NCBI GenBank assembly: GCA_963729045.1
Contig: CAVSMN010000012.1
Location: 256,001-320,000, forward strand
Length of the DNA: 64,000 nt
Direction of reading: 5' to 3'
Source of the DNA: an uncultured Nitrososphaeraceae archaeon
GTDB taxonomy: Archaea > Thermoproteota > Nitrososphaeria > Nitrososphaerales > Nitrososphaeraceae
The notes under the pieces were generated by a model, which was not told the DNA's origin, made no database searches, and was given only the letters and a program-made list of their open reading frames with translations. Below are positions 1-64,000 of this stretch, one piece after another. Positions within the stretch are counted from its first letter, which is position 1. Every line of letters starts with the position of its first letter. The position numbers were made by a program, and so were the translations under genes.

Positions 1-1
1 A

Positions 2-325
2 ACAGCAATTCAGATCGGAAAGCCTGCTAACATAGTTAAAGCATTGAGAACAATCGAGTTTACGAATGGCATTGTAGAACAGGTTCAGGATATAGATATG
101 ATGGATGGAATGACAATAGTGGGGTTGAATGGATTTGATTGTGAAATGGCATCAGGATCTGTGCCTGCAGGAATAATGAAGTTACGCGAAAAAGAATTTA
201 TAAAAAAAGATGAGATTGTTGTAGGGGTATTAACAGGCAGGCAAAAGGATCCATCAATTGCAATTCAATATCATTTGCTCAAATCTAATACATATGCCAG
301 ACCACCTCGCGAATTGATTAATTGA
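2..325 (+). CDS. thrC: Threonine synthase, C-terminal part (truncated by window edge)
   Basis: The frame is open from base 2 and reads TAIQIGKPANIVKAL...G.DCEMASGSVPAG...VVGVLTGRQKDP. This matches the TAI.IG.P, E.ASA and LTG..LKDP motifs of the fold-type II PLP threonine synthase C-terminus. Confidence 0.8.
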   Translation, partial: TAIQIGKPANIVKALRTIEFTNGIVEQVQDIDMMDGMTIVGLNGFDCEMASGSVPAGIMKLREKEFIKKDEIVVGVLTGRQKDPSIAIQYHLLKSNTYARPPRELIN

Positions 326-1727
326 GATCTTGGTATCGATTTTTTTCAAACGCCTTTAATGCTGAGAGGATAGCATGGGATTTATCTTCAGTTTCTTGAT
401 ATTCTTTATCAGGTACCGAATCTATTACAATTCCCGCACCAGACTGCGTAAATGCGTTCTTTTTATTAAAAAAGATCGACCTTATGGTTATGGCAAAATC
501 GCATGATTGATTGAAGGAAAAATAGCCAACAGCTCCAGCATATGGTCCTCTACTTTCTGGTTCAAGATCATTTATGATTTCCATTGCTCTAATTTTGGGA
601 GCTCCTGATATTGTACCCGCTGGAAATACAGCTCTAAATGCATCAAATGAATCATATTTTTTATGTAGGATACCCTCTACATGAGATACAATGTGTTGGA
701 TGTGACTAAATTTTTTTACTTTCATTAATTCTGAGGTAATAACCGATCCAAATTGACAAACTTTTCCCAGATCATTTCTCGCTAAATCCACCAACATAGT
801 GTGTTCGGCAATTTCTTTCTGATCTTTTAACAATTCTCTTCGAAGGAGTTCTGTAACTTCTTTATCTAAAAATACCGGTCTTGAGCCAGCAATGGGGTAA
901 GTTTCAACCAGGTCCCCCGTTATCCGTAGCAACATTTCAGGGCTGGATCCAAGTAAAATCCTAGGACCGGTTTTATAATAAAACATATAAGGAGAAGGAT
1001 TGATCTTCCTGAGCTCCTCATACATTTGTAGATGGTTTCCAGTAAAATTGAATTTTATTTTCTTTGACAATACTGTTTGAAAAATATCCCCAGCAGATAG
1101 GTGATCCTTGATCTGATTCACTTTGTTTTCAAATGCCTTCTTTTTCATACTTCTCTTTGGCAGTGAAAATGTTGAGTTATATTTTCTTGATATTTTAGTT
1201 TTGCTTTTCATAATCTTTTTAATAGTATCAATTCTTGATTTATCATAAAAAAAATATTCAAGTCTCTTTTTCATATGATGGTACACTAAACCATCTTCAA
1301 AAAACCCAAATTCAAGAAGAGGGAATGATGTCTTACTTTTGACATTGATTTTCTCCCAATATTTTATTGCCTCATAGCAAAAATAACCCACCAGCCCTCC
1401 AACATATCTATAATCTTTATTGTTGATTATAGGAAAACAATTTTTTAGTGTTTCGAGAGGATCTGTGATCGAAATTTTCCTTAGAATCCTATCATTTTTA
1501 TATACCCATAACGTATTATTGTCGCATTTAATTTTATATTTAGGACCAAAACCCATAATCGAAGATTCTACCAATTCCTGAGGTCCTTCTAATGATTCAA
1601 AAATAAAAATGTCAGTGAACTCATCACTTATTCTCTTGAATATGTCAAATGGATGCATATTTGTTTCCAAATTAACAAAAGTTGGTTCAATATCAATCTT
1701 GAAGAGTCTGTCTAAATCATTTGACAC
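318..1727 (-). CDS. trpE: Anthranilate synthase component I (chorismate-binding, TrpE/PabB family)
   Basis: Motifs FESLEG, NPSPYMF, SSPEML, PIAGSR, AEHTMLVDLARNDL, FPAGTISGAPKIRAM, RGPYAGAVGY and QSGAGIV. Confidence 0.9.
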   Translation of the reverse strand: MSNDLDRLFKIDIEPTFVNLETNMHPFDIFKRISDEFTDIFIFESLEGPQELVESSIMGFGPKYKIKCDNNTLWVYKNDRILRKISITDPLETLKNCFPIINNKDYRYVGGLVGYFCYEAIKYWEKINVKSKTSFPLLEFGFFEDGLVYHHMKKRLEYFFYDKSRIDTIKKIMKSKTKISRKYNSTFSLPKRSMKKKAFENKVNQIKDHLSAGDIFQTVLSKKIKFNFTGNHLQMYEELRKINPSPYMFYYKTGPRILLGSSPEMLLRITGDLVETYPIAGSRPVFLDKEVTELLRRELLKDQKEIAEHTMLVDLARNDLGKVCQFGSVITSELMKVKKFSHIQHIVSHVEGILHKKYDSFDAFRAVFPAGTISGAPKIRAMEIINDLEPESRGPYAGAVGYFSFNQSCDFAITIRSIFFNKKNAFTQSGAGIVIDSVPDKEYQETEDKSHAILSALKAFEKNRYQDLN

Positions 1728-1740
1728 AAAAAATCCCTAT

Positions 1741-2163
1741 CTAACGTAAGTCTGCTAAATCGTCATTATTAAAAGTGCCCTTAATTGAAAGTGGTTTTCT
1801 ACCCATAAATCCTTCATTTTTACCATGCCAAAATTTAATTTTATCCTCACCTATCTTCCAGCATAACCATACCTCCTCGTTAAAACGTTTTGAAGGGAAA
1901 TCTAAAAGGCCTTCATCAAAACTCTTAATCAAAATACCCAATCCTTCGAGGTCCTCGATATCTCTATACATTTCAGTTATTGCCCTATTAACTTGACTTT
2001 TCTTTATGAAAAATGACTCGTGTGACAATTCTTGATTTACCACTGAATTTAGTTCAGCCTGAAGATCCATTATGCTATTTCTCTGCATCAAAATATTAGC
2101 AAACTTAACCTTTACTTCTGGTAATATCCTGTTAGCTTTGACCGGAGTGAAGAAATTAAACAT
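1741..2163 (-). CDS. DUF2203-family protein
   Basis: FTPxxANxxLP at the N-terminus and GLLDFPS...VWLCWKxGE..IxFWH..EGF.GRKP at the C-terminus. Start re-assigned to the ATG at 2163 (MFNFF). Confidence 0.8.
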   Translation of the reverse strand: MFNFFTPVKANRILPEVKVKFANILMQRNSIMDLQAELNSVVNQELSHESFFIKKSQVNRAITEMYRDIEDLEGLGILIKSFDEGLLDFPSKRFNEEVWLCWKIGEDKIKFWHGKNEGFMGRKPLSIKGTFNNDDLADLR

Positions 2164-2273
2164 GAAGATGAGTAAAGTCAATAAATATTTATTTTTATTT
2201 ATTAATCTAGTATTGATCACTTCGATACAGGAACAATTATGAATTAATATTACAATTACTCAACTGAATTGAA

Positions 2274-3677
2274 ATGAGTATAATTAAAAACAAAAATACC
2301 ATTGTTAGATATCATAATTGTAAATCATTAAGTGATTCCTTAAGTGCTTTGGATTATGCTTTCAAAAATTCTGATCCTGAAAGGCTCGTTAGTGAATCTA
2401 TTCACGTAGGTTCAAATATGCAAATTACGGATATAAATAATAAAATACACAAATTTGACCTCCCTGATACAGCATCGACTTTGGTTGTTAGTGTAGGCAA
2501 AGCGTCTGAAAAAATGCTTGTTGGATTCTTTGATAAAATGAGAGATAGAATTAAGAAAACTATATTGATTATCCCTGTCGGATATGTACTTGAAAAAAAT
2601 AATTTTGAATTATTGAATAGTGCAACAGTAATTCAATCATCTCACCCAATTCCAAATGTCCAAAGCACCTTGGCTGCTAGAAAAGTAGTTGAGGAATTAC
2701 AAAATAGAAAAGGTATACAATTAATAGTCTTTTTAATATCTGGAGGTTCATCTTCTCTAATGGTATCCCCTATTGAGGGGATTAACCTTATGGACAAGAA
2801 AATTATTAATAAATTGCTGATAACCTCGGGTGCTAATATAAGAGAGATAAATATAGTTAGAAAGCATCTTTCAAGAATCAAGGGTGGTAAAATATTACTA
2901 CGAATTGATCCTAGCACTCCTGTCATCAGTTTGATTCTCTCTGACGTAGTAGGTGATCATCTCGATACCATAGGGTCAGGATTAACATCATCAGATAGAA
3001 CTACATTTAAAGAGGCGCTTTCTATTTTGAATAACTATTTCATCTTAGATCGCAAATCCGAATCTATTAGAAAGATAAAAGTCGTGCTAGAATCAGGGAT
3101 TAGGTCTGAAATACCCGAAACCTTGAAACCAAAAGAGTTTCGTTCAAGGAACGTAACTAACATCATTATCGGAAACAATTCAAATTTTTGTCGACTAATT
3201 CAGGAATGTTTTAAAAATCAAGGTTATTCCACAAATTATATGGGATCAAATTATGGAATTCCTATGAATGATTTCATTAAGATTGCATCCAAGATAATTA
3301 ATACTAAATACGAGCCGAAAACATGTATCATTTTGGGTGGAGAAGTCACCAATACGCTATCAGGCCGTAAGATTGGAATAGGGGGTAGAAATCAAGAAGC
3401 AATTTGTCATATGCTGCAAGTAATTAGGAAATGCGACCTTCTTGATTTTTCCTTTATTTGCATAGGCACTGATGGTATTGATGGAAACTCTTCTTCAGCA
3501 GGCGGCTTCATCACACCAAAGACTATCGAACTGTTGAAAGGTAAAAAATTAGATGTTAATTACTATCTTAGAACAAGCAACTCTAATGTATTACTCACAA
3601 AATTACGTTCAAATATAGACACTGGCTATACGGGTGCAAATTTCAATGACGTTTATCTATTCGTCCGAAATAATTAA
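2274..3677 (+). CDS. Glycerate 2-kinase (DUF4147/MOFRL family)
   Basis: Motifs GKAS, HPIP, LISGGSSSL, GANIREINIVRKHLSRIKGG, SDVVGD, GGRNQE, GTDGIDG and TGYTGANFND. Confidence 0.9.
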   Translation: MSIIKNKNTIVRYHNCKSLSDSLSALDYAFKNSDPERLVSESIHVGSNMQITDINNKIHKFDLPDTASTLVVSVGKASEKMLVGFFDKMRDRIKKTILIIPVGYVLEKNNFELLNSATVIQSSHPIPNVQSTLAARKVVEELQNRKGIQLIVFLISGGSSSLMVSPIEGINLMDKKIINKLLITSGANIREINIVRKHLSRIKGGKILLRIDPSTPVISLILSDVVGDHLDTIGSGLTSSDRTTFKEALSILNNYFILDRKSESIRKIKVVLESGIRSEIPETLKPKEFRSRNVTNIIIGNNSNFCRLIQECFKNQGYSTNYMGSNYGIPMNDFIKIASKIINTKYEPKTCIILGGEVTNTLSGRKIGIGGRNQEAICHMLQVIRKCDLLDFSFICIGTDGIDGNSSSAGGFITPKTIELLKGKKLDVNYYLRTSNSNVLLTKLRSNIDTGYTGANFNDVYLFVRNN

Positions 3678-3700
3678 TTATAGGTTTCTATTATCCTTGC

Positions 3701-4153
3701 CTAAATGGTCCATTCTATGGGAATATCTTGATATATTCCATTTGGAAGTATTCTCCTTATAGAAATTGGCAAAGTTTTCTTTTCCAGTTCGTATTTAGCT
3801 ATCAGGATAGTATCTGTAAATTCTGGTGGTATCTTTGTTAGAATGGGTGCCCCCAATGACAATTGCAATGAACGGGCACCTGTAATCCTAGCTTTTTCAA
3901 ATCTAGTTAACCGAACAGGGCCAATTAGGATTTCATTATTCTTAGATGGAATCTCCTTGAGCCTAAATTCTACATCAGCGTCATAAGTTTTGTATACTAT
4001 AACCACGCTTGGCTCTTTTTCCCCCACTTCACTTCGTTTATTATCTGAATCTTCTAATTGCAAATTATCTTTTCCACCGTCATCAATTTTATCCATATCC
4101 AAATCATCATCCTTCACCGTACTTGACTTCTTTTTTGCTCGCTTGACAGCCAC
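3701..4153 (-). CDS. rpoK: DNA-directed RNA polymerase subunit K (Rpo6)
   Basis: LTRFEKARITGARSLQLSLGAP...ELEKKTLPISIRR.LP, preceded by an acidic N-terminal extension. Confidence 0.95.
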   Translation of the reverse strand: MAVKRAKKKSSTVKDDDLDMDKIDDGGKDNLQLEDSDNKRSEVGEKEPSVVIVYKTYDADVEFRLKEIPSKNNEILIGPVRLTRFEKARITGARSLQLSLGAPILTKIPPEFTDTILIAKYELEKKTLPISIRRILPNGIYQDIPIEWTI

Positions 4154-4219
4154 TACTAAAAAAAAAGATCAATATATATAATTAAATGTTGCTGAAAGTT
4201 CATATTTATAAATCTTTTA

Positions 4220-4623
4220 TTGATATTTGTGTCATCAGAGTTTCAAAGTGTTTCAACAATACCAATAATAATAGAGTTAAATCAGGCATTTAAATTAAAA
4301 GGTGAATTCAAAAGACATCTTTCACCCTTAACTATAAAGAAACTACTTAGTGCATTCCCCATATCTGGTCGAATTAATAGCTATGATGGTAAATTTGTTT
4401 ATATACAGGTGGGTCTCCAGCTAGGATCTGAAAAACCCATCAACATTTTCAAAAAAGGTGATTTGGCATTTTCTCCATTAGGAAATTTCCTTTGTATTTT
4501 ATTAGATGATGCTATATTAAATCAAAAACTGAATTTATTGGGGAGGGTTACCTCAGATAATGTCGATATATTAAATCTTTTAAAGTGGGAGATTATCTGA
4601 GCCTTAAAAAGTCCATGAATTAA
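4220..4623 (+). CDS. Cyclophilin-like fold protein (DUF369/UPF0288-like); probable indel near the 3' end
   Basis: SPLTIKKLL..FP...GSEKP...FKKGDLAFSP.GN.LCI pattern. One extra A at ~4575 converts the ending to LKSFKVGDYLSLKKSMN* (stop ends at 4623). Confidence 0.65.
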
Positions 4624-4630
4624 AAATTGA

Positions 4631-4948
4631 CTACTTTGACTTTTGATATATCCTATGTCCGCTGTAGCCCCCTATTGATTTTATGATGCTCTTGCCCTCT
4701 AAATTTTTCAAGAAATTATTAGCAACCGAAATTTTCACACCTAATGCCCTTGCGAACGAATGAGCTGTGATAGCTTTCATCGAGTCTAGTGTCTTTAATC
4801 CCTGAGATTCTTCAATCAATACCGAGAGTTTTTGTTTCTGCTGAGTTTTAGAAGCTGGCGTCTTTTTTACCTCCTCTTTTTTACCTCCTTTATTCTCTTG
4901 AGATTTGGAAGCATTCGACTGACTTGGCTTTTTCTTATTTCCGCCCAT
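4631..4948 (-). CDS. rps25e: 30S ribosomal protein S25e
   Basis: Lys-rich MGGxKKK N-terminus and the wHTH core KAIT..SFARALGVKISVA..FLK.LE..G.I.....IY. Confidence 0.85.
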   Translation of the reverse strand: MGGNKKKPSQSNASKSQENKGGKKEEVKKTPASKTQQKQKLSVLIEESQGLKTLDSMKAITAHSFARALGVKISVANNFLKNLEGKSIIKSIGGYSGHRIYQKSK

Positions 4949-4980
4949 TGTTAAACAAAATTTCTATATTCGCAGATTAT

Positions 4981-6042
4981 TTATATCTTTAAGATTGGCT
5001 TTACTTTGAGTGTTATTCTGAAACATGTGAGAATATCCTTGCATCTATTACGTATAGTTACTTCTGTTACTCCAGCTAATCGAGAGATATCCATCTGTAA
5101 TATATTAATTCCAAGAAGGACCGATGCGAGATATAGATATGCTGCTGCAATACCGTTTGGAGATTTGCCATCTGAAAGAAGATGATTTTCCGTTTTTTTC
5201 GCTATCTCAATGGCCAGACGCTCAATTTTAACATCAAATTTTGCTGTGTTAGCTAATTTAGAAATGTACTGATTTATGTTGATTGATTGCATGTTTAATA
5301 TCGTAAAACTCTGCTTGTTTTTATTTCCGGTCCTTGGATCTTGCTGCATAAAATCAGTAATTTTGTTTTGGGCTTGAATTGTCCAATCGGTATCATCGTT
5401 TTCGCAAATCAATACCATCGAACGATAGTATTTCGAAGCCAATTTCAGATTTTCGTTTGCGTCTTCGGTGTTACCATTATGTTGTACTATTTCGTTAAGA
5501 GATCTAAGGACTTTGCAAATTTTGCATGCATAATATATAGCAGCTGCAGCCATGGATGCTGAAGATTTTCCCTTGGTATCGTTTCTATTCTCATAATTTC
5601 TGTAAATTAATGCTGCCGTTTCACATACAACTTTAGGAAACGACATGAGCGAACAAGTCTCATTAATCTTTGATAACACATTTGAAAGTCTCCTGTCTTT
5701 GGAATTTGAGATCCTTATTATATTGTTCCATTTCCTAAGATTGACAACTGACTTTCTGATATCATCATTGAAATGTCGACCAGAATAGTCTTTGCATTGG
5801 TTATCAATCTCAGTATGAAGACCATAATCATGGTACGCAATACTGTTTACACCACTAGCTCTCAAATTATTCGATTTATGTCCGGGGTCGCTAATATAAG
5901 CATCTGGACCTTGATATTCTAAATTTTCTTCAACCACATAGCCACATATACTGCATACAAATTCACCTTTTACTGTATCTTGCACCAGGTTTGCATGACA
6001 TTCAGGGCATTCATTCAAGAGATCTACATCATTCGAAACCAT
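4981..6042 (-). CDS. tfb: Transcription initiation factor IIB (TFB)
   Basis: N-terminal Zn ribbon CPEC...GEFVCSICG, HDYGL B-reader, and two cyclin repeats ending GKSPNGIAAA...AGVTEVTIRNR. Confidence 0.95.
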   Translation of the reverse strand: MVSNDVDLLNECPECHANLVQDTVKGEFVCSICGYVVEENLEYQGPDAYISDPGHKSNNLRASGVNSIAYHDYGLHTEIDNQCKDYSGRHFNDDIRKSVVNLRKWNNIIRISNSKDRRLSNVLSKINETCSLMSFPKVVCETAALIYRNYENRNDTKGKSSASMAAAAIYYACKICKVLRSLNEIVQHNGNTEDANENLKLASKYYRSMVLICENDDTDWTIQAQNKITDFMQQDPRTGNKNKQSFTILNMQSININQYISKLANTAKFDVKIERLAIEIAKKTENHLLSDGKSPNGIAAAYLYLASVLLGINILQMDISRLAGVTEVTIRNRCKDILTCFRITLKVKPILKI

Positions 6043-6051
6043 TTATGTCAC

Positions 6052-6393
6052 CTATTTCTTATTGTTCTTAATTTTCTTCTTATTTTTAGATTTGAAATAA
6101 AAATCTTTTTTTCCTGTAATGGGAAAATACACTTTCAAACCTGCCATCTTACTCTTGGCTTGAACAAAGGGAATTATCGAGGCATAGGGGGAGTTCACTG
6201 ACCCAATTAATTCAGCAATCTTGCCTACCCTCTTATCTTTATTATCTAATACTATCAACCCAGATTTCACATGTGAACCATTATTCTCTACTCTTACTAT
6301 CAAGCGACCGCTCTTAGAAAAATGAAGTATTTCTCCCAGCAATTCCATAGTCAAAATTCGATAATCATTATTACTTACATATTCTTCTGTCAA
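6052..6393 (-). CDS. gar1: H/ACA RNP protein Gar1/Naf1
   Basis: LGEILH..KSGRLIV...VLD.K.KRVGKI.ELIG.V.SPYASI. The true start is probably the internal MELLG. Confidence 0.85.
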   Translation of the reverse strand: MTEEYVSNNDYRILTMELLGEILHFSKSGRLIVRVENNGSHVKSGLIVLDNKDKRVGKIAELIGSVNSPYASIIPFVQAKSKMAGLKVYFPITGKKDFYFKSKNKKKIKNNKK

Positions 6394-6439
6394 TTAAAGC
6401 TATCAAATCTATCAATTATTATTATTTAGTCATGCATAT

Positions 6440-6513
6440 AGGTCATGACGGGATTTGAACCCGCGACCTAAGGTTTACAAAACCTTCGCTCTGCCAGGCT
6501 GAGCTACATGACC
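6440..6513 (-). tRNA. tRNA-Thr (anticodon TGT), no intron, CCA not encoded
   Basis: The reverse complement folds as GGTCATG-TA-GCTC(AGCCTGGCA)GAGC-G-AAGGT(TTTGTAA)ACCTT-AGGTC-GCGGG(TTCAAAT)CCCGT-CATGACC-T. Confidence 0.93.
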
Positions 6514-6590
6514 ATGATTTTATTATCAATTAAATTCTGTAATTAAAAGCTTTTGTATATATAGTGACCTCTTTTTTTAAAGATATGTAT

Positions 6591-6878
6591 ATGACTGAAG
6601 TCAATAAGAAGAAAATATTTACCGTTAACGTGAGCATCGAAAACAAACCATTTCTCAATGATCCTGAAGGGGAAACAGTGCTCAACGATCTTATTCTCAA
6701 AGAGAACTATTCCGATATAGTTTCAGTCAGATCAGCTAAATCCCTGCGTATCAAAATCTTATCCGAGACTGAGACCGAAGCATTATTCAAAGTAAAGAAA
6801 ATGTGTGATGATTTGCGAATTTACAATCCCATTGTAAGTAATTGCGAACTTTCGATTAAGGAAATCCAAAATAAATAA
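6591..6878 (+). CDS. purS: Phosphoribosylformylglycinamidine synthase subunit PurS
   Basis: V.V.IENKP.LNDPEGET...VRSAK...MCD.LRIYNPIV. Confidence 0.9.
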   Translation: MTEVNKKKIFTVNVSIENKPFLNDPEGETVLNDLILKENYSDIVSVRSAKSLRIKILSETETEALFKVKKMCDDLRIYNPIVSNCELSIKEIQNK

Positions 6879-6949
6879 TTATTTTTGCATTAATTAATTA
6901 ATATAATAAAACTTAAAGGTTAGAAAGAACTTTTTTTATTGCAAGGCAT

Positions 6950-7261
6950 TTGAAGGATTATGAAAATGTTATCATCTGGGTGGACTATTATAATAAAAAC
7001 TTATCTAGGGGAAAAGGTAGACGGATATCAAAATCGATGGCGGTCTACGATCCGATGATAACGGAGTTGGTTGCCGCCGCAGAATCATTGGGGTATCAAG
7101 TTGAAAAAGATCAGATTAATGATGGTGCAAGGTTTCCTAAAAGACCACACATCAAATCAGGGTATATTATGATATCTAAGAATGAATTACTGAAGAATAA
7201 GATATTAAAGGATATTGCTGAAAAAATAGTTCTAAATAGGACAAAATCAAAAGGCAGGTAG
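6950..7261 (+). CDS. srp19: Signal recognition particle 19 kDa protein
   Basis: IIWVDYYN..LSR.KGRRI.K..AV.DP...EL..AA..LG...A.FPK.P....G. Confidence 0.92.
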   Translation: MKDYENVIIWVDYYNKNLSRGKGRRISKSMAVYDPMITELVAAAESLGYQVEKDQINDGARFPKRPHIKSGYIMISKNELLKNKILKDIAEKIVLNRTKSKGR

Positions 7262-7371
7262 CTTGAAACTATTAGCAAATACATATTAAAAACATAAATA
7301 ATCAATAGTAGATAGAAAATATGTCTGATTTTTTACGACATGTTAAATAAATTAAGGAAATATATAATAAA

Positions 7372-9495
7372 TTGACCCATGAAAAAACTGAAAAATTCAC
7401 TTTACGTGAAAGATCAATAGCCTTGAAAGAACCCAATGCAGTCATAAAAGGCGATAAAAGTAGTTCACCATTATCATCTCCAATAAATTTTGAAGAAAAA
7501 TTGGAATCTCAAGTAATGCAATCTATTCCAAAAGAGGCTCAGATAACAATAGTTAGGTGTGAATCCGCCAATATTGCCCTTTATACTAAGAATCCATCAT
7601 TCGCGTTAACAGAGTTAACTCTTCACCTGTCAGCCCTTTCAAAATCAATGAAGAAAAGATTCATAATTAGAACAGACCCATCTATAAGACTTTCAGAGGA
7701 TGATGCTCGTTATGCCATTAATAAAATATTGCCAAAGGAAATCCTGATAACTGTACTCTTTTGTGATGAAGCTACAGGCGAGGTCATTTTAGAGGTAAAC
7801 AATCCAGAGGGGATAACTTCAGAAATTTTTTTGCAAATTGCGAAGGAAACAGGCTGGATTGCACATACAAGGCGGTCTCCTCATATCCCTTCAAATAGCA
7901 TAAAAAATATACATTCCATACTGAAAAATTCCTCCAAAGAACGCATTACCTTTTATCAAAGTTTAGGGAAAAGAATTTTTAGACCTCCTTTGTTGTCCAA
8001 TTCTTTACTATATAATGGTGATACAAATGATGATATGAGGTTAACCTCTAATAATCACAACTCTAGATATTTATCAAGAAAATCGGTTGATGATGGGGCA
8101 ACATATCAATACAGTAATCTAAAAGAGGTCACAATTTACTGCTTAGGTGGTGTTAAACAAGTAGGACGATCATGTTTTATCGTTGTGACTCCAGAGAGTA
8201 AAATAATGCTTGATTGTGGTATTAATCCGGGAGAAAACATAAACTATAATGCCTATCCTAGACTAGATTGGTTTAATTTCAATTTAGAAGAATTAGATGC
8301 AGTTGTAATTAGTCATGCCCATATAGATCATCAAGGATTCTTACCGGCAATATTCAAGTATGGTTACAAGGGTCCGATTTATTGTACTGAACCCACTTTA
8401 CCTTTGATGACGCTATTGCAAATGGATTCGGTAAAGATTGCACAGAGCAATGGCTCGTATTTGCCTTATGAAATCAGAGACGTCAATGAGGTAATCAAAC
8501 ATTGTATTCCTCTTCCTTATGGAAAACCGACTGATATATCTCCAGATGTTACAATAACTTTAAATAACGCGGGACATATAATGGGTAGCGCTACAGTCCA
8601 TATAAATATTTCAGGGGCTCATAATATCCTATACACGGGTGATTATAAATACGCAAAAACGCAATTACTTGATGGAGCTTTGGCTAATTATCCACGAGTT
8701 GAGACTATTATCACTGAGAGTACCTATGGTGCAAGTTCAGATATAATGCCCGATCAATCTGTTGTTTATAATACATTTACGGACAGTATCAATCATACAT
8801 TAATGAGTGGTGGCAAGGTGCTTATACCTGTCCCTGCTGTAGGTAGGGCCCAGGAAATAATGTTAGTCCTAGATAAAGAGATGCGAGAAGGTCGATTGGT
8901 GGAATCTCCAATATTCATTGAAGGGATGATATCGGAGGCAAGTGCCATCCATATGTCTTACGCCCACTATCTGGGATATGAAGTGAGAAAATCTGTATCC
9001 GAAGGTATTAATCCATTTTTATCTTCTTACTTTACGGTCATAAATGGAATTGGCAAAAGAGAAGAAGTTTTTAACGATGATTCTCCTTCAATTATCATGG
9101 CAACTTCCGGAATGTTAGAAGGAGGACCGTCGGTTGAATATTTTAAGCAAATTTCTCCTAATCCTAAAAACAAAATAATTTTCGTGTCTTACCAAATAAA
9201 CGGCACCCTGGGACGTAGGGTGTTGGACGGTACTATATCTGAAGCTAGCATGATAGATAAGAATGGCAAGGTTAAAGTAATTCCAGTCAGATGCTCCAAA
9301 CAAAAAATTGACGGTTTTAGCGGTCACAGCGATTTTAATCAAATTCTAAACTTTGTTTCAAAAGTGAGACCCAAAAGGGTTTTGGTTAATCATGGGGAAA
9401 AATCTAAATCAGAGAATATTGCAAGTGTAATTTACTCCAGGATGAAAATAAGGTCTAGTGTCCCTGATAATAGGGAAATCATAAAGCTAAGGTAA
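7372..9495 (+). CDS. fttA: Beta-CASP ribonuclease aCPSF1 (FttA): KH domains plus MBL/beta-CASP
   Basis: N-terminal KH region, then LGG..QVGRSC, HAHIDH, AGHIMGS, ESTYG, AVGRAQE, GFSGHSD and NHGE. Confidence 0.93.
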   Translation: MTHEKTEKFTLRERSIALKEPNAVIKGDKSSSPLSSPINFEEKLESQVMQSIPKEAQITIVRCESANIALYTKNPSFALTELTLHLSALSKSMKKRFIIRTDPSIRLSEDDARYAINKILPKEILITVLFCDEATGEVILEVNNPEGITSEIFLQIAKETGWIAHTRRSPHIPSNSIKNIHSILKNSSKERITFYQSLGKRIFRPPLLSNSLLYNGDTNDDMRLTSNNHNSRYLSRKSVDDGATYQYSNLKEVTIYCLGGVKQVGRSCFIVVTPESKIMLDCGINPGENINYNAYPRLDWFNFNLEELDAVVISHAHIDHQGFLPAIFKYGYKGPIYCTEPTLPLMTLLQMDSVKIAQSNGSYLPYEIRDVNEVIKHCIPLPYGKPTDISPDVTITLNNAGHIMGSATVHINISGAHNILYTGDYKYAKTQLLDGALANYPRVETIITESTYGASSDIMPDQSVVYNTFTDSINHTLMSGGKVLIPVPAVGRAQEIMLVLDKEMREGRLVESPIFIEGMISEASAIHMSYAHYLGYEVRKSVSEGINPFLSSYFTVINGIGKREEVFNDDSPSIIMATSGMLEGGPSVEYFKQISPNPKNKIIFVSYQINGTLGRRVLDGTISEASMIDKNGKVKVIPVRCSKQKIDGFSGHSDFNQILNFVSKVRPKRVLVNHGEKSKSENIASVIYSRMKIRSSVPDNREIIKLR

Positions 9496-9544
9496 ATTGC
9501 GATAGGTTTTTTCGTATGTATGATGTTCATAATGTTGAACTGAT

Positions 9545-9682
9545 TTGGCCATAAGATATAGATGTATTAATTGTAATATTGTGTTGAGCGGAGAGGGTGC
9601 CTCGCGACATTATTTAGCAAATCCTAATCATAAATTAGAAAAATTACCACCACCACCTAAACCGGGCAAGCCGACTACTTAA
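9545..9682 (+). CDS. Small C2H2-like zinc-finger protein (45 aa), absent from the ORF track
   Basis: TTG-started ORF MAIRYRCINCNIVLSGEGASRHYLANPNHKLEKLPPPPKPGKPTT*. It has CxxC...H...H, is GC-richer than its flanks and fills the intergenic gap. Confidence 0.65.
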   Translation: MAIRYRCINCNIVLSGEGASRHYLANPNHKLEKLPPPPKPGKPTT

Positions 9683-9698
9683 AAATCTGTAAGAGTAA

Positions 9699-9989
9699 TT
9701 ATTCTCTTATACTTTCTAACGCTGATACAACTTGCCATAGGCTCGTCCTGATATGTGATTGCATTTGAGGATTTTGGGTGACACCGTCTAACATACTAAT
9801 AGCATTAGCAGCTCGCACTGATATACTTCCTCCTTTCTCATCCTTAAGAATGGCCAAGACCTCCCTTATCATATTCCTAATATTTCTTTGAATGTTTACG
9901 TTTTTTATTAGAGAATCTAATGTTGATATCGCATTATTTAGTCTCTCAATATTTTCTTTTTGTTTTAATTCTTTCTTTGTAACTGTCAA
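9699..9989 (-). CDS. UPF0147-family protein
   Basis: RNIR......L.......S.SVRAANAIS.LD..TQ.P.M.SH.RT.LWQ.VS.LE. Confidence 0.88.
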   Translation of the reverse strand: MTVTKKELKQKENIERLNNAISTLDSLIKNVNIQRNIRNMIREVLAILKDEKGGSISVRAANAISMLDGVTQNPQMQSHIRTSLWQVVSALESIRE

Positions 9990-10121
9990 TTTGAATCACA
10001 CAAGTTAAATTTTACCTATTTCATATTAATAGCTTTATTTATATGATCACCTAATATCATGAGGTGAAAAATTTTAATATGAATCTCATCAATAGTCCAT
10101 GTTTGAAAATGGGACTAATCG

Positions 10122-10346
10122 ATGAATAGGTCACTTATGATTATAATATTTTGGATTTTAGGGTTTATCGGAGGAATTTCCATTTATTCAATTTTACCAT
10201 CAATATTAAATTTTTTTAATTCTTTCATACCTAATCTATTTTCCAAATATTTCTTAGAAGCCTTAATCGCAGGAATAATAGGGTCAGGGTTAAGCACCAT
10301 CGCGGTACTCTATTGGGCTAACAAATCCTCTAAAGAAGAATTTTGA
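10122..10346 (+). CDS. Small two-TM membrane protein, hypothetical
   Basis: 74-aa ORF with two hydrophobic Gly-rich segments. Confidence 0.6.
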   Translation: MNRSLMIIIFWILGFIGGISIYSILPSILNFFNSFIPNLFSKYFLEALIAGIIGSGLSTIAVLYWANKSSKEEF

Positions 10347-10394
10347 CAAAATGATCTTCATTATATAGCCGCAAATAAGTTATTACCTGTATAC

Positions 10395-11177
10395 ATGGTC
10401 ATTGATGTTCTAGTTGCTTTTATGGTTTCTCTAGCTGCAGGTCTAATTGGTTCAATGGTCGGCATAGGCGGTGGCATAATAAATGCCCCTTATCTTAGTT
10501 ATCTTAATTATAACCCATCACAAATTTCTTCAACCAGTCTTATTGCAGTTTTTTTTACGAGTATATCTTCTTCATATCAATATATTAGGAAAGGGTTGAC
10601 CGAAAAAAAGATCGGAATGATCTTGGCCATATCATCTATTCCTGGAACATTCATTGGTGTTTACATTTCAAATTCCTTTACTTTGAATGAGTTTCGATAC
10701 TATTTCGCGCTTATTTTAATGGCTACCTCTCTCTATTTGTTATTTCGATCAAAAATTTTAGGCCAAGAAAAAAAAATACCGAATTTTTTACAAAAGGAAA
10801 ACAATTGGAAATACTCTAGATTATTGATCTTAGTTATTTTTTCTTTCGTGGCGGGTACTTTGTCTAGTAGTTTTGGTATTGGAGGTGGTATCATTTTTGT
10901 TCCCTGTCTGATTATTCTTTTAGGCTTTACTATGAAAAAGGCTTCTGCTACGTCGCAATTCGCCCTCATATTTACATCTCTTTCAGGCTTGACATTGTTT
11001 ATCATTGACGGAAAACCGAACTTCTATATGGGATTCATTCTATCTATTGGGTCAATCATTGGTGGTACCTTAGGCAGCATGCTAACCGGTAGAATGAAAT
11101 CCGATTTATTACTAAAAATATTTAGTATCTTATTGCTGGTTGTGTCTTTTAAATTGATTTATGACGGTTCAGGTTAA
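10395..11177 (+). CDS. Sulfite exporter TauE/SafE family membrane protein
   Basis: Duplicated GIGGG.I..P motifs, AxATS and about 8 TM helices. Confidence 0.9.
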   Translation: MVIDVLVAFMVSLAAGLIGSMVGIGGGIINAPYLSYLNYNPSQISSTSLIAVFFTSISSSYQYIRKGLTEKKIGMILAISSIPGTFIGVYISNSFTLNEFRYYFALILMATSLYLLFRSKILGQEKKIPNFLQKENNWKYSRLLILVIFSFVAGTLSSSFGIGGGIIFVPCLIILLGFTMKKASATSQFALIFTSLSGLTLFIIDGKPNFYMGFILSIGSIIGGTLGSMLTGRMKSDLLLKIFSILLLVVSFKLIYDGSG

Positions 11178-11376
11178 TCTGACTGAAAGTTTCAACCTGA
11201 AGTTAATAAAATCTCGTGAATAAAATGTAGAAGTGGTTTAAATGTCAAGCTGGTCCCTGCAATAATCGTGCATAGATCTTGCTTTTCTTGATTAAAGGGA
11301 GGTCATGCATTCACTAAGGACATGTGATTTCTTACCAATTAATCAACTATTTAATAAATACTAATTTTAATACTAA

Positions 11377-12003
11377 ATGTTTGTTGAATTGATAAATTTA
11401 GCTATAATAATATCTGGTCGTGGAAGTAATATGAAAGCTATTCTTGAATCAATTAAGAATGGGGAGGTTGAAGGAATTGATAATATATTAGTTATTTCAA
11501 ATAAACAGGATGCATTGGGTTTAGAAATTGCCAAAAAAGAATATGGAGTTAAGACAACTACTGTATTATCAAACAAAAATGATGAGTCATTTGAAAGCCG
11601 ATTATATAGTGAGTTAAAAAAAAATAATATTGGTCCTCATAACGGACTAATTTGTCTTGCTGGATTCATGAAGATTTTGAGTCCGTCCTTTGTGGAATTG
11701 TACAAGCAAAGGATAATGAATGTGCATCCATCTTTGCTTCCATCATTTAAAGGTCTACATGCACAAAAACAAGCATTATTGGCTGGAGTAAAGATTACGG
11801 GTTGCACTGTTCATTTTGTAGACAATAGTGTGGATAGTGGACCGATAATCTTACAATATCCTGTTCCAGTATTTGACAACGATGATGAATTGTCACTATC
11901 AGAACGAATACTTGTCAAAGAGCACGAAATATATGTCAGGGCCATAAAGTTGCTTACCCAAAAACAAATTTCAGTTGTTGAGAACCGCGTTATTCAAATT
12001 TAA
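11377..12003 (+). CDS. purN: Phosphoribosylglycinamide formyltransferase
   Basis: ISGRGSNM, LAGFMKIL, NVHPSLLPSF.G, GCTVHFV and DSGPII.Q. Confidence 0.96.
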   Translation: MFVELINLAIIISGRGSNMKAILESIKNGEVEGIDNILVISNKQDALGLEIAKKEYGVKTTTVLSNKNDESFESRLYSELKKNNIGPHNGLICLAGFMKILSPSFVELYKQRIMNVHPSLLPSFKGLHAQKQALLAGVKITGCTVHFVDNSVDSGPIILQYPVPVFDNDDELSLSERILVKEHEIYVRAIKLLTQKQISVVENRVIQI

Positions 12004-12010
12004 AGGTAAT

Positions 12011-13120
12011 CTAACCCCTTATTTTTTTGTCCATATCCAGCATGAATTTTGAAATCTCTTCTTTATTCAAGTTCAAGTATTCCTGACCCCTTTCTCTCAA
12101 TCTGCTGTTAAACAGCCGTAACTCCCTATGTTCTTCAAAAAAGTTTTCTAGAATAAACGTTCCATGTAGGATTGGGTTTAATAATTTGTCAATAGCTTGT
12201 ACAAGTGAATTCAAGTCACCTCTATCTGAAAATTCTGAAGATTCATACAGTATTGCACTAATATCTTTCAATTGTTGGGTAGAAAAGAAAACCTCTTTTT
12301 TTCCTTCAAGGGGTTTTGATTGTGTATTTCGTTTTTCAAAACCTATCTTTGATATCAATTCTTTGGTAAGTTCATATTGTTCATCTTTCCCAGTAAATGT
12401 TTTTTTGACGTTTTTAATTAATAGGCCCTTATTGGCTAATCTGGTTGTTGCATCCTGAATTTCCTCCCTATCTAATCCGGTAACCCATATTATCTTCCCC
12501 AAATAATCATTCCCCTGTCTAACAGATTCTAGAATTACAACCTCGATAATTCTTTTATAATCTTCCTCCATTCTGGCATTAATGAAATCTCTGTCTTTCA
12601 CTGCTTTTTTTGCGTTCGCAATATCAAGCTCAATGGACTTCTTTAAAGCTTCCATGCCCTTAGTTGCCCTTCCATCCAATGTCATATAACAGGCATAATT
12701 ATACCATGCCATGGAGTCGTTAGGATTAAAGTCTATAGCCTTTTCGCAGCACTCTATAGCCTTTTCGTAATTTTTTGATTCGTAAAATACTAACCCCTTC
12801 ATGTTCCAAACTTCAGGATTGTTGATATCTATCTCTAATACCTGATCAAAGATGGTGATAGCGAGATTATATTGTTTCAAATGAAAATGTGAATAGCCCT
12901 TCTTTATCAAGGCGTCCATGAAAAACGGATCAATCCTAATGGAAAGATCAAAACATCTAATAGCATCTTCAAATTTTTCCTCTGCCATCTTGTTTACTCC
13001 TTTGTTATATAGATTGACTTTTTTAATGTCATCTTGAGTTATTTTGTAACCGCTAGGAGTACGGGAAGAATTATCATCTTTCTTATCTGATAAAAGTTTC
13101 CTCCCAAAAATCTTTTCCAT
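12011..13120 (-). CDS. TPR-repeat protein with a putative internal winged-helix domain
   Basis: About 4 TPRs (A...KG...L..Y..A...FD..L.I, AWYNYAC) followed by an HTH-like segment. Confidence 0.8.
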   Translation of the reverse strand: MEKIFGRKLLSDKKDDNSSRTPSGYKITQDDIKKVNLYNKGVNKMAEEKFEDAIRCFDLSIRIDPFFMDALIKKGYSHFHLKQYNLAITIFDQVLEIDINNPEVWNMKGLVFYESKNYEKAIECCEKAIDFNPNDSMAWYNYACYMTLDGRATKGMEALKKSIELDIANAKKAVKDRDFINARMEEDYKRIIEVVILESVRQGNDYLGKIIWVTGLDREEIQDATTRLANKGLLIKNVKKTFTGKDEQYELTKELISKIGFEKRNTQSKPLEGKKEVFFSTQQLKDISAILYESSEFSDRGDLNSLVQAIDKLLNPILHGTFILENFFEEHRELRLFNSRLRERGQEYLNLNKEEISKFMLDMDKKIRG

Positions 13121-13199
13121 TATAATTAATAATACTTATCAAGAATAAATATATTTATTTTTTTAAAAAAAGATGCTAACATCCTAAAAGTTGCTCAAA

Positions 13200-13829
13200 C
13201 TAGAATGTCGGAATGCTAGTATTGGTGACCTTTGCTATAATTCCACTGAATGCAAAGTTAACCAGCAAAAACCAGCCCCAGAGAAATACCTGACCAGGGA
13301 CTTTGCATGGCCCTTGTTTCAAATCAGGTACTAGGTACTATTTGTAGTTTGAACAGGGTGTATCAATTTTTACATTTTCAGCAGAACAAGTCAAATATGG
13401 TATTACGATGGGCGATAGAGCAACAGTTTGACCAAATATCGCGGGAAAAACAAATATCCATAGCATGAAGGATGGTATCATATATAACATCATGGGTCTC
13501 ATTTGTTGCTGCTGCATTTCCATGCTCATTTTTTGCATTTGAGATTGTTTCTTTTTTAGTTCTTCAATTAGTTGTTTATCTTTTTTCTTAATGGCTTCGG
13601 TGTATTTTTTTCTCCATTCTCCTGTTTCCTTCATGACTGTTTTCATTTTTTCTATATTGGTTGTCTTTCTTCTCAAAAGAGCCATTGCTAAATTTAAACC
13701 AATAGCAATTATCGCAGCTACGATGGCAGATGTGAACATATCGGGAAAAATTGGATGTTGAGTATAATGTGGTGTTAATCCAGGAAATTGTAAAACCAAC
13801 TTTTCAGACCAATCGAAAAGATCTATCAA
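13200..13829 (-). CDS. EMC3/TMCO1 (DUF106, Oxa1 superfamily) membrane insertase-like protein; frameshifted near 13345
   Basis: TM1, a coiled coil and Met/Gln-rich MRPMM..MIP. The C-terminus ...FLWGWFLLVNFAFSGIIAKVTNTSIPTF* lies in another frame and ends at 13200. Confidence 0.85.
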
Positions 13830-13882
13830 TCCAAAAGAAAATGATTTTCTGGGAGTTATTAATCTTTTTACTTGATATCAGA

Positions 13883-15888
13883 TTACATTCTCATCAAAGG
13901 AGTTATTCCTATGATGTTCATGCATATCTTTAGAATTTTCAGGGTACTATTTAATATCAATGCCCTATAAGTTGCCAGCACTTCATTTTTCTCCTTCAAG
14001 ATTGGTGATCTTTCATAAAAATTATTAAACATTGTAGCAAGTTCAAAGAGATATTTTGAAAGCACCTTTGGATCTATGTTATTAGCAGCGTGCATTAGTT
14101 CAATATCATATCTACATAAGTGTTTAATCAATTCGATTTCGGTAGAAGAAAAATCCAAAATCTCAATATTATTCTCAATATTATTCTTCTTTTCTGAGAA
14201 ACTTTCCTCAATATTTTTATCCTCAACTCGCTTACCCCTCGCATAAGCATATTGGATATAGGAAGCAGTATCTCCTTCAAGGCTCAAGGACTCGTTGATA
14301 TCAAAAGTTATCATTTTTCCGAGATCAAACTTGATGAAAAAATATCTGATTGCTGAGATTGAAATCTCTTTGGATATAAATGCAATTTCTTCTTCTGAGA
14401 GTTCTGGATTCCTCTTTCTAGTTTCTACTTTTGATCTTTCTTCAAGAATGCTCAAGGCTCTATCTGCCTCAATATATATACCTTTCCTTCCAGACATATG
14501 TAATGAATTCTTATACTTTTCAGAAATGCCCAAGCTATCTAGAGAACTTTGGCTTAAAGTGACGGGTTCATAACCTAAATATCTATACTTTGAATCCATC
14601 CCTAATTTTCCTAATATCTCTGATAAAAGATTTTGAAGCCTCTCTTGCCTTGAATCGATAATTGTTATGACCTTGCTTATTCTATTAAAGTCAATCGTTA
14701 ATCCGTTATCATGATCCGAATAGGACTCGTAAGTTTCATTTGGAATTTTCTTAATATTTGTTCTGCATAGAATAGAAGAGTCCCATTGATTTGAGTAAAA
14801 GACGTAATCAAATGGATTTCTCAAATAGCCCAATTTCCAAACTGCAAATGGAATATCTTTAGCGAAATATGTTAAAGTATATCACTTCGCACTAATACCT
14901 TATCTCCTTCTGTTTCTGACTTGTACACCCAACAACCTGCATTTTTTCCAAATTTTTCATGATATATTATTTCTTTATCTCTCAAAATTGAAAAAATATC
15001 AGTCCAAAGGTCTGATTGGATTATTTGCGACTCAAAACATAATAAATCATAACGACATCTCAAATTCCAACAAGTTTTAAGTTGATCCCTTAAAACTCTA
15101 TCAACTATGGTCTGGGTGAAGACCGAAGTCTCCGATTCAGGATTCTCCAATTCCTTTAGAACCGACTTTCTTTTAATTTCTAGATCAGGCCTACTCTTGT
15201 ATAGCTCATTTGTTTTGACGTAAATTTCGTTTCCACAATAATGATCAAATTTTGCTTTTTCATTCGATAATCTTTGATCATCCATTCTAGTAGAGAATCC
15301 TGCATGTTTGAATCCTACAATTATATCAGCCACTTGAACCCCCGAATCGTCAATGTAATTTAAGACCCTGACATCTTTTCCTGCTGTACGAAGAATTCTA
15401 TACAAGCAGTCCCCGATAATGGCGTTTCTAAGGTGTCCTACGTGTAAAGCCTTATTAGGATTCACACTAGTATGTTCTATTAGTATCAATTCTTTCGAAT
15501 TTGATAAGTTCTTGTTTTCATGTTCCAATTTTGGATTATATACTACCTCTTTAAAGAATTCCATTAGAAACACCTTATTATTAATTCTAAAATTGATGAA
15601 ACCGGGATTTACGAATGAAACAGACTCGATCAAACCATTTTTATTCGTCAAGATGTTACTTGCGGGTAAAATAGTATTTACAATATGATTAGCTATCTCA
15701 TGTGGCGACTTTTTTAATTTCTTGGCTAACAAGAAACAAATGTTTGTAGAAAAGTCTCCAAAATCCTTCACATGTGGTTTAGATATTTCAAAATTGACCT
15801 CAGACTTTGTCAAGTTGTAAAACGTTAATACTCCATCAAGAGATTGGCCAATTTCATTGATAACATTTTCTAGTATCATGCAAATCAC
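13883..15888 (-). CDS. argS: Arginine--tRNA ligase (split by a 1-nt indel at ~14880)
   Basis: EHTSVNPNKALHVGHLRN, VLVRSD/(frameshift)TYFAKDI, MSGRKG, EGDTASYIQYAYAR and a C-terminal ...RM. Confidence 0.95.
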
Positions 15889-16583
15889 TAAAATACTTTT
15901 CCTCTCATTATCTGATCAATCGCATTTATCAACCCTTCTCCATTCGTGCCTCCAACAATATGAGTTGCACTTTTTCGAACATTCTCACCAGAACTTTCAA
16001 ATGTAAAGCTAAATTTTGATTGCTTAAACATAGGGATATCAGTTTCACTATCACCTATTGCAACCACCTCGTCGAAATCAATATTGAGATCCTTCAATAG
16101 GAATGCTAGCCCAAATCCTTTATTGATTTTGACTTCATTGATATGGAATGCATAATTACTATCTACTATTTTCAAATCCAGTTCATTTTCTCTCAAGATT
16201 TTGTTACCCTCATTTAACTCAAATGTTCTTTCAAGAACTATTTCAGTCATTCTGGGAAAAACAGGTTTCTGGCTAACTCCTTTAATGCTCCTAACCAATA
16301 GATCGAACCCCTTCAAGCAATTATCTTTATTCGCTAATAATTTGTGTTCTACAGGGGAAGTAGTGATAACCCCACCGTTTTCCCCTATGGCAATTTGAGT
16401 CGTTCCACCATATACCGACAAAATGTAAGCTTCTAGGGATGATCTCCCAGTTACAAAAATGACTTTATAGCCTAATTTGGCTAGGTATCGAAGTTTAGCT
16501 AATGCATCAAGGTTTAGAGCTCCATTGCCGTTTAATGTTAGTGTTCCATCGATATCGATGGCAAAGAATTTTATGGACCTCAA
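15888..16583 (-). CDS. Phosphoglycolate phosphatase (archaeal SPP-like HAD)
   Basis: DIDGTLT, VTGR, IGENGG, NKG.GL and AIGDSETDIPMF. Confidence 0.88.
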   Translation of the reverse strand: MRSIKFFAIDIDGTLTLNGNGALNLDALAKLRYLAKLGYKVIFVTGRSSLEAYILSVYGGTTQIAIGENGGVITTSPVEHKLLANKDNCLKGFDLLVRSIKGVSQKPVFPRMTEIVLERTFELNEGNKILRENELDLKIVDSNYAFHINEVKINKGFGLAFLLKDLNIDFDEVVAIGDSETDIPMFKQSKFSFTFESSGENVRKSATHIVGGTNGEGLINAIDQIMRGKVF

Positions 16584-16670
16584 ATGAATTCAAGCTAATA
16601 ACGAAGTTACATAAAAATCTAAATTTAGTAATACATATATTGAATATACCATGACAGTTAGTAGAATAGT

Positions 16671-17045
16671 TTGAGCTTGGAAGTCGTTTTGTTAGAAGAT
16701 AATAACAATATATTATTAAAAAGACGTGAGATTAAATCAGTAATAAAGAATGCTATTGGGTCTATCCCGAGGGAGGAAGCCGCAAGTTTAATAGCTGGAA
16801 AGATGGGCATAAATAAGAAAAATCTTTTGCCAATTTCTTTAAAAAGTGAATTTGGTAACCCTGATGTAATGACTTTGATGTATTATTACGATGATATAGA
16901 AGAAGCAAAAAAGCAGTTACCTCGATATCGAATCCTCAGAACGATGACAAAAGATGAAAGGAAAAAAATAATAGATGAGGAAAAGTCAATTAAACTAAAA
17001 GCAAAACAGGCAGCAGCAGCAGCAGCAAAATCTAAAAAGAAGTAA
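16671..17045 (+). CDS. rps24e: 30S ribosomal protein S24e
   Basis: N.LLKRREI...PREE...KSEFG...YDD.E.AKK..PRY, located directly upstream of S27ae. Confidence 0.9.
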   Translation: MSLEVVLLEDNNNILLKRREIKSVIKNAIGSIPREEAASLIAGKMGINKKNLLPISLKSEFGNPDVMTLMYYYDDIEEAKKQLPRYRILRTMTKDERKKIIDEEKSIKLKAKQAAAAAAKSKKK

Positions 17046-17077
17046 TTTGTTAACACGATAGAGAGGGGAGATTTGCA

Positions 17078-17275
17078 ATGAGTAAAGAGAAAAAAGGAGA
17101 AGTAAGTGTTTCAAAATTTTATAAAATTAATGACGATAAAGTTGAGCGAACAAAAAGGGAGTGTCCAAGATGCGGTAAAGGTGTTTTCATGGCTGTACAT
17201 AAAGATAGACTAACATGTGGGAAATGTAGCTATACGGAATTCCAAAAGGAACAAACTAAAAAATCAAAACAATAA
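17078..17275 (+). CDS. rps27ae: 30S ribosomal protein S27ae (eS31)
   Basis: CPRCGKGVFMA.HKDR.TCGKC.YTEF. Confidence 0.96.
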   Translation: MSKEKKGEVSVSKFYKINDDKVERTKRECPRCGKGVFMAVHKDRLTCGKCSYTEFQKEQTKKSKQ

Positions 17276-17282
17276 GCGTTAT

Positions 17283-17969
17283 TCAACCAAATTTTAGGAT
17301 TTCATTTTTTAAGGAATCTTCTACCATGGTGTTGGCCAAAGCAGAAAATGGCAGCTTTATAAAATTGTCTCCAATCATGATTTTTTGTATAGGTAGTTTT
17401 TTCTTAATCCAATACGATTCAGTTTTTTTGTCCAATTTTGAATCATTGAACCCATTTGCAAATCTTTTATTAAGCAATTTCTGAAGATGACGATCTCCTT
17501 TAAACACTTTAGCCGAATCAAGAGTCTTTTCATTGTCAGAAAATGAATTTTCATATAGTGTATTGGAAATATTATCTGATGTTACCTCTAAATTTATTAT
17601 ATTTTTCAATATATTCAAATAGTGTAGAAATTCATGGGCAAGAACAGCGTGAAGAGTTCCTTTCAAACCGTACATTACCAGTGGAGCGGAAAGTTGGATA
17701 ACTATTTTTATTCTATTTTCAGTAGTACAAAATGGAATTGTCCTGGCATATAATAAGGAATATTGCTGGTATTCAATTTCCGAAGTTGCCACCAGTAGAT
17801 TAGGTTCTATAAAATAGTAGGGATATTCTATTGAGGTTATCCGCTCGATTCTATTTATTCCCTCTTCAATTAATCTCATCTTGTCAATGATGAGATGATA
17901 GGTCCTCTCCTCGACCTTCTTTTCTACTAAATATTTTTTGACTAATACTAAGGGATCAAAATCATTCAT
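17283..17969 (-). CDS. Hypothetical protein with an HExxH zincin-like motif
   Basis: 228-aa ORF containing LHAVLAHEFLHYL. Confidence 0.65.
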   Translation of the reverse strand: MNDFDPLVLVKKYLVEKKVEERTYHLIIDKMRLIEEGINRIERITSIEYPYYFIEPNLLVATSEIEYQQYSLLYARTIPFCTTENRIKIVIQLSAPLVMYGLKGTLHAVLAHEFLHYLNILKNIINLEVTSDNISNTLYENSFSDNEKTLDSAKVFKGDRHLQKLLNKRFANGFNDSKLDKKTESYWIKKKLPIQKIMIGDNFIKLPFSALANTMVEDSLKNEILKFG

Positions 17970-17982
17970 CTTATTTCATTTA

Positions 17983-19158
17983 TCATTTATTTAAAATTAC
18001 ATCATTAATATCAAAATATATACATTCGCACTTTGTCTCGAGGGTGTTAGAAAGACAGGGTTCAATGGGTTCGTTACCTCCTACGAATTGTTTTATGGGA
18101 ATTCCATTATCCATATCTAAAGATATTTCAAGTTTGTCGCATTCTACACTTACTAACTTTGCAAAGTAGATATTTCTTGTAGTTTTTCTGTTCTTGACTC
18201 TGAATGTCACCTCTCCGGTTAGTGTCTGCACGAGACGTTGAAAATGACCAAAATCGCGAACTTTCTCATTTAATTTGACGAATATGGTAACAAGTATTCT
18301 GTATTTGCTATAGTAATCAATCTCATCATGGTTAATCTTTTTGAAATACAATTCAACATCCTTCTCCAAGACTTTTTTCTCATCCGAGCCTTTTATTTTA
18401 GGATTAATCACTTTTACAATGAACGGTCTTCCGCTACCAAGAACCAAACTATATTTATCTTCGCTACCAGTCCAAGTTATTTTCATATCCTCTGCATTAT
18501 ATTCTGACCAAACGGATTTTCTGATTGAGTGTTCTATCGATTCCTCTTTTCTATCTATCAATTTATGAAAGGTTTGAGAATCCATTTTTATCCAATTTTT
18601 ATCCTTTTGGGCTATGCCTCTGTCCAACTTTATATATCTTCCAAGAAGATAGAATTCTCTCGCTTTGCAATTTATGTTAAAACTCAAGTCATTTTCAATA
18701 ACTACGTCAAATTTCAATTCGGGATTCACGTGATCTATAGTACATTTTTTGTTTTTTCGTATTTTTTCTCTTATCAATAAATTAGTTTGAGTTTTTATCC
18801 CAGTCGTACCTTTAATTTGGAACATAGATCGTAAATAATCCTCATTCTCATAGAAGAAAAAGGGAAGACTCGTTCCTATATCAACAGGAAGAATGCATGT
18901 GGTTGAATTAAACATTTCAGAGTTTGATATTTCATCAACTATAGATGGTAACGTTCTTAGAAAGAAATTTCTACAAATATAGCAAACTTTCATACCAGTT
19001 TTTATTATCTTGACAGAAATTGTATGCTTTACTAAAGACATTTTATTTTTAGAAAAATTTCGATCATAGCAAAAACTACAGAGAGGGATCTGAAGTTGAT
19101 TTGAGTTTTTCAATTTTTTACTTTTAGAGTTTTCAAATTCTCCTTGGGTCTTAACCAA
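17983..19158 (-). CDS. pus10: tRNA pseudouridine(54/55) synthase Pus10, divergent
   Basis: N-terminal LCxxC..R and CYIC, then GRY.KL.RGI.Q, SIE, G.ED....LG.GRPF and G..IKQFV.G....P.LS. Confidence 0.85.
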   Translation of the reverse strand: MVKTQGEFENSKSKKLKNSNQLQIPLCSFCYDRNFSKNKMSLVKHTISVKIIKTGMKVCYICRNFFLRTLPSIVDEISNSEMFNSTTCILPVDIGTSLPFFFYENEDYLRSMFQIKGTTGIKTQTNLLIREKIRKNKKCTIDHVNPELKFDVVIENDLSFNINCKAREFYLLGRYIKLDRGIAQKDKNWIKMDSQTFHKLIDRKEESIEHSIRKSVWSEYNAEDMKITWTGSEDKYSLVLGSGRPFIVKVINPKIKGSDEKKVLEKDVELYFKKINHDEIDYYSKYRILVTIFVKLNEKVRDFGHFQRLVQTLTGEVTFRVKNRKTTRNIYFAKLVSVECDKLEISLDMDNGIPIKQFVGGNEPIEPCLSNTLETKCECIYFDINDVILNK

Positions 19159-20515
19159 GCCCGAATCTCCTTAAAAGTCCTTGCATCTGACGGCCTTTTG
19201 CTTGTTTCATCATAGTCTTAGAATTGTTATACTGCTTGATTAGGTCTTTAACATCATGTTCCATAACTCCGGAACCTCTAGCGATTCTTTTTCTCCTAGC
19301 CTCGTTAATAATATCTGGATTCTTTTTTTCGTCAGTAGTAAAGGATTGGATTATAAATCTCCATTTCTCCATTTTTTGTTGCAGGACATCAAGATGGTCA
19401 TCTTTTACAAAGTTTGATAGCCCTGGCAAATTCTCAATTACGTTTCGGAATCCCATTTTTCCCATGTTTTCCATTTGAGCATAAAAGTCTTCGATAGTCA
19501 TTTTGCCACTCATAAGCCTTTTTGCTTGATTTTCATCAGATTGAATTTCTAAATTGCGTGCCATTTCAAGAAGGGCTTTTATATCTCCCATCCCTAATAG
19601 CCTGCCGACAAAGCTAGTAGGGGAAAATTGCTCCAGGTCATCAATTCTTTCACCAGTTCCTATGAAAAGGACCTTTGCACCCGTGGCAGAAGAAGCAGCT
19701 ATCGCCCCACCCCCCTTGGCGGTACCATCCAATTTCGTAATAATAATACCGCTAATTTTTGCATTCTCGTGGAAAATCTTTGCCTGATTATATGCTTGCT
19801 GTCCAATTGTTCCATCGATAATAAGAAATACCTGATCAGGTGTAACGATGGAATACATGCTCCGCATTTCTTCGAGTAATCCTTGTTCCTCTTTGTGACG
19901 CCCAGCAGTATCAATAATTATGATATCCACTGGTTGATGGTTAAAGAAAACCAGTCCATTTTTCACTATTTCTAGGGCATCCTTGTTACCCTCCTCACCG
20001 TATACTTGAGCATTGATCTTACTACAGTTCATTTTGAGCTGAGTTAATGCACCAGGTCGCCAGGTATCTGCCCCGATTACTCCTATCCTGTAACCATGTT
20101 TTGAAAGCCATCTTCCTAACTTGGCGATAACAGTAGTCTTCCCACTGCCCTGTATCCCTAGCATCAAAATAGTATTTTTTTTATCAGAATTGAAGTTAAT
20201 TAGATTTTCATCGGTTTTTTTTCTATCAATGGTCTTTATTGCTTCACCGCTGTAACCCAGCATTTTTGATAATTCGCCGTATAGGATGGTTATGATATGG
20301 TCTTTTTTGGACAAACCCTTTGGAGGGGCTTCCTTTAGGGATCTTTCCTTAAGATTTTTTGTTATTTCTAAGACTAACCGAACATTTACATCCGCTGCTA
20401 GCAATGCGCGCTGGAGATCTTTACATAACTCATTAATCAATTCTTCATTAATATCTGAAGCCCCAACAATTTTCTTTAGGGCCAATCTCAAATTATCTTT
20501 TAGACTATCAAGCAT
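19151..20515 (-). CDS. srp54: Signal recognition particle protein Srp54
   Basis: GIQGSGKTT, DTWRPGA, DTAGRH, TKLDGTAKGGG and an M-domain RIARGSG. Confidence 0.97.
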   Translation of the reverse strand: MLDSLKDNLRLALKKIVGASDINEELINELCKDLQRALLAADVNVRLVLEITKNLKERSLKEAPPKGLSKKDHIITILYGELSKMLGYSGEAIKTIDRKKTDENLINFNSDKKNTILMLGIQGSGKTTVIAKLGRWLSKHGYRIGVIGADTWRPGALTQLKMNCSKINAQVYGEEGNKDALEIVKNGLVFFNHQPVDIIIIDTAGRHKEEQGLLEEMRSMYSIVTPDQVFLIIDGTIGQQAYNQAKIFHENAKISGIIITKLDGTAKGGGAIAASSATGAKVLFIGTGERIDDLEQFSPTSFVGRLLGMGDIKALLEMARNLEIQSDENQAKRLMSGKMTIEDFYAQMENMGKMGFRNVIENLPGLSNFVKDDHLDVLQQKMEKWRFIIQSFTTDEKKNPDIINEARRKRIARGSGVMEHDVKDLIKQYNNSKTMMKQAKGRQMQGLLRRFGLG

Positions 20516-20520
20516 GGTCT

Positions 20521-21210
20521 CTACTTTTCTATTAAATCAATATCTAATATTTCAAACATTCCCCTGATCCCATCCCATGTGACATAGTGGTCTTTAACGC
20601 AAATTCTTTTTTTATATAGTGGACAATCCAATACAAGTGTCTCAGCTTCTCCACCCTCAAAAGTCATGTTAAATTGATATTTATGACTTAATTTTTTTAG
20701 GACGGAATAATTATCTTTTGTAATTATCTTTCCAAGCCAACTACTATCCAAACCTAGTGCGGCGACTCTAGTAATCATGATTTCAAATCCCTGTCTTAGC
20801 AACTGTTCGTAGTAATAATCGCTGTCTATGTTCCAAAGAGGTGAAATTAATCTTAAATTTAGTTTGTCGCAAATATCCTGAAAAATATCTAATTGAAATT
20901 TGCTAGAAATACAACCGTTTACTAATCCATCTATTGAAAATTCATCTATTGCTGTCTTAACCAAACGGGTTAACTCATTAACTTCATAATTTTTCTCAGA
21001 TATGTTGCAGGAGCGCTCTATCACAGGTACACCTATCACGGTAGAAATTTTACTTAACAAATTAGTTGTTGGATAATGAAACAAAAGGCTATCATCACTG
21101 CTTGGATGCATTGTCATGATGCAGCATAAATCATGTTTTTCTAAAGTGGTTTTGAGGATTGCATAGGTGCTATCTTTGCCTCCAGAAAATAAGCCTGCCG
21201 TTCTCAACAA
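20521..21210 (-). CDS. dph6: Diphthine--ammonia ligase (Dph6, PP-loop ATPase)
   Basis: FSGGKDS, SPLW and EGGEAETLVLDCPLY. Confidence 0.92.
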   Translation of the reverse strand: MLRTAGLFSGGKDSTYAILKTTLEKHDLCCIMTMHPSSDDSLLFHYPTTNLLSKISTVIGVPVIERSCNISEKNYEVNELTRLVKTAIDEFSIDGLVNGCISSKFQLDIFQDICDKLNLRLISPLWNIDSDYYYEQLLRQGFEIMITRVAALGLDSSWLGKIITKDNYSVLKKLSHKYQFNMTFEGGEAETLVLDCPLYKKRICVKDHYVTWDGIRGMFEILDIDLIEK

Positions 21211-21274
21211 TTACACGTATTATCCTTGGGATATAATCTAATAGTTTTTATAATAGAATGCAATTTTTAGTTCT

Positions 21275-21490
21275 ATGCTAATGCTAAATTCTGAAATAAT
21301 AGCAGGGGTGTCTATATTCTTACTGGGTTTTCTCTTCTTCATAGCTGGACTTTTGAATTCAGTTTGGGCAATTATTTTCATAGTGGATTATCTTATAATG
21401 GCCATTGGCATTGCGACCATAGGGGTTGGGTTTTGGACCGCCACGTATGAGAGGAAGAATAACCTTCATCATAGTGAACATCATCATTAG
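21275..21490 (+). CDS. Small two-TM membrane protein with a His-rich C-terminus
   Basis: 71 aa, two hydrophobic helices, ends in LHHSEHHH. Confidence 0.7.
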   Translation: MLMLNSEIIAGVSIFLLGFLFFIAGLLNSVWAIIFIVDYLIMAIGIATIGVGFWTATYERKNNLHHSEHHH

Positions 21491-21504
21491 TTTGATAAAA
21501 AAAA

Positions 21505-23282
21505 TTATTCATCTACATAATAAATTAAATTATTTTTTTGAACTTCTTGTGAACTTAAACCTATCAGTGATTCTTCCAGTTTGTCATAGTCCGGCAAATC
21601 ACCATTTATGTTCCCTGGGAAAACGAGAGTCAGATTTATGTTGGAATTTAATACATCGTGAAGTTCTTGGTTGGCAGTTGTGACATATGGTCTTAACGCT
21701 CCCCTAAAAACTTCTGACCTCGCACGGACTTCCCCACTTATTTTCTTACCAACCGGCGAATCAGGACCCACTATTACAATGTTTCCTTTAATTCCTACAA
21801 ATAACGAAGGGTCGTCTAATGCCTGGTTGGTAGTCATTGATAATACTGATTGGGTCGTTATCAAATGTGGGATATTAACGAATTTATCCACCATGATGTC
21901 CCATTGTTTACGATCAAGCAAAGTTAATTTGTTGTCATAGTCATAACTACCTGTAAAGTGTATGGCTGAATCTATTCTACCATACCGAGTATTGATTGTA
22001 TTGAATATTTTCTTTACTGTGTTCTCATCAGCTAAGTCGATGGCGTGATGGTGAAATCCTTCAAACGTCTTGCTCACCTCTGTAGATTGCTCATCGTTTT
22101 GAGTAAGGATAATTAGTTGTTTTACGTTTTAGCCCGCTAATCTTCGTTGCAATTCGCTTGACAAAGTTCAATAATTTTTCTTCTGTAGAAGCCGTAGTAA
22201 TCAAAATTGTTTTATTTTCTAAAGTCTTGTCCTGCTCAATATCTATAGTCCTTTCAACTATTGGCTTTACCGGGTAGAAAACTCTGTCATTTGGAATGAC
22301 TTTTCCGTTTAATAACTTGCTCATTTCGTCACTTGCTAAGCTATGTACCATTTCTGCTACATCATCCTGAGATAAGAATTCGTTATCAACTATCATCTTC
22401 TTCGTATTGTTTTGTACCTTTTCTGCAATTTCTTGTATCTTCGCCAAAAGTTCCTTTGCCAAGCGCTGGATCGAGACAGGATCTAGACCTTCGTATTTTT
22501 CAGCTAAGGAAGTCGCTATTTTCTTTGATTCATTGTCGATTATTTCGGGTTCATCGCCTAAATATGGTAATAAGGCAGACTGAAATCTCTTCGATTTGCT
22601 TGTGACTCAGACCGTTAAAACCACCAACCCTTAAAAATTCGGATGCTGCTTTTGGGTATACAGTTTTATATATTCTGTCTGAGTGGACAGGACCAGGATT
22701 TGTTGCAACAGCTTTGATACCTTTCTCAACTAATTCCCATGCAAAACACTCTGAGAGTCTATTCTTTGCACCCTGTGCTGCGGTATATGGTGTTCTAAAC
22801 CTATAAGGTCTCTGATCATATTTGTTCTCCTCAGTGAAAAAAGTGGAAATTGTAATTATCTTGCCAGTATGGTTGAGTACTTCTAAGGCTTTAATACTTG
22901 TCCAAAAAGTACCTGTAAGGTGTATTGAAACACAATCTTTAAACTCTTGATAACTCGAATTTGTAAAAATCTTTACTGGACCAGAAACTCCAGCATTATT
23001 TACGATTATATCTATATGACCAAAGTCGGTACCAATTTTATCAAACATCTTATTAATTGCTTCAAAATCGGAAACATCTACTCCTGGATAATAAGTTACG
23101 GATGATTCAAATTTTTCATCCGTAATTATTTGTTTTAGAATATTTGACGCATCGATTAGAGGTTCTTTCCTCCTCCCTAAAATTATGATATTGTAACCTA
23201 GTTTAGCAAATTTTCTTGCCACAGCTTGACCAATCCCTGTTCCGCTCCCTGTAACAAGTATTGTTTTGTTACTCTTATTCAT
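21505..23282 (-). CDS. Tandem-SDR oxidoreductase related to Chloroflexus-type malonyl-CoA reductase (one ~591-aa gene split by two +1 indels at ~22575 and ~22128)
   Basis: The three track ORFs join after removing one base at each junction. SDR1 has TGSGTGIG, NNAG, STFF, PYRFRTPY and PGPVHSDRI. A second, degenerate SDR domain follows (LENKTILIT...YGRIDSAIHFTG). Confidence 0.85.
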
Positions 23283-23491
23283 TTTAATATTTAATGAGAC
23301 TTAAATCTCTTATATTAATTATTTATCAGAATGCTTTATTGAACGAATAATTCATATATTTTGTAAATCATATTCTGCTTCTCCGTTATTATAATAAAAC
23401 TTTATAAAATAAGTATCATTTCAGAGATAATATAGAAATGGAGAATTATGGAATTATACGAGAATTTACGGTATTGGGGGTAAATAATTAA

Positions 23492-24571
23492 GTGAAAATA
23501 AAATTCGGTTTGACATTTGGCCTAAACGTCGCTAGATTGGGACTGGACGAAATGCAGGTAATTACTGCAGCGCAAATAGCAGATAGAACTAATTTTGACT
23601 CTGTATGGGCAATGGATCACACAAATGTGCCTCAATGGAAAAACGCTGTAGTAAATGATGCCTGGCTAATGTTAGCAGCAATTGGGTCTGTGACCAACAA
23701 CGTGGAGTTAGGGACATGCGTAACAGATGCCATAAGGAGGCACCCTTCAACTATCGCTCTGTCGACGGTGACCCTTGACAGGATAACTAAAGGTAGGGGT
23801 ATACTGGGAATTGGTGCTGGAGAGGCTCAGAATGTAGTTGATTTTGGAATCGAATTCAGTAAGCCTGTGTCAAAATTTAAGGAGCAATTGGAAGTGATTG
23901 AAAAGCTGTTTGAATCCGATCCAGACAATCATGTAAATTACCAGGGTAATTATTATAGCCTTGTTGAAGCTTGTCTACAAGCAAAGCCCATCAGAAAACC
24001 GCGACCACCTGTATATATCGCTGCCGGGGCCCCAAAAACATTAGAATTGTGTGCAACATATGGCGATGGGTGGATACCTATAGGATATACTCCAGCCTTA
24101 TTTGAACATCATGCAAATGTCATTAAGGATCACGCAAAGAGACTAGGCAGGGACATATCCAATTTTGAATTTGCAAATGATGTGGATGTTTATTTTGCTC
24201 CAGACGGAGAAGCAGCATGGGAAAAGATGAAAAAAGCAGTCAAGGTCAGCCTCTACAAACCTGAATTATTGAAGGTTCACAACATACAACAGGATTCCGA
24301 GTTTGATTTTAGGAGATACTTTACTGAATATGCCATGAACAAACCTGAATTGATGGAACAAATGAAAAAAGCATCTTTACAAATCCCTGATGATGTGGCA
24401 AGAACTGCTATAGGAGTTGGCAGCCCAGATGATGTAATAGAAATGTTGGAACGATTTATTAAGGCCGGTACAAATCATTTCATAATTCGTTTCTGGGGTG
24501 AGGGGCTTTATCAAAACATAGAGACCTTCGGAAATAAAGTCGTTCCTTATTTTGCTGACATGCAAAAATAA
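23492..24571 (+). CDS. LLM-class (luciferase-like) oxidoreductase, probably F420-dependent
   Basis: FDSVWAMDH, LGTCVT...RRHP, TLD.IT.GR.ILGIGAG, PPVYIAA..PK.L....YGDGW.P and VGSPDDV. Confidence 0.9.
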   Translation: MKIKFGLTFGLNVARLGLDEMQVITAAQIADRTNFDSVWAMDHTNVPQWKNAVVNDAWLMLAAIGSVTNNVELGTCVTDAIRRHPSTIALSTVTLDRITKGRGILGIGAGEAQNVVDFGIEFSKPVSKFKEQLEVIEKLFESDPDNHVNYQGNYYSLVEACLQAKPIRKPRPPVYIAAGAPKTLELCATYGDGWIPIGYTPALFEHHANVIKDHAKRLGRDISNFEFANDVDVYFAPDGEAAWEKMKKAVKVSLYKPELLKVHNIQQDSEFDFRRYFTEYAMNKPELMEQMKKASLQIPDDVARTAIGVGSPDDVIEMLERFIKAGTNHFIIRFWGEGLYQNIETFGNKVVPYFADMQK

Positions 24572-24581
24572 TTTTTTTTTC

Positions 24582-25634
24582 TCAAAAATAAATATCTAAT
24601 GATTTAGTTTTCGGAAGTTGCTTTAATTCTTTCTTGACTGTCATGCTTCCTCTCTTTATGGATTCTGCATCATATCCCAATTTGACTAGATAGTTAGCAA
24701 ACTCTTCTTGAAATCCATGAAATGTGTATATTTTGCGGGGATTGCACTGTTTTACAACATCGAGTAACTCGCTATGATCACAATGATCGCTAAAAGGGAT
24801 CACATAATCCAGGTTCATCATGTTTCTGTAATTTCTATTTATTGCCCATCCACTGAAACCTATAGTAATTGCGCCATACTTTTCCCTATAATGAGATATC
24901 TTGGGATCCTTGCCGTTAGTTAAAGGATGTATCATTATCCATGGTCCCTTCTCCATCAAGCCCAGTTCTATTGCATCAGACAATGGTGTAGAATCTTCTA
25001 ATGTCACTCCAAATTGCTTGTACATTTGATTGAACTTGAATATTTCATCATGAATTATTAGCGGCTTCCAAGCGCCAAACAACGATGTAAGGACCTGTGC
25101 CTTCCCCAATGAATATCCCATTAAGATGACTGGAATTCCTCTGCTGTACATTTCTGAAATTAAGGAATTTACCGAATGGGTAATATGTTCTAATGGAGGG
25201 AAAATGTATTCAGGTTTTCCAAAGGTTGTTTCAATAATTAGGGTTTCGGCTTTCGGAATAGAGGTCTTTCTAAGAAATGCTCTATCCCTCATGGATAAGT
25301 CGCCAGTATAGAAAATCTCGTTTCCAATCAAAAGACCTTTTGACCCTAGTATATGTCCAGTATCAATTAATGTGCAGTCATCCTGATAACAAATTTCTTT
25401 TTCAAAGATGTAGCCACGAAGGCTCGCAATTGCAAGGGTTTCAGGCGAACAGATGATCTTATTTCTTAAATTGTATTTCTTGGTAGCAGTCTTATTTAAC
25501 ATGTGATCAATATGTGCATGCGAAATGAAAACATAATTTTCAGCTAATATTTGCCTCGGATCTAGGTATATTTTTTTTTCCCTGCTTGTAAGTATTATTT
25601 GATGTTTTGCATCCGAGGTGATTTGGTACGGCAC
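24582..25634 (-). CDS. MBL-fold (beta-CASP-like) nuclease
   Basis: SHAHIDH, GHILGS, YTGD, ETTFG.P.Y, YSLGKAQ, FSDHCD and FHG. Confidence 0.88.
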   Translation of the reverse strand: MPYQITSDAKHQIILTSREKKIYLDPRQILAENYVFISHAHIDHMLNKTATKKYNLRNKIICSPETLAIASLRGYIFEKEICYQDDCTLIDTGHILGSKGLLIGNEIFYTGDLSMRDRAFLRKTSIPKAETLIIETTFGKPEYIFPPLEHITHSVNSLISEMYSRGIPVILMGYSLGKAQVLTSLFGAWKPLIIHDEIFKFNQMYKQFGVTLEDSTPLSDAIELGLMEKGPWIMIHPLTNGKDPKISHYREKYGAITIGFSGWAINRNYRNMMNLDYVIPFSDHCDHSELLDVVKQCNPRKIYTFHGFQEEFANYLVKLGYDAESIKRGSMTVKKELKQLPKTKSLDIYF

Positions 25635-25728
25635 TATTAGATTATCTTAATTGAGCTTATTTATTTAATATTATATCATATATTTGAATACATTAAAATT
25701 AAATTTATATTGAATCAAAATTAAGAAA

Positions 25729-27015
25729 TTGAATCAATCCAAAATTATTTATGTTTTGCTTGATGGGGTAGGCGACCTTCCACATCCAGATTTAAATTGC
25801 TTGACCCCGCTGGAAGCGGCATATACCCCATATCTTGATAAGATTGCTAGAATGGGAGTTTCGGGCCAAGTTGTGAGTGTTGGAGATGGGATTGCTCCTC
25901 AGTCTGATATTGCAGTTTTTAATATGTTAGGCTACAACTTTAGAGACATTGAATATTTTGGAAGGGGAGTAGTAGAATGCATAGGTTGTGGAATTGATTT
26001 TAAGGAGGGAGATCTAGCACTAAGAGGCAATTTTGCAACAATCGACCCAACTAATAAGAAAATTTTAGACAGACGAGCTGGTAGAATTGTTACCGAGGCA
26101 AATTCGGCTGCAATCTGTGCTCTCATTAGAAAGAATATCAAGATAGAGGGAATAGAGTTCTCGATAGAGCCGACAATTGGGCATAGAGTTGTCATACGAT
26201 TCAGGAAAAAAGGTACAACATTAGGTGAGAATATTACAAATACGGATCCTGCTTATGACAAAGTAAATGGGATTGGTATTGCATTGGATACTTCCAAGGG
26301 AGATTTGTATGTAACAAAATCAGAATCAAAGGATGCAAATTCTCAATTATCAGCCACTATCATAAACCAGTTCTCTGACCAAGTAATAGAAATACTGGAT
26401 AATTGTCCGGTGAATATAGAGCGGAAAGAAAAGAATTTGTTGCCAATAAATTGTATTTTATTGAGAGACGCTGGGAATAGATATCCTCATTTACAGCGTA
26501 TTAATGATAAATACAATCTAAATTTCGCATCTCTTGTTGATATGCCTGTGGAAATCGGAATTTCACAGATACTGGGAATGAGGTCGTACAACGCTGGTTC
26601 GCCAGATGAATATGAATTAAAAGCTAGTAAATTACTAAAGATAATTGAAAATCACGATGTTGTTTATGTCCATATTAAAGGTCCTGATGAATTTGGTCAT
26701 GATGGGAACGCCAAGGGTAAAAAAAACAATATAAATGAAATAGACAAGCGTTTTTTTAGAAAAATTTTAGAGGGAATTAGCACAATCAAAGGTATAGAAA
26801 TATATTTCATAATTTCGGGCGATCACTCAACACCTTGTATTAAAAAGGCCCACACCGACGATCCCATACCCATAATTGTTTCTGGCCAAGGAATTAGGAA
26901 AGATACTACATCAAGATTTACAGAATCAAATTCCAAGAGGGGATCATTGGGTAAAATTTATGGATATCAAGTATTAAGTACCGCCATCAAGCAGTTAGAA
27001 AACCGCAAAGTTTGA
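25729..27015 (+). CDS. apgM: 2,3-bisphosphoglycerate-independent phosphoglycerate mutase (archaeal)
   Basis: LDG.GD, TPLEAA.TP.LD, P.SD, RGNFAT, DRRAGR, HIKGPDE.GHDG and GDHSTP. Confidence 0.94.
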   Translation: MNQSKIIYVLLDGVGDLPHPDLNCLTPLEAAYTPYLDKIARMGVSGQVVSVGDGIAPQSDIAVFNMLGYNFRDIEYFGRGVVECIGCGIDFKEGDLALRGNFATIDPTNKKILDRRAGRIVTEANSAAICALIRKNIKIEGIEFSIEPTIGHRVVIRFRKKGTTLGENITNTDPAYDKVNGIGIALDTSKGDLYVTKSESKDANSQLSATIINQFSDQVIEILDNCPVNIERKEKNLLPINCILLRDAGNRYPHLQRINDKYNLNFASLVDMPVEIGISQILGMRSYNAGSPDEYELKASKLLKIIENHDVVYVHIKGPDEFGHDGNAKGKKNNINEIDKRFFRKILEGISTIKGIEIYFIISGDHSTPCIKKAHTDDPIPIIVSGQGIRKDTTSRFTESNSKRGSLGKIYGYQVLSTAIKQLENRKV

Positions 27016-27024
27016 TCTCACAAG

Positions 27025-28303
27025 TTACGTAGTAGGTTTGAATCTTAACAATGCTCCAATTTTTCCAAGGCTTTGAATCTGGGCCCCCTCTTCGGTTTTA
27101 GAAGAAATTATGTCAAGTTTTGTTCCAGCTAGTGAAGCATATTCCTCCAAGTAGTCTATGAAATCCTTTTCATTAATTGTGTAGTCCTGTCCACCACATT
27201 TGGAACAAGGGGTAGAAATGATGTTTTGTTTCGTTTCAATCAGTTGGTCTCTTTCAACTATTTTTTCATAGCTGAAATCGCATTTCCTGCAAATTACTTC
27301 TAGGTATACTAAATCAATGCTATCGGTTGCAATTATCGAATCGGTTATTCCTGCCTTGAGATTATTTACAACATCATTAAGACCATATATTCCTAAACCC
27401 TTTCCTGAAAAAACTTCACCCATGAATTTTTTCACAATTTTCTTTTCTTCCATGGATCGGAATTCCGACATTATTCCTTGATCATTTACCTTATCTATGA
27501 TTTCCCTTACCCCCTCGTCACCAGAATACGAAGTATCAAGCGTAGCAATGATATTATTTTGCAGTCTATAATCAAGATATTCCTCTCTGACAAAAGTCTC
27601 TTTTGTGGGTCCTGGGCCTCCTACAATCAGACCCTTGACCGTATATTGATCAATAAAAATTTTTTGCGCATAATTTGCAATACGATGGTAATATTCATTA
27701 AGTTCATTATCTCTAAGACGCTCAAACCTTCGCGCAGATTGTCCTCCTTGGCGGTGTTTACCAGAAACCCCAGATGTCAAAGTTTCAATTGTTTCCCATC
27801 TATCCCCAGTTAAAATTCCTAACCCCGCCTCTTGAGTGTCTATAGATATAATGGCAATTGTACGATCATCTTTTAGCATCTCCTTTATATGATCTATCCA
27901 AAAATGATCATCACATCTATACAAGTTAATCTGAACTGGTTTTGGGGGTACAACCGTGAATATTTCTATTTTTTCAGTTCCTAAACCTTTCCCAGTAGGA
28001 ATGGCCCCGCAAAAAATAACTAATCCGTTTTCAGGAGGCTCCTTATATAATTTTAATTGTTCCATTGTTTTGTTAAGGGCATCCTGAACATGATTTCTGG
28101 TCAAATCTGATTTTATGTTTGATGCAGTTCCGGCTTCATTTCTCAATTGTGCTAATAACATCATATATTGGCCTTTTTGGTGGAATATAAACAGTAACTA
28201 GTTCAGTACCGTGACCAGTTATCTTTGATAGATCATTTAACATTTTGGTTAATTTATATTTTTTTACTGAATCCCATTTTTCGTCGCTACTTGACTGAGG
28301 CAT
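27025..28303 (-). CDS. prf1: Peptide chain release factor aRF1 (N-terminal ~50 codons in another frame, +1 indel at ~28158)
   Basis: ATG at 28303 gives MPQSS...GHGTELVTVYIPP. The downstream frame has TASNIKS, YRCD, GGQSARRFER and GGPG. Confidence 0.95.
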
Positions 28304-28539
28304 AAATGTTATTTGGTTTTACTTAATTTAATTTTTGACAATTTAGATCTGCTAGGAAGCTCAGACCGAAATGAAAATTACAGGAAACCACATTTTTCAA
28401 CATATTTTACAAAAACGTAATTTTGTCGAATGATCAGGACCATTTATTTAATTTTTTATACTAAGAATTATTTCTTTTACAAAAAAAGGATGCATAATAC
28501 TTATTTAAAGCAATTTGGTGAACTTTTTAGGTAGAAAAA

Positions 28540-29607
28540 TTGTCAGAATTAAGAAAGGATTATTATGTTCAAGATAAGTTTGTTTTAATACCTAATAATA
28601 TTGATAATACGAACAAAAAAACTGAAATCAATTACAATAAAACGCAATCTGATCCTGTTACTAACAGTCAAGTATGCCCATATTGCACTGGATCTACCGG
28701 GGATTGCGACAATCTTGTATTATCTTTTGTAGTCAAGGAAGGAATATTGCAGAGACTATATGATACAACCGATGATGAGAATGAGAATTGGTCGATCCGA
28801 GTTTTTGAATGCACGAATCCCCTAGTAACCGCGCACTCAAATCAGCAGTATTCAGATCGTCCATTCTATAGGGAGCCAGCATGTGGATACGACCTTATTA
28901 TCGTTCCAACCCCAAATCATGATATCGCTCTTTCAGAATTGTCCATTGATCAATGGACCAATCTGTTGTTGGTACTTCAGGACAGGGTAAGATGGTTATA
29001 CAGCCAGCGGGGTGTGACATATGTTGCTATATATGCCAGCCGTGGGACTAATGGAGGTAGTAAAATAAAACATCCTCATTTCCATATCACGACATTTTCT
29101 TCAATCCCTCCTATTATCGAAAAAGAAGCGAAAACCTTTCACCAATCCATGAATGAAAGCGGTAGTTGTCCTGCATGTAGTATGATAGAGTCTGAAATTA
29201 ACGGTCCCAGACAATTGTTCTCTACTAATGGTTTCATAACCTTAGTTCCATGGGCGCCCACCTATAATTACGAATTTTGGATTTGTCCTCGAAAACATTC
29301 TACCTTTTTTTCAAAGGCAAGTCAGAAGGAAATAAATGATCTAGCCTTGGTGATTTGTTCATCCTTACGAGGGATGGATAAGATACTGGGTAAAACCGAT
29401 TTTAGCATGGCTTTTCATATTTCACCTGAGAAAAAGAATAGTAGGCAATTACACTGGCATATAGAAGTATATCCTCTAATTTCTTCTTGGTCTGGTTTGG
29501 AAAGAGGGTTTGGGATATACGTAAATACACCAAATCCTGAAGATTCAGCTAAAATATTGGGAGAAGCTTCAAGAAAGGAATTGGCAAATTTGATTGGAGT
29601 ACATTAA
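28540..29607 (+). CDS. galT: Galactose-1-phosphate uridylyltransferase-like protein (GalT/HIT superfamily)
   Basis: SELRKD, CPYC, HPH, CPAC, PWAP...E.WI.P.KH, HWHIE.YP and GLERG.G.YVN...PE. Confidence 0.85.
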   Translation: MSELRKDYYVQDKFVLIPNNIDNTNKKTEINYNKTQSDPVTNSQVCPYCTGSTGDCDNLVLSFVVKEGILQRLYDTTDDENENWSIRVFECTNPLVTAHSNQQYSDRPFYREPACGYDLIIVPTPNHDIALSELSIDQWTNLLLVLQDRVRWLYSQRGVTYVAIYASRGTNGGSKIKHPHFHITTFSSIPPIIEKEAKTFHQSMNESGSCPACSMIESEINGPRQLFSTNGFITLVPWAPTYNYEFWICPRKHSTFFSKASQKEINDLALVICSSLRGMDKILGKTDFSMAFHISPEKKNSRQLHWHIEVYPLISSWSGLERGFGIYVNTPNPEDSAKILGEASRKELANLIGVH

Positions 29608-29661
29608 CATTCTCTTGTAACAATATTAAAATATTGTATCTTTCAAAATGAAAATATAGAA

Positions 29662-30099
29662 ATGTTAAGGGCCGGAGAGTGGTTGTCAATTGCAGTTTTG
29701 GGTCTGGTAGTTTTATTCATATTTAACTCAATTGCCTTCTTCACTTTTTTGATTGGTCCTGAGAGTATTGGCCCAACAACTACCGTCGATCCATCCACTG
29801 CTTATCTCCAATTCATATTCATTTCACTAGCACCGGCAATCGGACTTTCATTTTTTACAAACGTGTTATCCGAAGGATCACGATTATCCTCCTTACTAGT
29901 ATTAGCATCTGGAATTTGCTTAATATTCGGGATGATCTATATAACTACATTGATCCCTTTGATAACTGAAATTGATTTGCCATCATGGGTTGTCTATGCA
30001 CCCTGGGTATTTTCAATTTTTGGTATACTAATGGTAGCTATGGGTTACATAAACTATAGAAAGAGGCTGTATATGTCCGCCAAAAATGCTAAGATCTAA
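29662..30099 (+). CDS. Four-TM membrane protein, hypothetical
   Basis: 145-aa ORF with four hydrophobic segments. Confidence 0.7.
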   Translation: MLRAGEWLSIAVLGLVVLFIFNSIAFFTFLIGPESIGPTTTVDPSTAYLQFIFISLAPAIGLSFFTNVLSEGSRLSSLLVLASGICLIFGMIYITTLIPLITEIDLPSWVVYAPWVFSIFGILMVAMGYINYRKRLYMSAKNAKI

Positions 30100-30126
30100 C
30101 TACTTGGAAATGGCGATAGATTAGAC

Positions 30127-31635
30127 ATGGGAAATGATAAACAATTTTCTAGTAAAATTATTGGAGCAAATCAGAAAAATATTAACAGAAAGTTTGATAC
30201 ACTTACAATAGACAAGGAGTTTCTTCCAATTAGGATCAACAATCTTAATTTAGAATCGATTTTTTCGAAGGATAATGATTTTAATAAAGCTTTGGCTATT
30301 GTAATAGGCACTAAACCAGATTTCTATAAGCAAGCTCCTCTCTTGATAGAGTCAATTAAAGAGGGTTTACCTTCATTTATTATTTCTACAGGACAGCATT
30401 ACGATGAATTGCTAGGCTATGGGATAAAGGAATTTGACCTTGAAAATTCAATAGTTTGCGATTTGCAGATACGTGGGGATTTGATGGAAAAATCTAGCGA
30501 TTTAATCATGAAATTTGGGTATTTTGGTAGATATTTGAAAAAAAGATACTCAAGCAACCGAATTCTACCGATTGTTCATGGTGACACGTTAGTGGCAGGA
30601 ATTGCAACTTTGTCTTGGGTTTTTGGACTAGGACAAAAAGTCGGACAAAATGAGGCTGGACTTAGATCAATGAGTCCAACTATTATAAAAGATATAAAGA
30701 TGAATGTAAATCCTAGCCATTCTGATGTAGAAAAATTTATTACGAATCAATTGTCCTCATCATGGTTCCTAACTAGGGAGGAACCGTTTCCCGAACAAAT
30801 TGATACTTGGGTATGTTCTTCAGGAACAAAGTTTTTTTTTGTTCCCACTAAACTAAACAAAGAGCATTTACTTAGGGAAGGATATCCAGACGAAGATATC
30901 CATATAGTTGGGAATTCGGTTGTAGATGCTATTGGCATCAAAAGAATGAAGAAACCTGAGAATAGCATTTTTGAAATATATCCTAAATTAGAATCCGGAA
31001 ACTGGATCAGAATGGATATTCATCGCAGGGAAAATTTAACGAACCATAGATTTAATGCTATAATAGGGGGGTTGACTGATTTGATAAAGGATTCGGAATT
31101 TAAAGTAGTTTTAGTCTTGTTGAATGCTACCATATCTGCATTAAACAGGTTTGATCTTTATGATAAACTTAAATATCTGGAAAATACTTATCCTGAAAAG
31201 TTTATGATTACTGAATTATGGAAGGAATATGGCCACGTCGTAGAGTTTCTGGACAGTGGAAAATGTTGGGCAGAGATTACTGACTCGGGATCATTGCAAG
31301 AAGAGTTATTATACTTCCCAAAAGTTAGCTCCTTTACCGTAAGATTCAATACCGATCGGCCAGAAACGGTCTTTGACGCTAGAGGGAATCTTTTAGTTCC
31401 TCCGATAAACCGAATGTGGTTACCGAGAATGATAACTACAATATATGAAAAAGGAGTGGATTATGGATTTAATTTTAAAAAGAAAAAACAAATTTATGGA
31501 AAACCTGGAGAAGTATCCAAAAAAATAGTTAGAATAATGAAGAAGGAATTTGAGAATAGAGAAAGTAACTTTTTTCCTTGGTTACATCAAAGGTTTAACT
31601 ATTGGCACGAGAAGGATGATTTTGACTATCTTTAA
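30127..31635 (+). CDS. wecB: UDP-N-acetylglucosamine 2-epimerase family protein
   Basis: GTKPD..K.AP, TGQHY, VHGDT, EAGLRS, PFPEQ, GNSVVDA, HRREN, TDSG.LQEE and R..TDRPE. Confidence 0.92.
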   Translation: MGNDKQFSSKIIGANQKNINRKFDTLTIDKEFLPIRINNLNLESIFSKDNDFNKALAIVIGTKPDFYKQAPLLIESIKEGLPSFIISTGQHYDELLGYGIKEFDLENSIVCDLQIRGDLMEKSSDLIMKFGYFGRYLKKRYSSNRILPIVHGDTLVAGIATLSWVFGLGQKVGQNEAGLRSMSPTIIKDIKMNVNPSHSDVEKFITNQLSSSWFLTREEPFPEQIDTWVCSSGTKFFFVPTKLNKEHLLREGYPDEDIHIVGNSVVDAIGIKRMKKPENSIFEIYPKLESGNWIRMDIHRRENLTNHRFNAIIGGLTDLIKDSEFKVVLVLLNATISALNRFDLYDKLKYLENTYPEKFMITELWKEYGHVVEFLDSGKCWAEITDSGSLQEELLYFPKVSSFTVRFNTDRPETVFDARGNLLVPPINRMWLPRMITTIYEKGVDYGFNFKKKKQIYGKPGEVSKKIVRIMKKEFENRESNFFPWLHQRFNYWHEKDDFDYL

Positions 31636-31683
31636 TTTGGTCAAAAGCAAATAGTTATATAATTATGAATTAGAAAATTTTTA

Positions 31684-32361
31684 TTGGCCTCCGATACGAA
31701 GTTCAGGATTAACCTAAAAGAAGGTGTTTTTGAACTTGAAGGAAATGAATCATTCGTAGATAAACATTTAGAAAAGTTTGAAGAAATTTTCAAGGTTGCT
31801 ATTAAGGAGGTCATCATTAATAACAAGGATAATATGCTTAATTACACAACTACGCCATCTAACGCAACTGTAGACAATGTTCCAATCCCACTGGAGAATT
31901 TTTCTTCTCAAGAATCTAGAACTCATTCATCGAAGCCTAAGGACTTTCAAAATTCAGAGATTGATGATATTCAAAGAGAACTACCCCTCTCAGGCAAGAC
32001 TACAAAGCATTCTATACCAAAGATCTCTATTAATATACCTCCCCTTCCTGTAGATTTGAAACAAAATCATGAAAAAATTGGCCTCCGAGATTTTTATGCA
32101 GAGAAAAAACCTACGAATCACTACGAAAAAACTACTTTGTTCGTCTTTTATTTAACCAAATATAATAAACAACAGGAGATTAAATACGGAGAGATACTCT
32201 CATGTTATGAAGAAATCAACGAAAAAAAACCAAGTATCATCGACATTGTGAAAAATTCTATAAGGTACAAAGGATGGCTTGAGCCTGGTATTGATAAATT
32301 GTCAACTCGATTAACAATTTCTGGTGAGAACTTTATAAAATTTGATTTACCAAAAACATGA
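31684..32361 (+). CDS. Hypothetical protein: small N-terminal domain, low-complexity linker, C-terminal wHTH-like domain
   Basis: 225-aa ORF with FELEGNESFV at the N-terminus and F..EKKP.NHYEK...F.FYL...KGWL......LT..GENFI at the C-terminus. Confidence 0.65.
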   Translation: MASDTKFRINLKEGVFELEGNESFVDKHLEKFEEIFKVAIKEVIINNKDNMLNYTTTPSNATVDNVPIPLENFSSQESRTHSSKPKDFQNSEIDDIQRELPLSGKTTKHSIPKISINIPPLPVDLKQNHEKIGLRDFYAEKKPTNHYEKTTLFVFYLTKYNKQQEIKYGEILSCYEEINEKKPSIIDIVKNSIRYKGWLEPGIDKLSTRLTISGENFIKFDLPKT

Positions 32362-32409
32362 TAAGATTCTGAATTAATATCCGTATGACCATACTTTAAT
32401 CGAAATATA

Positions 32410-32966
32410 TTAAGCTCTCCACCAGTCAAAGCCTATGAATTTGATGGAATCGTCCGATAGATCAACAATTGCTAAAATGAATTGCTTTTTAACAGTGGTT
32501 GCGAGCCTTCCTGCAAGTACTATATCTATGCTTGTAATATTGTCATTTTGTTTCAATACCTTTACGAGAAATGGTGCATGATCGATGCCAGGTCCATGAA
32601 TATAAACAGCAAAGTCGCAACCAAATTTTATACCTGGGCTTACAATATAGCCTTTATCTCTCAAATTTTCAAATACCACATACTTGACCTCAAAGTTTAC
32701 ATATTGTTTCTTACAAATTTTTAGGATTTCTTTTGGTTCAACATTTGTGGCCGAATCTTTGAAAATTTTGAGCCGATTTTTATTACAAAGATAGTATCCC
32801 TCAATTGAGATCGAGTACTATCGGTGCATCAAATTCCGAATTTTTAGGTTTAGATATTCCCAATGGCTTACCAAAATATCCATCACCAAACAATGCTCGT
32901 GATTCCAAAATATCATGAATGAATATTCTGTTTTCGACTAGTTGACCAGTAAAAGGTAGTTATCAA
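32410..32966 (-). CDS. endA: tRNA-intron endonuclease (two apparent +1 indels)
   Basis: The C-terminus has LRDKGY.V.PG.KFG.DF.VY..GPG.DHAP.LV...GRLA..VKK. The N-terminal G.FGKP.G..KP...L.LDL(I)EG.YL was recovered upstream. The probable TTG start overlaps the DUF47 stop. Confidence 0.9.
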
Positions 32967-33613
32967 ATGCTTAAAGCTAGTATTGTAAAAGAGTTAGAAG
33001 CCTGTTGAGATTTGTCGACCATCCCTTCGATACCCTCTATAATATCCTTGAACAGAATTAAATCTTTTTGAGAAGTTATTTTATCTAGCGCTTTAATTGT
33101 CAATTCTCTGTACTTCTTATCTACATCCATCTCTATCCTTTGGACCTCGCTTGCCAATTCTATTGTATTTTCGGGTTTAATTGTAAGAGTTCTTGACATC
33201 TCATTAATTTTGAACAGAACGTCTATCATCATGTCGACCATCCCTTTCAACCCCAGTTCAAAATTTAGTTTAATGATTTTTGGCTCTATATTTGACAATC
33301 TAAAGGAGATCCCACTGATATAACCAGAAATTTCATCAATAAAATAAGCAGTTCTTAAAAGGTCTTCTCTATAGGTCATTAAACTGCCAATGGCTATTAC
33401 TTCTCTAATGATTTGTTTTCTCAGCACCATTATCTCGTTTTCAATGATAATCATCTTATTAGATGATTCTCTAATTCCATCCTCGTTATCTTGGATAATA
33501 GCATCAGTCATGATTGCTAATTCTCGAGAAAAATTCAGAATCTTATTTGTCTCTTCTTGTAGTATTGCAATTGTTTTCCTCTTTGCTTGGACCTCTAGCT
33601 CACCGCTATACAT
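32963..33613 (-). CDS. DUF47 / PhoU-like phosphate transport regulator family protein
   Basis: Two helical repeats with IE.E....R, REDLL..A..IDEI and E.DVDK.YR...IE..VD. Confidence 0.8.
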   Translation of the reverse strand: MYSGELEVQAKRKTIAILQEETNKILNFSRELAIMTDAIIQDNEDGIRESSNKMIIIENEIMVLRKQIIREVIAIGSLMTYREDLLRTAYFIDEISGYISGISFRLSNIEPKIIKLNFELGLKGMVDMMIDVLFKINEMSRTLTIKPENTIELASEVQRIEMDVDKKYRELTIKALDKITSQKDLILFKDIIEGIEGMVDKSQQASNSFTILALSI

Positions 33614-33691
33614 TTATTAGTTACAAAAGCTCGCCTGTTCATATAATTCTTTATTATAAACTATCTGAAAATTGACAGGCAGGTCAAAACT

Positions 33692-34708
33692 TTAATTGAG
33701 CTGATAATTGGTGAAGTTTTCTTTGATTTCTATGAGATCCCTTAAAATAGAACTAGCAGTTTCCATGCCTCCAGCTCCTTTTCCTATTATCGTTTGCGCT
33801 CCAGAATGTTCGGATCTAAAAGTAACAGCGTTCAAAGTCCCGTTAACACATATTGGATCATCTTTTGATATTGGAATGGGTCTAACGAAAAGACTATCCT
33901 TGTCACAATTGGCAATTAATTTTAATGATTTCCTTTCCTTCGCTGCCTTAATTATTTCTTCTTGAGTTACTTTAGTAATCCCTGTTTTGTCCACATCTTT
34001 TAACGTTACTTTGTATCCCATTATCCAGTTAGCCATTATGACTAATTTAGCTGCCGCGTCATCTCCATCAATATCCAAAGAAGGGTTAGCTTCAGCATAT
34101 CCTTTCTCCTTAGCATCTTCTAGTGCTTCACTAAAATGCAATCCATCACCCATTTTAGTTAAGATATAATTTGTTGTCCCATTCAATATTCCTGTAAAGG
34201 ATGTAATTCTATCCCCTTTTAGACAATGTTTTGCAAAATCCAGTACGGGTGTGCCCCCACCTACTGTTCCACTAAATCTTAACATAACGTTATTATATTC
34301 AGATAGTTCAACTAAAGAGGAAAAGGATAAAGCTAATGGTCCCTTATTTACAGTAATAACATTCTTTTTAGTTCTTAATCCTGAGATTACATGAGACAAC
34401 CCTGGTTCGGCTGTGGTTAAGTTGGTAGGGGTAAGTTCTAGCAAGACTTCTGCGTCAATATTTTCAATATAATTATCAGCATTAAATATTGATTCAGAAT
34501 ACTTGCTGACTTCCCCATATTTTTCCTTAACCATTAGAACTCTCTCCAAATCTAAGCCAGTTTGAGAATATGCAACTCCCTTGCTGTCTATGCATGCCAC
34601 AACCCTTGGTTTTATCCCGTAATTCTTATATAATAAGTTCGAACTAGAAATCAGTAATCTTAGAAAACTTTGGCCTACAACCCCCATTCCGCATACTATT
34701 ATTCTCAT
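33692..34708 (-). CDS. hom: Homoserine dehydrogenase
   Basis: G.G.VG, ELTPT, T.NKGPLA, TVGGGTP, GILNGTTNYIL, GYAEANP..DIDG.DAAAK and GKGAGG.ETAS. Confidence 0.96.
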   Translation of the reverse strand: MRIIVCGMGVVGQSFLRLLISSSNLLYKNYGIKPRVVACIDSKGVAYSQTGLDLERVLMVKEKYGEVSKYSESIFNADNYIENIDAEVLLELTPTNLTTAEPGLSHVISGLRTKKNVITVNKGPLALSFSSLVELSEYNNVMLRFSGTVGGGTPVLDFAKHCLKGDRITSFTGILNGTTNYILTKMGDGLHFSEALEDAKEKGYAEANPSLDIDGDDAAAKLVIMANWIMGYKVTLKDVDKTGITKVTQEEIIKAAKERKSLKLIANCDKDSLFVRPIPISKDDPICVNGTLNAVTFRSEHSGAQTIIGKGAGGMETASSILRDLIEIKENFTNYQLN

Positions 34709-34850
34709 TAAAATTATCCTTTTATCATTATAATTGGAGAATATAATAAAATTTGTATTAGAAAATTATCACATTAACTGGGCTAAAATCGGAATGGTAA
34801 TAAAATAAGGTCCTAATACATTAATAAATGAAATTCCAGGTCTATTAATT

Positions 34851-35855
34851 ATGACACTGTCTGTGGACGGATTTGAAAATGAAAAAGATAAAGGTAAAGA
34901 AAATCATACTCCAAGTAACTCCGAAGAGAATCACTTCGATGTTGTTATAATCGGCTCTGGACCAGCCGGATACACGGCATCTATCTATACATCCAGAGCA
35001 AAATTAAGGACCATTGTAATCTCGGGCAGTTTACCTGGTGGGCAATTGATGACCACTACAGAAGTTGAAAATTATCCAGGATTTCCAAATGGGATAAATG
35101 GACCAGATTTGATGACAAATATGCAACAACAATCAGAAAGGTTTGGAACTACTATGCTCATCGACGAAGTCACTGAGAGTGGATTTTAATTCTAGACCAT
35201 TTAAGATTTTTACCGGCTCATCCGCCTACACGTCTGATTCAGTTTTAATTAGTACCTGGTGCCACTCCTAGAAAATTGGGAATTAAAAGCGAACAAGAGT
35301 TTTCTGGAAAAGGCCTATCTTATTGTGCGACTTGTGATGGGCCATTTTTTAAGAATCAAGACATTGTAGTTGTGGGCGGCGGGGATACTGCTCTGGAAGA
35401 AGCAACGTTTTTGACCAAATTTGGTAAAACAGTTAAGAGTTGTTCATAGACGTGACAATTTACGTGCAAGTAAAATTTTGCAAGAACGTGCCTTTGAAAA
35501 CCCAAAAATCGAATTTATTTGGAATTCATCTATTATTGGTATCACAGGAGACAAGAAAGTCTCTTCCGTAGTCGTTAAGAACATGAATACCGCTGAAGAA
35601 AAAAATTTAGAGGCTGGTGGTGTTTTTGTTGCAATAGGTCATGAACCAAATACAGCTATCTTTAAGGGACAAGTGGACCTGGACGAAAAAGGGTATGTAA
35701 TAGTTCAGAATGGTACTAGGACAAACATCGATGGTGTTTTTGCAGCTGGCGATGTTCATGATTTTAAATACAGACAAGCGATAACTGCTGCTGGATTTGG
35801 CTGTATGGCTGCTCTAGACATTGAAAAATGGTTGTCTGAAAAAAATAATAAATAA
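34851..35855 (+). CDS. trxB: Thioredoxin-disulfide reductase (split by three +1 indels)
   Basis: GSGPAGYTA and GGQL.TT.VENYPGF. A middle segment missing from the track reads [11 protein letters not shown]...VVGGGD.A.EEA. The end has HRRD and [16 protein letters not shown]. Confidence 0.94.
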
Positions 35856-35920
35856 AAAATCCTCATATTTCATTTTTATACTATCGTAGCCAATAATTGT
35901 TAGATGTTATCCGATTGTTA

Positions 35921-36937
35921 CTACTGGTATGCTAGTTTTGGCAAAAATCCATTGTTATTCAAGTAATTTTCAAATTCCTCGTCTGTAAATACCGACTGTT
36001 CTTTGTACAAACTTTTGAACTTGCGACCGTCATCGGCGAATATACCCACAAAAACTTGGTCCTTGCCTGTGGTCTCTAGAGCCCGTTCCATCATGCTGGC
36101 TAAAACAGAGCCAGAAGATGGTCCAACTAACATATTTTCATTCAGCGCAATCTGCTTTACCATTCTAAATGATTTTTCGTTTGTTGCTGTATACCAATCA
36201 TCTACCACTTCTTCACGCCTCAAGAAAAGCTCTGGCTTCGCTGATTCTTCAAAGTTTCTTAACCCTTGAAGCAGATGATTTCTCTGTGCTTGAACAGCAA
36301 CTACTTGGATTTGATTGTTCTTTTCTTTTAAGAATTTTCCAGTTCCAGTAATTGTACCTCCTGTTCCAGCGCCGGTGAAAAAATGAGTTATTTTTCCATT
36401 GGTTTGTTCCCATATTTCGGGTCCGGTACTTTGAAAATGGGAAAGATAATTAGAATCATTTTCGTACTGATTTGGCATATAGTAAACATCTGGTCTTGGT
36501 TTGGAAATAGCGTATGCAAGGGCGATGCTCTGATCCGTACCAGCACCTACTCGGGGGCACAAATCATCTGAGGTCTCATGTAAAATAGCTCCTAATTTTC
36601 TAAGAATATCCTTAGTTTCTTTACTTACTTTTTCAGGAATTACAATCTCGACCTTATAACCCAAATAAGATGCGATTCCTGCTAAAGCAATGCCGGTGTT
36701 TCCTGATGTAGGTTCAATAATTATACTTTTATCTTTTCTAAGAATTTTTTTTTCTTCAGCATTTTTTATCATCCAATAGGCTGCTCTATCTTTTACTGAC
36801 CCAAAGGGATTATACCATTCAAGTTTTGCGTAGATTTTTACATTATCCGTTGAAAAGCTTTTCAATTGTACTAGTGGTGTATTTCCGATTCTATCAGTTA
36901 CATTATTAGATTCTGAATAGGTAGTCGAAGCCGTCAT
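35921..36937 (-). CDS. cysM: PLP-dependent cysteine synthase (CysK/CysM family)
   Basis: IGNTPLV.L, AKLEW.NP.GSVKDR, EPTSGNTGI, NQY.N..N...H..TGPEI and GAGTGGT. Confidence 0.92.
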   Translation of the reverse strand: MTASTTYSESNNVTDRIGNTPLVQLKSFSTDNVKIYAKLEWYNPFGSVKDRAAYWMIKNAEEKKILRKDKSIIIEPTSGNTGIALAGIASYLGYKVEIVIPEKVSKETKDILRKLGAILHETSDDLCPRVGAGTDQSIALAYAISKPRPDVYYMPNQYENDSNYLSHFQSTGPEIWEQTNGKITHFFTGAGTGGTITGTGKFLKEKNNQIQVVAVQAQRNHLLQGLRNFEESAKPELFLRREEVVDDWYTATNEKSFRMVKQIALNENMLVGPSSGSVLASMMERALETTGKDQVFVGIFADDGRKFKSLYKEQSVFTDEEFENYLNNNGFLPKLAYQ

Positions 36938-36938
36938 C

Positions 36939-37196
36939 CTACTTTGCCTTTTTAATTGTAAATTCTAAATCTTTATTTGATTTGTTTAACGATAACAATT
37001 CATGACCGTTCCTGTTAACCCATCTAGAAATGTCATCCTCTGAATCTGGATCGTCAGAAACTACTTTTAATAAATCACCTTTGGTCATACGTTCAATTTC
37101 AATTTTAGTTCTAAAAACTGGTTCAGGGCAATAAAGGCCCCTTACGTCAATAGTTTTCATACTAGACTTTATGTTATCGTCAGGATTAGAAGACAT
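36939..37196 (-). CDS. tusA: Sulfurtransferase TusA/SirA family protein
   Basis: IDVRGL.CP.P...G..L.V..DDP.S..DI..W. Confidence 0.92.
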   Translation of the reverse strand: MSSNPDDNIKSSMKTIDVRGLYCPEPVFRTKIEIERMTKGDLLKVVSDDPDSEDDISRWVNRNGHELLSLNKSNKDLEFTIKKAK

Positions 37197-37478
37197 AGTT
37201 AAATAAAGGCATTTTAACTTAATTAAATGTTTTTGCGAAATATACTAGGGATTATTTATTGATTTCAGTCTCTAATAGACCTAAAAATCTCTTAATTATA
37301 CTAAACGAGAAAGTGAATTTTTGATGACGGTTGTAAGTGAATATTTAATTCCCGTTAATTGACTAACCTCCTAAGTAAAATAGCAAACATAAAGTCATAA
37401 TAACGAAAGATCGAAATAAATAGACTATTCTCTTCAATATCTTAATATTATGTATGGACAAGGAGAATGATTTGTGTT

Positions 37479-38123
37479 ATGCTTGCTATATTTGACGTAG
37501 AGGGCGTATTGTTAAACGCAGAATATCTACCAGTTTTGGCAAATTTAATTGGTCCAGAAAAAGAAAAGGAAATTTGGGATATAACTAACAAAGGTATCCG
37601 CGGGGAAATTAATTGGGAGGAGGGATTAATAGAAAGGGTCCATGCATTAAGAGGCATAGGTTATGATCAAGCATCCAAGATAGCGCAGAATTTGGAGATA
37701 ATGCCAGGAGCAAGAGAATTGTGTTCTTTCTTAAAGGGGCTGGGTTGGAAGTTAGTGGCCGTTTCGGGAGGGTTTAACATCATAACTGATAGACTATACT
37801 CAGAACTAAATATCGATAAAATATTTTCTAACGACCTTATCTTTAAAGACAACAAACTTTTGGACGTTACCATAAGAGTTACCTCAGATAAATCTGCAGC
37901 AGTAAGATCATATGTTGAAGAGAATGGCTTTTCGAGGGACGAGATAGTAGTCGTCGTGGATGGCGCTAATGATTTGAAGTTGTTTGATTTATCTTCTTTT
38001 ACGGTAGGATTTTGTGCAGTGAAAGTAGTTCGTGACAAATCAGATATAGTTATTGACAAAAAGGATTTGTCTCTGTTAATCCCTATAATAAAAGAGAAAT
38101 TCAAAATTAAGATTAATTCATAA
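37479..38123 (+). CDS. serB: Phosphoserine phosphatase (HAD)
   Basis: FDVEGVL, IT...GEI.W...L..RV..L.G, PGA, VSGGF, K and DGANDL. Confidence 0.85.
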   Translation: MLAIFDVEGVLLNAEYLPVLANLIGPEKEKEIWDITNKGIRGEINWEEGLIERVHALRGIGYDQASKIAQNLEIMPGARELCSFLKGLGWKLVAVSGGFNIITDRLYSELNIDKIFSNDLIFKDNKLLDVTIRVTSDKSAAVRSYVEENGFSRDEIVVVVDGANDLKLFDLSSFTVGFCAVKVVRDKSDIVIDKKDLSLLIPIIKEKFKIKINS

Positions 38124-38148
38124 CAGGAAAAGAATATGTGATTCTTTT

Positions 38149-38946
38149 TTGATTTCTATCATTCCAATACGGATTAATAAAAATATTGAACCCCACGATG
38201 ACGTGTCAAAGGTAATTCTTGAATCATTACAATTGGACAATGTGCAGATCTGTGATAATGACATAATCGTGGTGGCTCAAAAAATCGTATCAAAATCAGA
38301 GAATAGATTGCGAGATTTAAGGAACATTATTCCTTCTCCAAAATCAATTCGATTAGCTAATTTTCACTATAAAGATCCACGATTGATTGAATTGATTTTA
38401 AGTGAAACTACTAGGATTATACGCATCACAAAAAAACATTTGATAGTTGAGACCAAGCATGGATTTATTTGCGCTAATGCCGGAATAGATCAAAGTAATG
38501 TTTCTGAAGATTCTCAAAAAGCCCTTTTACTACCCGAGAATCCTGATATTTCTGCAAGAAACTTGAGGAAATCATTTTATAATATTTCTGGAAAAAAAGT
38601 ATCTGTAATTATAGCCGATACTTTTGGTAGACCTTTCAGAACGGGTCAAACCAATGTTGCGATCGGGATTGCTGGCATTATCCCTTTAAAAAGTTACATC
38701 GGAATGAAGGATGAATATGGAAAAAAATTATTGGTAACAGAAATTGCCATAGCGGACGAACTTGCGGCAGCCGCTGAACTTGTAATGGGTAAGACTTTAA
38801 AGATTCCTGTGGCAATTATACGTGGCTATAAATATGAAACACTTTCATTAGAGGAAGACCACGAATTTAGCATAAAGGCACTGTTGCGCAGTGAACATGA
38901 CGATTTATTTAGAAACCCTGATAATATGATACATTATTCTGATTGA
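38149..38946 (+). CDS. cofE: Coenzyme F420-0:L-glutamate ligase
   Basis: QKIVSK.E, ET.HG..CANAGID.SN, LLP.NPD.SA, DTFGRPFR.G and ADELA.AA.LVMG. Confidence 0.95.
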   Translation: MISIIPIRINKNIEPHDDVSKVILESLQLDNVQICDNDIIVVAQKIVSKSENRLRDLRNIIPSPKSIRLANFHYKDPRLIELILSETTRIIRITKKHLIVETKHGFICANAGIDQSNVSEDSQKALLLPENPDISARNLRKSFYNISGKKVSVIIADTFGRPFRTGQTNVAIGIAGIIPLKSYIGMKDEYGKKLLVTEIAIADELAAAAELVMGKTLKIPVAIIRGYKYETLSLEEDHEFSIKALLRSEHDDLFRNPDNMIHYSD

Positions 38947-38998
38947 ATCAATCAAAGATTGCAAAATAATTTATTTCCAATACTTTTATCTCATCCCA

Positions 38999-39939
38999 AT
39001 GGATGATATTGTTGAAGGCATATTAAATAAAAATAAAAGAATTATTGCACAATCCATTTCAAAGATAGATGACGAGGACCCATTATCCCATGAAATATTA
39101 AGAAAAATTTATCCAAATACCGGAAAAGCTGTCACAATCGGATTTACAGGTCCTGCTGGTGCAGGGAAAGAGTACCTCTTATCGGAAAACTGATTTCTTA
39201 TTTCAAGAATTTTGGTTTCAAAATTTCTATATTGGCAGTAGACCCTACAAGTTCTATTTCGGGGGGTGCTATTCTTGGTGATAGAGTCCGAATGCCTACA
39301 ACCATGGACGATGACGATATTTTCATGAGGAGTTTGGGTTCAAGGGGAGCATCTGGTGGCATCTCTAAATCACTGAGAAATATAATCCGAATTTTAGATG
39401 CAGCTGGGTATGACCTAATAATAGTAGAAAGTGTTGGTGCTGGCCAGTTAGAAATCGAAATTTCAAAGGTTGTAAATTTAACGGTTGTAATTTTCAATCC
39501 CAACACCGGCGATAATGTCCAAGCGGTTAAAGCAGGATTAACTGAGATTGGAGACGTATACATCGTGAATAAATCTGATATAGAAGGCTCTAATACTCTG
39601 TATCTAACACTCCTAGATCTCATAGGCGAGTTACCTAGAAAACCATTAATTTTTAAAGTATCGGCTCATTCTGGGGAAGGACTAGATGTATTATCAAAAA
39701 AATTAAGAGATTTAATTATTACTGATGATTGGATTTCAAAAAAGAAGAAGAAGGAAAGAGAAGATTTGAAAACAGAGCTCAAATTGATGGTTTTAGATGA
39801 AGTGAGAGAAAAGTCTTTGCAAGTGTTGAACTCAAAAAACATGGAGATAAACAAGTTAGTCGACTCTATGTTAGACAAATCAAAGGATCCATATACAGCA
39901 GCAGAAGAATTATCTTTATTAGTATTTTCCAGTAAATGA
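38999..39939 (+). CDS. meaB: Methylmalonyl-CoA mutase-associated GTPase MeaB (frameshifted at the P-loop, ~39170)
   Basis: IG.TGP.GAGK(ST), AVDPTS..SGGAILGDR.RM, RS..SRG..GG, E.VG.GQ.E and VNK.D. Confidence 0.93.
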
Positions 39940-39945
39940 TCTGGT

Positions 39946-41531
39946 ATGAGCGAAGACAAAAATTCGATCAAGACCGATTCTAATATTCCGGTAAAAAAGT
40001 ATTATACGCCGGCGATATCAAGAAAGAAAATGAATCTGACCCCGGTACTTATCCATATCTGAGAGGAATTTACCCTACCATGTATAGGGAACGTCATTGG
40101 ACAATGAGACAGTATAGTGGATTTGGTAGTGCAGAGGAGACAAATAACAGATTCAAGTTTCTTTTAGGTCATGGTCAGACAGGTTTGTCTCTGGCCTTTG
40201 ATTTACCTACTCAAACAGGGAGAGATTCGGATAATCCTCAATCGGAGGGCGAGGTAGGTAGAACAGGAGTAGCGATAAGTTCAATAGATGACATGTTAAC
40301 TTGTTTTAAAGATATTCCGCTTGATAAAGTAAGCACCTCTATGACCATTAATTCCACTGCCGCAACGCTGCTTTCATTGTACATTACAGTTGCAGAATCA
40401 CAAGGTGTATCGCCCTCCCAAATTAGAGGAACCACTCAGAACGATATCTTAAAAGAATATCATTCGAGAAATACATACATCTATCCCCCCCGACCATCAT
40501 TAAGACTTATTGGAGACATGATACAATATTGTTCAACTGAAGTATCTCAATTTTACCCAATAAGTATCTCTGGATATCATATCCGTGAAGCAGGTTCCAA
40601 TGCAATCCAAGAACTAGCCTTCACTTTTGCAGATGCTATTGAGTACATTAATACCTGCGTGGAAAGAGGACTGGATATAGATAATTTTGCACCTAGGCTT
40701 TCTTTTTTCTTTTGTTGTACTATGGAGTTTTTAGAGGAAGTTGCTAAATTCAGAGCAGCAAGAGTAATCTATTCTAGGATCATCAAAGAAAGATATCATG
40801 CAAAAGATCCAAAATCTTCACATTTAAGATTTCATGTTCAAACTAGTGGGGAAAGTCTAACTGCACAACAAGTTGATAATAATATCATCAGAGTTACAAC
40901 TGAAGCACTGGCTGCAGTTTTAGGCGGTTGCCAGTCTTTGCATACTAATTCCAGAGATGAGGCGTTGGCTTTACCTACTGAAGAGTCTGTTAAAATTGCT
41001 CTTCGAACCCAACAGGTGCTGGCCTACGAAACGGGAGTTACGAAAACAGTTGACCCATTAGCAGGTTCATATTATGTCGAGTATTTAACTGAACAAATTA
41101 TTGATGGGGTCAATTCTTACCTTGACAGAATTGACAAGATGGGTGGAGCATTGGCAGCAATTGAACGAAACTTTTTCCAGGAAGAAATTAGAAAAAATGC
41201 ATATTCCCTAAAAAAAGAAATCGACAGTAATGAAAGAACAATAGTAGGTGTAAACAAGTTTACAGACAAAAGAGACATCGAGCCAAAATTGGCTACCGTT
41301 GACCCTCAATTGGAAATAAAACAAGTAAATAGGCTAAAGGAATTTAAAAAGTCTCGCGATAATGTTAAGGTCCAAAACCAGATCTCTTCCTTGTTGTCTG
41401 CAGCCGAAAAACAAGATGTTAATTTGATGCCATATTTAATATCCTGTGTTAAAAACAAGGTGACCCTTGGCGAAATTAACGATACATTTAAAGAGATATT
41501 CGGGACCTATGTACCAAAAATCTCCTTTTGA
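39946..41531 (+). CDS. mcmA: Methylmalonyl-CoA mutase, substrate-binding (large) subunit; N-terminus offset by a 1-nt indel at ~40010
   Basis: ATG at 39946, then PG.YPY.RG.YPTMY...WTMRQYSGF, GLS.AFDLPTQ.G.DSD, QNDILKEY, ISGYHIREAG and QSLHTNS.DEA. No B12-binding domain is fused. Confidence 0.95.
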
Positions 41532-41542
41532 GTATTCATCTT

Positions 41543-43405
41543 TTATTCGTCTTTACTCTCATATAGTTTCAGAGAGTCTTGATTGTTACTCATAATGGTG
41601 TTGAATACTTTTCTACCGACTTCGGACTTTTTATCTATCTTTAATTTGGCTTTCTTTCCAATTTGATTGCTTATTAGTAGCTCATCTCCTAAAAATAAAT
41701 TAACCTTTTTTCCTATGTGCATTTCATCAACTAGTAAGTAAATCCTTGATCCTGATTCGGTGATACTAAATGCTACTTCATTACCAATGAGCGGAACTTT
41801 CGCTTCTACATCAATCTTGACTCCTAAGATTTTTTCTATTTCTGATATAGTTGAACCTCCTCTACCGATTATTCTGGGAATTACTTCTTTACTAACTATT
41901 ATTCTTATCTTATCATTGGAAATAATCTTGATTTCAGCTTTGGGATCAAATTTGCCTATTACTTCTCTTATCTTGGATTCTGCTAACTTATTTATCTTGT
42001 TATTTCTTTCTTTATCGGTTTTTTTATCAATATTTTTCAAAGGGATAATTATGTTTTCTTCTCCATAGGAGTAAATTTCATATTCTGTTTCCTTTGAAAA
42101 AAAGTCTCTGATCTCAACCACAGGCCTAGCAAGATCTTGTTCAACCATTCCTGCAGGGACTTTAACTGTCAAATTTAATTCATATATTTTTTCAATCTTG
42201 CCTCCGTGAATAAATATTACTGTGTCTATTACATGAGGAATCATACCTAATTCTATCTTGCCAATAAAGCGTTGAATCGCATCCAATGCTTCATTAGCAT
42301 GTATTACCCCTATCATCCCGATACCTGTAAGTCTCAGGTCTGCAAATAATTCAAAATCCTTTATCCGCCTTACTTCATCAAAGATGGTAAAGTCTGGTCT
42401 TACAAGTAATAGAAGGTCTGCAACCCTTTCATACCCGTTTTTAAAAGAACCATATTGTACCACATTCTCTGGTACCTGCAAATCTCTTGGTGATTCAAGA
42501 GTCTTGACAAGTTTATTATTTTGGACATAATGTTCTGCGATACTACTTGCAAATGTACTCTTGCCTGAACCAGGTCTCCCAGCTATCAAAATTCCCTCTG
42601 CCTCTTTTGATAGTCTATTTATTAAACTTATATCTAATTGGTATTCTTGTAAGGATAATTTCTTAATCGGTCTAACTGCAGTAATTTCTATTTTATTTGA
42701 CACGGGTGGTTGAGTGATGACAATTCTCAAATTCTTGTACATTATCACATAACATCCATCAAACGAAATTTCTATATTTGATATTTTTTTATTGTTTTCA
42801 GTAGAAAATAGGAAATTCATGATTTCATTTAAAGTTTGTTTATCCAATTTAGTGTCAGATATTTTCTCTAAGGTAAATTCTCCTGGAGTACCTTTCTTTG
42901 CTAATGGTTCTACTCCTTCTATCAAATGAACGCTCATTGATTTATCGTCAAAGTAATTTTCGATATTAAAAGATGCCGAGACTGGAGAGCGTATATGAAT
43001 GCTTGATATTCCAGTTGCGTTAGCAGCTAAATGTTGTATGTAATCAGCAGTAAATAATGTCGCATTCTCTTTTTCAGCTATTTCGGTAATAATTGCATCT
43101 ATTCTCCCATTCTTGGCTAGTTTTATGTCTTCTAAATTGGGCTTTTCCCCATAAATTCGGAGTAAGATATTATTTTCACTAGATTTTTCTCTAATCTTTC
43201 TAAGTTCTGCAAGTCCCATGAACCCGTGTTCTCTCTGCTTACATGCCTGCGACTGCAGCTCATCAATTGCAGCTCGAGGAATTATAATTTCAAAATTATC
43301 ATCAATATCTTTGTTATCAATTTCATGACTTATATGGCCATCTATTATGATACTTGTATCTAAAACAATTTTTTTCTTCAAATTGACTATGATCAGATCA
43401 ATCAC
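41543..43405 (-). CDS. PIN domain + P-loop ATPase + KH protein (PINA-type)
   Basis: VLDTS..IDG PIN domain, AGRPGSGKST, ESPRDL, DEVR...DF...DLRL.G.GM.GV.HA and IIGRGG.TI KH motif. Confidence 0.92.
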   Translation of the reverse strand: MIDLIIVNLKKKIVLDTSIIIDGHISHEIDNKDIDDNFEIIIPRAAIDELQSQACKQREHGFMGLAELRKIREKSSENNILLRIYGEKPNLEDIKLAKNGRIDAIITEIAEKENATLFTADYIQHLAANATGISSIHIRSPVSASFNIENYFDDKSMSVHLIEGVEPLAKKGTPGEFTLEKISDTKLDKQTLNEIMNFLFSTENNKKISNIEISFDGCYVIMYKNLRIVITQPPVSNKIEITAVRPIKKLSLQEYQLDISLINRLSKEAEGILIAGRPGSGKSTFASSIAEHYVQNNKLVKTLESPRDLQVPENVVQYGSFKNGYERVADLLLLVRPDFTIFDEVRRIKDFELFADLRLTGIGMIGVIHANEALDAIQRFIGKIELGMIPHVIDTVIFIHGGKIEKIYELNLTVKVPAGMVEQDLARPVVEIRDFFSKETEYEIYSYGEENIIIPLKNIDKKTDKERNNKINKLAESKIREVIGKFDPKAEIKIISNDKIRIIVSKEVIPRIIGRGGSTISEIEKILGVKIDVEAKVPLIGNEVAFSITESGSRIYLLVDEMHIGKKVNLFLGDELLISNQIGKKAKLKIDKKSEVGRKVFNTIMSNNQDSLKLYESKDE

Positions 43406-43779
43406 CAGATTCTTAAAAAAGGTTACTAGGTGGAAGATATCGTAAATAACTTGGATTGTCTAAAATTGTTTATAACGAAGAATTAGACATTCTATAATCA
43501 AATACTTTTAATCACAGTTATTAAAATTAATTTAATGATTCCTGAGGCCTAAAATATTCTGTAAAATTATAATTACTTCAAAAAGAGAAATGATGATGAA
43601 ATTTCCCCGAAATTAATCTTTCAGGATAATTCGTTAATTATTCGTACATTTATTTCTCTTATGTTTCCATGAGATTTGTTCCTAACCCAAATTTCTTGAA
43701 ATCTTCCTTCTGATTTCAAGGTAAACAGACCGGCTTTTTTAAAATTTGTAGGGTTAGTGAGTCAAATGTCTGTTAAAAT

Positions 43780-44612
43780 TTAGTCCTCAATTATGACATT
43801 ATCAGCTATAAAATATGAAACCAGTTCATCATTGTTTTCATATATTATGATTAATTTCCATGAAGGAAATCCATCATCAATATTTGGCACTGTTAAGAAA
43901 TCAGTATTCATAAATACGAAATGATCCAGGATTATCTTCGCAAAATTATTCGAATCTACATTAATTATTTTGCCGGTTCCCATGTTCTGATCAACCAGAT
44001 AAACATCCAAATTGTCATAATCCTCACCACATTTCTGGAAAATACAAATATTTCTCCTGGTTGAAGAATCAAATTATTAGGTAGTTGTAGATAATTGTAG
44101 TACTCGTCAATACTATTGGTGTCGTCATTCTCTGTTACTTGATAATCAAAATCGATGATAATTTCTTTATTATTATTTGATAAGGATTCTATGCATGGAG
44201 TTTTTTCATTAATTCCACGTGAGTTTGAACTAGTACCATCAATGGTAGTACAAGGGCTTCGTGAGGGATTACTTGTAATGTTACCTGAGGTTGAATTGGA
44301 AGTCAATTTATCAAGGATTATAGGATCGACTTGTATTTCTATTTGATTTTGGTTTAATGGAAGAATGGAAATAATGTTTTTATCATAGGTCATAAGTGGA
44401 TTGTTCACAGAAAAATTTGATTTATCTTGAGGTATATTTATCATTGGTGCGTCATCATATGCACTTAGTATACTGTTTGATTTGGATAGATTTTGACTAA
44501 AGAACGATTGAGAGTTAGATCCGACGTTTGTGAAAGTTATTAGAATCAATGGGGCATAAATCCCGGCGCCAAATAGTAATATCTTGCACATTTTTACGTT
44601 TAATATATACAC
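43780..44612 (-). CDS. Hypothetical secreted or membrane-anchored Asn/Ser-rich protein (frameshifted at ~44040)
   Basis: Hydrophobic N-terminal segment. The two track ORFs join with one added base (...VFFQKCGEDYDNLDVYL...). Confidence 0.55.
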
Positions 44613-45127
44613 TCTTCATCCCTATTTTTCATATAGTTATTGCCAATTATTGCAAATAGCGTTAAATGACATTAAAATGAGTGGATAAGAAAGAACTCTG
44701 ATTCGATTGATATGAAACCAATATGATGGTTTATCTAACAATTATGCCAAGGTGATCATTTTAGAAGTATCCATTTATCTACTTGAGATTAACATGTTAA
44801 AGACACCTGACTTATTTTTGCATTTTGTAGAATCCGATTCACTTCATTCATCTGAGCGACAGATCAAAACGTTATATTTACTAAAATATTCAAATTTCTA
44901 ATAAAATAAATGTTGTTAGTATATCTACTCTATTAACATAATTTCTGATTTTGGATTTTCAATATAGCCACTTAGACGACAGCTTCATTTATTTTAGTAC
45001 ATAAAGCGTAGTAGTAGGTTATTATGTATTTTTCCTAAGGTTATACCATACCCGTCTCAAAATATTAATTAGATGAAATCTAAGCTTTAAATTATATTAT
45101 TGAATAGTCCAAATTACAATAGTTTAA

Positions 45128-45913
45128 TTGAGTAAATTGGAATTGAAAAATATAACTAAATCCTTTTCAGTGAATTCATCATCAGGTGAAAGGAGAAGGG
45201 TTTTAGCTGTAGATAATATAAATTTATCAATTGAAGAGGGACAATTTGTGTGTTTTGTAGGTCCCTCAGGGTGTGGTAAATCTACCCTACTTAACATTAT
45301 TGCAGGTTTAGATAAGCCATCTGAAGGAGAATTGGTTCTTAACGGACAATCGGTGCTTGGAACCGGTCCCGATCGCATTATGGTCTTTCAAGAAAATGCT
45401 TTGTTCCCCTGGTTAAGCGTTATCGACAATGTTGAATTTGGATTAAAAATGGTTGGAGTTGAAAAAGAAAAACGTAACAAAATTGCATTACATTACCTTG
45501 AAATGATGGATTTGAGCAAATTCTCCAAATCCTATACTTATCAGCTCTCGGGCGGGATGAAACAGAGGGTTGCAATTGCACGTGCTTTAGTAATGGATCC
45601 TGACATACTGCTCATGGATGAACCTTTTGCTGCACTTGACTCGCAGACTCGTGATCTTCTATTAGTTGAACTTCAATTGATATGGGCTAAAACCAGAAAG
45701 ACAATAATATTTGTAACTCATAATATATCTGAATCAATATGCCTCGGTGACAGGGTTGTGGTCTTCACAAAGAGACCGGCTCGCGTTAAGAAGGAGATTC
45801 AGATTGATTATCGGAGACCAAGGTTATCTGAAGATTCTAATTTATTTGAATATAATAGACTAGTCCTCGATGAATTAAAAAGTGAAATAACCCAACACAA
45901 AAGAACAATCTGA
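45128..45913 (+). CDS. ABC transporter ATP-binding protein, NitT/TauT (SsuB/TauB) type
   Basis: GPSGCGKST, VFQE.ALFPW, LSGGMKQR, MDEPFAALD and FVTH. Confidence 0.93.
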   Translation: MSKLELKNITKSFSVNSSSGERRRVLAVDNINLSIEEGQFVCFVGPSGCGKSTLLNIIAGLDKPSEGELVLNGQSVLGTGPDRIMVFQENALFPWLSVIDNVEFGLKMVGVEKEKRNKIALHYLEMMDLSKFSKSYTYQLSGGMKQRVAIARALVMDPDILLMDEPFAALDSQTRDLLLVELQLIWAKTRKTIIFVTHNISESICLGDRVVVFTKRPARVKKEIQIDYRRPRLSEDSNLFEYNRLVLDELKSEITQHKRTI

Positions 45914-45928
45914 TAGACTTTTGCCATA

Positions 45929-46702
45929 CTAAACTGAGTTCTTCAAAACTTTGATCCCTTCATCAAAACTATTGGGCGAGGTAATCAGAATATGATCCGT
46001 TTCTTTATAAACTTCTTTTAAGAATCCTAGGAAATTATCTTGATATTCACTCCAATCCAAACCTATCATAGTAGCTGCCCCTTCATTCTTTACCGAAGGT
46101 ACCATGATGCAAGGGATAAGCTTGATATGGTTGGGTTTCATCAGATCTTTTAAATCTCTGATCTCTTGAATTGAATTAATCGATTGTGTGATAAACCTGT
46201 GGGGTTTTGAATTTACCTTCTTCTGGAATAGTTTATGATTTGAAACCTTGTTTGGTATAGACAAATCGAGATCTATCAATTTGTCAAATCCTATGGAAGT
46301 TAAAAGCTTGACTACCTCTGTTGGATTTGAAAGTGAGGGTGTTCGTTCTGAATTTTCAAACGCAGGTTTGTCACCTTGAATAAATAAAAGTCCGCTAATT
46401 TTCAAAATTATAGCGTCTGTTGTCATTTGTATAATAGAATTCATGTTCCTATCTCTTGTCCTCACACTACAACTCATATTCAAGCTTACATTGGTTAGAT
46501 TATTCATTATCATCTGTGCTGCATGAATACTTGAAAATCTGGGGATACCAAGTACAGAATCGGTAATATGGATGTAGTTTGTGAAATTTGAAATAATTTT
46601 TGCTCTGTTAAGGAATTTAATTAATTCTTGATTTAAAAGTGCAATATCTATTCTCTGACTATTTAAAATTTTTGGAGGGTTTAACTCATAAATTAGATTC
46701 AT
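45929..46702 (-). CDS. Methylenetetrahydrofolate reductase-like (MetF fold) protein, divergent
   Basis: YELNPPK, ITDS.LG.PR, R.RDRN, ..QGD.P, KK....FITQ and IPC. Confidence 0.7.
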   Translation of the reverse strand: MNLIYELNPPKILNSQRIDIALLNQELIKFLNRAKIISNFTNYIHITDSVLGIPRFSSIHAAQMIMNNLTNVSLNMSCSVRTRDRNMNSIIQMTTDAIILKISGLLFIQGDKPAFENSERTPSLSNPTEVVKLLTSIGFDKLIDLDLSIPNKVSNHKLFQKKVNSKPHRFITQSINSIQEIRDLKDLMKPNHIKLIPCIMVPSVKNEGAATMIGLDWSEYQDNFLGFLKEVYKETDHILITSPNSFDEGIKVLKNSV

Positions 46703-46779
46703 TTTTTAGTTTAGTTAAATGAGTATGACTACAGTAAAAAAAGGTTTTTTAGATAATATTATTATCATAGCTCCTAGTT

Positions 46780-47370
46780 TTGATTTCTGAAAAAGAATTC
46801 ATCGAACTTGTCACGGAGAAAAGCGACTCCTTAGAAAATTTTAAAAATATTGATTTGAGAGCAGGAGGTGAATTCAACACGGAACAATCTAGCGTGCTTG
46901 TTATAATTCATTTTAATCATGAATTTACTCCAACCATCATATTCACAAAACGAAGTTCAAATCTAAGGAATCACGCAGGGGAAATTTCCTTCCCAGGAGG
47001 TAGAGTTTCTGACCAAGATCGTTCTATTATGGAGACGGCAATAAGAGAGACCTATGAAGAAATAGGCCTCTCAATTCAAAAAGAAAAAATCATTGGATCT
47101 CTCGCTCCCACAAATACCTATACAACTAAAATACTTATCTACCCCTTTATTGTGATACTTGGAAAAATATCATTTCCCTTTGAGCCTAATGAAGAAGTAG
47201 AACAAGTGATTGAAATACCCCTTGAAATTTTGCGCGATCGCATATCTATCGATGAGGACCACTCAAGCAGCGATAATAAGATGTTTAAATTTAATGTGGA
47301 TGGCTATTTAATCTGGGGGGCTACCGCTAGAATATTAAAAAATTTATTAGACTTGATATATCCTATATAG
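46780..47370 (+). CDS. Nudix hydrolase, CoA pyrophosphatase (NudL/PCD1) type
   Basis: TKRS..LR.H.GEISFPGG...ETAIRET.EEIG, PN.EV and IWGATA.IL. Confidence 0.92.
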   Translation: MISEKEFIELVTEKSDSLENFKNIDLRAGGEFNTEQSSVLVIIHFNHEFTPTIIFTKRSSNLRNHAGEISFPGGRVSDQDRSIMETAIRETYEEIGLSIQKEKIIGSLAPTNTYTTKILIYPFIVILGKISFPFEPNEEVEQVIEIPLEILRDRISIDEDHSSSDNKMFKFNVDGYLIWGATARILKNLLDLIYPI

Positions 47371-47393
47371 GAAATTTTTATAGGTTCTTGGTC

Positions 47394-48434
47394 TTAGTCA
47401 TATCCAATGTCCGTTAATAGACTAATGAACTTATTACTAAATTCTTTTGTTGACAACTTGCCGCCTATATCTATTGTTTTGATATTCTTGATGAACAAAT
47501 CATCAACTGCTTTCTCTATTTTGATTGACTGAACTATCAAATTACTATCTTGGTATTTCTCACCTAACCAGTCAAACATCATCTTGAGTGCAAGAATAAA
47601 TGATGTAGGGTTAGCCACATTCTTGCCTGCGATATCAAAAGCAGCACCATGCACCGGTTCAAACATTCCAAAGTCTTTTCCAATATTTGCAGCAGGAGCT
47701 AATCCAATGCTTCCTGTAATTTGCGCAGCTTCATCTGATATAATATCGCCAAATAAATTGGTGGTTAAAATAGTGTCAAATCGATTTGGATTCCTTATTA
47801 ATTCCATGGCACACGCATCAACGTACATTTGTTCAAATTCAATATTGGGATATCCTTTGGCCACCTCTTTTGAAGTATCTATAAAAAGTCTATCACTTAG
47901 TCTTAGCACATTTGATTTGTGAACAATCGTTACCTTCTTTCCTTCCCTTGAATTTGCTATTTTGAACGCATGCTCCGCAATAAGTCTGGATGCTTCCCTA
48001 CTAATCTTCCTTAGGGATATGACCGTATCGTCGTCCGAATAAAATTCCCAACCCAGGTATAAATCCTCCGTGTTCTCCCTGACGGTAATTAGGTCAACAT
48101 TGCTTGAGATAGATGGGATATTTGGGTAGTTTTTGGATGGTCTTACATTAGCATATAATTCAAAATATCTCCTCAATACTAGGACAACGTCCGCAGCCGA
48201 TTCTCCAACTGGAGATTTTAGACAAGCTTGAGAGTTTTTAATCTTTTCAAAGGTTTCATCTGGAAGGGGTTTGTTATACTTTAATTTGGCATTATCGCCA
48301 GCTTCTACTCTTGAAATATTGAACTTTAGGGTTGATGATTTGTCATGTATATTCATTAAAATGCTGTATACACATTCTGACAATTCAGGACCAATACCGT
48401 CACCCTCAAGAAGGGATATATCATATGTAGTCAT
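47394..48434 (-). CDS. leuB: 3-isopropylmalate dehydrogenase (isocitrate/isopropylmalate family)
   Basis: GDGIGPE, LR....LYANVRP, RENTE.LY, HKSNV, NLFGDI.SD and EPVHG.AFDIAG. Last gene of the ilv-leu operon. Confidence 0.9.
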   Translation of the reverse strand: MTTYDISLLEGDGIGPELSECVYSILMNIHDKSSTLKFNISRVEAGDNAKLKYNKPLPDETFEKIKNSQACLKSPVGESAADVVLVLRRYFELYANVRPSKNYPNIPSISSNVDLITVRENTEDLYLGWEFYSDDDTVISLRKISREASRLIAEHAFKIANSREGKKVTIVHKSNVLRLSDRLFIDTSKEVAKGYPNIEFEQMYVDACAMELIRNPNRFDTILTTNLFGDIISDEAAQITGSIGLAPAANIGKDFGMFEPVHGAAFDIAGKNVANPTSFILALKMMFDWLGEKYQDSNLIVQSIKIEKAVDDLFIKNIKTIDIGGKLSTKEFSNKFISLLTDIGYD

Positions 48435-48463
48435 TCATAAGTCTCTCATGATCAAGGATGTAG

Positions 48464-49994
48464 TTACTTGGTAGGCTCTCCACTTTGAATCATCTTTTTT
48501 AACATTGTTTTATTTATGGCATCAATCATCGCCTGAACAGAAGCCACGACAATATCTTCTCCAGATTTCCTAGCAGAAATAATGTTACCTTCTTTATCTT
48601 CTACTTTTACGGATACTTCAGCCAATGCATCCGAGCCTCCCGTAATTGAATCAAGCTTATATTCTCTTATTTTGATATTTGCAATACCATGAGCAATAGT
48701 TTGTATAGCCTTTAATGCTGAATCTACTGGTCCGACACCAGTCTCTGAGGCGATAAAATCTTTGCCATGAATATTAAGTTTAACCACTGCGGTTGGAATG
48801 ATATGCAGTCCAGTGACTATATGAAAATCATTAAGTTTAAAATTTTCATCGAATTTCTTGTTCTTTAAGTACTTCAGATGCTATAGATAACAAATCAGAA
48901 GTAGTTATAGATTTTCCACCATCTGCTATCGATTTCTGTTTTTCTACAATTTCTTTGAGCTGCAAATCCGAAGCCGTAATTCCAAACTCATCGAGGATTG
49001 CTTTGATACCATGTGCACCAGCATGTTTACCGGCTTGCATCCACCTTTTTCTACCGACTAATTCAGGGCTAATGGGTTCGTATGTCAATGGATTATTGAT
49101 AATTCCATGTGTATGTATGCCTGATTCATGTCCAAACGCATTCTCCCCTATTATGGCCTTATTCGGTTGTACAATAATTCCCATTGCACTAGAAACAAAC
49201 TTTGAAACATCATACAATTGTTCGGTTTTGATATTATGAGGTATTTGATAGAGACACTGACATGCCATGACTAATTCTTCTAATGCCGCATTCCCTGCTC
49301 TCTCGCCTAGTCCGTTTATGGTTACATGCGCACAGGCCGCACCTGCTTGAAATCCGGCTATTGAATTTGCAACAGCCAATCCAAAATCATTATGACAATG
49401 GACACTTACAGGTAATCCGGTTACCTCTGCAACTCCTGATACCAATTTTGATATGTACTGTGGTGTTGAATAGCCTACGGTGTCAGGAATGTCGATCCTA
49501 TCGGCGCCAGCTTCTGCAACTGATTTAAATATCTTATTTAAAAATTGAATCTCAGATCTAGTAGCATCTTCGGCGGAAAATTCTACAACTAATCCATGTT
49601 TTTTTGCATATTCTACTGCGTAAATAGCCTTTTCCAACACTTGTTCCCTTGTCATCTTTAGTTTATACTGTAAATGTATATCAGATGTTGCAATGAATGT
49701 GTGAATATATTTTAAATCACTTTTGAGTGCGACATCAATATCATTTTGAGTGGTACGCGCCAAGCCACAGACCTCTGCGTTCAATCCTTGCTTAATTATT
49801 TTTTTTATGGCTTCCACTTCTCCTGGTGAGACTACTGGAAATCCCGCTTCAATTGTGTCTACACCCAACTCATCCAACTTCATTGCTATTTCTAATTTTT
49901 GATCCGGAGAAACTGTTACTCCTGGGGTCTGCTCACCGTCCCTTAAGGTAGTATCAAAAATTCTGATTTTCTTTTTGTTCTCAGAGGTGGTCAT
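48464..49994 (-). CDS. leuA: 2-isopropylmalate synthase (regulatory domain offset by a +1 indel at ~48865)
   Basis: FDTTLRDGEQ, HCHND.GLA, GERAGN, HESGIH and C-terminal G.GPVD. Confidence 0.93.
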
Positions 49995-50520
49995 TTACAG
50001 CTCCCCTAGGCAAAGCAGAAACACCTGTTCTGGCTACTTGGATTATACCATAACTTGAAACAAGATTTTTAAATGCATCAATCTTGTCTGGAGTCCCGAT
50101 TATTTCCACAGTAATAGTTTCGTTACTAATGTCCATTATGTTACCCCTATATATGGAAGCAAAATTTGCAATTTCTATCCTGGTGGTGGGATCTTTGGCG
50201 TTCATCTTGATCAGTGCCAATTCTCTGTATACGGCGTTCTCCTTGTTTAGTACATTGATTTGGATTACATCAATCAATTTTTGTAATTGCTTTACTAATT
50301 GCTCTAGTGTTTTAACATCCGATACCGTGGTAATAGTCATCCTTGATAAGTCAGGTTTTTCAGTTATTCCTACAGTAATACTTTCGATATTGAAGTTCCT
50401 GGACCTAAATAGATTGGTAATTCTAAAAAGGACTCCCGGTTTATTTTCGACAATGACTGACAGAATATACATCTTGTTTTCATTATCATCATCAAAAATT
50501 GTGTTCTTATTTTTTTGCAT
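49981..50520 (-). CDS. ilvN: Acetolactate synthase small (regulatory) subunit
   Basis: VENKPGVL.RI..LF..R.FNIESI.VG, RELALIK and ARTG. Confidence 0.95.
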   Translation of the reverse strand: MQKNKNTIFDDDNENKMYILSVIVENKPGVLFRITNLFRSRNFNIESITVGITEKPDLSRMTITTVSDVKTLEQLVKQLQKLIDVIQINVLNKENAVYRELALIKMNAKDPTTRIEIANFASIYRGNIMDISNETITVEIIGTPDKIDAFKNLVSSYGIIQVARTGVSALPRGAVNDHL

Positions 50521-50526
50521 ACCTTA

Positions 50527-52218
50527 TCATGCTCCAATAATCATATCTTTAAGCCCAGTTCCTGGAGCCACAAACGGGTATACATCCTCATCCGGATCTA
50601 TTGGAATATCGATCACAGTTGCAATGTCCGATTTAACGGCAACTTTGAGTGCCTTATCTAATTCATCCATTGAACCCACCTTATATGCTTGCGCACCATA
50701 TGATTCTGCCAATTTGCAATAGTCAGGACAATTCTTTTGATGCACTCCACTATATCTCCTATTATAAAAAGTTCTCTGCCACTGTGCAACCATGCCTAAC
50801 ATTTGATTATTAAGTAAGAATACAATGACTGGCAATTCTTCTAAGACTGAAACTGCAAGTGAATTTTCAGTCATACTAAATGATCCATCCCCTGCAATAT
50901 CCACTACGGGTACATCGTTTCTCGCTGCCTTCGCCCCGATAGAGGCGGGAAATCCAAATCCCATTGTCCCCAATCCTGTCGAGCTGAAAAATGTCCCAGG
51001 AGAGATGACGTCAAAGTGCAATGATGCCCACATTTGGCATTGTCCAACCTCAGTGGTTACGATTCCATCTGCAGGCAAGATATCGCGTAACTTCTTTAAT
51101 GCTTTCTTGGCTGTAATATCTCGAGGATAATCTTTGATACTATCCTCATAATAATTAACTAATTCCCTTTTCCTCCCCAACCATAATTTGGAAATTTCTT
51201 CGTTAGTCCTGAAATTCTTTGGGATTAGCTTTATGAGACTCCTTAATGATGATTTAACATCTCCAATTACCGCAGCATTCACTGATTTGTTCTTACCAAT
51301 TTCAGCCGGATCTACATCAAAATGAATAACGTTGATATCTTTGCCAAATTCATCAAATCTCCCCACAGTCCTGTCAGAAAATCTAGCCCCTATCGCAAGT
51401 ATGCAATCTGCTTCTTGTACCATCTTATTAGCTTCGGCATGTCCATGCATACCTATAGGACCAAGTGCCAAAGGGTGATTCTCGGGAAATGCTCCCTTCC
51501 CCTTGAAAGTAGTTACCACGGGTATTGAGAGTAACTCTGCTAATGTCTGCAATTCAGAGAACGCTCCAGAAAGAATTACTCCTCCGCCAGCCATTATCAT
51601 TGGCTTTTCAGCCTTAAGTATCATTTCACAGGCCTTGTTTATCTCTGATAAATCTGCATCAACTATGGGATTATACCCTCTAACTTTGATATATTCAGGA
51701 AAGTCCATCTTCGTTACCTGTTGCTGTACATCTTTTGGTATGTCTATTAATACTGGACCCGGTCTACCACTCTCTGCTATATAAAATGATTTTTTAACCA
51801 TTTCAGGTATCTCATTTGCAACTCTTGGCTGAAATGCGTATTTAGTTACTGGGTTAGTAACGCCTATAATGTCTGTCTCCTGGAACGCATCTTTGCCGAT
51901 CATAGGTAAAGCAACTTGACCAGTCACTGCTATAATCGGCGATGAATCCGCATATGCCGTAGCTATACCAGTAACAAGATTAGTGGCACCGGGACCTGAA
52001 GTTGCGAAACACACACCCGCTTTCCTCTTAATCCGAGCATAACCATCAGCCATATGTGCAGCAGATTGCTCATGTCGGACCAAAATATGTCTTATTTTAG
52101 AATCTACCAAAGCATCGTATATTGGCAGATTTGCTCCACCAGGAAGGCCAAATATATAATCTACCTTTTCTTTTTCTAACGCTGCCATTAAGGCTGCGGC
52201 ACCAGACATTTCACTCAC
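50527..52218 (-). CDS. ilvB: Acetolactate synthase large subunit
   Basis: FG.PGG, RHEQ.A.HMADGYAR, TSGPGATN, GMHG and the TPP motif GDGSF...NN..LGMV.QWQ. Confidence 0.97.
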   Translation of the reverse strand: MSEMSGAAALMAALEKEKVDYIFGLPGGANLPIYDALVDSKIRHILVRHEQSAAHMADGYARIKRKAGVCFATSGPGATNLVTGIATAYADSSPIIAVTGQVALPMIGKDAFQETDIIGVTNPVTKYAFQPRVANEIPEMVKKSFYIAESGRPGPVLIDIPKDVQQQVTKMDFPEYIKVRGYNPIVDADLSEINKACEMILKAEKPMIMAGGGVILSGAFSELQTLAELLSIPVVTTFKGKGAFPENHPLALGPIGMHGHAEANKMVQEADCILAIGARFSDRTVGRFDEFGKDINVIHFDVDPAEIGKNKSVNAAVIGDVKSSLRSLIKLIPKNFRTNEEISKLWLGRKRELVNYYEDSIKDYPRDITAKKALKKLRDILPADGIVTTEVGQCQMWASLHFDVISPGTFFSSTGLGTMGFGFPASIGAKAARNDVPVVDIAGDGSFSMTENSLAVSVLEELPVIVFLLNNQMLGMVAQWQRTFYNRRYSGVHQKNCPDYCKLAESYGAQAYKVGSMDELDKALKVAVKSDIATVIDIPIDPDEDVYPFVAPGTGLKDMIIGA

Positions 52219-52414
52219 GATTGATACAACTCCTATTAATCAAATCTAAAATTATAATAGTAAAAAACCTTTAACATGCAATATTTTTCTATTTGCTATA
52301 TCACAATTCATTGTTTTAATTAATCCCATTCATTATTTATAAACAAAGTTAATTTATAAATTTTGTTAGGTATCAAAGGACCTATACTTGATTAATACCC
52401 GTGGATTTAATAGA

Positions 52415-53246
52415 CTAAATCGACACTGTTTTATTCCTTGATTTTTTTCTAATTTCTTCTGTCATGGGGGATATGTTGCTATACTGATCATATGCTTCTT
52501 TTACTGTAGAATTTTCATGCACAATAGCTCTAACTGCCTTTATCATTGCAACCGGATTATCCGATTGCCAAATGTTTCTACCCATATCAACCCCAGAAGC
52601 TCCATCTCTGAGTGCATCAAAGGTCAATTGGAGTGCCTCCCTTTCTGCCAACTTTTTGCCTCCTGCAATAATTACTGGGACAGGACACCCCTCAACCACT
52701 TTATCAAAATCGGGACAATGATAAGTTTTTACAATATGAGCACCAAGTTCAGCTGCGATCCGACATGCCAAAGCCTAAATAACGGGAATCTCTTGCCATT
52801 TCTTTACCTACTGCAGTGACTGCCAAAACCGGTATACCATATTTTTCACCCTCATTAACCAATTTTGAAAGATTTTTTAAAGTTTGAAATTCATATTTAC
52901 TCCCTACAAATATAGATAATGCAAGACATGATGCATTTAGTTTAATAGCCTCTTCTATAGAGGTAACTATAGTTTCTTTTGACAGATCCTCTCCAATTAT
53001 ACTGGAACCACCTGATACCCTCAATACAATCGGAGTGTTACTTTCAGGAATTACAGATGTTCTCAAAACACCACGAGTAAGCATTAAAGAATCTGCATAA
53101 TTTAATAATGGACCAACGGTTTCTCTAGGATTTTCTAGTCTCTCGGTGGGACCTAAAAAATAGCCATGATCTACTGCCAACATCACACAACGACTGTTGT
53201 CGGGCTTTATTATTTTAGAAAGTCTGTTTTTCATTCCCCAATCCAT
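52415..53246 (-). CDS. lsrF: LsrF-like class I aldolase/thiolase (DhnA family); +1 indel at ~52771
   Basis: MDWGM..RL..I...MLA.DHGYF.GPT, then [22 protein letters not shown] and [10 protein letters not shown]. Confidence 0.9.
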
Positions 53247-53297
53247 TTTGAATACTGGTTGTAGTTTATTGAAATGCTATAAAAATATTGATAAAGA

Positions 53298-54337
53298 TTA
53301 TTCCATGGTAATTATGATCTTCATCGAGTCTATAGCTTGGTGAGCATGCACTAATGCTTTGTGAGAATCCTGTAATGGAAATCTGTGAGTAATCAATGGT
53401 TCAAAATTCATAATCTTGGCTTCCATTAGAGCGATGGTTTGATGAATTTCCCTTTCAGATGCAGCATAGCTTGGTAATATTTTTAATTCCTTGGAATAAA
53501 TCATATTCAGGTCTATATTAACTTCCGTGTCTTTCGGCGGTACACCAAAAAGAGAAATTGTTCCCCCTTTACGTGTTATGCTTAAGGATTGAATGAATGC
53601 GCTAACATTGCTTGTGGAAATAATTGAAACATCTGACCCATTTTTACCAAGAAATTTTAATGATTTCTTTTTGAATTCAGCTTCATGCATATTAGCCATA
53701 TTTATGACTTCAACCTGTTGGTCAATTTTCTTAGCAAATTCTAGCCGAAAACTATTAACATCGACAAGTAATATCTTCGAAGCACCAAAAAACCTTGCCA
53801 AAATCATATGCATCAAACCAGTTGGTCCGGCTCCAAATATTACAATAGTATCGGCTTTCTGTAAGTTTACTTTATTTAAAGATCGCAAACAGCATGCAAT
53901 TGGTTCAATCAACGCAGCCTCAGAAAAATTAATGTTGTCAGGAAGTCTAATAGTCCACCTTTAGAGAGATTCCAATGTGGTACAAGAATGAACTCAGAGA
54001 GCCCACATGGATCAATATTACTTTTTTGGTATTTTTCACACATTGTGAAATCATCGTTATAGCAAAAATGGCATGAATAACATGGTACATGATGGTGAAC
54101 AAAAACCCTGTCGCCTTTTTTAAAATCTTTAATATTCGCTCCTAATTTAACAATTTCACCTGCAGGTTCGTGTCCAATTCTTGAAGATTTCATCCCATAT
54201 TTTCCAAAAACCTTTTCCAAGTCAGATCCACAGATTCCACAAGCCTTCATACGCACCAGAACTTCATTATTACCAACCTTAGGTAAATCAAAATCTTTCA
54301 CTTCTACCTTGTTTTTAACAAGCACTGCCGCCTTCAT
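53298..54337 (-). CDS. Zn-dependent alcohol/polyol dehydrogenase (MDR family); indel at ~53950
   Basis: MKAAV start at 54337, CGICGSD, GHE, C..C..C......C, EPIAC, GAGP.G and ITHRFPL. Confidence 0.9.
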
Positions 54338-54652
54338 ACAATATTCATGACTGGGAATGTTCAATAAAATTTTATTATTTTGAATATTTTTTTGGCTTCT
54401 TTTGAAATATTTTTTTACACCCTTCACAGCAAAAATATATTTTTTTATCGTTATAATCAAGGATCGTTGCTAAATCTTCACTTAGTTCAATTCCGCATAC
54501 AGGGTCTACTTGCACAGTTAAAAAAAAAATACCTAGGTATTTATTATTTCCTAACCGATCATCTCTATATCCATATTTCTCATTTATTTTATCATTAAGT
54601 CAACGTTAGTTAACCACATCTAAATTTATAAGCTCAAAATTTAATGAAATTG

Positions 54653-54823
54653 ATGTCTTGTCCGATTATTGAGATATTTTGCTATCAGTGTGGAAGCAAA
54701 ATAAAGCATATGATAAACGTAAAACCCATCAAGGATATTTTAAGAAATACAATGAATAGATGCTCAACTTGTGGAATAGAACTTAACCCAACAGATTTCA
54801 CAATCGAATTAGAAAAACAATAA
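54653..54823 (+). CDS. Small Zn-ribbon protein (56 aa), absent from the ORF track
   Basis: MSCPIIEIFCYQCGSKIKHMINVKPIKDILRNTMNRCSTCGIELNPTDFTIELEKQ*, with two CxxCG knuckles. Alternative in-frame ATG at 54644. Confidence 0.8.
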   Translation: MSCPIIEIFCYQCGSKIKHMINVKPIKDILRNTMNRCSTCGIELNPTDFTIELEKQ

Positions 54824-54903
54824 ATTAATCTGTCTGTTACTTAGAATTAATTATTGATAAAATATAGATAATTTTAAATTCGTAGCTAAATTCTACCTAG
54901 GAT

Positions 54904-56055
54904 GTGTCATTTCAAAGGAAATTTTACTCGGGTTTTGCAACACCCAAGGGCACATCAAAGTATATGGATAACGCTTTAAAAAGGGGTGTAAGTAGATCTC
55001 ATTTCAAAAACATAGAAAATATGAAACTTTCATCCGTGGGAATGGGTACCTATCTCGGAAACCTCTCTGCACAAGACGATGCTGACCTTGAAAAGTCTCT
55101 TTATTATAGCATAAAAGAAGGTGGGATAAACTTGATTGATACGTCGATAAATTATCGTTCAATGCTATCTGAGAAATGTATAGGCCGAGCTATAAACAAC
55201 TTGATTGAAGAAGAAGTAATTGATAGGGAAAGTGTATTTATTTGTACTAAAAATGGATATGTAACTAATGATGGGGATTTGAGTAAGGTAGATATCGATA
55301 CATATTTACAACTAATGTTTCTAAATAATAATATTATATCTCGTTCCGACCTAAGTCCTTCGTACCATATCATGAATCCAAATTATATTTCTAGGTGCCT
55401 AGACAAGTCGTTATGTAATATGGGAATTAATACGATTGATTTGATTTACATTCATAATTCATTCGAAAGTTGGTATAACATAGTAGATAGGTCCACATAC
55501 CATGAAATGTTGTCTCGGGTTTTCCAGTTATATGAGGATTTCAGGCAAAAAGGCAAAATTAATTTTTATGGGATGGCTACTTGGAATTGCTTTACCTCAA
55601 AAGAAAACAGTAAGGGTTACCTATCTTTAAAAGAGGTTGTCAATATAGCCAAAGATGTTGGTGGGACTAACAACGGTTTCAAATTTATTCAATTACCCTT
55701 TAATATGTATCTTAACGAACCATACACATTTAGAAATCAACCTACAGAAACATCCAGCAAAGCAACTCTACTAGAATCTGCCCAAAAATATGGAATCCAT
55801 GTTTTTACTAGTGTACCACTCTACCAGGGAAAATTACTTCATTCAGAACTAAACAAATCGCCGTTAGACAATCTTCCTGCGATGTCTCTTAAATTATTAC
55901 AATTTGTCCGATCGACACCGGGAATTACCGCCCCTTTAATTGGACAAAAAAAACCTGAGCATACAAAAGAGAACACCTTGATTTCTAAATACCCCCCTTT
56001 AAATGAAGTCGAATTTAATACAGTGATGAGCATGTTGAAAAAATCTGATAAATAA
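54904..56055 (+). CDS. Aldo/keto reductase
   Basis: G.GTY, GIN.IDT.INYR...SE..IG, TK.G, IDL.YIHN, IQLPFN and PL.QG.L. Confidence 0.92.
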   Translation: MSFQRKFYSGFATPKGTSKYMDNALKRGVSRSHFKNIENMKLSSVGMGTYLGNLSAQDDADLEKSLYYSIKEGGINLIDTSINYRSMLSEKCIGRAINNLIEEEVIDRESVFICTKNGYVTNDGDLSKVDIDTYLQLMFLNNNIISRSDLSPSYHIMNPNYISRCLDKSLCNMGINTIDLIYIHNSFESWYNIVDRSTYHEMLSRVFQLYEDFRQKGKINFYGMATWNCFTSKENSKGYLSLKEVVNIAKDVGGTNNGFKFIQLPFNMYLNEPYTFRNQPTETSSKATLLESAQKYGIHVFTSVPLYQGKLLHSELNKSPLDNLPAMSLKLLQFVRSTPGITAPLIGQKKPEHTKENTLISKYPPLNEVEFNTVMSMLKKSDK

Positions 56056-56084
56056 ATTGACCAACCTTCAAATCGCATCACAGG

Positions 56085-57020
56085 ATGATTTTTAAATTAG
56101 ATATCTGGTTAAGGGCGATAAGGTTCAGATTTCTTGCTGCCTCAGCCATCGCCGTTACTTGTGGGCTAGCATTGACAATATGGTATCAACCCCAGAATCT
56201 TAGTCTATTTTATGCGATTCTAACATATATTGGCATTTTCTGCCTTCATTCTAGCGTTGATTTGCTAAATGACTATTGGGATTTTAAGAGAGGTATAGAC
56301 TTGAGAACAAAAAAAACAAAATTTAGCGGCGGGACGGGGGTTTTACCACAGGGTCTTCTAAAACCACGCCAGGTTTATCTCGCAGGCATATCCTTCCTAA
56401 TTTTAGGATTGATGATAGGTGGTATTTTTGTTTATTTTAAAGGATTTGTTATTGCCATCATACTATTATTCGCTGCTTTGTCGATAGTTCTCTATTCGAG
56501 TAAATTAGTAAATTGGGGGTTGGGGGAATTATTTGTAGGGGCTAAGGGAGCATTAATAGTGGTTGGGACCTTTTATGTTCAAAACTCAAGTATTACTTTA
56601 GAATCAGTTGTACTCGGGATCATAATTGGTATGTTATCATCATTGGTTCTATTCATAAATTCAATACCTGACATTGTTCCTGACAGGCAAATGGGACGGA
56701 AGACTCTGGCCATAATGATAGATAAAAGGAGCAATCGTTTCATTTTCATATTTGTCGTTGGAATAAATGTTGGAATATACCTCTTGACCATCGGGTTCTT
56801 TTCAACTTTGATAAATAGTTATTTTTCAATTATTCCTTGTATTTTGCTTATACCATACATAGGATTAATGCTGTACAGATTCAAAAATTTTCTCTACAAT
56901 TTTAAACGTCTTAATAATGACTATTACATAAGAATAATGGCGAATACCGTGTTCTTTTCCCGGTTTTTTGGGATTTCGCTAATTGTAGGCATTACCTTTG
57001 CGTTTTTATATCAGACATAG
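56085..57020 (+). CDS. menA: UbiA-family prenyltransferase, MenA-like
   Basis: W..AIR..L, NDY.D..RG.D......SGG, GLGE..V and N..PD...D...G.KTLA; multi-TM. Confidence 0.85.
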   Translation: MIFKLDIWLRAIRFRFLAASAIAVTCGLALTIWYQPQNLSLFYAILTYIGIFCLHSSVDLLNDYWDFKRGIDLRTKKTKFSGGTGVLPQGLLKPRQVYLAGISFLILGLMIGGIFVYFKGFVIAIILLFAALSIVLYSSKLVNWGLGELFVGAKGALIVVGTFYVQNSSITLESVVLGIIIGMLSSLVLFINSIPDIVPDRQMGRKTLAIMIDKRSNRFIFIFVVGINVGIYLLTIGFFSTLINSYFSIIPCILLIPYIGLMLYRFKNFLYNFKRLNNDYYIRIMANTVFFSRFFGISLIVGITFAFLYQT

Positions 57021-57036
57021 GACAGACCAGAGTAAA

Positions 57037-57904
57037 TTGATAAAGATTTCGTGTTCTGACAGGGATAAATTCAAGTTCATATCCAATCTCATCAATTCGC
57101 TGGACGAATCTACAATTTTTAAGCAATTCTTTTATTTTGATAGTGTCAAATCAACTCAAGATTTCGCATGATGAATTACAAAGAGATGGTGGTGATTTTT
57201 ATCCATCAGTAATAATTAGCGATTTTCAGATTGGTGGTAAAGGGAGAAAGGGTCCGAATTGGGCGTCTCCCAAGGGTGGAATTTGGATGTCATTGGTACT
57301 AGAGACTGATTTAAAGACTCATGAGTTATTTCGTATACTAATGTTGGTTACCAGATCGCTTTGTCAGACTTTGGAAAATAATACCAAATTAATATCGATG
57401 GTAAAATGGCCCAATGACATTTTAATCAATGGTAAGAAGGTTGCAGGCATTTTGTTAGATGCGGAAGTCGAGAGTGAGAGTATAAGACAGGTAATCATTG
57501 GAATAGGCGTGAATTCCAACAATGATTTGGATTTTACCAAGCTTATGATCAAAGACAAGAATAGCGGAATTTATGATTATGACATTACAACCATTAAATA
57601 TGAGAATCAAAATATTGAAATTTCAAACCATGATTTTATCCAGTATTTCTTAAAAAGCATTGATGATGCATTTCAAGACTTAAAGTCAAGTGAATTCGTG
57701 GAGGAATTAACAACCTTTTACAAGCATAAAATAATGGAATCACAGAAGCATTTGAAATACAGGTTTTCGATTGGAGGTAACAAATTTAATGGAGAAATAA
57801 GAAAAATATACAATGATGGATCATTGCTTGTAAAGAACTTAGATTCCGACCACAACAATGATTTGATTAGAATTAATTCAGTTTATGATTTGAGTCAGCC
57901 GTGA
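57037..57904 (+). CDS. birA: Biotin--[acetyl-CoA carboxylase] ligase (N-terminus in another frame, indel at ~57168)
   Basis: The TTG 57037 frame gives YFDSV.STQD.A. The downstream frame has Q..GKGR.G..W.SP.GG, KWPNDI...GKK.AGIL and GIGVN. Confidence 0.92.
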
Positions 57905-57949
57905 TCTGAGAATTTTGTAATGGATTTTGACTCTTTTGACTTTAACCTC

Positions 57950-58342
57950 TTATGATCCTATCATACCTGGCATCTTGATGGGGGATCTAAACGCTTTATC
58001 GATACTTATCCCTTCTCCTGTAAATACCGAAACAGTCTTTAGAAGAGCGCCCTGCGGAGGAGATAAAATAATGGTCTGACCTGGCTCAATCTTTAACAAA
58101 TTTTCAGTCAAATTCTTATTGTTATCATATACTATGTAAATGTCATTTAGAGCAAGCTTACCAGTATTTTTTAACACTACTCGAGAATTGACCAACAGAG
58201 ACTCTGGGTCCTTTAACGCATCTACGTCTAGAGAATAATCTTTAAACGGTATAGAAATCAAAACATTGTAAATAACGACTACTAAAACTACGACAATTAA
58301 TACAATCAGTATTAGTTCAACTTTATTGATTTTCAATACCAT
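57950..58342 (-). CDS. Membrane-anchored hypothetical protein with an Ig-like (CARDB-type) domain
   Basis: N-terminal TM helix followed by V.LKNTG...L.DI and L.PGQT. Confidence 0.65.
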   Translation of the reverse strand: MVLKINKVELILIVLIVVVLVVVIYNVLISIPFKDYSLDVDALKDPESLLVNSRVVLKNTGKLALNDIYIVYDNNKNLTENLLKIEPGQTIILSPPQGALLKTVSVFTGEGISIDKAFRSPIKMPGMIGS

Positions 58343-58861
58343 AATTCTACCTGATATATTTTATAAAAAAGTATTCCTTTTTGGTTATTTATTATTCCTG
58401 CTAATAAAAGATCAATTTTTTCTGTGTTAAATTACCCATATATGTGCAAATTTGATATAACATGACAAATCGAAATTTATCGCATTAATCAATAGACTGG
58501 GCGTGCAAATTACTTACACATTCCAATTATGAAATTATAAAAAAATTTATCAAATTTTTTTACCATCATGATAGATTCTGAAAAAAGACTTTTCTTAATA
58601 TATCTCATGTGAGGTCCCCAATATTTTAAAGTTCTGTAGCCAATCCATATGAATGATTTATGAGCGGTAGGTCCCAGAGGACTAGATAAGATCGAATTGG
58701 GATCTACATATACATCCGGTACTTTTCACCTTCCTAAATTCCATAAGTTCCAAAGTCAAATGGAATTTTATCTGGGTGACTAAATAGTGTAAAATTGATA
58801 ACTTTAAATATGATTTACTTTTATTAGATAGTTACATCGACCAAACCGAAGGGGAACATGT

Positions 58862-58890
58862 TTAGTGCACCGATAATATCGGTGCACTAA
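58862..58890. repeat. Perfect inverted repeat (14-bp arms, 1-nt spacer)
   Basis: ttagtgcaccgata-a-tatcggtgcactaa, 15 nt past the stop of the minus-strand PsbP-like gene. Confidence 0.9.
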
Positions 58891-58905
58891 GCAATTATTT
58901 ACTTA

Positions 58906-59512
58906 TTATTTAGGTAGGAATTTAAATGAATGAATCATATCATTTGCCGTATTTTCAAAGGTATTATATTTATCCAAAGAAGCTTTGTAGGTGATAATAT
59001 AGATATTCTCATAATTGGAAACTACAATTTGCATTGCCTTGCGATTTTGTAATTTACTGTCCGTTGCTGTAAAAACTACTTTCACAGCCTTCTTTCCGTC
59101 CACAGTTAAGGTATCAGATGCTTCCAATTTGAAATCTTTATGTTCTTTTTGAATTTGAGATATAATCTCTTTTGATGCAGAATCGGCAGATATGTTCTTT
59201 CCTGGCGTGGGAACTACTTTAACCACAAGGCCAGCCGGACTACTAACTGAATCTTTATCCTTAGGGGCAATCAGAATTATTTCATTGTTTATCTTAACAG
59301 ACTTTTCCCAGTTAATGGGATAGTCAATTGTGAAATGAAATTTATTATCCGTATATGTTAGCATTGACTGACCTTGAGCTTCGTGAAAGAAACCCAAAAT
59401 TAAGAGATCCTTACCCGCTAACTGATTTATATGAAACAAGAAACACAAGAATAACCACAGAAATCAAAATATTTCCGATGGATTTTTGTAAATATCTGTG
59501 CGGTATCGTCAT
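58906..59512 (-). CDS. PsbP-related exported protein (signal/TM segment offset by a +1 indel at ~59415)
   Basis: Y....F.F.IDYP.NW, ...VDG.KA and YIITY.A....Y.......MI.SF.F. The ATG at 59512 gives a hydrophobic leader, ILISVVILVFLVS. Confidence 0.8.
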
Positions 59513-59589
59513 AATATCATACTTTTCAGGTAATTATTAAATATTCGAAAAATTATACGATTAGACTTTGCTGAAAAAGTGGCAAAAAT

Positions 59590-59898
59590 TTACTTTGATC
59601 TTGAAATCGATACCTCTATTGTAGAGACATTTCTAGGTTTATCATCTTCAGTGCCAGTTAGAACATCTGAACCTAACTTTACTTTTTCTACTCTATAACC
59701 CAACGTATTCATTCTTTTTACTATTATTTGAGCCACATCTACTGCCCTTGTGATGCTTTTCCCTCTTGCTTTTATGACGACAGTTGGCTCATTAGCTAGT
59801 TGGACCAGAGTTGCAGTTACATACGTCATTAGTGGTTTTTTCCCAATAAAAATTTCATTGCTTTTTCTATTTCCCGATTCGTATTTGCTATGAGACAT
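59590..59898 (-). CDS. albA: DNA/RNA-binding protein Alba
   Basis: IFIGKKP.M.YV...KARG.SI.RAVDVA...R.VS.IE. Confidence 0.96.
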   Translation of the reverse strand: MSHSKYESGNRKSNEIFIGKKPLMTYVTATLVQLANEPTVVIKARGKSITRAVDVAQIIVKRMNTLGYRVEKVKLGSDVLTGTEDDKPRNVSTIEVSISRSK

Positions 59899-59934
59899 TA
59901 AATATCATGCAAAATTCAATAATATAATAGTATA

Positions 59935-60165
59935 TCACTTATCTAACTCTTCTAAAATTTCAATTATTTTATCAGGATTTAACATTGCCTTTTCTACTGT
60001 GCTCTTATCTGTAATTTCATAACAATTGATTAGTTCACTTTCGTCCTTATAGAATAGAAAAATTGAATTGTCATAAATAATCGGGTATAGCTTTTCTATG
60101 ATCATAGATTCAGGATTTATCTTTATCTTATTTTCAATATCAATTTCTACAGGATTTTTACTCAT
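59935..60165 (-). CDS. Hypothetical acidic protein (76 aa)
   Basis: Intact ORF co-oriented with secE and albA. Confidence 0.6.
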   Translation of the reverse strand: MSKNPVEIDIENKIKINPESMIIEKLYPIIYDNSIFLFYKDESELINCYEITDKSTVEKAMLNPDKIIEILEELDK

Positions 60166-60246
60166 CTTCGTTCACAAAACAAACCATAACGATAAATCTA
60201 TTCTTCCAGCTTGCTATGGTATAAATTGATGTGAAAAATTCATGTA

Positions 60247-60445
60247 CTACTTATTTACGAATAGTAGTTCGCCGACTAACTTTATCATAAAACCAATTCC
60301 GCCTACAGCACCTATAGCCAATAATACCAATCTTAGATGGGTGAAATAATCGTCCTTGCTTGTTTTTTTTGCTAATTTAAGAGTTTGAAAAATCTCACCT
60401 ATTCTTTTTTGAACTTTATCCAGTATTTTTTGTAAATGAGAACAA
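60247..60445 (-). CDS. secE: Protein translocase SecE / Sec61 gamma, absent from the ORF track
   Basis: Reads ILDKVQKRIGEIFQTLKLAKKTSKDDYFTHLRLVLLAIGAVGGIGFMIKLVGELLFVNK*, matching L.LAKK...EY......G.IGF.I. The start is uncertain: TTG at 60445 with one extra A in an A6 run, or CTG at 60423. Confidence 0.85.
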
Positions 60446-60523
60446 TTGATTTCTAAGATTCTAGATATTTCATTATAATTTTAATATTTCTAATTTCAAA
60501 ACCCAATTTACCATAACTACTAC

Positions 60524-61000
60524 TCAACCAAAATTTTGATTGCTAGTCTGTATCGAATAAACCGGTTCCTTATCTGTTCGTTGCATCTCCACAAATGTCT
60601 CTGTAGCCTGAATACCTTCTATTTTCCCGATTCTCTCTATTACTACTTTGTGTAGCTCCTCCAAAGTTCTTGTATTTACCGATAATATTATGTCGAAACG
60701 ACCAGTAACTTCTATTAGTGACCTTATTTCTGGGATCTTAATAAGTTCATTATGGATAGGTTCTTTTAATTTTGGGTCACGATTTATGCCGACTGTTGCC
60801 TTAATATTGATACCCAACTGTGATTCATTTATTATAACCGTAAATTTTCTAATGAGTTCTCGTTTGGTAAGCCTTTTTATTCTGCTATATAAAACTGAGG
60901 AATTAATGTTTAATTTCTTACTCAGCTGGGGGATTGAAATACTTGCATCTTTTGTCAATTCTGACAAAATTTTCATATCTAAATCATCGAATCTTTGCAA
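60524..61000 (-). CDS. Lrp/AsnC family transcriptional regulator
   Basis: DDLD.KIL..L..DA......L...L.......RIKRL HTH and VTGRFD RAM domain. Confidence 0.95.
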   Translation of the reverse strand: MQRFDDLDMKILSELTKDASISIPQLSKKLNINSSVLYSRIKRLTKRELIRKFTVIINESQLGINIKATVGINRDPKLKEPIHNELIKIPEIRSLIEVTGRFDIILSVNTRTLEELHKVVIERIGKIEGIQATETFVEMQRTDKEPVYSIQTSNQNFG

Positions 61001-61147
61001 GATTGACTCTATCTTATAATTATTGGTTACATTAATAAATGTAATTAAATAATTTGCTTAAAATCATAAATATATTTAAAAAATCTAGTATTTTTTTTTA
61101 ATAGATTATTAGTAAATATTATATTATTAAATCTACAACTTTTCAAT

Positions 61148-61651
61148 ATGTTTGGAATGTCTAAACTACGCCCCGGTAATTTTGTTTTTGTAGTAAAAAG
61201 AGATGAAAATTCAAATTATGTGATAATAGGCAAGATTATTTCTGATAATGATAAAGTTTTCAAAGTTAGGGGTACCTTCTTAAAACCAGTTGGCCTGCTT
61301 GAAAGAATTAGGTCAGGGAGGGCTCAGGGAAAACCTATTGAAGCAATAAACAACCCAGAGCCTAACAATTGTATTTTCTTTATAATTGATAGGTTGGATA
61401 CTGGCGATTTCGAAGACATTATCGACCCAAAAATCGATAAGGTAATTCCAATAAATGAGAATAGATATTTTGTACTAGATGGTTGGATTAAAGAAAGCTT
61501 TTCGGAATTATTTAGTAATTACTTTAGTTCGACCTCAGATGAAGAGAAATCGGAGGCAAGGGCAATGTTGATAAAAAAAATGAATTCCTTAATGTCTCAG
61601 GAATTAAAGGAGCATGTTTATGCAGTGGCACGGAGTTCACGAATTTTATAA
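61148..61651 (+). CDS. Hypothetical protein
   Basis: 167-aa intact ORF directly upstream of rpl12. Confidence 0.7.
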   Translation: MFGMSKLRPGNFVFVVKRDENSNYVIIGKIISDNDKVFKVRGTFLKPVGLLERIRSGRAQGKPIEAINNPEPNNCIFFIIDRLDTGDFEDIIDPKIDKVIPINENRYFVLDGWIKESFSELFSNYFSSTSDEEKSEARAMLIKKMNSLMSQELKEHVYAVARSSRIL

Positions 61652-61688
61652 AGTTTTATATTATGGACTTGTCAAATTTTCTTTTATC

Positions 61689-62000
61689 ATGGAATATGTA
61701 TATGCTGCTTTATTATTACATAAATTAAAGCAAGATGTCAATGAAGATAATGTAAAAAATGTAATTAAATCAACTGGTGTTGAACCCGATGATGTTAGAG
61801 TTAAATCATTGGTTGCTGCTTTAAGTGAAGTTAACATTGAGGATGCATTAAAGGCTGCTCCAATAGCCGCCGCTGCTCCAGCAAGTGCACAAGCTACCCC
61901 GGCCGCTTCAGGCTCAGGAGCCGCAGCAAAAGAGGACGAGAAGAAGGAAGAGAAGAAAGAAGAAGAAGCATTAGAAGGCTTATCTTCTCTTTTCGGCTAA
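61689..62000 (+). CDS. rpl12: 50S ribosomal protein P1/L12 (archaeal stalk)
   Basis: MEYVYAALLLH start (ATG 61689), Ala-rich hinge and EEEALEGLSSLFG tail. Confidence 0.97.
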   Translation: MEYVYAALLLHKLKQDVNEDNVKNVIKSTGVEPDDVRVKSLVAALSEVNIEDALKAAPIAAAAPASAQATPAASGSGAAAKEDEKKEEKKEEEALEGLSSLFG

Positions 62001-62225
62001 TCTTTATCCATTTTTTTATATTAGAATTATTATATTTATCAGATCATTTTACCAATTCTAGTTCGATATTTTAATCGTTAAAAGTTCCAGAGCAATATAG
62101 AGCCATATAGATCACTGATATCCTGATGGTAGCATACTAGGAAAATAACAGAAAACAGAGCGTAGATACAAAAATAGAATAGTAATTTTGAATTCGAATA
62201 AGGATTACTATTTAAAAAATAAGGA

Positions 62226-63128
62226 TCAATTATTGGAAGAAAACCCTTTGGAATCCAACTGGTGAGCCAGATTTGCAGCAATTGCGTTGGCCTTTAGAAT
62301 CACCAGTTCAATCGTGTCAGGCGAAGTATATCCAGATTCTGAAGCTAAGGACAATGCATGTTGTTTTGCTTTTAAGAGGATTAATGGCATTGATTCCTTT
62401 GTAAAGTAAACTGCCTCTACTGAAAGGGATAAAGCCTCTTGGAAGGATTTTATTAACTCCTGCACGTAATCTGAAACTACTATCTTTAGGTCCTTTTCCT
62501 TAAATTCGAGCCCTTCAGAAATTGCAAAATTAACTGAAACTCCTGCTTCGATTGGTTTTACATCCAACTTACTTAATAAAGCTGCTAACTTTTGCGGGAT
62601 AACATCACCTGCTTTAGCGACAATCGTGTCTTTAGAAACCCATATTGTCCCTTGATCTATCTTGGTAGGGACATTAGATTCTTTGAACTCTGACAAAACT
62701 GGACCTGGATTTATCCCTGTATTGCCAGCGGGAATGACAAGTTCATTAGGGGCAATATCGCCGCCTTTAGCTGCCATGAATATTTTGTTTTTATCAAAAG
62801 TTAAATTCATTTTAAATGGACTAAGGTTGGTAAACATCAATGCGCATTGGCCTTCTAGCTCCTTGTTGAGAAATTCCAACCCTTTAACATCCTTAAAAAT
62901 TTCTTCAAAAGCTCTTTGAGCAACCTTGTTTTTTATAGTTATTATCTTGATCTCGTTTCTGAATTTTTTCCTTATTGCCATGAGTTGAGCTGACCTTACT
63001 TTTGTCATCCTAGAGAGTGCAATTACATTATAAGATTTTGCTAGGTTTTGCAAATTTTGATATAAATTAACTTTCCTTTCTGGATAAGATGTTCTTCCTA
63101 ACTTATTGATGATAGCTGTTTGACTCAT
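62226..63128 (-). CDS. rpl10: 50S ribosomal protein L10 (P0)
   Basis: KN......A, L.GQ.AL.FTN..PF, AK.G.IAP....PAG.TG..PGP and L.KL...P...G. Confidence 0.96.
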   Translation of the reverse strand: MSQTAIINKLGRTSYPERKVNLYQNLQNLAKSYNVIALSRMTKVRSAQLMAIRKKFRNEIKIITIKNKVAQRAFEEIFKDVKGLEFLNKELEGQCALMFTNLSPFKMNLTFDKNKIFMAAKGGDIAPNELVIPAGNTGINPGPVLSEFKESNVPTKIDQGTIWVSKDTIVAKAGDVIPQKLAALLSKLDVKPIEAGVSVNFAISEGLEFKEKDLKIVVSDYVQELIKSFQEALSLSVEAVYFTKESMPLILLKAKQHALSLASESGYTSPDTIELVILKANAIAANLAHQLDSKGFSSNN

Positions 63129-63146
63129 TACGATTATCCCTATCGC

Positions 63147-63800
63147 TTATTTTCCAAGGGTACTTGCTTTTAATGCTTTACCCATGGTAAATTTTATTAT
63201 AGCATTTCTAAAGTTCTTTTCTCCTTGAGGGAGTTTTTTTTCAACGGAAGCGATGACCGCACTGGCATTTGCTACCAGCTGCTCATCGGTCATTGACTCG
63301 TCTCCTATTTTTGTTGACATATTTAATTGATTTTTGGATCGTATTCGTGTTGATGATCTTAACCTTGATGCTATGTTTTCTATGGGTGCGCCGTAGGGAA
63401 CAGGAGTAGGCATTTTACCTTTTGGACCCAAAAACTGACCTAATGATCGACCAACAGATGACATCAAAGTTGCATCTGCAAGGAAAAAGTCATAAGAGCG
63501 AACAATTTTTCTGGCTTCCCTTCGATTTGTTCCAATCCTATCTAGAGTATCAGGTTCCATCACCTGATCGACACCTGCTTTCTTTGCTCTTAACCCCATG
63601 TCTCCTGTTGCGAGCATACAAAGTGAAGATCCCTTCTTAGTTGGATTAGGTAATACTACTATTTCGTTGACACTAAATCCTTTTTTGACATCAATGTCTT
63701 TTAATACTAAAGTTATTTCAGCCGATTGAGCAAAATTTCTTTTTGGAGTGGCCTCTCTTGCCTTTTTTACAAGCTCCTTTAATTGATCATTGTTAAACAT
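63147..63800 (-). CDS. rpl1: 50S ribosomal protein L1
   Basis: RNF.QS.E....LK.ID, YDFF.A, LG..LGP.GKMP.P and K.TMG. ATG at 63800 (MFNND). Confidence 0.96.
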   Translation of the reverse strand: MFNNDQLKELVKKAREATPKRNFAQSAEITLVLKDIDVKKGFSVNEIVVLPNPTKKGSSLCMLATGDMGLRAKKAGVDQVMEPDTLDRIGTNRREARKIVRSYDFFLADATLMSSVGRSLGQFLGPKGKMPTPVPYGAPIENIASRLRSSTRIRSKNQLNMSTKIGDESMTDEQLVANASAVIASVEKKLPQGEKNFRNAIIKFTMGKALKASTLGK

Positions 63801-64000
63801 GAATATATAATGTAGACGCGCAAAGGCCATTTAAAATCGTTTTTACGACAATTCAAATGTACGGTGACAGTCACTCGCCATCCTAACTGGATCCAGTATT
63901 TTTTCCCATTTTCTGGTCAGCCTCGTATTCCATAATCCCTATTGACTGCATCCCTTCATGCCAATTTTGCCAGATCATAATTCAGAGTCTTGTCATTAAT

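What the first reader, a model, noticed from the sequence alone, without database searches (positions are those of the whole stretch)
21505..23282. Hidden tandem-SDR protein with malonyl-CoA-reductase signatures: candidate missing enzyme of the thaumarchaeal 3HP/4HB cycle
Seen in sequence: three adjacent ORFs join into one ~591-aa protein after removing two single extra bases (~22575, and an A-run at ~22128). Domain 1 has a TGxxxGIG Rossmann motif with basic GRRK after beta-2 (NADPH-type), NNAG, then ISTFF...PYRFRTPYTAAQ...ELxxKGI..NPGPVHSDRI. A ~90-aa helical insert, FLSQDDVA and a second, degenerate SDR domain follow. Established, from recall: Chloroflexus-type bifunctional malonyl-CoA reductase is built from such active+degenerate SDR pairs. 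Its active domains carry an atypical YxxRxxY motif followed by PGP(I/V)E(S/G)DR. To my knowledge the malonyl-CoA and succinyl-CoA reductases of the ammonia-oxidiser 3HP/4HB cycle are not firmly assigned. The canonical YxxxK lysine here is Q (YTAAQ), with a K three residues later. Inference: this is a half-MCR acting as an acyl-CoA or semialdehyde reductase in carbon fixation.
Basis: partly seen in the sequence, partly recalled or inferred. Interest (0 to 1): 0.85.

Follow-up and report, generated by a model that had tools for sequence, protein, structure and literature searches.

The report
Broken-looking malonyl-CoA-reductase-like gene of ammonia oxidisers
Three adjacent reading frames are one conserved 591-residue two-domain reductase gene, split only by two probable assembly errors, and it is a strong untested candidate for a missing carbon-fixation enzyme of ammonia-oxidising archaea.

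Summary
ORFs 22551-23282, 22091-22462 and 21505-22077 (minus strand) cover one 591-aa protein, broken by single extra bases at about 22579 and in the A-run 22127-22130. Both bases are missing from near-identical contigs of three independent DNA studies. Other genes in the window, including aRF1, are frameshifted too. So the breaks are most likely assembly errors.

The protein is an active NADPH-type SDR, a helical insert and a degenerate SDR. Its AF2 model (pLDDT 87) matches both halves of Chloroflexus-type malonyl-CoA reductase (MCR) over its full length (Z 34.3 and 33.4). Single SDRs score lower and cover only half.

In 151 genomes of the order it occurs only in the four amoA-bearing families (64 of 66) and in 0 of 84 others. 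It was found in 0 of 216 other genomes of the phylum.

It belongs to a separate "Q-type" clade in which the YxxxK lysine is Gln and a Lys sits three residues later. Bacterial members are fused to ligase, hydratase and enoyl-reductase domains.

Best reading: malonyl-CoA (perhaps also succinyl-CoA) reductase of the HP/HB cycle. This is unproven, and Hallam 2006 tentatively flagged a similar candidate.

The parts
21505..23282 (-). Whole gene for a 591-aa tandem-SDR ('Q-type half-MCR'), start codon at 23280-23282 and stop at 21505-21507. It reads through only if two single extra bases are ignored.
   Evidence: three frames together cover residues 1-591 of the intact orthologue L004:1501-3276.
22579..23282 (-). 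Frame A, residues 1 to about 238: catalytic Rossmann SDR up to the start of the helical insert.
   Evidence: Pfam adh_short 1.7e-33. tblastn 92% identity to residues 1-238.
23229..23252 (-). TGSGTGIG dinucleotide-binding motif (residues 11-18). GRR (G36 R37 R38) follows strand beta-2.
   Evidence: Invariant in 22 of 22 aligned orthologues. R37 aligns with Roseiflexus MCR R41 and R616, which bind the 2'-phosphate of NADP+ (PMC10470521, passages).
22764..22805 (-). YRFRTPYTAAQGAK (residues 160-173): YxxRxxY motif, catalytic Tyr166, Gln170 at the canonical Lys position and Lys173 three residues later.
   Evidence: Y160, R163, Y166, Q170 and K173 are invariant in 22 of 22. They align with Roseiflexus MCR Y743, R746, Y749 and K753.
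22671..22697 (-). PGPVHSDRI (residues 196-204). It starts the most conserved block of the protein, NPGPVHSDRIYKTVYPKAA, a lid-like helix.
   Evidence: R203 aligns with Roseiflexus MCR R785 and R215.
22578..22580 (-). First extra base (frameshift 1): an extra T in CAG[T]CTGCC on the minus strand.
   Evidence: absent from 4 of 4 orthologue DNAs; one base left out at 22580 in contigs of X1, X3 and X6, and at 22578 in a minor X3 contig.
22128..22578 (-). Frame B, residues about 236-387: helical insert, the C-terminal SDR segment FLSQDDVA...NGKVIPNDRVFYPVKP, and the first strand of domain 2 (KTILITTAST, with no glycine motif).
   Evidence: 83% identity. (adh_short_C2 positions 182-232). (helices 201-322 in the model's numbering).
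22127..22130 (-). Second extra base (frameshift 2): an A-run of 4 where orthologues have 3.
   Evidence: 4 of 4 orthologue DNAs have one A fewer; one base left out at 22126 (X1, X3, X6) and at 22127 (RNA-library contig of X15).
21505..22127 (-). Frame C, residues about 385-591 plus stop: degenerate (pseudo) SDR domain.
   Evidence: 88% identity. (weak adh_short hits below cut-off). (Rossmann-like second domain aligned to SDR2 and SDR4 of MCR).
21688..21726 (-). RARSEVFRGALRP (residues 519-531): arginine cluster in the pseudo-SDR at the place of a catalytic helix.
   Evidence: R519, R521, R526 and R530 are invariant or near-invariant in 22 orthologues. R526 is kept in the 5 non-AOA Q-type units that aligned there. 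There is no Arg counterpart in MCR SDR4. A ligand-binding role is inference.

Best explanation
The three ORFs are one core gene of ammonia-oxidising archaea (AOA). In this assembly it is broken by two single-base insertion errors and is intact in the living organism. It encodes a stand-alone 'half' of a Chloroflexus-type malonyl-CoA reductase. The parts are an NADPH-binding catalytic SDR domain, a roughly 100-residue helical insert and a cofactor-less pseudo-SDR domain.

It belongs to a distinct 'Q-type' lineage of that superfamily. Here the YxxxK lysine is Gln and a Lys lies three residues further along the same helix. The Tyr-Arg pair and the PGPxxxDR arginine, which hold the malonyl carboxylate in MCR, are kept.

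[quoted passage not shown] Hydride would go from NADPH to the thioester carbonyl, with Tyr166, Thr147 and Arg163 acting on the oxyanion and CoA thiolate. The insert and the arginine-rich pseudo-SDR would form the CoA pocket.

Shown: gene integrity in nature, fold, motifs, distribution and domain fusions of relatives. Inferred: substrate, the step catalysed and the residue roles.
For: (1) Assembly error.
- Both extra bases are left out in near-identical contigs from three DNA studies, and the second also in an RNA-library contig.
- In the same window aRF1 and two other genes change frame relative to G004, and ArgRS lies in pieces.

(2) Fold.
- AF2 model: pLDDT 87, pTM 0.88.
- All Foldseek entries listed down to rank 24 are MCR (E about 1e-25, TMq about 0.70). 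The next is a tandem SDR of MFE-2 (E 6e-19, TMq 0.54), then single SDRs (E 1e-13, TMq 0.35).
- VIA-align: MCR-C Z 34.3 with 508 residues aligned; MCR-N Z 33.4 with 487 aligned; single SDRs Z 28.5 or less with about 250 aligned.

(3) Residues.
- T147, Y160, R163, Y166 and R203 align with Roseiflexus MCR S731, Y743, R746, Y749 and R785. These were shown essential by mutagenesis (PMC10470521, passages).
- R37 aligns with the 2'-phosphate binders R41 and R616.

(4) Distribution.
- Order draw of 151 genomes: found in f1 22/23, f4 9/9, f9 10/11 and f13 23/23, and in 0/84 of the other 16 families.
- Archaeal amoA shows f1 22/23, f4 9/9, f9 11/11, f13 23/23 and 0/84.
- Phylum draw: f13 34/34 and 0/216 in 41 other families.

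(5) Fusions.
- Q-type units in bacterial proteins are followed by a K-type SDR.
- In P0135 and P0172 they are also joined to an acetyl-CoA-synthetase-like ligase, enoyl-CoA hydratase and crotonyl-CoA-reductase-like domains. The best PDB match of both is 6eqo. Together these are the activities needed from malonyl-CoA to propionyl-CoA.

(6) Which step.
- The loop between the catalytic Ser/Thr and the YxxRxxY motif is 12 residues in the Q-type and 11 in SDR3. It is 6 in the K-type and 6 in SDR1.
- SDR3 has K at +4 and Q at +7 from the Tyr. The Q-type has Q at +4 and K at +7.

(7) Open slot.
- The AOA malonyl-CoA and succinyl-CoA reductases were unassigned in PMC6038301 (2018) and are absent from the thaumarchaeal marker set in PMC12894919 (2026).
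- The ALDH family, the obvious rival, is not AOA-specific and was not found in 3 of 23 f13 genomes that are 99% complete.
Against: - No enzyme assay exists.
- Homology does not say which half it resembles. hhalign gives 307 against MCR-N and 289 against MCR-C.
- All 22 of 22 AOA domains score 4-34 bits higher on an SDR1 (alcohol-forming) profile than on an SDR3 profile.
- The lid sequence (S-D-R-I-x-x-V-Y) looks more like SDR1's alpha-10 helix.
- In the roughly 1130-aa bacterial [Q][K] proteins the Q-type unit is N-terminal and lacks the insert, like MCR-N.
- The tree leaves the order of the four clades unresolved.
- The Roseiflexus MCR CoA-binding R1164 column appears to be Asp/Glu in the AOA proteins. 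This mapping goes through a homologue whose numbering is offset, so it is uncertain.
- The canonical catalytic Lys is missing.
- The AOA form one clade, so the amoA co-occurrence is in effect one evolutionary event and would fit any AOA-specific function.
- No HP/HB gene is adjacent in the window or in 5 other AOA loci.
- One genome (G026) has only a weak Fe-ADH hit, so a semialdehyde-reductase role is not excluded there.
- The candidate is obvious enough that it may have been tested unsuccessfully without publication. Konneke 2014 and Otte 2015 were not readable here.
Confidence: 0.5

Rival explanations
1. The protein works in the HP/HB cycle as a semialdehyde reductase (succinic semialdehyde to 4-hydroxybutyrate, or malonic semialdehyde to 3-hydroxypropionate). 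That would make it the counterpart of MCR's N-terminal, alcohol-forming half.
For: AOA domains score higher on the SDR1 profile in 22 of 22 cases. hhalign scores are slightly higher against MCR-N (307 against 289). The catalytic residue is Thr147, as in SDR1 (T165), not Ser as in SDR3 (PMC10470521). The lid sequence resembles SDR1's. In [Q][K] bacterial proteins the Q-type unit sits N-terminally, like MCR-N. Succinic semialdehyde reductase was also listed as unidentified in 2018 (PMC6038301). G026 has only a weak Fe-ADH hit.
Against: Loop length and the K/Q pair at +4 and +7 link the Q-type to SDR3 and the K-type to SDR1. In the fusions the K-type carries the canonical triad expected of an aldehyde-to-alcohol reductase, which leaves the acyl-CoA step to the Q-type. 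A malonic semialdehyde reductase of another family is already assigned in N. maritimus (cited in PMC12794621 and PMC12894919; the original paper was not readable). The AOA proteins have a helical insert at the place of MCR-C's extra domain.
Confidence: 0.17
2. It is an AOA-specific reductase for some other small carboxylated carbonyl or acyl-thioester compound, unrelated to carbon fixation. The resemblance to MCR would then reflect only shared ancestry.
For: Co-occurrence with amoA is a single-clade pattern. There is no gene-neighbourhood link to HP/HB genes; the only recurrent neighbour is a TauE/SafE membrane protein, in 4 of 5 loci. The canonical Lys is replaced. It is not inside either characterised MCR clade. 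All database names are generic.
Against: The carboxylate-binding Tyr-Arg pair and the PGPxxxDR arginine of MCR are invariant. Relatives are fused to ligase, hydratase and enoyl-reductase domains of the 3-hydroxypropionate route. It is retained in streamlined 1.1-1.2 Mb AOA genomes (G140, G355), as expected of a central enzyme.
Confidence: 0.2
3. The gene is a true pseudogene in this strain: the two insertions are real.
For: The window as given has two frameshifts. The first is not in a homopolymer. No run identical to the assembly was found (best word share 0.69), so the strain's own reads were not examined.
Against: Contigs 99% or more alike from three studies lack both bases. The pieces remain 83-92% identical to the orthologue with no further stops. 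Essential genes such as aRF1 and ArgRS are broken in the same window. The genome scores 87% complete on 22 contigs. The gene was found in 64 of 66 genomes of the amoA-bearing families.
Confidence: 0.06

Closest known systems
C-terminal half (SDR3, extra domain, SDR4) of bifunctional malonyl-CoA reductase of Chloroflexus, Roseiflexus and Porphyrobacter (PDB 8aet, 8hi5, 6k8u)
   Same: Catalytic SDR, helical insert and pseudo-SDR aligned over model residues 1-588 (Z 34.3, rmsd 3.5, 508 residues). Shared motifs are the YxxRxxY Tyr-Arg pair, PGPVxxDR, and an NADP 2'-phosphate Arg after beta-2. The loop before the Tyr-Arg pair is long in both (12 against 11 residues).
   Different: About 16-18% identity. 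The Lys of YxxxK is Gln, with Lys moved to +7, whereas SDR3 has K at +4 and Q at +7. The catalytic residue is Thr instead of Ser. The insert is shorter. The R1164 equivalent is not conserved, and the AOA protein has its own Arg cluster in the pseudo-SDR. It stands alone at 591 aa and forms a separate clade.
N-terminal half (SDR1 and SDR2) of the same enzyme, the malonic semialdehyde reductase part (PDB 8hi6, 8aew, 6k8v)
   Same: Z 33.4, rmsd 3.1, 487 residues. Catalytic Thr, YxxRxxY, and a PGPIESERI-type lid. Higher profile scores.
   Different: SDR1 has a loop 6 residues shorter, no large insert and a canonical Lys. It forms a separate clade.
Uncharacterised bacterial 'Q-type' units: Acidobacteria/Polarisedimenticolia proteins of about 1130 aa ([Q][K]), Deltaproteobacteria proteins of about 1670 aa, and giant proteins of 2552-6910 aa (P0125, P0124, P0135, P0172, P0149)
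   Same: Same clade (SH-aLRT 98). Same Y..R..YT..Q..K signature and VYP lid. P0125 matches over the whole unit (profile positions 3-591, 455 bits; 36% identity).
   Different: These are fused to a second, K-type SDR unit. In some they are also fused to ligase, hydratase and enoyl-reductase domains. Most lack the AOA insert. None is characterised.
Sulfolobales malonyl-CoA/succinyl-CoA reductase (aspartate-semialdehyde-dehydrogenase type; recalled, K15017 in PMC12894919)
   Same: It would fill the same pathway steps.
   Different: An unrelated fold. The window protein hits only SDR-type Pfam families.

Membership tests
Chloroflexus-type malonyl-CoA reductase superfamily (catalytic SDR + pseudo-SDR unit) | Tandem unit: cofactor-binding catalytic SDR followed by a degenerate SDR, matched over the full length | tested here: met
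   AF2 model pLDDT 87. All Foldseek entries listed down to rank 24 are MCR. VIA-align Z 34.3 and 33.4 over residues 1-588/590. hhalign probability 100% to both halves.
Chloroflexus-type malonyl-CoA reductase superfamily (catalytic SDR + pseudo-SDR unit) | YxxRxxY Tyr-Arg pair and PGPxxx(D/E)R arginine in the catalytic domain | tested here: met
   Y160, R163, Y166 and R203 are invariant in 22 of 22 and aligned to Roseiflexus MCR Y743, R746, Y749, R785 and to Y172, R175, Y178, R215. Seven single-domain SDRs among the hits also carry YxxRxxY, so the motif is not exclusive.
Chloroflexus-type malonyl-CoA reductase superfamily (catalytic SDR + pseudo-SDR unit) | Canonical Ser/Thr-Tyr-Lys triad (YxxxK) | tested here: not met
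   Gln170 at the Lys position is invariant in 22 of 22. Lys173 lies at +7.
Chloroflexus-type malonyl-CoA reductase superfamily (catalytic SDR + pseudo-SDR unit) | NADPH preference: Arg after beta-2 contacting the 2'-phosphate | tested here: met
   G36-R37-R38 is invariant. R37 aligns with R41 and R616 (their role is from PMC10470521). Cofactor use itself was not assayed.
Bifunctional MCR proper (K14468-type, about 1220 aa) | Four SDR domains in one chain, both reduction steps | tested here: not met
   591 aa, one unit. No partner K-type unit was seen: the own genome's other 8 SDR hits score 61.6 bits or less in frames of 240-332 aa.
Bifunctional MCR proper (K14468-type, about 1220 aa) | Placement inside the SDR1 or the SDR3 clade | tested here: not met
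   Separate Q-type clade (SH-aLRT 98). SDR1 and SDR3 are each supported at 100. The branching order among them is unresolved.
MCR-C (CoA-acylating half) | CoA-binding residues of the extra domain and SDR4 (Roseiflexus MCR R799, K807, K919, R1164) | tested here: inconclusive
   Invariant R218 aligns next to R799. The putative R1164 column is D/E in the AOA proteins, and there is a different Arg cluster at 519-530. Residue mapping went through a homologue with offset numbering.
MCR-C (CoA-acylating half) | Malonyl-CoA reductase activity stopping at the semialdehyde | not testable with these tools
   Needs an enzyme assay.
Classical SDR (Pfam adh_short PF00106) | Profile match above the curated cut-off | tested here: met
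   116.2 bits against a cut-off of 26.6 for ORF A. NCBIfam gives only generic SDR models, all below their cut-offs.
Core gene set of ammonia-oxidising archaea | Present in nearly all amoA-bearing genomes and not found in relatives without amoA | tested here: met
   64 of 66 against 0 of 84 in the order draw. amoA gives 65 of 66 against 0 of 84. 0 of 216 elsewhere in the phylum. The tallies include the unpublished genome G122 as one f7 row.

The most novel reading that the evidence does not exclude
Q-type tandem SDRs are a third, so far unrecognised lineage of malonyl-CoA-reductase enzymes, with the catalytic Lys moved one helical turn (Q at +4, K at +7). In ammonia-oxidising archaea the stand-alone form would be the long-sought NADPH-dependent malonyl-CoA reductase, possibly bifunctional with succinyl-CoA, of the most energy-efficient aerobic CO2-fixation cycle. 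In Acidobacteria, Deltaproteobacteria and unnamed bacteria the same unit would be built into [Q][K] reductases, and into giant polypeptides that carry every activity from malonyl-CoA to propionyl-CoA.
Probability: 0.35. Interest if true: 0.85.

Novelty: new variant of a known kind. Interest (0 to 1): 0.7.

Why it matters
[quoted passage not shown] PMC6038301 (2018) says so outright, and PMC12894919 (2026) has no such marker in its thaumarchaeal set.

This gene offers a single, well-defined candidate that can be cloned and assayed. If it is confirmed:
- it closes a gap in the pathway;
- it gives a specific genomic marker for thaumarchaeal autotrophy;
- it adds a compact 591-residue NADPH-dependent malonyl-CoA reductase with unusual catalytic residues to the toolbox for 3-hydroxypropionate production.

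The bacterial fusion proteins hint at unexplored 3-hydroxypropionate-type modules outside Chloroflexota.

The practical lesson for this window is ordinary: the assembly carries single-base indels that split real genes.

Tried and rejected
1. Sequence-only PDB search. MCR ranks first only because two domains add up. A single FabG-like SDR (5unl) outscores each MCR domain. So I did not use rank by phmmer as evidence of affinity.

2. NCBIfam. Only generic SDR models matched, all below their cut-offs.

3. Deciding N-half against C-half gave no consistent answer.
- VIA-align: Z 34.3 against 33.4.
- hhalign: 289 against 307.
- SDR1 and SDR3 profile scores favour SDR1.
- phmmer favours SDR3 by 2-8 bits.

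4. Gene neighbourhood. No HP/HB genes lie next to the gene in the window or in 5 diverse AOA loci. Only a TauE/SafE gene recurs, in 4 of 5.

5. The listing of cluster members for names of the giant proteins: the database was switched off.

I ran the shorter ones instead. P0124, P0125 and P0149 therefore have no domain map beyond my own profile.

7. Earlier findings of this scan: nothing to show.

8. Papers.
- Konneke 2014 and Otte 2015 are not held.
- The supplements of Hallam 2006 hold no mention of the candidate, so its identity with this gene is not proven.
- A search for '6EQO' with 'propionyl-CoA synthase' found nothing. The identity of 6eqo as propionyl-CoA synthase is recalled.
- Searches found no paper assigning an AOA malonyl-CoA reductase.

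9. RNA-library contigs. Six metatranscriptome runs hold 24-40% of the sampled words, and contigs of X15 cover 21400-22567 and 22867-23054. These are contigs and may contain DNA, so I do not count them as proof of expression. X15 has no cover at 22580.

10. Fe-ADH count in 5 AOA genomes. It is too ambiguous to settle which alcohol-forming steps are already covered, because the weak hits may belong to other members of the superfamily.
Full report
**Observation.** On the minus strand the window holds three adjacent ORFs: 22551-23282 (243 aa), 22091-22462 (123 aa) and 21505-22077 (190 aa). All 18 same-genus genomes searched have a strong match. In 17 of them it lies in an open frame of 591-625 aa, and in G018 in a frame of 463 aa. 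In the 11 loci I extracted, the ORF from the conserved start is 591 aa in ten and 594 aa in one.

tblastn of one intact orthologue (L004) on the window covers residues 1-238, 236-387 and 385-591 in three frames, at 92%, 83% and 88% identity. DNA alignments with four orthologues show two single-base insertions in the window. One is a T in CAG[T]CTGCC at about 22579. The other is a fourth A in the run 22127-22130. Residue numbers below refer to the 591-aa protein.

**Are the breaks real?** Probably not.
- I laid public contigs on 21400-23400. Contigs from three DNA studies (X1, X3, X6) include pieces 99% or more alike; X3 record 15, for example, has 1815 nt with 14 differing letters. All of them leave out one base at 22126 and one at 22580. 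An RNA-library contig (X15) leaves out one at 22127.
- I compared 36 reading frames of 150 aa or more, from 40 kb of the syntenic region of G004, with the window. Frame changes appear in four genes: this one (two), aRF1 (about 28150), a 193-aa gene (about 32953 and 32806) and a 330-aa gene (about 39180).
- Arginyl-tRNA synthetase lies in two ORFs, 13883-14833 and 14872-15888, and is in pieces in G004 as well.
- Breaks in essential genes, and a completeness of 87% on only 22 contigs, point to indel errors in the assembly.
- I could not examine the assembly's own reads. The best run holds 0.69 of the sampled words. A true pseudogene therefore keeps a small probability.

**What the protein is.** Names given by sources to proteins 68-100% identical to the L004 query place the genus in Candidatus Nitrosocosmicus. 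The products are named only 'SDR family oxidoreductase' or 'glucose 1-dehydrogenase'.

Pfam finds adh_short in the first ORF (1.7e-33). In the other two it finds only sub-threshold SDR fragments.

An alignment of 22 orthologues from four families (A3) shows these invariant features:
- TGSGTGIG;
- G36-R37-R38;
- NNAGVSGPV;
- T147;
- the block Q157-RPYRFR-x-PYT-xx-QGAKNRL;
- an unbroken invariant run NPGPVHSDRIYKTVYPKAA;
- in the second domain, no glycine motif but a conserved RAR-x-EVFRGALRP.

The AF2 model built on this alignment has pLDDT 87.0 and pTM 0.88. It shows a Rossmann domain, a bundle of helices (about residues 201-322) and a second Rossmann-like domain.

**Comparison with known structures.**
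- Foldseek against the PDB: all entries listed down to rank 24 are malonyl-CoA reductase (MCR). C-terminal halves have E about 1e-25 and TMq 0.70-0.72. N-terminal halves reach TMt 0.75-0.76.
- They are followed by the tandem SDR of yeast MFE-2 (E 6e-19, TMq 0.54), then by single SDRs (E about 1e-13, TMq about 0.35).
- VIA-align: Z 34.3 (rmsd 3.5, 508 residues) for MCR-C and Z 33.4 (rmsd 3.1, 487 residues) for MCR-N, both across model residues 1-588/590. Single SDRs reach Z 28.5 or less with about 250 residues.

That is not met for structure. For sequence scores it is partly met: 5unl, a single SDR, scores 67 bits, while the two MCR domains score 58.8 and 51.6 bits.

**Residues.** In the alignment with Roseiflexus MCR (8hi4):
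- T147 falls on S731 (SDR3) and T165 (SDR1);
- Y160 and R163 on the Y743-R746 pair (and Y172, R175);
- Y166 on Y749 (and Y178);
- R203 on R785 (and R215);
- R37 on R616 (and R41).

The Roseiflexus MCR paper (PMC10470521, passages read) reports that these residues bind malonic semialdehyde, CoA or the NADP 2'-phosphate, and that alanine replacements abolish or strongly lower activity.

The canonical Lys (K753, K182) is Gln170 in the AOA protein, and Lys173 follows at +7. SDR3 has the mirror arrangement (K at +4, Q at +7; YAVSKAGQ against YTAAQGAK). SDR1 has K at +4 and Leu at +7.

**Relatives.** An exhaustive phmmer search found 37 representatives at E 1e-30 or below. Beyond the AOA clusters and fragments, the best are very long proteins and proteins of about 1100-1700 aa.

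With a profile of A3:
- the whole unit is recovered in P0125 (5572 aa, profile positions 3-591, 455 bits), P0124 and P0140;
- the unit without the insert, followed by a second SDR, is recovered in P0129, P0132, P0135, P0141, P0147, P0148, P0149 and P0172;
- P0143 (675 aa) shows the unit alone.

Ten of these units share the signature Y..R..YT..Q..K ('Q-type'). In five proteins the following SDR has a normal Lys ('K-type').

A maximum-likelihood tree of 104 catalytic domains gives an MCR super-clade (SH-aLRT 87) made of four clades:
- SDR1 (100);
- SDR3 (100);
- K-type (99);
- Q-type, which contains all the AOA sequences (98).

The order among the four is unresolved. The AOA protein is thus a member of the MCR superfamily but of neither characterised half.

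The [Q][K] proteins of about 1130 aa come from Acidobacteria/Polarisedimenticolia MAGs. A 1664-aa form carries a Deltaproteobacteria name. None has a specific name.

**Domain fusions.**
- P0135 (2552 aa) carries a crotonyl-CoA-reductase-like domain (residues 2-321). It also carries an enoyl-CoA hydratase at 575-877, whose hits include the 3-hydroxypropionyl-CoA dehydratase 5zai (E 2e-31). A Q-type unit and a K-type SDR follow.
- P0172 (4553 aa) carries two hydratase domains, an acetyl-CoA-synthetase-like ligase, a stretch matching residues 1242-1762 of 6eqo, a Q-like unit and a K-type SDR.
- 6eqo is the top PDB hit of both proteins (E 6e-53 and 3e-40). From recall it is the trifunctional propionyl-CoA synthase; the PDB copy names it acetyl-coenzyme A synthetase, and I could not confirm the recall.
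- Together these are the activities that convert malonyl-CoA through 3-hydroxypropionate to propionyl-CoA. This ties the Q-type unit functionally to that route.

**Distribution.** In an even draw of 151 genomes of the order, a full-length match (E 1e-142 or below) occurs in f1 22/23, f4 9/9, f9 10/11 and f13 23/23. It occurs in 0/84 genomes of the 16 other families. Pfam's archaeal AmoA in the same draw gives 22/23, 9/9, 11/11, 23/23 and 0/84.

The mismatches are:
- G162: amoA yes, SDR no (97% complete, 170 contigs);
- G144: SDR yes, amoA no;
- G118: amoA yes, SDR no (67% complete).

All but one genome have a single match. G003 has a second, stop-ridden fragment. In a draw of 251 genomes of the phylum the gene is in f13 34/34 and in 0/216 genomes of 41 other families. 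These tallies include the unpublished genome G122 as one f7 row.

The four families form one ammonia-oxidiser group, so this pattern counts as roughly one evolutionary event. It shows a core, lineage-specific gene, not a specific pathway.

The aldehyde dehydrogenase family is a natural rival for a CoA-acylating step. It is found in 133/151 genomes, with and without amoA. It was not found in three f13 genomes that are 99% complete.

**Which step?** The evidence is mixed, and I report both sides.

For an acyl-CoA-reducing, aldehyde-forming role:
- The loop between the catalytic Ser/Thr and the Tyr-Arg pair has 12 residues in the Q-type and 11 in SDR3. It has 6 in both the K-type and SDR1.
- There is a K/Q swap relative to SDR3.
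- There is a helical insert at the place of MCR-C's extra domain.
- In the fusions the K-type has the canonical triad expected of the aldehyde-to-alcohol step, and its best PDB stretch is SDR1. For P0172 the Q unit's best stretch is SDR3.
- A malonic semialdehyde reductase of another family is already assigned in N. maritimus (cited in PMC12894919 and PMC12794621).

Against it:
- All 22 AOA domains score higher on an SDR1 profile than on an SDR3 profile.
- hhalign slightly prefers MCR-N (307 against 289).
- The catalytic Thr and the lid sequence resemble SDR1.
- The Q unit is N-terminal and insert-less in the proteins of about 1130 aa.
- The putative counterpart of the CoA-binding R1164 is not conserved.

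The pseudo-SDR carries its own arginine cluster at 519-530. R526 is kept in the five non-AOA units that aligned there. A role in binding the CoA phosphates is only an inference.

**Context.** Neighbours in the window are housekeeping genes: diphthamide synthase, SRP54, Pus10, an F420-type luciferase-like oxidoreductase, a beta-CASP nuclease, iPGM and aRF1. In five other AOA loci no HP/HB gene is adjacent. A TauE/SafE membrane gene lies tail-to-tail next to the gene in four of them.

**Literature.**
- PMC6038301 (2018, passages) states that malonyl-CoA, acryloyl-CoA, succinyl-CoA and succinic semialdehyde reductases of N. maritimus 'have yet to be identified', although their activities were measured in extracts.
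- PMC12894919 (2026, passages) lists no malonyl-CoA reductase marker for the thaumarchaeal variant.
- Seven searches found no later assignment.
- Hallam et al. 2006 (PMC1403158, passages) already named, tentatively, a C. symbiosum gene as an MCR candidate. It has an N-terminal SDR domain 32% identical to C. aurantiacus MCR and an adjacent 142-aa interval. It is probably the orthologue, but I could not verify that.
- Konneke 2014 and Otte 2015 were not available, so an unpublished or published negative test cannot be excluded.

**Verdict.** The gene is a conserved, AOA-specific, stand-alone member of a new Q-type branch of the MCR superfamily. [quoted passage not shown] I put about 0.5 on the whole statement, about 0.65 on any reductive step of the cycle, and 0.9 or more on the structural assignment and on the gene being intact in nature. 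I rate it a new variant of a known kind. It is of high interest because it turns an open question into a simple enzyme assay.

Noticed in passing
window 13883-15888 (-), about 28150, about 32806 and 32953, about 39180: Other genes are split by frame changes relative to the same-genus genome G004. aRF1 has one shift, a 193-aa gene two and a 330-aa gene one. Arginyl-tRNA synthetase lies in two ORFs here and in pieces in G004 too. The pattern suggests indel errors in both assemblies.
   Followed up: partly
L042:5624-6373, L043:6199-6987, L044:6360-7007, L045:6318-7016: A TauE/SafE-family membrane protein gene lies tail-to-tail right after the tandem-SDR gene in 4 of 5 diverse AOA loci. It is not there in G161 or in the window. 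I saw no obvious functional link.
   Followed up: partly
proteins P0124 (5945 aa), P0125 (5572 aa), P0149 (6910 aa), P0172 (4553 aa), P0140 (1465 aa): Giant proteins of unknown organisms carry Q-type MCR-like units, and their N-termini look like signal peptides or membrane anchors. P0172 adds ligase, hydratase and reductase domains. P0140 ends in a histidine-kinase ATPase domain. Their biology is unexplored.
   Followed up: partly
window 23492-24571 (+): The luciferase-like (F420-type) oxidoreductase divergent from the SDR gene is 99.7% identical in protein to its G004 counterpart. Neighbouring genes are 77-98% identical. This is either unusually strong conservation or a recent exchange.
   Followed up: no
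window 21275-21490 (+): A small 71-aa ORF just downstream of the SDR gene on the opposite strand is predicted to be hydrophobic and ends in a His-rich tail (HHSEHHH). I did not check whether it is conserved.
   Followed up: no
G003:C129:192-1013: One same-genus genome has a second, partial copy of the C-terminal half (52% identity, residues 315-587) with four in-frame stops. It looks like a decayed duplicate.
   Followed up: no
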